Program-made: the position numbers and the translations under genes
The notes under the pieces: generated by a model
Told to the model about the DNA's origin: nothing
The model's database searches: none
The model's input: only the letters and a program-made list of their open reading frames with translations
In this document: positions 1-23,352 of the stretch, piece by piece
How the letters are laid out: every line of letters begins with the position of its first letter
Numbering within the stretch: position 1 is the stretch's first letter
From: Candidatus Nanohaloarchaea archaeon
Lineage (GTDB): Archaea > Nanohalarchaeota > Nanosalinia > Nanosalinales > Nanosalinaceae
DNA length: 23,352 bases
Assembly: GCA_041640075.1 (NCBI GenBank)
Contig: JBEQAY010000015.1
Location: forward strand, 1 to 23,352
Direction: 5' to 3'

Positions 1-1098
1 GTTCAGAGTTACAGTGTTTTCAATGAGGACTTTGATGTTTCCTTTGATGTTGATGATGAGGCTTCAGGTGTAGAAGTTATGGAGTACATGTTGAGTCCTA
101 ATGTTTTGCCTGGTAACGGGAATAGTGTTGGTTTCGATGATAATGAGGGAGAGTTTACTGTCGGTACTTCTGATCTTTCCAAGGGCAATCACACCTTGTA
201 CTTCAGAGTTAAGGACGGTGTTGAGAGGTGGAGTGATGTTGCTACCGCTGATTTCGAGTTCTATCCTAATGAGGCTCCGGAGCTTTCTTTGTCAGCTGCA
301 GAGAACTTGAATGTTACTGCAGGGAGTACGGAGTCTTTGCGGGTAGAGGTTGAAAATACAGGTGAGCTTTTCATACCGTCTGCAACTGTCTCTGTTTCCG
401 GTGTTTCGTTTGTCCAGGATTCCCGGGAGATTTCAGATCTTGCTCCAGGGGATGTGGTGCCGGTTGATCTCCAGCTGAGTCCTAACACCTCTCATATTGG
501 AACCCATTCCTTGACTGTCTCTTCAGATCAATCTGAGGCATCTCAGGAAGTTGAGCTGCTGGTTGAGGCGAATAGTGAGAAAGAGACTGATATAGAGTCG
601 AAAGTCGCGAACTACACTTCACGTATGCAGGATCTGGAGTCGAACATTTCGGATCTGAGGGATTCAGGCCTTTCGAAGGAGCTCAACTCGAGTCTTTCAG
701 AGAACATTTCCGGGTTTGTAACAGCTGTAAGAAATGCAGAGTCCTATATAGATGATGGACTGTATTATAGGGCGATGAACGAGCTTGAAGGTATTTCTGA
801 TAAATACGAGGTTGCCCGGGAAACCTATTCTGGTGTAGAGGAGCAGCATCGTTTGAATGAGAGGAATACCGTCATCAAGGTCTTCCTGAGTGTTGTAGTA
901 CTGGTTTCGGTAGGAGGTGTTCTCTTCGTCTCCAGAAGTGATGAGTACGAGATAGGTGTACCTGAAGAAGGTCTTCCGGATCTTGGAGTAGTTGGGCAGA
1001 ATATTGGAGTGGATGTCTCTGATAGATTTGCATCCTTAAAGGAGTTTATCCAGGAGGAAGAGGAAGAAGTCGAGGAAGGGTTTGAAGGCTTCCGCTAA
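1..1098 (+). CDS. Membrane-anchored surface glycoprotein (Ig-like/CARDB-type domains, helical stalk, C-terminal TM), 5'-truncated
   Basis: Frame is open from base 1 (VQSYSVFNEDFDV...) into the 79..1098 ORF. It has beta-rich motifs (LSKGNHTLYFRVKD; LRVEVENTGE...GTHSLTVSS), several N-x-S/T sequons, a TM segment VIKVFLSVVVLVSVGGVLFV and an acidic tail. Confidence 0.7.
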   Translation, partial: VQSYSVFNEDFDVSFDVDDEASGVEVMEYMLSPNVLPGNGNSVGFDDNEGEFTVGTSDLSKGNHTLYFRVKDGVERWSDVATADFEFYPNEAPELSLSAAENLNVTAGSTESLRVEVENTGELFIPSATVSVSGVSFVQDSREISDLAPGDVVPVDLQLSPNTSHIGTHSLTVSSDQSEASQEVELLVEANSEKETDIESKVANYTSRMQDLESNISDLRDSGLSKELNSSLSENISGFVTAVRNAESYIDDGLYYRAMNELEGISDKYEVARETYSGVEEQHRLNERNTVIKVFLSVVVLVSVGGVLFVSRSDEYEIGVPEEGLPDLGVVGQNIGVDVSDRFASLKEFIQEEEEEVEEGFEGFR

Positions 1099-1177
1099 AG
1101 TTTCCTCTAAATTTATTTCTAGATTAATCTTTCTGTGGCGAGAATTAGAAATTTTCTGAGAACCTAGAAAATAATAT

Positions 1178-1522
1178 CTAAATTATTTTCTCCGTGTCTG
1201 TGAATTTTTCTTTTACTAGTCCTTTGTCTCTTATGTTCCAGATTATCTGTGATATTTCTTCTGAGTATTCTTCGCCGTTTACTGCCTGGCTTGCTGCGTC
1301 TTCGATGAGTATCTGGATCTGTGGATCATCGCCTATTTTCTGTTTTGTTTCTTTGTCTGCTCGTGATCCGTTTAGGTAGTTTGAGACTGCGGGCTGTGTC
1401 ATCCCTGTTTTATCTGCGATTTCTCTCTGTTTGAGGCCGTAACTGTCTTTCATTTCCTGTGCTATCAGGCTTCTGACGGCTGGCAGTATTTCCTCTGAGA
1501 TGACTTCGAGTTCGAACTTCAT
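1178..1522 (-). CDS. Archaeal HTH transcriptional regulator (COG2522-like)
   Basis: EEILPAVRSLIAQEM...GLKQREIADKTGMTQPAVSNYLNGSR matches the XRE-type HTH signature of this archaeal family. Confidence 0.85.
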   Translation of the reverse strand: MKFELEVISEEILPAVRSLIAQEMKDSYGLKQREIADKTGMTQPAVSNYLNGSRADKETKQKIGDDPQIQILIEDAASQAVNGEEYSEEISQIIWNIRDKGLVKEKFTDTEKII

Positions 1523-1547
1523 GTAGAATTAAAGGGAGATGAAATAG

Positions 1548-1553
1548 TATAAA
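1548..1553 (-). promoter_or_regulatory. TATA box of the HTH gene (probably leaderless transcript)
   Basis: TTTATA on the minus strand begins about 31 nt upstream of the ATG at 1522; no SD is present. Confidence 0.5.
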
Positions 1554-1572
1554 TGAAGGGTTTGGCAGGGGT

Positions 1573-1914
1573 TTAGTGGTCCGCCTGCTGTACGTCGCGG
1601 CTGAGTTTTTCGATGTCCGCTGCCAGTGCATCCAGTTTCCGTGAGACTCTTTCTTTTTCCTGGATGATGTTTTCGACTTTTTCGTATTTTCTTGCTGCTC
1701 TGTCGAGGTCGTGTTTTTCGACGTATGCTGCTTCCGTGTCCATCATCTTCTCAATGATCTCGTCTGCGATCTCACCGAGAAGCAGGTTCAGGCCGTAGTA
1801 AACGTTTGAACGGACGTATTGTCCTTCTGATGCTTCTTCTCTGATCATTCTTTTGATTCTGGCGTGGGTGAACGGAAGGTCTTCAATTTCAGTATCTTCG
1901 GGTACTTCTACCAT
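1573..1914 (-). CDS. Histone-fold protein with C-terminal coiled-coil extension
   Basis: LPFTHARIKRMIRE (alpha1), V-R loop, long alpha2, VEKHDLDRA (alpha3), then ~40 aa of heptad-like helix. An SD (GGTGTGA) precedes the ATG. Confidence 0.75.
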   Translation of the reverse strand: MVEVPEDTEIEDLPFTHARIKRMIREEASEGQYVRSNVYYGLNLLLGEIADEIIEKMMDTEAAYVEKHDLDRAARKYEKVENIIQEKERVSRKLDALAADIEKLSRDVQQADH

Positions 1915-1944
1915 GTTATCACACCAAAATTTTGCCTCTAGAAG

Positions 1945-1958
1945 CTTTTAAGCCTTTC
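1945..1958 (-). promoter_or_regulatory. BRE/TATA-like promoter of the histone-fold gene
   Basis: Minus strand reads GAAA-GG-CTTAAAAG, 31-44 nt upstream of the start codon. Confidence 0.45.
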
Positions 1959-2045
1959 TAAAGTATCTGAAGCAGTCGTCGGGTCTGAAACCGTTGTGCA
2001 GAGTGAATCAGTAAATATAAAATCGTGATCGACGAATAACAGGGT

Positions 2046-2306
2046 ATGATAGAAAATCTCTCCGGCTCACTGGAAATAGCGATTCAAGTTTTGAAGATTC
2101 CTGTTCTTGTACTGGCAGCTATACTGCTTTACAGGCTTGACAGGATAATTTCTTCCGGCGTACATTCTGCAGAGATGCTGGAGAGAACCGCTGAAAACGT
2201 GGAGAAATCCTCTGAGACTTTTTACAACGTTGCAAGTCTTCTGCATAAGATTCCGGGTTTCGGTTCCAAGAAGGATAAGGAGCGGCATGAGGTGGATGTT
2301 GAATGA
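2046..2306 (+). CDS. Small membrane protein (single TM plus amphipathic helix), unknown function
   Basis: Hydrophobic IAIQVLKIPVLVLAAILLY segment. AAATATAAAA TATA-like box at 2013-2022. ATGA overlap with the next ORF. Confidence 0.65.
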   Translation: MIENLSGSLEIAIQVLKIPVLVLAAILLYRLDRIISSGVHSAEMLERTAENVEKSSETFYNVASLLHKIPGFGSKKDKERHEVDVE

Positions 2307-2557
2307 ATAATTTTGTCGATGCCATAAAGAACAATGGTTCGTCGGACGATGAGAAGAAAGACGATAGCAGTGAAAGGTACAACAAGTTGAAGAAGGAGGA
2401 AGCTGACGTCGAGAGAGGGACACCTGCCGAGAAGCGTTACCAGGAGCTGAAGGATAAAGCAAAGCAGGAGATGATCGAAGAGGAGAGAAAGCAGCCTGAG
2501 GAAGAGGGATCAGAAGACGAAGAGGACGGAAGTGAGGAAGAGTTTATAACTCATTGA
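2303..2557 (+). CDS. Small highly charged acidic hypothetical protein
   Basis: Coupled to the upstream ORF by an ATGA overlap. Halophile-like composition with two similar ERYNKLK / KRYQELK motifs. Confidence 0.65.
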   Translation: MNNFVDAIKNNGSSDDEKKDDSSERYNKLKKEEADVERGTPAEKRYQELKDKAKQEMIEEERKQPEEEGSEDEEDGSEEEFITH

Positions 2558-2576
2558 AAAAGAATTTTTTCTTAAG

Positions 2577-3752
2577 ATGGAGCTTCAGAGAATCCCCAGG
2601 ATAGCCAAGTATCTTTCCGTAGTATTCCTTTTTGCCTGGATAGGCCGAAGCACGGTATGGAATTTTCTGCCGATCTACTTCGAAAACCATATGGCTGTTT
2701 TCTGGGTAGGGGTTGCCACTTCTCTGCCGTCTCTGATAACCTTACTCCTTGATATACCGACGGGGAACCTGGTTCAGAAAGCAGGCGAGAAGATCGTAAT
2801 TTTTCTGGGACTGGTCACAGCTATCTTCCCGCCGCTGCTTTACTACCTTGCTATCCCATCCATGCTGGTAGCAGGTAAAGTGATTGAAGGGTTCGCAAAA
2901 CTTTTCCTCTGGAACGGGGGCTGGAGCCTATCACTTAGAAGCTCCGATGACGACGTCGAGTCTGAAACCGTATCTGTATTTTTACTGGGCGTAAATCTAG
3001 CTGTTATAATTGGACCGATACTTGGAGGATATCTAATCGCCTCCAATGGCTTCAACGTCACTTTCGGCCTCTGGGTATTCACCTCAACAGTTGCAGTTCT
3101 GGTCTACCTTGCCTACATTGGTATAGGAAGAAGAAACCCGTTGAAGGAATCTCTCTGGGAGACCCTGGACCGCAAAACGTACCTTGACGAGTACCATGAC
3201 CTGAAAGATAACTGGGACAACCTCAGACTACCGTTCTCACTGATCTTCCTCTACTCTATAATATTCTCATTTTACTGGATGGCTATCCCACTCCTGCTTG
3301 AACAGGTTTCGGGTGATTTCAGGGTTATGGGTATAATTTTCGGTGTTGCTGCTCTTCCGAAGGCATTCCAGTTCATCTTCGGAGATCTTGCTGACAGGAT
3401 AGGGAAGGAAAAAACACTTCTAGGTTTAAGCCTCGCACTTACACCGGTACTGGTCGCTATGAACTTCCTATCCAACGTTGTAGTGATCGGAGCATTCTTC
3501 TTCATAGCAAGGCTTCTCTCCTCAGGAATGTCGCCAGCAATCCACGCAATTTTTGACTCTGCCTGTCCGGATGAGCTTGAAGGAGAGTTTGTAGGATTCA
3601 ACGAATTCTTCAAGCACCTGGGGCAGACAATAGGCCCTATAATGGCTGGAACGATTGCATCGATATGGAGCATTAATGTCTCGTTCCTAGCAGCAGGAGG
3701 CATATCACTGGTTATACTCGGTGTTTCCCTGCACGCCTTCCGTTCAGGTTAA
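2577..3752 (+). CDS. Major facilitator superfamily transporter
   Basis: 391 aa with about 12 hydrophobic segments. Motif A-like GNLVQKAGEK and GDLADRIGKEK; GPILGGYL and GQTIGPIMAG motifs. Confidence 0.92.
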   Translation: MELQRIPRIAKYLSVVFLFAWIGRSTVWNFLPIYFENHMAVFWVGVATSLPSLITLLLDIPTGNLVQKAGEKIVIFLGLVTAIFPPLLYYLAIPSMLVAGKVIEGFAKLFLWNGGWSLSLRSSDDDVESETVSVFLLGVNLAVIIGPILGGYLIASNGFNVTFGLWVFTSTVAVLVYLAYIGIGRRNPLKESLWETLDRKTYLDEYHDLKDNWDNLRLPFSLIFLYSIIFSFYWMAIPLLLEQVSGDFRVMGIIFGVAALPKAFQFIFGDLADRIGKEKTLLGLSLALTPVLVAMNFLSNVVVIGAFFFIARLLSSGMSPAIHAIFDSACPDELEGEFVGFNEFFKHLGQTIGPIMAGTIASIWSINVSFLAAGGISLVILGVSLHAFRSG

Positions 3753-4480
3753 ATCTTGCCTATTTCAGGGAAATCAAAGATCCCTGCTTCTCTTGAGACT
3801 GCTACAGCTCTCATACTACTTAGATCAATGTTTTTTCTCAGGACAGGGGAAAGAAGCTCGTTTTGAGGAGTTTCATTTATCCTTGTCCCGTTTGATATAC
3901 TTGAGAAAGCTGGTAAAACAATTATCTTGGTGCCTTCACTGGTTTCTCCGTGAAGTATGCAGTCTACTTTTTCCACTACACCTATATCATCCTTCAGTGA
4001 AAGTGCTGGATGTTCATGTCCTATAACTACTGTTTCAAACTCTTCAAGATCCTCAACATCTCTGTGGCCGTGTGTGAATAGAATTTCCTCTTCCTCGTGT
4101 TTTTTGTCCAGTTTTAACCCGTTCTTTTCAACAAGGTCTTCAAGGAAGTTGTCGTGGTTTCCCTCGATCAGTATTAACTCGTCAAAGAGTTCTTTCAGCT
4201 GTGTGAGAAACTTGTCTATCTCTTTTTTCTCGGAGTAGTAGTTCTTCCTGAACTCGTTTTTCAGGTCTCCGTTCACCAGTATCCGTGAGGCACCAGTTTC
4301 TTTCTTCGCCTTTTCCAGATCTTCCTGGACATCTTCGAGCTGGAACCTCGGAACGTATCCGCCTTCCGAAGTGACACTTCCTTCCAGGCCGAGATGTATG
4401 TCGGATATGACCAGTAGATCTAGCTCTGTATGGTATATACAGGGCAGACTGTCCACTGTCTCAAAGTCGAAGATCTCCAT
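3749..4480 (-). CDS. Calcineurin-like metallophosphoesterase (COG1407/ICC-like)
   Basis: All five metal motifs are present: SDIHLG, NGDL, GNHD, HGH, GHEHP; also the LPAFS motif. Confidence 0.9.
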   Translation of the reverse strand: MEIFDFETVDSLPCIYHTELDLLVISDIHLGLEGSVTSEGGYVPRFQLEDVQEDLEKAKKETGASRILVNGDLKNEFRKNYYSEKKEIDKFLTQLKELFDELILIEGNHDNFLEDLVEKNGLKLDKKHEEEEILFTHGHRDVEDLEEFETVVIGHEHPALSLKDDIGVVEKVDCILHGETSEGTKIIVLPAFSSISNGTRINETPQNELLSPVLRKNIDLSSMRAVAVSREAGIFDFPEIGKI

Positions 4481-4482
4481 CT

Positions 4483-5340
4483 CTAGGCGTTAAATCTCTG
4501 CCATATCTTTAAAAGTACCTCGAAGACATCGTCAGAGGTTGATGCCTGAACGAACTCTGCACCGTTCTTGCGGGATACCTCCTCAAGATCATCAAGGTGG
4601 TCATCAAGTCTTCTTCTGTACTTCTTCTTGGTTCTGCGTGATAGAAAAGTCCTGAGTTTGGACGAGGATTCGGGATCCTTAAGGATTTTGTCTCCTGAGA
4701 GATCCGGGTTTATCTCGGACTCATCTAGAACACTTACAACTACGGGCTTAGTATGTTTCAGACTGGTTAAACCTGCTGCAATATCTTCAGAGTCTGATAG
4801 AAAATCTGAGAGGATTATCACGGCAGATTCGTTTTCGATCCTTTTACTGTATTCGGTTATAGAGTCCTCTATACGGCTTTCAGGAGTCTTCTTCAAGCTA
4901 TTCAAAACATTTACAAGCTCTGTAACGTCGCTTCCCCGTCGCCCTGAGGAGAGATTTGTCAAAGTCTCTGAGAAAACTGAGAAATTGTATCTGTCGTTTG
5001 TGTTTAAGCTCATCTTGGCGATTCCTAGTCCAAGTTTTGCTGCGAACTCGTATTTATTTGGGTCTCCATAGTCCATTGAACTGCTTCTGTCCAGAAGGAT
5101 GTGAATGTTCAGACGTCTTTCTTCCTCGAATCTTTTCACGTAGAAGTCTTTTGTACGGGCGTAGGCCTTCCAGTCAATCTTTCTGATGTCGTCGCCGGGA
5201 ATGTACTCTTTGTGGTCTTTGAAGATCATCCCCTGCCCGCTTCTCTGGCTTTTCTGTTCTCCCTGGTTCACCTGTGACGCGTTCTTTTTCAGGGCAAGCT
5301 GAAACTGTTCTAGCTCTTCCAAAAATTCTAGTTCTATCAT
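4483..5340 (-). CDS. DUF58 / vWA-domain protein (MoxR partner)
   Basis: FKDHKEYIPGDDIRKIDWKAYART and VKRFEEE motifs; MIDAS DRSSSM; ILSDFL. ATGA overlap with moxR. Confidence 0.93.
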   Translation of the reverse strand: MIELEFLEELEQFQLALKKNASQVNQGEQKSQRSGQGMIFKDHKEYIPGDDIRKIDWKAYARTKDFYVKRFEEERRLNIHILLDRSSSMDYGDPNKYEFAAKLGLGIAKMSLNTNDRYNFSVFSETLTNLSSGRRGSDVTELVNVLNSLKKTPESRIEDSITEYSKRIENESAVIILSDFLSDSEDIAAGLTSLKHTKPVVVSVLDESEINPDLSGDKILKDPESSSKLRTFLSRRTKKKYRRRLDDHLDDLEEVSRKNGAEFVQASTSDDVFEVLLKIWQRFNA

Positions 5341-6302
5341 AGTGAGTGGATAATTTCCTCTACTATGTCATCTGCGGTCTTTCCCTCTTTTTCAGCCTGG
5401 AAGCTGAGTCCGATCCTGTGTCTTAGTATCGGTTTCGCCATCTCATCTACGTCAGAGGTTGAGACATGGTTTCTTCCTTCCAGAAGAGCTTTGGCTTTTG
5501 CTGCAAGGACTAGCTGCATGGAAGCTCTTGGAGATGCGCCGTAATCCAGGTCGTCGTTTTTCCGGGTGTTTTTGACAGCCATGATCGCTCTATCTCTTAT
5601 GTCGTCGGCGATAGGCACTTCTCTTGTGAATTCCTGCATCCTGATAAGTGATGAGCTTGAAAGCACGTTTTCGAGTTCAGGATCGAAGTCCAGTTCGCTT
5701 GTGAAGCGGTCAACGATTTCCCTTTCCTCGTTTGTGTCCGGGTAGTCCAGTTCAACTTTCATCATGAAGCGGTCTCTCTGAGCTTCTGGCAGTGGATAAG
5801 TTCCCTCCTGTTCAATCGGGTTCTGTGTTGCCATCAGGAAGAAAGGCTCCTCGAGGTCATAACTCTGGTTTCCTACTGTTACCTGTTTCTCCTCCATAGC
5901 TTCCAGTAGCGAAGACTGGGTTTTCGGTGTAGCACGGTTTATCTCGTCCACTAGTATCATGTTGGCAAATATAGGTCCTTTCTGGAACACGAAGTCCGTA
6001 CCGTCATCGTTTTCCTCGATTATATGTGTTCCTGTAATATCTGAAGGCATGAGATCAGGTGTTGACTGTATCCTGGAGAAATCTAAACCTATTACCTGGG
6101 AAATAGTGCGGACCATCATGGTTTTACCCATTCCAGGGTTTGATTCAAGTAGTATATTACCGTCGCAGAGTATGGAAACGATTACCTGGTCTATAACGTC
6201 TTCCTGGCCGACCATCACTTTGCTTACTTCTTCTTTTACCTCTGAGATTTTCTCGGTCAGTTTATCATACTTTGAGGCTCTGTCAACAGTTCCTACTCCC
6301 AT
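5337..6302 (-). CDS. moxR: MoxR-family AAA+ ATPase
   Basis: Walker A ESNPGMGKT, RIQSTPDLMPSDITG, Walker B DEINRATPKTQS, ATQNPIEQEGTYPLPEAQRDRF, GASPRAS. Confidence 0.95.
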   Translation of the reverse strand: MGVGTVDRASKYDKLTEKISEVKEEVSKVMVGQEDVIDQVIVSILCDGNILLESNPGMGKTMMVRTISQVIGLDFSRIQSTPDLMPSDITGTHIIEENDDGTDFVFQKGPIFANMILVDEINRATPKTQSSLLEAMEEKQVTVGNQSYDLEEPFFLMATQNPIEQEGTYPLPEAQRDRFMMKVELDYPDTNEEREIVDRFTSELDFDPELENVLSSSSLIRMQEFTREVPIADDIRDRAIMAVKNTRKNDDLDYGASPRASMQLVLAAKAKALLEGRNHVSTSDVDEMAKPILRHRIGLSFQAEKEGKTADDIVEEIIHSL

Positions 6303-6326
6303 GATTAGAATTAAGGTACTTCTAAA

Positions 6327-6336
6327 CTTAAATTTC
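6327..6336 (-). promoter_or_regulatory. TATA-like promoter of moxR-DUF58-phosphoesterase
   Basis: Minus strand GAAATTTAAG, with the box starting about 30 nt upstream of the ATG at 6302. Confidence 0.45.
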
Positions 6337-6354
6337 TACCATACTCCGCTGTAC

Positions 6355-7113
6355 CTAATCGAAGTCTCTTATGGCCAGGCTGTACTCTTTGGCCAACTGG
6401 AGATCCTCTTCGTTCCTCTGATCCAGTGAGTCAAAAGTTATGTTACGACCGGAACCATCGAAAGAAAATTCGGGCTTTTGAGACTCTCCACGTCCCGAGA
6501 TATCAAAGTTCAGGTCTCTTGTCTCAATCTCTAAATCTGCAGACTCCCCAAGCACCTGAGAGCTATTTAGCCGGCCGGAGCTGTTATTCTCGTCACCTGC
6601 ACTTTCCCTACCCCCCAGGTTCTCCATCTCTGGGATAATGTTGCTGTTCTGGTTTATCAACTGAAAATCTACCAGTCCCGAACCCACAGTCAGGAAACAT
6701 AGTATACCGATTAGTATGATTTTCTGGATAATTTTCCGACTGGGAATGATGCTTTCCGATGTTACTGAACGTGCTCTCTCCATTAAGTCGTCGAAAAGAG
6801 CCTGTGAAACTGTGTTGCTTTTTCCTAGGTTGTCTCTTGCGGTTCTGAGTATTTCTCGAAGTTCAGGGTTCTTTTCCTCATATATCTCCAGGTGATAGGT
6901 TTTTATTCTGTAGATCAAGTCTCCTATGAAAAACAGGAACGTAAGGGCTCCCAGTGTGAAGTAATTTTGTACAGAACTTACAATCTGTATTGATAACAGG
7001 AAGAAAAACAGGTTGGAAACAAGGAAGAACAGTATTGAGTCGAGACTGGCCTGGATGAGGTTGACTTTGATGAATTCTATTTTGAATCTTTTTAGCAGCT
7101 TTTCTACTTTCAT
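6355..7113 (-). CDS. Membrane protein with three TM segments and an acidic, probably glycosylated extracellular region (MoxR/vWA-cluster associated)
   Basis: Two N-terminal TMs, the segment YEEKNPELREILRTARDN, a third TM, sequons, and a C-terminal LAKEYSLAI helix. It resembles halophile MoxR-cluster hypothetical proteins (recalled, not verified). Confidence 0.7.
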   Translation of the reverse strand: MKVEKLLKRFKIEFIKVNLIQASLDSILFFLVSNLFFFLLSIQIVSSVQNYFTLGALTFLFFIGDLIYRIKTYHLEIYEEKNPELREILRTARDNLGKSNTVSQALFDDLMERARSVTSESIIPSRKIIQKIILIGILCFLTVGSGLVDFQLINQNSNIIPEMENLGGRESAGDENNSSGRLNSSQVLGESADLEIETRDLNFDISGRGESQKPEFSFDGSGRNITFDSLDQRNEEDLQLAKEYSLAIRDFD

Positions 7114-7116
7114 AAC

Positions 7117-7587
7117 TCAGTAACCGTGGATCTCACATCTTTCTTCGGTGGTACTGCTGGTTTCGTTTGAACTGCATATGATCTCCATGCTGAACTGGAG
7201 GTCCTGGACTGTCTGATTCAGTTCATCGACAGTTGAATTCAGTTCTGAAAGCCGGTTTTCTACGTCCTGGTTGCGGTTTTCTGACCTTGTGAGCTCTCTC
7301 TCGAGCGTGGATATTCTTTCATTTTTTGAGGCTATTTCGCTATTTCTCTCCCTCAAATCCTCTTCAAGCTCTTTCACAGTATTATTGAGCTCCTGGTTAA
7401 CCGTCCGAATATTTTCCAGAGTTCCGGTCTTGTTCTCGAGCTCGGTTGAGAGGTTGTTTCTCTGGTTTACAAGGTTGCTGAGCTCTGACTGGTAGAAAGT
7501 TGATGAACCTGCAAGTATTGCCAGAACCAGTACTGTCGTGATGAGCAGGAAAGGATTAAGTTTTCTCTTCAGAAGCTGTTCCTTCAT
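7117..7587 (-). CDS. Membrane-anchored coiled-coil protein
   Basis: N-terminal TM/signal (FLLITTVLVLAILAG), about 105 aa of heptad repeats with sequons, and a C-terminal Cys pair. Stop lies 3 nt from the next start. Confidence 0.8.
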   Translation of the reverse strand: MKEQLLKRKLNPFLLITTVLVLAILAGSSTFYQSELSNLVNQRNNLSTELENKTGTLENIRTVNQELNNTVKELEEDLRERNSEIASKNERISTLERELTRSENRNQDVENRLSELNSTVDELNQTVQDLQFSMEIICSSNETSSTTEERCEIHGY

Positions 7588-7608
7588 TTAGTTTTACCTG
7601 TATAGAAT

Positions 7609-7656
7609 CTTTAACTCCTGTTTTTTTACCTTAACCTTTCAGCGAAATTTAAGTAT
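7609..7656. promoter_or_regulatory. Divergent promoter pair between the MoxR block and the plus-strand trio
   Basis: Minus-strand TTAAAG (7609-7614) lies ~27 nt before ATG 7587. Plus-strand GAAA-TTTAAGTAT (box at 7648-7653) lies ~30 nt before GTG 7678. Confidence 0.55.
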
Positions 7657-7677
7657 TGCTTATCACCATTAGGTAAT

Positions 7678-9303
7678 GTGAGTTCTGACGGAGAAAGAGA
7701 TGGCCCGGCATTCGGCCACGTATTCAACACAGGAGGAAGATCGGACTGGGAGGAAGAAGTACAGAAAGGTGAGATAAAAGATCTTGAAGACGTCAGAGAT
7801 AAGGAAAAAGGCCCAGGATCTCTCAAAGGTCTGATGGGTGGAGGAGATTCCTGGAAAACCCTGAAAGTCAAGTCGGGAACGCAGGGAGGAGCACCTTACG
7901 GTCTTGCGATAAATGCACCAGACAAGTTCGATGACGATCTGGATTACACTGTTGAAAAAGTCGAGGAGAGCGTTTATGTCTCGCCTCAGAGCCAGGTACA
8001 CAACCAGTTGATGCAGCAGAAGCAGAACGCTGAGCAAAGGGTTAAGGAGACCAAGAGAAATCTTTCAGAACTACTCAAGCAGAAGCACATGCTTGAACAC
8101 GATATAAGGAAGCTCAGGTCTCGTATAGAGGATATAAGAGAGGATAACGAGACCCGTATCAAGGCGGATTTTGTGGAGCTTGTGGATGGTGCTGGAGCCG
8201 CAGGAGGACAGGGTGGAGACAGAGCAGCACTGAAGTTTCTAAGAGATAATAATATCTATCCCTCGATAGTAGCTGATTTTAACGAGATGGATTCTCTTGA
8301 AGACCTGAAATCAGAGGAAGAAGGTGGGACGGGAAAGCTTGAACATCTGCCAGCTAACGTTAAAGCGGTTCTGAAGAAGAAGTACGCGATGTACGAGAAA
8401 TGGAAGGATCTGTACGGCAGTGAAGTTAAAAGAAAGCTAGATGAGCTGAAAGGTGAGTTGCAGGGGATTGAACGGGCTATAGAAGAAACTGAGGAGTACC
8501 TTGAGCCATACGTCCGGGATATGGAGATGATCAACAACAAGTCACAGTCAGAGCTTGCGGAGGATATGAGAAGACATATACAGCTGAGAGGTTACAGCTC
8601 TCTATTCACTACCAGGGAGTACATCATCTATCGTCCGCTGAAGAATACTGGAGAGGATGTAATCGTCACGGAGGACGAGGATGAGGCAACTCACTACAGA
8701 GTTGTCTACATTTTCATGGCGCATGCGAACCTTGCTGGAGGGGAGGAGCCATCTTCCCCACAGGGAGGTCCTGATGTCGTCAAAGTGTTCTGGTATCCGG
8801 CTATCGTCGACAAATTTGTCTTCGAAAGAATTTTCCGGGCAAGGATAGATGAGATGGAAGAAGATCTTACCCGCAAAATACAGGAATACACCGGTAAAAT
8901 AGATACTAAGAAAGGGAAGAAACTTTCAGATTCGAGAAGTGAGAAAGGAATGTCGGTGGCAGATTTGAGGGAGAAAATGGGTGAGAAACTGGATAGAAAC
9001 ATGGATCTGGAGGTTTCAGCCAAGATAAGAAGAGTTGAAGATGGACTAGATGATATAGATGATATTTTCTCCAGAAAGGAGATAGAGGCGATTGATGAAA
9101 TACTTGGAACAGCGCTCACTCCTGGCAAGGAAAAATCTGAAGAGTTCTATACAGGTATTACGGCTGATATGAAGAAGTTCACGGGTCAGGTCGATGATTA
9201 CTACATTGACTCCAGTGTACCGTACTATGACCTGACCAACGAGATGACGTTCAGGTATTACTACGACCTGAAGATCGGTCTTGGCCTGTTCACGATGAAA
9301 TGA
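7678..9303 (+). CDS. Uncharacterised coiled-coil protein with embedded XRE/MBF1-like HTH
   Basis: 541-aa acidic ORF with a GTG start, two long coiled coils and a beta-rich middle region. GKKLSDSRSEKGMSVADLREKMG...IRRVEDG...EAIDEILG resembles an HTH_3 domain. Confidence 0.8.
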   Translation: MSSDGERDGPAFGHVFNTGGRSDWEEEVQKGEIKDLEDVRDKEKGPGSLKGLMGGGDSWKTLKVKSGTQGGAPYGLAINAPDKFDDDLDYTVEKVEESVYVSPQSQVHNQLMQQKQNAEQRVKETKRNLSELLKQKHMLEHDIRKLRSRIEDIREDNETRIKADFVELVDGAGAAGGQGGDRAALKFLRDNNIYPSIVADFNEMDSLEDLKSEEEGGTGKLEHLPANVKAVLKKKYAMYEKWKDLYGSEVKRKLDELKGELQGIERAIEETEEYLEPYVRDMEMINNKSQSELAEDMRRHIQLRGYSSLFTTREYIIYRPLKNTGEDVIVTEDEDEATHYRVVYIFMAHANLAGGEEPSSPQGGPDVVKVFWYPAIVDKFVFERIFRARIDEMEEDLTRKIQEYTGKIDTKKGKKLSDSRSEKGMSVADLREKMGEKLDRNMDLEVSAKIRRVEDGLDDIDDIFSRKEIEAIDEILGTALTPGKEKSEEFYTGITADMKKFTGQVDDYYIDSSVPYYDLTNEMTFRYYYDLKIGLGLFTMK

Positions 9304-9313
9304 GGTGTGTTGA

Positions 9314-11884
9314 ATGTCCTTCTTGATCGACTACCTCGAAAAATTCACATCAGATGATGGTGAGGAAAACGGGAAAGGTTTCCCCGACATGAACTACGTT
9401 GTCGGAAATACCTCTGGTATGGACGTAGGTAATATCCCTACTGCGATCGGTCAGAGAATAGGGGATCAGGCACAGATAGGTGGAAGTGTTATGGAGGTTC
9501 AGATCTATAATCCAGGAACATTTTCCGTTGAGAGAGATGAAATAATAGATGGTATAAACCAGCTGGGGATCGACATATCCCTTCACAGTGACCCAAACTC
9601 AGGTTTTGCGTCTGCTTACAAGACCCGTGGTCAGCAGGCAACAGGGTACGAAGCTGTCCACAGTTACTTCACCAATTATCTCAATGAACTTGCGATTTTC
9701 AAGAAAGAGGTAGAGAACAGAAAGGGGGTTGATTTTGATATCACAAGAGTGAACCCTCATGCCTCTACCTCTCCACTCCCCGCTTTACAGGAACGGATGG
9801 CATCTGACGTTGGACTGGACCCCTTCGGTTATGAGATAAGTGAACTGGATAAAGATGACTGGGAGAGAAGGAGTGACGCAAAAAGAAATATTTTTGACAA
9901 TGAAGACTTCCTCAGAAGGTTTTACTATACCTTTGTCAAGAAACGGACGGTTGACCAGCTCTGGAGGCTTTTCCTCGGCCGTCAGGGAGTATTCACGAAC
10001 TACTCAGCCAAGTTCGACAGGATATTCAGGGATGCACAGAGAAAGGCCTGCGACAGATTCTACGATAGAGGTGTTGAAGAGTCAGAGGACGATGATGAAA
10101 GGCTGGAGACAAAGATTGCATTGGTATCCAGTGCCGGCAGAGCTGACGTAGGAGTACAGAGCGCATGGCTCAATCAGATTGAGGAAGAGCTCCCAGAAAC
10201 CTTTGAAGATGTTTATAGACCTAGTAGCGCGATGTCTCCAGAACCTGCAGAGCCTGAGGATATAGAGACGTTAAGTGATGTAAATGATATTCTCCCTCCG
10301 AATGTAAGAGTAACCAGGATCGCCAGTCTTGCAGAGGCTGTTTACAGGATTGAAAACGGCCAGTGGAGTGATAGAGGCATCGAGAAAATTTTACTGGAGG
10401 GCGATGAGTTGGAGGAATTCCAGAACGTTCTCTTGAAAGCTATTGAGGATCGCCTTGACAGGACCTGGGAGGGTCCGAACGGTGACAAGTTTTTGATCTC
10501 TGTCCAGGGTAAAATTCAGGCTCTTTCAAATCACCTGGATATTGAAGGTCAGAGGGTTTACGATCTGGCTCTTCAGCAGAAAGGCGAGGACTTTGAGTCT
10601 GATGGCGACAAGGAGTGGGAGATCGATGAGGCTGCTGAGGAAGTTATGGCCGGTAATGATGATTTCTTTGAATCTGGTGAGGAAGAGGAGCGCAACAGGT
10701 ACAGGGATATGCTGAAGACGTTGCTCGGTAACTTTGAGCAGATGCTCTGGATGGAGTCCAATCTTTTCTACTTTATTATGCCTGCGTGGATGCAGACCTC
10801 GAGCTACTCCTCTGAAAGGCATAAAGGCTGGGACGCACCTGAGTTCATCTGGCAGACCTTGATAGAGGATAAATGGGGTGACGAGTTCGATATAGATCTG
10901 AAGGAGCCGGAGAAGGCCGGAGGGTATTTTGACGCTCTCCAGAACGAGGAGTTCAGAATGGATGTAGCTGGTGCAGTCGGCGCATGCTATATATGGGGTC
11001 ATTACACTCAGAAACATTCTCAGTTTGAAATTTCTGGTGAAGAGAATGTTGAAGATGATAAGGAGTTCTGTACGTGGATGGAATGGATGAATAAATATGG
11101 TATCGGTGTCAATCTTGAGGCGATGCATGGCAGTCCACAGCAACCGCTGAAGGTCTGGCGTCCAAAGGATATTGTGGCATCCACACGGGCTATAAACATG
11201 ACTGCAAGGCGTGAACTGGACGAAATAAACCCGGAGCTGGATGAATGTATTGCAAAGTTCACGATTGATATGGAGCACGTTGCATCTTTCGGCGTGAATC
11301 CGTGGAAACAGATGCAGGAGCTGATCGAGCAGGAGAAAAACCTGTCAGACAGCTCATACGATGTCGTTGTTGATGAAGACAAACCTCTTGCAAAAATAAT
11401 GAGAAACTACCACCTGATGAAGCCGGGGCTCGAGTCACAGCAGGGAACTCGGCACGGACCCTTCGACAGAGGGGATAAAACACTTTACACCTGGCTTTAC
11501 CGACTGGTGGAAGCAGGCTTTGCACGTAACCCTGGCGAACTGGCTACCATAATGTATGAGCAAGGGGATGAAAAAGCTGAGACTACTTACATGGCCAGAA
11601 TTGCCATGGATCTGATCGAACTCGGTGTTGAACCCGATGAAGTAGATCCTGTGAACGTTTCAACTGAAGGCGACTATGATTCAAAGGAAGAGGCTTTGAT
11701 CGCCAAGTTCTTCGGAATAGATGAGTCAAGTACGGCTGCAGAGTGGGCGAAGATCGAGCAGCATGCCTTTGATCCTCTGGAAGGTTTGCTTGAGGCTGAA
11801 GAATTTGATTTCACCTATTCTGGCCGTGCAGCGACAGATTCTGGAACGAGGCCTGCACAATGGCAGAATGAAGAGTATCGCTGA
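9314..11884 (+). CDS. Giant xylose-isomerase-like / AP-endonuclease-2 family TIM-barrel metalloprotein with a large insertion
   Basis: Ordered motifs SLH91, VNPH149, NLE602, TID652xxH655, YH700L, RH714GP..G, YE749. SD GAGGTG overlaps the upstream stop codon. Confidence 0.75.
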   Translation: MSFLIDYLEKFTSDDGEENGKGFPDMNYVVGNTSGMDVGNIPTAIGQRIGDQAQIGGSVMEVQIYNPGTFSVERDEIIDGINQLGIDISLHSDPNSGFASAYKTRGQQATGYEAVHSYFTNYLNELAIFKKEVENRKGVDFDITRVNPHASTSPLPALQERMASDVGLDPFGYEISELDKDDWERRSDAKRNIFDNEDFLRRFYYTFVKKRTVDQLWRLFLGRQGVFTNYSAKFDRIFRDAQRKACDRFYDRGVEESEDDDERLETKIALVSSAGRADVGVQSAWLNQIEEELPETFEDVYRPSSAMSPEPAEPEDIETLSDVNDILPPNVRVTRIASLAEAVYRIENGQWSDRGIEKILLEGDELEEFQNVLLKAIEDRLDRTWEGPNGDKFLISVQGKIQALSNHLDIEGQRVYDLALQQKGEDFESDGDKEWEIDEAAEEVMAGNDDFFESGEEEERNRYRDMLKTLLGNFEQMLWMESNLFYFIMPAWMQTSSYSSERHKGWDAPEFIWQTLIEDKWGDEFDIDLKEPEKAGGYFDALQNEEFRMDVAGAVGACYIWGHYTQKHSQFEISGEENVEDDKEFCTWMEWMNKYGIGVNLEAMHGSPQQPLKVWRPKDIVASTRAINMTARRELDEINPELDECIAKFTIDMEHVASFGVNPWKQMQELIEQEKNLSDSSYDVVVDEDKPLAKIMRNYHLMKPGLESQQGTRHGPFDRGDKTLYTWLYRLVEAGFARNPGELATIMYEQGDEKAETTYMARIAMDLIELGVEPDEVDPVNVSTEGDYDSKEEALIAKFFGIDESSTAAEWAKIEQHAFDPLEGLLEAEEFDFTYSGRAATDSGTRPAQWQNEEYR

Positions 11885-11935
11885 GGAAAAATAGAACCAA
11901 TATTTTTTACTAACTGGTAACAAATATTGACAAGG

Positions 11936-11946
11936 TTTTTAAGTAT
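11936..11946 (+). promoter_or_regulatory. TATA box upstream of the nucleotidyltransferase gene
   Basis: TTTTTAAGTAT shares the TTTAAGTAT core with the 7648 promoter and is preceded by the dyad at 11898-11929. Confidence 0.5.
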
Positions 11947-11973
11947 CCGGTTTCTAGTGTTCAATGTGGTAGC

Positions 11974-13233
11974 ATGAGTTCCAAAGATAAAATGAAGGAG
12001 ATGCGTGAGAAGTCCCAGGAGAGACGTATGGAATCTGCTGAGGAGTTCTCCGAGAAGCTGAGGGAAAAACTAGGCGATAAGGTAAAGGTAGTCGCTGTAT
12101 GGGGAAGCGTTCCACAGGCAGAGCACAGCGTGGACAGTGATATCGACACTCTTGTTATCCTGGATGACACTAAACTGAAAGGAGATGTTCCTGAGGACGC
12201 GAAAAAGAAGATAAGGAAGAAAGTTACATCACTTGCAAATGATACTGACGAAAGAATCACTATCCAGTACTTCCCGTTCCTAACAGAGTTCTGGAACTCA
12301 CTAAGAAAAGGAGAACCACTGGCGATCGAGGCAGTGAGAAACGGAGAACCTGTATATGACGCAGGTATCTTCATGCCGGCAAAGAGACTGCTTGAAAGAG
12401 GGAAGATCTCCGGTACGCAGGAATCAGTGAAGAAGAGACTGAAGACAGCAGCAGCAGGATACAAGAAAGCAGAGAAAAACATGAAATCCTCGATCCCTCA
12501 CAAGCTTGAACAGGTCATGGCTAACGCAGGCCAGGCACCAATCATGCTCGTAGGGAAGGCTCCGCCAGGCAAAGAGAAAGTCCCTGGCGTACTTGAGGAT
12601 ATGTTCGTCGAAAAGGACATTCTAGAGGAAGAGTTCATCGAAATCGGTGAAGACCTGGTCGAGTTCGGAGACAAAGGAGAGAAGAATCCTGAAGAAGTCA
12701 CGGGAGAGATGGTCGATGAACACCTGGAGAAAGCAGACAAGTTCGTCAAACGGATGCACAAGCTTGTATCACAGCTAGGCTCCAGGAAAAAAGTAAAGGA
12801 CATAGTAGAGGACTACAAGAAGTTCCTCAAAGCTAACGTCGCTGCACTAAAGTCCAAAGGAGTCACGCCACCAGAAGATAAGGAAGATTTACCAGGTGCC
12901 GTAGAAGAGAACCTTGAAGTCGGCGAAGACCATATAGAAATGTTTGACAGATGGGAGGACGTTGTCTCAAAGGTCAAGGAGAAATCAATGGACGAGGTAG
13001 ACGAGAAAGAGCTCTACGACCTCAAAGAAGAGACAAGGGAATTTGTCTCCAGTGTCGGCAAGGACCTTCAGAAGGCGAAGCAGGAAGAAGCCCAGAAGAT
13101 GACGCCGAGCGTCGATCCTTCAGAGGCTGCGAAGAATGCTTCCGACGACGATATCATACCAAATCTTCAGAAGGAAGCTCAGAAACAGGTAAGTCAGGAA
13201 GGAGCAGAAGAGAAAGAGTCTGAGGAAAAATAG
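11974..13233 (+). CDS. Minimal nucleotidyltransferase (Pol-beta superfamily) fused to two HEPN-like helical domains
   Basis: VAVWGSV...DSDIDTLVILDD (GS plus DxD), followed by two similar helical repeats and a low-complexity acidic tail. Confidence 0.85.
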   Translation: MSSKDKMKEMREKSQERRMESAEEFSEKLREKLGDKVKVVAVWGSVPQAEHSVDSDIDTLVILDDTKLKGDVPEDAKKKIRKKVTSLANDTDERITIQYFPFLTEFWNSLRKGEPLAIEAVRNGEPVYDAGIFMPAKRLLERGKISGTQESVKKRLKTAAAGYKKAEKNMKSSIPHKLEQVMANAGQAPIMLVGKAPPGKEKVPGVLEDMFVEKDILEEEFIEIGEDLVEFGDKGEKNPEEVTGEMVDEHLEKADKFVKRMHKLVSQLGSRKKVKDIVEDYKKFLKANVAALKSKGVTPPEDKEDLPGAVEENLEVGEDHIEMFDRWEDVVSKVKEKSMDEVDEKELYDLKEETREFVSSVGKDLQKAKQEEAQKMTPSVDPSEAAKNASDDDIIPNLQKEAQKQVSQEGAEEKESEEK

Positions 13234-13338
13234 CTTCAGACTTCAAATTTCTTTTCAAAATTTTTTCTTCCTAAGAGCTTGTCTAAATTCCCAAATCTAA
13301 GCCAGTGGATGCCAAGGAAGCCTAATTGAGGGAGCTTT

Positions 13339-13527
13339 TTAATCTACTCTCTCGATTTTACCTTCTACTTCTGATTCATCTATAGACTCTATCTCCTGCC
13401 TTATCTCGGACTCTGATTTATTTACATCATGTCGATCAAGGTGCTGTTCAACGGAGTGGTAGACTTTATCCTCTTTCTCCCCGATGAAAACCTTGGAGCA
13501 GTGACCGCAACTGAAACCTGCTGGCAT
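13339..13527 (-). CDS. Small putative metal-binding protein (CxxC...HxxxH, DUF1059-like)
   Basis: FSCGHCSKVF...EQHLDRH. TTTAAA box begins 28 nt upstream of the ATG. Confidence 0.65.
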   Translation of the reverse strand: MPAGFSCGHCSKVFIGEKEDKVYHSVEQHLDRHDVNKSESEIRQEIESIDESEVEGKIERVD

Positions 13528-13561
13528 ACAGAAAATTACAATTTCCTGATTTAAATCAGGT

Positions 13562-13592
13562 AAGAAAAGAGCAGGCAGAAAGATCTACCTGC
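13562..13592 (-). terminator. Hairpin plus U-rich tract terminator after atpD
   Basis: Minus-strand RNA GCAGGUAGA-UCUU-UCUGCCUGC (9 bp, one U:G) followed by UCUUUUCUU, starting 3 nt after the stop. Confidence 0.65.
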
Positions 13593-13594
13593 CT

Positions 13595-14218
13595 TTACTC
13601 CTGCATCTCTTTGATCTTCTTCATCCTGAATGTTTCTTCTCTGGCATTTTCTTCCAGTGTCTGTGAAACATAGTCCTGTGCTTCTTTCATCTCAGGAATA
13701 GTCTTGTGTTCAAGTGCGTTGACCCGTCTTTTGGTCTTCTCAATCTCTTCCAGGAGCTTCAGAATCTTTGTCTGTGTCTCTGCTGCTTCAACGATTTTCT
13801 CCAGAAGTTTTTCATGTTTCTCAGAAGCTGAGTCAATCCTTGAAGTGGAGTCGGTCATTCCATACTCTCTTTCGAGTAAATGTCTCTGAACCTCAGTTGA
13901 TTCTATTTCAGGGACTACTACTCCCATGATGTTCTGCTGACTGGCTGAGATAGCCGGTTCAGCCTGGATGGTCATAGCACTGGATCGAATGATATCTTCT
14001 CCGTCATAGACCTTTGCCTTCTGCAGACTGGTCTTTGCATCGTTGTAGAGCTCTGCAAGTTCTTCATTGACGTCCCGTGCGTCTCCGATAACCTGCATGA
14101 ACTCGTGGATCAGGCCGTCTCTCTTTTTTTCTAGGATGTCGTGGCCGTTCTCCGCGAGCTCGATCTGCTCCTTCAGCCGGAGTTCTTCACTTCTTGTTGG
14201 TTTTACGTCTTGAGCCAT
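13595..14218 (-). CDS. atpD: A/V-type ATP synthase subunit D
   Basis: VKPTRSE...GHDILEKKRDGL; NIMGVVVP; IEKTKRRVNALE; SD GAGGTGA. Confidence 0.97.
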   Translation of the reverse strand: MAQDVKPTRSEELRLKEQIELAENGHDILEKKRDGLIHEFMQVIGDARDVNEELAELYNDAKTSLQKAKVYDGEDIIRSSAMTIQAEPAISASQQNIMGVVVPEIESTEVQRHLLEREYGMTDSTSRIDSASEKHEKLLEKIVEAAETQTKILKLLEEIEKTKRRVNALEHKTIPEMKEAQDYVSQTLEENAREETFRMKKIKEMQE

Positions 14219-14231
14219 TCAAAGATCACCT

Positions 14232-15614
14232 CTAATTCTCTTCCTGGTCAGGAAGATACTTTTCACGCATCTCCGGATCAATTCTTGTAAGCTCTTCTTC
14301 AGGTACGATGGAGAGTAGTTCCCATGCAAGGTCCAGGGATTCCTCGATGTCTCTATTCTTCTCCCATCCCTGGTTCACGAACTCTTCCTCGAACTTGTTC
14401 GTGAATTCGAGGATTTTCTCGTCTCTGTCGGATAATGCGTCTTCTCCAACGATAGATACCAGGTCTCGCAGATTTTCTCCTTCTGCATAGAGTGCGTAGA
14501 TCTGGTCGGATACATCTCCGTGGTCTTCACGTGTGTATCCCTCTCCGATCCCGTTGTCCTCCAGTCTTGAAAGACTTGGCAGGATGTCGATTGGAGGGTT
14601 GTATCCACGGCTGTCAAGGTCTCTATCGACAACGATCTGTCCCTCTGTAATGTATCCGGTAAGGTCTGGGATAGGGTGTGTGATATCATCTCCGACCATC
14701 GTCAGGATCGGGAGCTGTGTAACTGATCCCTCCTTTCCTTCAATCAGTCCTGCACGCTCGTAGATCTCTGCGAGATCCGTGTACATGTATCCCGGGTATC
14801 CTCTTCGTCCTGGTACTTCTTCTCTTGCTGCGGAAACCTCTCGCAGTGCGTTACAGTAGTTTGTCATGTCTGTCATGATCACAAGGACGTCCATACCTTT
14901 CTCGAACGCCAGGAACTCTGCAGTTGTCAATGCAAGTCTTGGAGTAATAATCCTTTCTGGCGCTGGATCACTAGCTTTATTCAGGAATACTACTGATCTT
15001 TCAAGCGCGCCTGTGTCTTCGAATTCTTCGATGAACTCCTGGGATTCCTCTTCTGTAATTCCCATTCCTGCGAAGACTACTGCGAAGTCTGTATCTTCTC
15101 CCTTAACATCTGCCTGTCTTGCAATCTGTTTTGCAAGTTCGTTATGCGGGAGCCCTGAACCTGAGAAGATAGGTAGCTTCTGTCCTTTGACCAGTGTGTT
15201 CGTAACGTCCATGGTGGATACACCGGTCTGGATGAAGTCCTCAGGTAGTTCTCGGGAGTAAGGATTGATTGCTTCTCCCTGGATATCTCTTTCTTCTTCA
15301 GGGATAACTTCCGGTCCGTCGTCAATAGGGTCTCCGGTTCCGTCAAGGATTCTTCCAAGCAGGTCCTCTGTGACCGGCATCTTGACGTTTTCATCAAGGA
15401 ATCTTACACGTGCATCCTGTCCGATTCCCTGAGTCTCCTCGTAGACCTGTACAACTACAACGTCTTTAGATGTCTCAAGGACTTCTCCTCTCTTGACATC
15501 TCCGTCAGGAGTCTCGATTTCAACGATATCTCCGTACGCTACGTTGTCGGTTTTCTCTACGAATACAAGCGGTCCTTTGATCTGATTAATTGTCTGATAT
15601 TCTTGTTGTGTCAT
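14232..15614 (-). CDS. atpB: A/V-type ATP synthase subunit B
   Basis: [59 protein letters not shown]. Confidence 0.98.
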
Positions 15615-15662
15615 TCGGTATCACCTTGTGTTGGCGAGTCAAGAAGATGTTTCATCTTCGGC

Positions 15663-17423
15663 TCACCTCTCAAGCTCCGAGAACTCTTCCTGCATCTGTT
15701 CTCGGACCTCCTCTACTTTGTCTTCCCAGTCTTCAGCGGTTTTAACTTCGCTGATTCTATTCTTTGAGTTCAGTGAGATGATGTCTTCTACGACTGCTCC
15801 TTCTTCTAGAGCTTCGTAAGCCATATCTCCCCAGTCAAGGATCAGTTCAAGGATGTTGAACGTTTTTTCTGGTGATGAGTACTGGTCAACAGGGTGGAAG
15901 GCGTTCTGCTGAAGGTAGAACTGCTTGATCAGAGTTCCAATCTCCAGAGTCAACCTTTCTCTGTCTGGAAGTGCATCTTTTCCGACGAGCTGCACTGTTT
16001 CCTGTAGCTCTCCATCTTTCTGAAGCAAATCTTTCATTCTCTGGATGTTTTCACTCCAGTCTTCATCTACTTCTTCCTCGAAGTGATCTGCGAGCATGTC
16101 TTCGTATCCGGAGTAGCTGTCGTCCCAGTTAATTGATGGGAAGTGTCTCTTCTCTGCTAGATCCTTATCCAGTGCCCAGAAGTTCTTTACAACTCTTAGA
16201 GTGTTCTGAGTTACTGGTTCGGAGAAGTCTCCTCCTGGAGGAGAAACAGCTCCAATAATTGATACTGAACCAGGATCCGTGTCTGCTAGAGGATCGACTC
16301 TTCCAGCTCTCTCGTAGAACTCTGCAAGTCGTGAAGCAAGGTATGCTGGATATCCTCTTTCTCCAGGCATCTCTTCCAGTCTCGCGGAAATTTCTCGCAT
16401 TGCTTCTGCCCAACGGGATGTGGAGTCTGCCATTAGTGCGACGTCCAGTCCCATGTCTCTGAAGTACTCTGCGATTGTAACTCCAGTATAGATTGAAGCT
16501 TCTCTTGCTGCTACAGGCATGTTTGAAGTGTTTGCAATCAGTACTGTTCTGTTTATGATTTTGTCTCCTGTCTGTGGATCTTCAAGCTCTGGGAACTCTT
16601 CTAGAACCTCTGTCATCTCGTTTCCACGTTCTCCGCATCCGATGTAGACGATGATGTCTGCGTCGGAGAACTTTGCAAGGCTCTGCTGTGTAACTGTTTT
16701 TCCTGTTCCGAATCCTCCAGGTACTGCTGCTGTTCCCCCCTTTGCGATCGGGAACAGTCCATCAAGAACTCTCTGCCCTGTTGTAAGTGGTACTTCTGGC
16801 TTGAGATCGTCTTCTACAGGTCTTGGCTCTCTGATCGGCCATTCCTGTCTCATGGAGATTTCCTCACCGTTATCAAGTGTGACGACTGTTTCTGAAACCA
16901 TGTGGTCGCCGCTTCTGATTTCTTCGATCTCTCCTTCTTCAACTGTTGGCGGTACGAGTACTTTGTGGGTTCCGAACTCGACGTCTACTTTTCCGATGAC
17001 GTCTCCCTGTTCGACGTGGTCACCTTCCTCTCTTGTCGGTCTGAACTCGTATTCTTCGTCCAGGTCGATTCCAGGTGCGTCCTCTCCACGTGAGATGAAG
17101 TCTCCTGTCATTTCCTGAAGCTGTGGTAGAGGTCTCTGTAGTCCGTCATAGATGGACGTCAGTAGTCCTGGACCTAGATCAACAGATAGAGGTTCTCCTG
17201 TGTTCTCTACAGGTTCTCCGGGTTTGACCCCGGTCGTGTCCTCGTAGACCTGAATGAATGCTTTTTCTCCTTCGATTTGAATAACTTCTCCCATCAGACC
17301 CTCTTCGCCGACGTGTACAACGTCGTACATCTGAGGATCCATCCCGGTCGCTACTACGACCGGTCCGGTAACTTTGTAGATTTCTCCGTCAGCATCTGCA
17401 TGCTGAAGATCTGCTTGTGCCAT
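15663..17423 (-). CDS. atpA: A/V-type ATP synthase catalytic subunit A (no intein)
   Basis: Walker [40 protein letters not shown]. Start moved to ATG 17423 because the ORF-track GTG at 17435 lies inside the AGGTGA SD. Confidence 0.98.
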
Positions 17424-17463
17424 TTTTTGATTCACCTTATAGTATAAATTTTAATTTTTCTGC

Positions 17464-17784
17464 TTAGCCTGTGATGTCGGCTCCTATCGCTTTCTTGATT
17501 TTCTCCTGAAGTCTCTCACTTTCCGCTTCCTCTGAAAGTGATACGACAACAGGGTTTACACTTGATCCGATATCCTGTCTAACCCTTTTCGTCAACTCTT
17601 GGAGGTCTGATTCCTTTACGACCAGAATACCTATGTCGTCTCTATCCGTAATTTCCTGAATCTTTTCCTCGTAGTTTTCCTTTGTAAATACCTCTTGTAC
17701 TCCTGCAAGCTTGAAACCAAGCCTGAAGTCAGAGTCGCCGATTACAGCAATTTTTCTTTTTTCTGATTCATCTATTTCGCTCAT
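17464..17784 (-). CDS. atpF: A/V-type ATP synthase subunit F
   Basis: IAVIGDSDFRLGFKLAGV...IKKAIGADI; TAATG overlap with subunit C. Confidence 0.95.
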   Translation of the reverse strand: MSEIDESEKRKIAVIGDSDFRLGFKLAGVQEVFTKENYEEKIQEITDRDDIGILVVKESDLQELTKRVRQDIGSSVNPVVVSLSEEAESERLQEKIKKAIGADITG

Positions 17785-18800
17785 TAGTCTATCACCAGGT
17801 TCTCTCTGATCTCTTCCGCGCTCTGTATTCCGGTTGATTTTGCCTGTATAATCATTCTGAGGTTGTTGACCTCCACGATCTTCGCGATTATGTAGGCGAT
17901 TACAGATGTCAGGCCCATGCTTTCTGTCTTCATGGCTTTCCTTGCTTTTCTTCTGCGGGCGATCTGAAGCTGCAGTTCAACGTTTTCCATGGAACCGTCT
18001 TCTATATCCCAGCTGGATTCCTCAACAAGTTCAACGGCGTCTTCAAGGCTTCCTGCATTTATACAGTCCTCGACAAGTTCGCTTACTTCGACTTCGATAA
18101 GTCTCTCACGTATATCTTCATCTTCAACTCCGTGCTTCTTCAACCTTAGAACTGTTCTCAGGTTCTCGTATTCAAGCTCACTTCTTACAAAGCTCCGGAA
18201 GCTTTCGTTTCCTGTACTGTCTGCCTTTGAAAGAAGCTCTTCGAAGTATGCTGTGTCGAGGGCGTTTTCAAGCTCCTCTACGCTGTCAGAGGCTTCCATC
18301 TCTGCGGTGTAATCTTTTGAACCTTCGAACTCTATTTCCTTCAGTATTTCCTCAAGTGTTTTTTCGGAGAGCTCCTGAATTTTCTCCATATCCAGTTTGT
18401 ATCCCGGCCCGATTACTGCTTCTATTTCCTCTCTTTCATCAGATTTCTTCCACCGGATAATCCTCTTGTATGTTGTAACATCTATACGCCGGATGAAAGT
18501 CTCTATTATATCTGCCAGACCGTTCGGACTGATTTCAACCAGTTCTTTCAGCTCCCTGTACATGTTGTTCCTTAATGCTGCTTCTACCAGTTGTGTGCCT
18601 TCAAGCTGTGATCCTAGGTGGTTGATTTCTTTGCCGTAGCCTCCTTCTTCTAGTTTACGGGCGATCTCGTTACTCTCCATCTTCAGGAGCTGTTCGTAAT
18701 CCTGTCTGTCCAGAAGCTTTGCTCCTTTAGCTGAGACTCTGGCGTTCATGTACGGGTAATCCCTGCCCGGGAGGAGTTTCTTCAGTCCTGAAGTTCTCAT
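17784..18800 (-). CDS. atpC: A/V-type ATP synthase subunit C
   Basis: YPYMNARVSAK...LL; YIIAKIVEVNNLRMII; expected operon position. Confidence 0.93.
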   Translation of the reverse strand: MRTSGLKKLLPGRDYPYMNARVSAKGAKLLDRQDYEQLLKMESNEIARKLEEGGYGKEINHLGSQLEGTQLVEAALRNNMYRELKELVEISPNGLADIIETFIRRIDVTTYKRIIRWKKSDEREEIEAVIGPGYKLDMEKIQELSEKTLEEILKEIEFEGSKDYTAEMEASDSVEELENALDTAYFEELLSKADSTGNESFRSFVRSELEYENLRTVLRLKKHGVEDEDIRERLIEVEVSELVEDCINAGSLEDAVELVEESSWDIEDGSMENVELQLQIARRRKARKAMKTESMGLTSVIAYIIAKIVEVNNLRMIIQAKSTGIQSAEEIRENLVID

Positions 18801-18805
18801 AGTTC

Positions 18806-19342
18806 TTACTCGAAAAGTTTTTCAGCTACTTTTTTCCTGTAGTCTTCTCTGAAATCTTCCACGATTTTGTCGAAAGTATAGTTTACACGCCTCTCGCCGT
18901 CACTTGAGACAAGGATAACACCTTGCCTGTCAGTTTCCTCAAACTCATAACCGGATGCTGCTTCCTGGAAGTCACTGCTTCCAATGACCTTTTCTACCTC
19001 AAAAACGGCGTCTTCAACAGCTTTCTCAAGGAAGTCCTGTTTCTCTTGTTCGGTGAGGTCTTCAAGCTCTTCCCTGAATTCGCTGAAAATGTTCTGGATT
19101 GCGTCCTGTTTTGCCTCCAGTTTGATCTTTTTGGCTTCCATGTTTGCGTTTGATTCCGTTCTCTTCTTCATGGATTCTTTTTTATCTTCTACTTCCTGTT
19201 CAGCTTCTTCTCTTATTTCTTCTGCTTTTTCATCTGCTTCTTCCAGTAATCTTTCTTCTTCTGCTTCAGCTTCTTCCAGTATCTGTTTTTTCTCCTGTTT
19301 TGCTTCCTGTATGATCTCGTTTTTTACGTCTTCTAGTCCCAT
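18806..19342 (-). CDS. atpE: A/V-type ATP synthase subunit E
   Basis: MGLEDVKNEII coiled coil; GVILVSSDGERRVNYTFD; VAEKLF; SD AGGTGA. Confidence 0.95.
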   Translation of the reverse strand: MGLEDVKNEIIQEAKQEKKQILEEAEAEEERLLEEADEKAEEIREEAEQEVEDKKESMKKRTESNANMEAKKIKLEAKQDAIQNIFSEFREELEDLTEQEKQDFLEKAVEDAVFEVEKVIGSSDFQEAASGYEFEETDRQGVILVSSDGERRVNYTFDKIVEDFREDYRKKVAEKLFE

Positions 19343-19427
19343 CCTGTGTTTTTCACCTGTGTGTTGTGGTTTGCGTGTGTTGAATAGTAAATGAAGGGAG
19401 GACGTTGAAGGTCCTCCGGGAGTTTTT

Positions 19428-19646
19428 CTAAATGAATCCTGCGATAATCAGTGCCACGACCAGTCCGAAGATAACCATGGTCTCCGGGATAACTGTAAGA
19501 ACTAGGACCTGTCCGAAGAGTGAATCGTCTTCGGCTAGAGCTCCTACTCCTGCAGCTCCGATCTTAGCCTGTGTGTAGGCTGTCGCGATTGCTGCACCTA
19601 CAACTGCGGCTGCGGCACCGATTGCTGCCATTCCTTCAATTGCCAT
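19428..19646 (-). CDS. atpK: A/V-type ATP synthase proteolipid subunit K/c (single hairpin)
   Basis: Two TM helices with the ion-binding Glu in IPETMVIFG; SD GAGGTGA. Confidence 0.97.
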   Translation of the reverse strand: MAIEGMAAIGAAAAVVGAAIATAYTQAKIGAAGVGALAEDDSLFGQVLVLTVIPETMVIFGLVVALIIAGFI

Positions 19647-19715
19647 TGAGTGATTTTCACCTCAAATATAGATTTCTAATTGAAAATTCCTTTCGGAATT
19701 TTCGGCTCCTCGGCT

Positions 19716-21527
19716 TCATGCTGAACCCTCAGCACCGAAAGGAGCGTATTTTTTGCCGCCTCCTTCGTAGAACTTTCCGAACATCTCCACGTAGTGGAGT
19801 CGGATTCCCTGAAGGAAGCCTTCCATGATTTTGATGAACGTGTTGAATGTGTGTCCGAAGATCAGGATTGCGGTTCCGCCGACCAGTCCTGTCATTGATC
19901 CCATCTCGAACAGTGGGGCGGCCAGTCCGTTGACAACTTTAGCAAGTGAGACTGCGGCCACTGCTACTCCGAAAACTCGGAGGTAAGATAGGATGTTTGA
20001 AACCAGTGAAGGAATCTCGACTACTCCTTCTATGCCTTCTCCCTTGTAGAGCAGGGCTACTGAAACAATAGCCATCGGAAGACCGACTACTGCCCCGTAA
20101 AGGTAAAGTGCTACTGCACTTATCTCCAGCATCACCCAACTTCCCTTTTCTAGGAAAGCCTCAATGAAACCGTGGTTGATGTATTCATTGTAAAATCCGA
20201 TCAGGTAGCCAAGGTTGATGTGGAAAACTCCGAAGGCTGCTGCAACAGGTAGCACCTGTCCCAGGTGCTCAGCTCTGTGGAACAGGATGGGGATCTCTGT
20301 CAAGAACTCCCATCCCGTTAATGCATAAAGAGCATTGTGGTCTGGTCCAAAGATAACATATCCGAATGCATCACCGAACGCCAGGCCGAATATGACTGTG
20401 AACATTGATGCCCACATCAGTGACTTGAAGATGTCCTGTGCAGCAGGGATCATCCTGTAACCTGCCAGGAAGACCAGAAAACTGGTCAAACCGTATCCTG
20501 CGTCCCCGATCATGAAACCGAAGAGAGCAGGGAAAGTCAGCAAAATAACGAAAGATGGATCGATTTCGTTGTACTTCGGTACTGACATTAGATCCGTAAG
20601 TGACTCAAAAGGCTGAACAATACCCGGATTATCATGCTGTACGGGAGGGTTTTCTCCTTCCTCTTCTTCTATGTGGATCTTGCCTTCAGTAGCATCACAT
20701 AGAATTTCCTCAACTTCTTCGAGTCTTTCTGAAGGGATCCATCCCTCTGCGATAAATGCTTTTTCTGTAGTAGCAAACTTTAGAGGTGCTTCAGCTTTCT
20801 CAACCTTTTCTGTAAGGAATTTCTCTGCAGACTCAAGGCTTGGACGCCATTCGCTTGATATACTCTCAAGCTTGTCTTCTCTGCTGGATCTTTGATCTTC
20901 AAGCCTTTTTCTCTCATCTTTCTTTTTCTGAATAAGTGACTTGATGCTTCCCTGATGATCTAAGTCAGGTAAAGTAATTTCCTTGTAAGTAGCTGAGGTC
21001 AGAAGATTTTCGAACTCGTCGTCAGGTTTGTACGTGACAACGCTTGCATTTTTACCTTCAAAAATCTCGTAGTATTGGTAGGAACTCCCTTCCTCTATTT
21101 TTTCCCTGTGAACCTTACCTATGAATGTTTCAAGAGTCTCAGTACCTTTTAGGTCTTCGAAGTTAAGGTCTATACCTTTCAGTTTCCTTAAAGTTCTCTG
21201 AGTGTCCTTTACCTGGTCGATCTGCCTTTCGATAGCCTCAAGCTCTCTTTCTATTTCATCGACCTGTTCTTCAAGATCTGAAGTATTTTCCTGAATCTCC
21301 TCCAGGCTTTTGTCTGCAACTCCCTCCTCTTCTGTTTCTGGAAGTCTTGATAGAAGTGATCTCAGGTTTACGAGTGTCTTGGAAAGTTCTTCGGCTTCTT
21401 CGAAAGGTTCTCCAGTCTCAAGTTCTTCTCCTTCGTAGTCCTCGATATCCATCAGTTCGAGGTCGTAGAGCGTGCTTATTACTGTTTCTAACTGGTTCTT
21501 CGGACCGGTTACTGAGATTTTGGTCAT
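19716..21527 (-). CDS. atpI: A/V-type ATP synthase subunit I/a (true start possibly 15-21 nt further upstream)
   Basis: PKYNEIDPS; FGFMIGDAGYG; SNILSYLRVFG (essential Arg); IRLHYVEMFGKFYEGGG. Confidence 0.97.
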   Translation of the reverse strand: MTKISVTGPKNQLETVISTLYDLELMDIEDYEGEELETGEPFEEAEELSKTLVNLRSLLSRLPETEEEGVADKSLEEIQENTSDLEEQVDEIERELEAIERQIDQVKDTQRTLRKLKGIDLNFEDLKGTETLETFIGKVHREKIEEGSSYQYYEIFEGKNASVVTYKPDDEFENLLTSATYKEITLPDLDHQGSIKSLIQKKKDERKRLEDQRSSREDKLESISSEWRPSLESAEKFLTEKVEKAEAPLKFATTEKAFIAEGWIPSERLEEVEEILCDATEGKIHIEEEEGENPPVQHDNPGIVQPFESLTDLMSVPKYNEIDPSFVILLTFPALFGFMIGDAGYGLTSFLVFLAGYRMIPAAQDIFKSLMWASMFTVIFGLAFGDAFGYVIFGPDHNALYALTGWEFLTEIPILFHRAEHLGQVLPVAAAFGVFHINLGYLIGFYNEYINHGFIEAFLEKGSWVMLEISAVALYLYGAVVGLPMAIVSVALLYKGEGIEGVVEIPSLVSNILSYLRVFGVAVAAVSLAKVVNGLAAPLFEMGSMTGLVGGTAILIFGHTFNTFIKIMEGFLQGIRLHYVEMFGKFYEGGGKKYAPFGAEGSA

Positions 21528-21554
21528 TTCTAGTGGTTTGATAGTTATCGACCT

Positions 21555-21872
21555 TTAGAGGTATTCTTCCGAGAATTTTTCGTTAAGGAATTCGATTACG
21601 TCTTCCTTGTTTTCTTCAGCTGTTTCTTTGAGATCTTCTGCTTCGTTTTCTCCTTCGCTGATAATTTCTTGACGTCTTTCTTCCATTTTTTCTTCGAACT
21701 CTTCCAGCTCTTCTTCCTTCATCTGACTGGCTTCTTCATTTGCCTCTTCAATTATCTCTTTTTTCCTCTTCTCTGCGTTTCTTATAGTCTCTTCTTTTTC
21801 CTGCCTTGCTTCATTTAAAATCTCCTTGCTTCTTTCTTCGGCATCTCTTACTTCATCAACAACTGTTTCCAC
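21555..21872 (-). CDS. atpH: A/V-type ATP synthase subunit H/G (peripheral stalk)
   Basis: Charged right-handed coiled coil (VDEVRDAEERSKEILNEA) and first gene of the operon. GTG 21872 lies 7 nt from SD GAGGTG (21880-21885); TTG 21878 is the alternative start. Confidence 0.85.
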   Translation of the reverse strand: METVVDEVRDAEERSKEILNEARQEKEETIRNAEKRKKEIIEEANEEASQMKEEELEEFEEKMEERRQEIISEGENEAEDLKETAEENKEDVIEFLNEKFSEEYL

Positions 21873-21901
21873 GGGCAAACACCTCTAATAACCACCATCC
21901 T

Positions 21902-21960
21902 GAAAGCCTTATAAAGGGTTTGACCTCGACCACCTCTCTTCCACTTTATAAAAGTTTTCA
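21902..21960. promoter_or_regulatory. Divergent promoter region atp operon / trm1 with two TATA boxes
   Basis: TTATAAA at 21909-21915 (GAAAG upstream on plus) and TTTATAAAA at 21945-21953 (GAAAAC upstream on minus). Assignment of each box to a gene is ambiguous. Confidence 0.6.
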
Positions 21961-21973
21961 GAGCCGGTCGTTC

Positions 21974-21989
21974 ACCTAAAAAGAATTCT
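21974..21989 (+). repeat. Left arm of 16-bp perfect inverted repeat flanking trm1
   Basis: ACCTAAAAAGAATTCT is the exact reverse complement of 23117-23132. Confidence 0.9.
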
Positions 21990-22007
21990 CAAACAAAAAG
22001 TAGTATT

Positions 22008-23117
22008 ATGAAAGAGCGAGGCTGGGAAATCTTTGCAACAGAGGAAGACGAACCGGACAAAGACTCAGACGTATTCTTCAACCCGGCCATGAAGTTGAAT
22101 AGGGATCTCTCGGAGATAGCTGCAAAAGTCTTCAAGAAACAGGCAGACATCGACGAGTTCCGAGTCTGTGACCCTATGGCAGCTTCTGGAATAAGAGGAT
22201 TCAGATACTCCGATATAGCTGACAAACTGCACCTAGCTGATGTCAATCCAGAAGCCATCAAAAGTATAGAGAAAGGGCTTGACAAAAATAATATAGACGC
22301 GGAAGTCCATGAAAAAGATGCTAACGTGCTGCTATCAGAGTACAGAAATTTCTTCCATTTAATAGATATAGATCCATTCGGCCCTTTCACAAAGTTCTTG
22401 GACTCTGCTGCCCGTGCAGCAAACCACTCCAGCTTCGTCGGACTGACGGCAACCGATAATGGAGCAGCTTCTGGAAGCTATCCAACGGTTTGTGAACGAC
22501 GCTACGGATCCAAACCCATCAGAAACAGTTTCATGCATGAAACAGGTCTCAGAATTTACATAAAGGAGGCTTTCCAGAATTTTGCCCGATTTGACAAATG
22601 CTTTGAACCTAAAGCCTGCTTCCAGGAGCGACACTACGCCCGGGTCATGGGTCGTGTAACGGAATCAAAGAGCAGATGCAACCAGAACCTGGAAAACATC
22701 GGCTACCTGACGTACTGTCCTGAATGCCGGTGGAGAAAACTTGAAAGAAAACAGGAATGCAAGTTCTGCGGAAACAAAGAACTGCAGTACGCTGGCCCTC
22801 TATGGACGGGAAACTTGGGAGACCAGAGATTCACTGACGAAATGCTTGAAGAAGTTCCCGAGCAATGGGATGAAGCCAGAGACTACATTGAAACTCTAGA
22901 CAACGAGGTAAATATCAGGACTCCGTTCTACGAGATCCATGAGATGAGCTCCGAACTCGATGTCCAGGCACCGAGAACAGACAATGTCATCAAACATTTG
23001 AGAGACAAAGGCTACATAGTCTCAAGAACCCACTTTGAGCCAACGGGAGTTCGCACCGATGCGCCATTTGAAGATGTGAGAGAGGCGATAAGGGAAGAGA
23101 GTACTTCAAACACATAA
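22008..23117 (+). CDS. trm1: tRNA (guanine(26)-N2,N2)-dimethyltransferase
   Basis: VFFNPAMKLNRDLS; DPMAASGIRGFRY; IDIDPFG; LTATD; ETGLRI; CPEC/CKFC Zn site; AGPLWTG; SRTHF..GVRTDAP. Confidence 0.96.
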   Translation: MKERGWEIFATEEDEPDKDSDVFFNPAMKLNRDLSEIAAKVFKKQADIDEFRVCDPMAASGIRGFRYSDIADKLHLADVNPEAIKSIEKGLDKNNIDAEVHEKDANVLLSEYRNFFHLIDIDPFGPFTKFLDSAARAANHSSFVGLTATDNGAASGSYPTVCERRYGSKPIRNSFMHETGLRIYIKEAFQNFARFDKCFEPKACFQERHYARVMGRVTESKSRCNQNLENIGYLTYCPECRWRKLERKQECKFCGNKELQYAGPLWTGNLGDQRFTDEMLEEVPEQWDEARDYIETLDNEVNIRTPFYEIHEMSSELDVQAPRTDNVIKHLRDKGYIVSRTHFEPTGVRTDAPFEDVREAIREESTSNT

Positions 23118-23132
23118 GAATTCTTTTTAGGT
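23117..23132 (-). repeat. Right arm of 16-bp perfect inverted repeat flanking trm1
   Basis: AGAATTCTTTTTAGGT begins at the last base of the trm1 stop codon. Confidence 0.9.
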
Positions 23133-23275
23133 TTGAAAGAAAACTTTTAGGATCTAAAACTTCTTTAGAAGACTTGAAATAGTTTTTAAGTTGTTTAAAA
23201 AAGTTTTCTGGTTTGTCTACACCATTCATGTTGTTCGGAAAATTTTTTAAAGGCGTCGACAACAGTTTCAAATAA

Positions 23276-23352
23276 ATGGCAAAAAGAAGCTATGTTGAAG
23301 ACGATAGAAAGACTGTAAAACGCTCAATACAGGACAGAAGAGTTATTGAAAA
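23276..23352 (+). CDS. 5' end of an unidentified ORF running off the window (MAKRSYVEDDRKTVKRSIQDRRVIE...)
   Basis: ATG at 23276 is open to the window end, with a TTTTTTAAA box ~30 nt upstream (leaderless spacing). Confidence 0.5.
   Translation, partial: MAKRSYVEDDRKTVKRSIQDRRVIE

Follow-up and report, generated by a model that had tools for sequence, protein, structure and literature searches.

The locus considered here raises the question of what three large, co-oriented genes are doing among the housekeeping genes of a Candidatus Nanohaloarchaea archaeon. An earlier note, made from the letters alone, had proposed that they form an undescribed module. The window, by which we mean the whole 23,352-nucleotide stretch of contig JBEQAY010000015.1 that was analysed, does carry three such genes, and the ORF check places all of them on the + strand at the positions given below.

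7648..7656, + strand: gene 1 TATA-like box, lying 21 nt upstream of the GTG
7678..9303, + strand: gene 1 (product P1), 541 aa, GTG start
8902..9123, + strand: XRE-type helix-turn-helix in P1 (residues 409-482), by structural match to CapH
9302..9307, + strand: Shine-Dalgarno-like GAGGTG, overlapping the gene 1 stop codon in the sequence
9314..11884, + strand: gene 2 (product P2), 856 aa, ATG at 9314
9761..11068, + strand: mostly helical insertion of P2 (about residues 150-585, ~435 residues) between barrel strands 4 and 5, from the secondary structure of the model
11907..11921, no strand assigned: imperfect palindrome TTAC-N6-GTAAC directly upstream of the gene 3 promoter
11938..11946, + strand: TATA-like box of gene 3, a copy of TTTAAGTAT
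11974..13233, + strand: gene 3 (product P3), 419 aa

The layout agrees with the earlier note in each respect. Ten nucleotides separate the gene 1 TGA (9301-9303) from the gene 2 ATG, with GAGGTG lying over the stop, and the two genes are presumably translationally coupled. The neighbours are MoxR/DUF58/MFS genes, an A-type ATP synthase operon and Trm1, and no integrase or transposase family scores above cut-off in the 25 window ORFs scanned. Gene 3, as had been claimed, has a promoter whose core it has in common with gene 1: TTTAAGTAT, which from its look we take to be an archaeal TATA box, occurs in the window only at 7648 and 11938 (0.17 copies expected; two copies reached in 1 of 100 shuffles) and four times in the genome. 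TTTTAAGTA precedes gene 1 in 5/5 of the same-family loci listed, and because the TATA-like box is only 21 nt from the GTG, the gene 1 transcript is probably almost leaderless. The palindrome upstream of gene 3, kept in 19/23 same-family upstream regions and not present at the window's gene 1 promoter, is likely to be an operator of some regulator; elsewhere in the genome, intergenic sites resembling it precede mixed genes with no functional theme, as judged by eye. As evidence for co-regulation of genes 1 and 3 the common core is weak, since it is TATA-like, the palindrome is found at gene 3 only and other genes often intervene between genes 2 and 3.

The proposal of a module is upheld by distribution, since profile and gene-neighbourhood searches find the homologues co-occurring and clustering far above chance across DPANN lineages, as core genes matching no characterised pathway. 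Among 70 Nanohaloarchaeota genomes, gene 1 is present in 69, gene 2 in 65 and gene 3 in 66, in fixed order, and all 28 near-complete genomes carry the module. By hand count, genes 1 and 2 are adjacent in 61/64 genomes having both and genes 2 and 3 lie within 4 kb of each other in 60/64; all seven exceptions have the genes on different contigs. The same order is seen in 80 Aenigmatarchaeota-type loci, many on short contigs (barrel in 63, NTase in 40), and in 80 from Woese- and Pacearchaeota (barrel in 67, NTase in 50), where gene 1 is near-universal and single-copy (248/251 genomes). The linkage has exceptions: no barrel lies near gene 1 in L169, L170 and 5/40 Nanobdellota regions. The gene 3 copies of each lineage form one clade in the tree, and none of 224 pattern matches was confirmed as a relative on a viral contig. 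The trio thus consists of vertically inherited core genes and is not mobile, within a sampling of Nanohaloarchaeota and Woese-/Pacearchaeota genomes and Aenigmatarchaeota-type contigs. A defence island is ruled out by this core distribution, by PADLOC matches that are short and motif-level only, and by the lack of a confirmed viral relative.

Other genes accompany the trio in particular lineages. Trm1 lies immediately 3' of gene 3 in two basal families (9 basal-family loci among those listed), and no such linkage is seen in 79/80 Aenigmatarchaeota-type loci. Woesearchaeota encode a disordered ~200-aa protein between genes 1 and 2, and in several lineages gene 1 is adjoined divergently by small amphipathic-helix/linker/coiled-coil genes and by two or three ~165-aa long-strand paralogues. 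No conserved effector or sensor gene was found near the module in Nanobdellota and Aenigmatarchaeota-type loci. LspA was rejected as a member: it is present in 58/80 close loci and 9/40 wider ones, which marks it as clade synteny.

A module of 4-6 kb is kept in nearly all members sampled from these phyla despite genomes of 0.5-1 Mb, and since such genomes keep few genes yet retain this one, it is probably essential and defines phylum-specific biology. The gene for P1 could also serve these DPANN lineages as a single-copy marker. In one cultured relative the orthologues LC1Nh_0808, LC1Nh_0809 and LC1Nh_0811 were detected with 17, 29 and 16 peptides, respectively (PMC7443923, supplements S2a/S3b), and in that one proteome they are not especially abundant (PAI 0.74-1.0, against 0.77 for MoxR). 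Because P1-P3 are soluble-looking, non-halophilic homologues of 280-640 aa exist and the genes are expressed in a cultured species, the question of function is directly testable.

P1 is a coiled-coil protein outside known families. No Pfam or NCBIfam family scores above cut-off, the ESM Atlas gives no usable match, and 277 relatives are found at E<=0.001. In its model (pLDDT 91.6, pTM 0.79) an alpha/beta domain is predicted to be broken by a long antiparallel coiled coil (residues 106-154 and 226-284) that would bear a conserved helical head. Foldseek returns no match at E<=0.001 for the whole model, a result that does not imply a new fold for the alpha/beta domain. The helix-turn-helix matches the N-terminal domain of CapH (Z 8.8, rmsd 1.9 Å, 62 residues), so that both halves of the earlier coiled-coil/HTH call are borne out in the model. 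It is found only in the window's own family, with a gap in the basal-family rows, and judged from this alignment it is a late addition in one family, outside the conserved system.

P2 is modelled as an AP_endonuc_2-type (beta/alpha)8 barrel with eight strands, the first four within residues 28-146 and the last four within 598-748, on either side of an insertion whose length differs widely among relatives. The best fold match is E. coli endonuclease IV (Nfo; PDB 1QTW; Z 19.2, rmsd 3.5 Å, 264 residues), in keeping with the split EndoIV-like TIM barrel described in the earlier note. An isomerase, MJ1311 and IolI follow within 1 Z, so hydrolysis is not fixed by the fold. Paired by motif with the nine ligands of the three-metal Nfo site, the putative metal ligands kept in P2 are H91, H149, E602, D652, H655, H700, H714 and E749, seven of them invariant in 82/82 rows and the eighth H or Q. 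Position 712, paired in the same way with the ninth Nfo ligand, is T in 38, H in 37 and S in 7 of 82, and its equivalent is D in 29/31 Nanobdellota barrels. Nfo residues Arg37 and Tyr72 enter the minor groove of DNA, according to PMC13113976; the matching positions, paired by motif with the genome's own Nfo, are S/A/T/G (position 68) and, for the most part, P (position 94) across 82 rows. That separate, true Nfo (TIGR00587, 286 bits vs cut-off 130) rules out P2 as the housekeeping AP endonuclease. Because the P2 insertion follows a strand on the metal-site face, a macromolecular substrate would fit.

Searches with P2 find nothing in Pfam or NCBIfam (the latter to E<=1), with no TIGR00587 or PF01261 score, and its model has no Foldseek match at E<=0.001; a Nanohalo barrel profile run against solved structures gives noise only. 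For Nanobdellota barrels the closest solved relative is MJ1311 (PDB 3WQO, E 6e-12). In the tree their cores cluster with stand-alone barrels, apart from those of Nanohalo and Aenigm (98/94, with long branches), and they align weakly with P2, so that the barrels of the three phyla are not established orthologues. A Pacearchaeota barrel weakly matches the model of CbiR (E 5e-6), a phosphodiesterase of the superfamily that acts on a non-DNA substrate.

P3 begins with a Pol-beta/MNT nucleotidyltransferase (PF01909, above cut-off) bearing the motif GSx10DxD (G44, S45, D56, D58), of which the G and both Asp are kept in 140/140 homologues and the S in 138/140. The third metal-binding acid, D71 in MntA (PMC7641770), is replaced at the position assigned from the strand pattern: P3 has Q98 there, every Nanohalo, Aenigm and long homologue has Q, and the short Nanobdellota ones mostly have N/T; with Gln, Asn or Thr there, the enzyme may be slow, of other chemistry or inactive. 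C-terminal to this domain, two HEPN-like helical repeats are predicted, followed by an acidic tail. The NTase of the earlier NTase-2xHEPN call therefore stands, and its 2xHEPN half is borne out in part, by an internal repeat (P 5.4e-4) with a helix-G-x-x-PP pattern; a match to Pfam HEPN (PF05168/PF01934/PF08780) did not appear at E<=1. The R-x4-H motif of HEPN RNases is present in 0/16 Nanohalo, 0/77 short Nanobdellota and 29/37 Aenigmatarchaeota-type NTases, and the Tyr two residues past its His is absent in six Aenigmatarchaeota-type sequences inspected. A two-repeat paralogue of ~600-660 aa occurs in nearly all sampled Nanobdellota and some Nanohaloarchaeota.

The trio is a core module conserved in Nanohaloarchaeota and in DPANN lineages related to them, and we propose, with a probability of roughly 0.35, that it runs reversible protein nucleotidylylation (NMPylation). 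P3 would be the writer, moving the NMP of an NTP to a side-chain hydroxyl, P2 the eraser, hydrolysing the NMP phosphodiester, and P1 the bound partner or target of tagging; the substrate is presumed to be protein, and the three may form a physical complex. The system could have originated from a toxin-antitoxin-type fused MNT-HEPN protein that was domesticated, its RNase disappearing and an eraser of its own being added. P3 has the motif of MntA, which adenylylates protein Tyr (PMC7641770 and PMC13000451), and the missing Arg37 and Tyr72 and the separate Nfo also speak for the proposal. Counting against it are the replaced third acid, the separate promoter of gene 3 and its frequent distance from gene 2, the near-tied fold matches of P2, the doubtful orthology of the Nanobdellota barrels, the exceptions to linkage, and Trm1 following gene 3 in two basal families, a possible hint of tRNA. 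An acceptor Tyr did not emerge, and the disordered Woesearchaeota protein was ruled out as a Tyr-rich substrate (Tyr 3.2% vs 4.0%). If the tag cycle holds, it would be a previously undescribed core process in these tiny symbiotic archaea. An unlikely, far bolder form would make it an ancestral essential invention of one DPANN half, with a domesticated MNT-HEPN writer, the first enzyme of endonuclease IV fold to strip nucleotide tags off proteins, and a new-fold coiled-coil P1 that, when tagged, switches a DPANN-specific machine, perhaps for host attachment or life stage, built with the small paralogues beside it.

It is possible, if doubtful, that the trio instead processes nucleic-acid ends, P2 healing blocked 3' ends or cutting damaged RNA or DNA, P3 extending the healed end and P1 holding the substrate. 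Nfo as top fold match, Trm1 3' of gene 3 in the nine basal-family loci among those listed, R-x4-H in most Aenigmatarchaeota-type NTases and the HTH of the window's P1 would all suit such a role. However, the last two are each limited to one lineage, 79/80 Aenigmatarchaeota-type loci are without the Trm1 linkage, P2 is without the DNA-inserting residues, a true Nfo is encoded elsewhere, and a relative has a CCA enzyme listed on its own. Nucleic-acid polymerases of the P3 fold use a third acid, which P3 is without.

A small-molecule cycle seems unlikely; in it P3 would produce either a nucleotide messenger or a metabolite or lipid precursor activated with NMP, and P2 would degrade or isomerise the product. 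The solved sequences nearest P3 are kanamycin nucleotidyltransferases (E 0.006), PADLOC gives a weak cyclase match (E 2.7e-5), and MJ1311, nearest the Nanobdellota barrel, is deposited as tagatose-3-epimerase-like; yet the supporting matches are confined to a short motif region, the neighbourhood has no conserved effector or sensor gene, and a lid of 250-440 residues with an obligate 540-residue neighbour would exceed what small-molecule enzymes of this fold have. Somewhat less likely again is that the enzymes are degenerate and the trio is a structural or regulatory machine, in which P1 and the ~165-aa paralogues form a DPANN-specific assembly (e.g., for host attachment or division) and P2 and P3 bind nucleotide or metal as regulators. 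A near-universal, single-copy P1 with a long coiled coil, and the divergent small genes beside it, fit this picture, and the proteins of attachment organelles are unknown according to PMC11420986. On the other hand, the P2 ligands and the P3 DxD are invariant, as in working enzymes, no membrane anchor is visible by eye in P1-P3, the proteome shows no special abundance, and the P1 core shows no significant similarity to the ~165-aa paralogues (P 0.04 and 0.25). That P2 is an MbnB/DUF692-kind multinuclear iron enzyme oxidatively modifying a protein, with P1 as substrate-binding partner and P3 separate, is improbable: MbnB is among the fold matches (Z 14.6), genes 1-2 are the tightest pair and Woesearchaeota encode a disordered protein between the two, but MbnB ranks 43rd, 4.6 Z under Nfo, 23 members show no match to the DUF692 Pfam family and many carriers of the module come from anoxic settings.

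How, then, would the proposed NMPylation module compare with known systems? No paper on it was found in a search of the freely accessible literature. The main texts of PMC8204110 and PMC9258230, in a term look-up, do not mention a nucleotidyltransferase, endonuclease or barrel, and in the PMC8204110 supplement, two of five NTP_transf_2 rows and both AP_endonuc_2 rows, the ones covered, are all generic, so its unnamed families may include P1. P2 resembles endonuclease IV (TIGR00587; PF01261) in its barrel fold and, by the motif pairing, probably in eight of the nine metal ligands, and departs from it in the insertion after strand 4, a conserved C-terminal extension, the lost DNA-inserting Arg/Tyr and T/H/S at the position paired with the ninth ligand. 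MJ1311 of Methanocaldococcus jannaschii, a tied fold match (Z 18.5) listed as uncharacterised, is about 290 aa and without the insertion.

GlnE/GlnD are the housekeeping case of reversible protein nucleotidylylation, combining an NTase with a helical bundle. The trio, as proposed, would have the same writer-eraser logic, the same pairing of NTase and helical bundle and a two-repeat paralogue; unlike GlnE/GlnD, its putative eraser is a separate TIM barrel, P3 and two long paralogues match neither family, and no glutamine synthetase or PII gene is among the conserved neighbours. The MntA/HepT type VII toxin-antitoxin pair and the fused MNT-HEPN protein FhepTA (PMC7641770, PMC13000451) are like P3 in joining a GSx10DxD NTase to a HEPN-like helical bundle. 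P3, in contrast, is core, vertical and off mobile elements, with its third acid replaced, a second repeat and, in Nanohalo and short Nanobdellota forms, no R-x4-H; it is also linked to a candidate eraser, while that of HepT is unidentified according to PMC7641770. If the proposal is true, the MNT-HEPN pair would have a housekeeping use, and P2 would represent a new fold class among de-NMPylating enzymes, filling the gap for MntA systems that PMC7641770 names.

The three-gene module is real; its parts are ordinary and the whole is unexplained. The three open frames described in the earlier note, the 10-nt spacing of genes 1 and 2 with its overlapping ribosome-binding site, and the two TTTAAGTAT boxes are all present in the window, which named homologues assign to Nanohaloarchaeota and which belongs to a 0.98-Mb genome assembly.

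Features of the window
1573-1914, 113-aa protein
4483-7587, DUF58-MoxR-DUF7502-coiled-coil operon, divergent
7678-9303, gene 1: P1, 541 aa, alpha/beta and coiled-coil protein
9314-11884, gene 2: P2, 856 aa, split endonuclease-IV-type (Nfo-like) barrel
11907-11921, palindrome TTAC-N6-GTAAC(AAAT), upstream of gene 3
11974-13233, gene 3: P3, 419 aa, Pol-beta/MNT nucleotidyltransferase (NTase) with HEPN-like repeats
22008-23117, Trm1

The module is flanked by MoxR, DUF58, metallophosphoesterase, an MFS transporter, the A-type ATP synthase operon and Trm1. The DUF58 operon adjoins gene 1 in several same-family genomes. The ATP synthase operon separates gene 3 from Trm1 in the window; in two basal families (relatives' loci L033-L041) Trm1 comes immediately after gene 3. 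The 113-aa protein is 82-85% identical to relatives' copies and looks histone-fold-like by eye; a Pfam scan of it gave nothing above cut-off.

Within Nanohaloarchaeota, genes 1, 2 and 3 were found in 69, 65 and 66 of 70 genomes (one of the 66 having a gene 3 paralogue only), and all three in all 28 near-complete genomes. A hand count from positions gives adjacency of genes 1 and 2 in 61 of the 64 genomes with both, and no more than 4 kb between genes 2 and 3 in 60/64; in every exception the genes are split over different contigs. Gene order is constant in all five families and the flanks differ, related genomes making these counts non-independent. In one genome (G061:C1:132718-133806, 163146-164704) the barrel is present in an additional, partial copy and the gene 1 match is spread over two frames, which may be an assembly error.

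Beyond the phylum, a P1 profile run against 1.84 billion representatives gave 277 matches at E<=0.001, 150 of them listed. A tree of 132 matches longer than 370 aa, plus references, resolves the Nanohalo sequences as one clade, beside a large clade that includes Aenigmatarchaeota-named members, a further small clade, and one with a Nanoarchaeota-named member. In 80 metagenome loci of the Aenigm-type clade, whose taxon is inferred via the P1 tree and many of whose contigs stop early, the barrel comes after P1 63 times and the NTase 40 times; the barrel is clearly absent in two. Scanning GTDB genomes with the Nanoarchaeota-containing clade yielded 498 stretches, 415 of them confirmed. Of the best 80, mostly titled Woese-, Pace- or Nanoarchaeota, 67 carry a 600-680-aa split barrel and 50 a P3 homologue; the genes run P1, (disordered ~200 aa), barrel, NTase. 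Across a Nanobdellota sample that takes in two unpublished genomes, P1 occurs in 248/251, nearly always singly. The NTase occurs in 81/81 sampled genomes, 77 of which have both a short operonic paralogue and one of ~600-660 aa, and the barrel in at least 56/81 (strict 1e-20), a lower bound because it adjoins P1 in three of the negatives. Of 40 Nanobdellota regions that we chose among 150 listed matches, 35 have the barrel near P1 and 30 have the NTase. A Woese-type P1 profile matches only gene 1 in the window's genome (6e-18), and the Nanohalo NTase profile recovers Woese-type NTases at about 1e-49; these cross-lineage matches indicate that, as judged from P1 and P3 profiles, the Nanohalo/Aenigm and Woese/Pace operons are one system.

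The PMC7443923 supplement reports 17, 29 and 16 peptides for the Ca. Nanohalobium constans orthologues LC1Nh_0808, 0809 and 0811, with PAI of 0.74, 0.76 and 1.0; since neighbours have similar values, these data demonstrate expression, not stoichiometry. The palindrome upstream of gene 3 is conserved in 19/23 relatives. It has 43 scored sites in the window's genome, in many intergenic regions and also upstream of unrelated genes, often 10-25 nt off a start codon, and is likely a global regulator's site.

The P2 model (pLDDT 85.6, pTM 0.84) has eight barrel strands, 4 + 4 around an insertion of some 435 residues that is mostly helical. A wide structural search placed Nfo on top (Z 19.2), with Art22, MJ1311 and IolI tied. 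H91, H149, E602, D652, H700, H714 and E749 are invariant across 82 rows; at H655, 76 rows have H and 6 have Q, and the ninth ligand site has T, H or S. The eight ligands are also kept in Aenigm-type barrels (alignment A15, which contains five basal Nanohalo rows) and in Nanobdellota barrels, which have Asp at the ninth position and match PF01261 above cut-off. Unlike Nfo, of which the window's genome has a separate gene, P2 has lost both Arg37 and Tyr72 from the matching loops. The Nanohalo and Aenigm barrels are clearly homologous in sequence comparison (E 8e-43); Nanobdellota similarity is weaker (P 6e-6 against the Aenigm core, 0.02 against the Nanohalo core), and in a tree of 44 barrel cores the Nanobdellota barrel groups with four stand-alone barrels. 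Either the Nanohalo/Aenigm line is fast-evolving or a single barrel replacement took place; the common split point and operon position lead us to favour fast evolution.

GSx10DxD is intact across 140 P3 homologues, the third acid position being Gln, Asn or Thr. In the C-terminal part are two helical repeats that resemble each other (P 5e-4) and, in their helix-G-x-x-PP pattern, look like HEPN; R-x4-H is kept in the Aenigm-type group only (29/37). The P3 tree (55 rows) has one supported clade per lineage, as expected under vertical inheritance. The ~600-660-aa paralogue (L048:1326-3215; L058:18898-20691) has two NTase-like repeats, one degenerate; it occurs in almost all 81 Nanobdellota genomes and some Nanohaloarchaeota, and a search of the window's genome found none.

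In the P1 model (pLDDT 91.6), the alpha/beta domain is split by a long antiparallel coiled coil that bears a helical head, and the few near-invariant residues (147 rows) sit in coil and head. Structural search gave a convincing match for an XRE-type HTH only, which is absent outside the window's own family. Several small genes lie beside gene 1 in relatives.

Small genes beside gene 1 or related to them
L031:4552-5862, L036:5273-6869, L040:8288-9697, L139:8546-8800, L105:7782-8111, L212:13523-13819, small helix/linker/coiled-coil proteins
G000:C25:8398-10201 (window's genome), L135:5-806, L229:4109-5785, L231:13480-15039, ~165-aa tandem paralogues
L086:4073-4474 and 57 further loci, signal peptidase II

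The first, divergent from gene 1, have by eye a basic/hydrophobic helix at the N-terminus and a coiled coil of ~25 residues at the C-terminus, joined by a disordered linker; they occur in basal Nanohaloarchaeota (where three stand in tandem), in 43/80 Aenigm-type loci and in Woese/Pace loci, and a family search gave no match. The second, with long beta strands and two or three in tandem, adjoin gene 1 in 59/80 Aenigm-type and 5/40 Nanobdellota loci and, in the window's genome, a Toprim gene; the Atlas gave archaeal clusters only and no family, and their strand-helix order resembles that of the P1 core without significant similarity. Within Woese/Pace archaea, signal peptidase II (Peptidase_A8, 108 bits) lies divergently to gene 1 in a single clade.

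Retention together of a nucleotide-adding and a phosphodiester-cleaving fold suggests a single bond, made and then broken: P3 would form a phosphodiester bond to a nucleotide, P2 would cleave the same bond, and the acceptor would be a protein. We give roughly a one-in-three chance (0.35) to nucleotide addition and removal on a protein acceptor. A protein is favoured because the closest characterised NTases with P3's motif and fusion act on protein tyrosine, according to PMC7641770 and PMC13000451, and because the P2 barrel is without Nfo's DNA contacts and has gained a large lid. DNA- or RNA-directed features do exist (the HTH, R-x4-H and the Trm1 linkage) and would suit processing of nucleic-acid ends, but each is confined to one lineage, which also favours a protein acceptor; end processing is the somewhat less likely reading. 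Against the protein-acceptor reading stand the replaced third acid of P3 and the separate promoter of gene 3, and these hold its probability where we have put it. A literature search covering, among others, the available parts of two DPANN protein-family papers found no description of the operon. Compared with known systems, the module consists of known enzyme folds and one unknown protein, and the variant is new.
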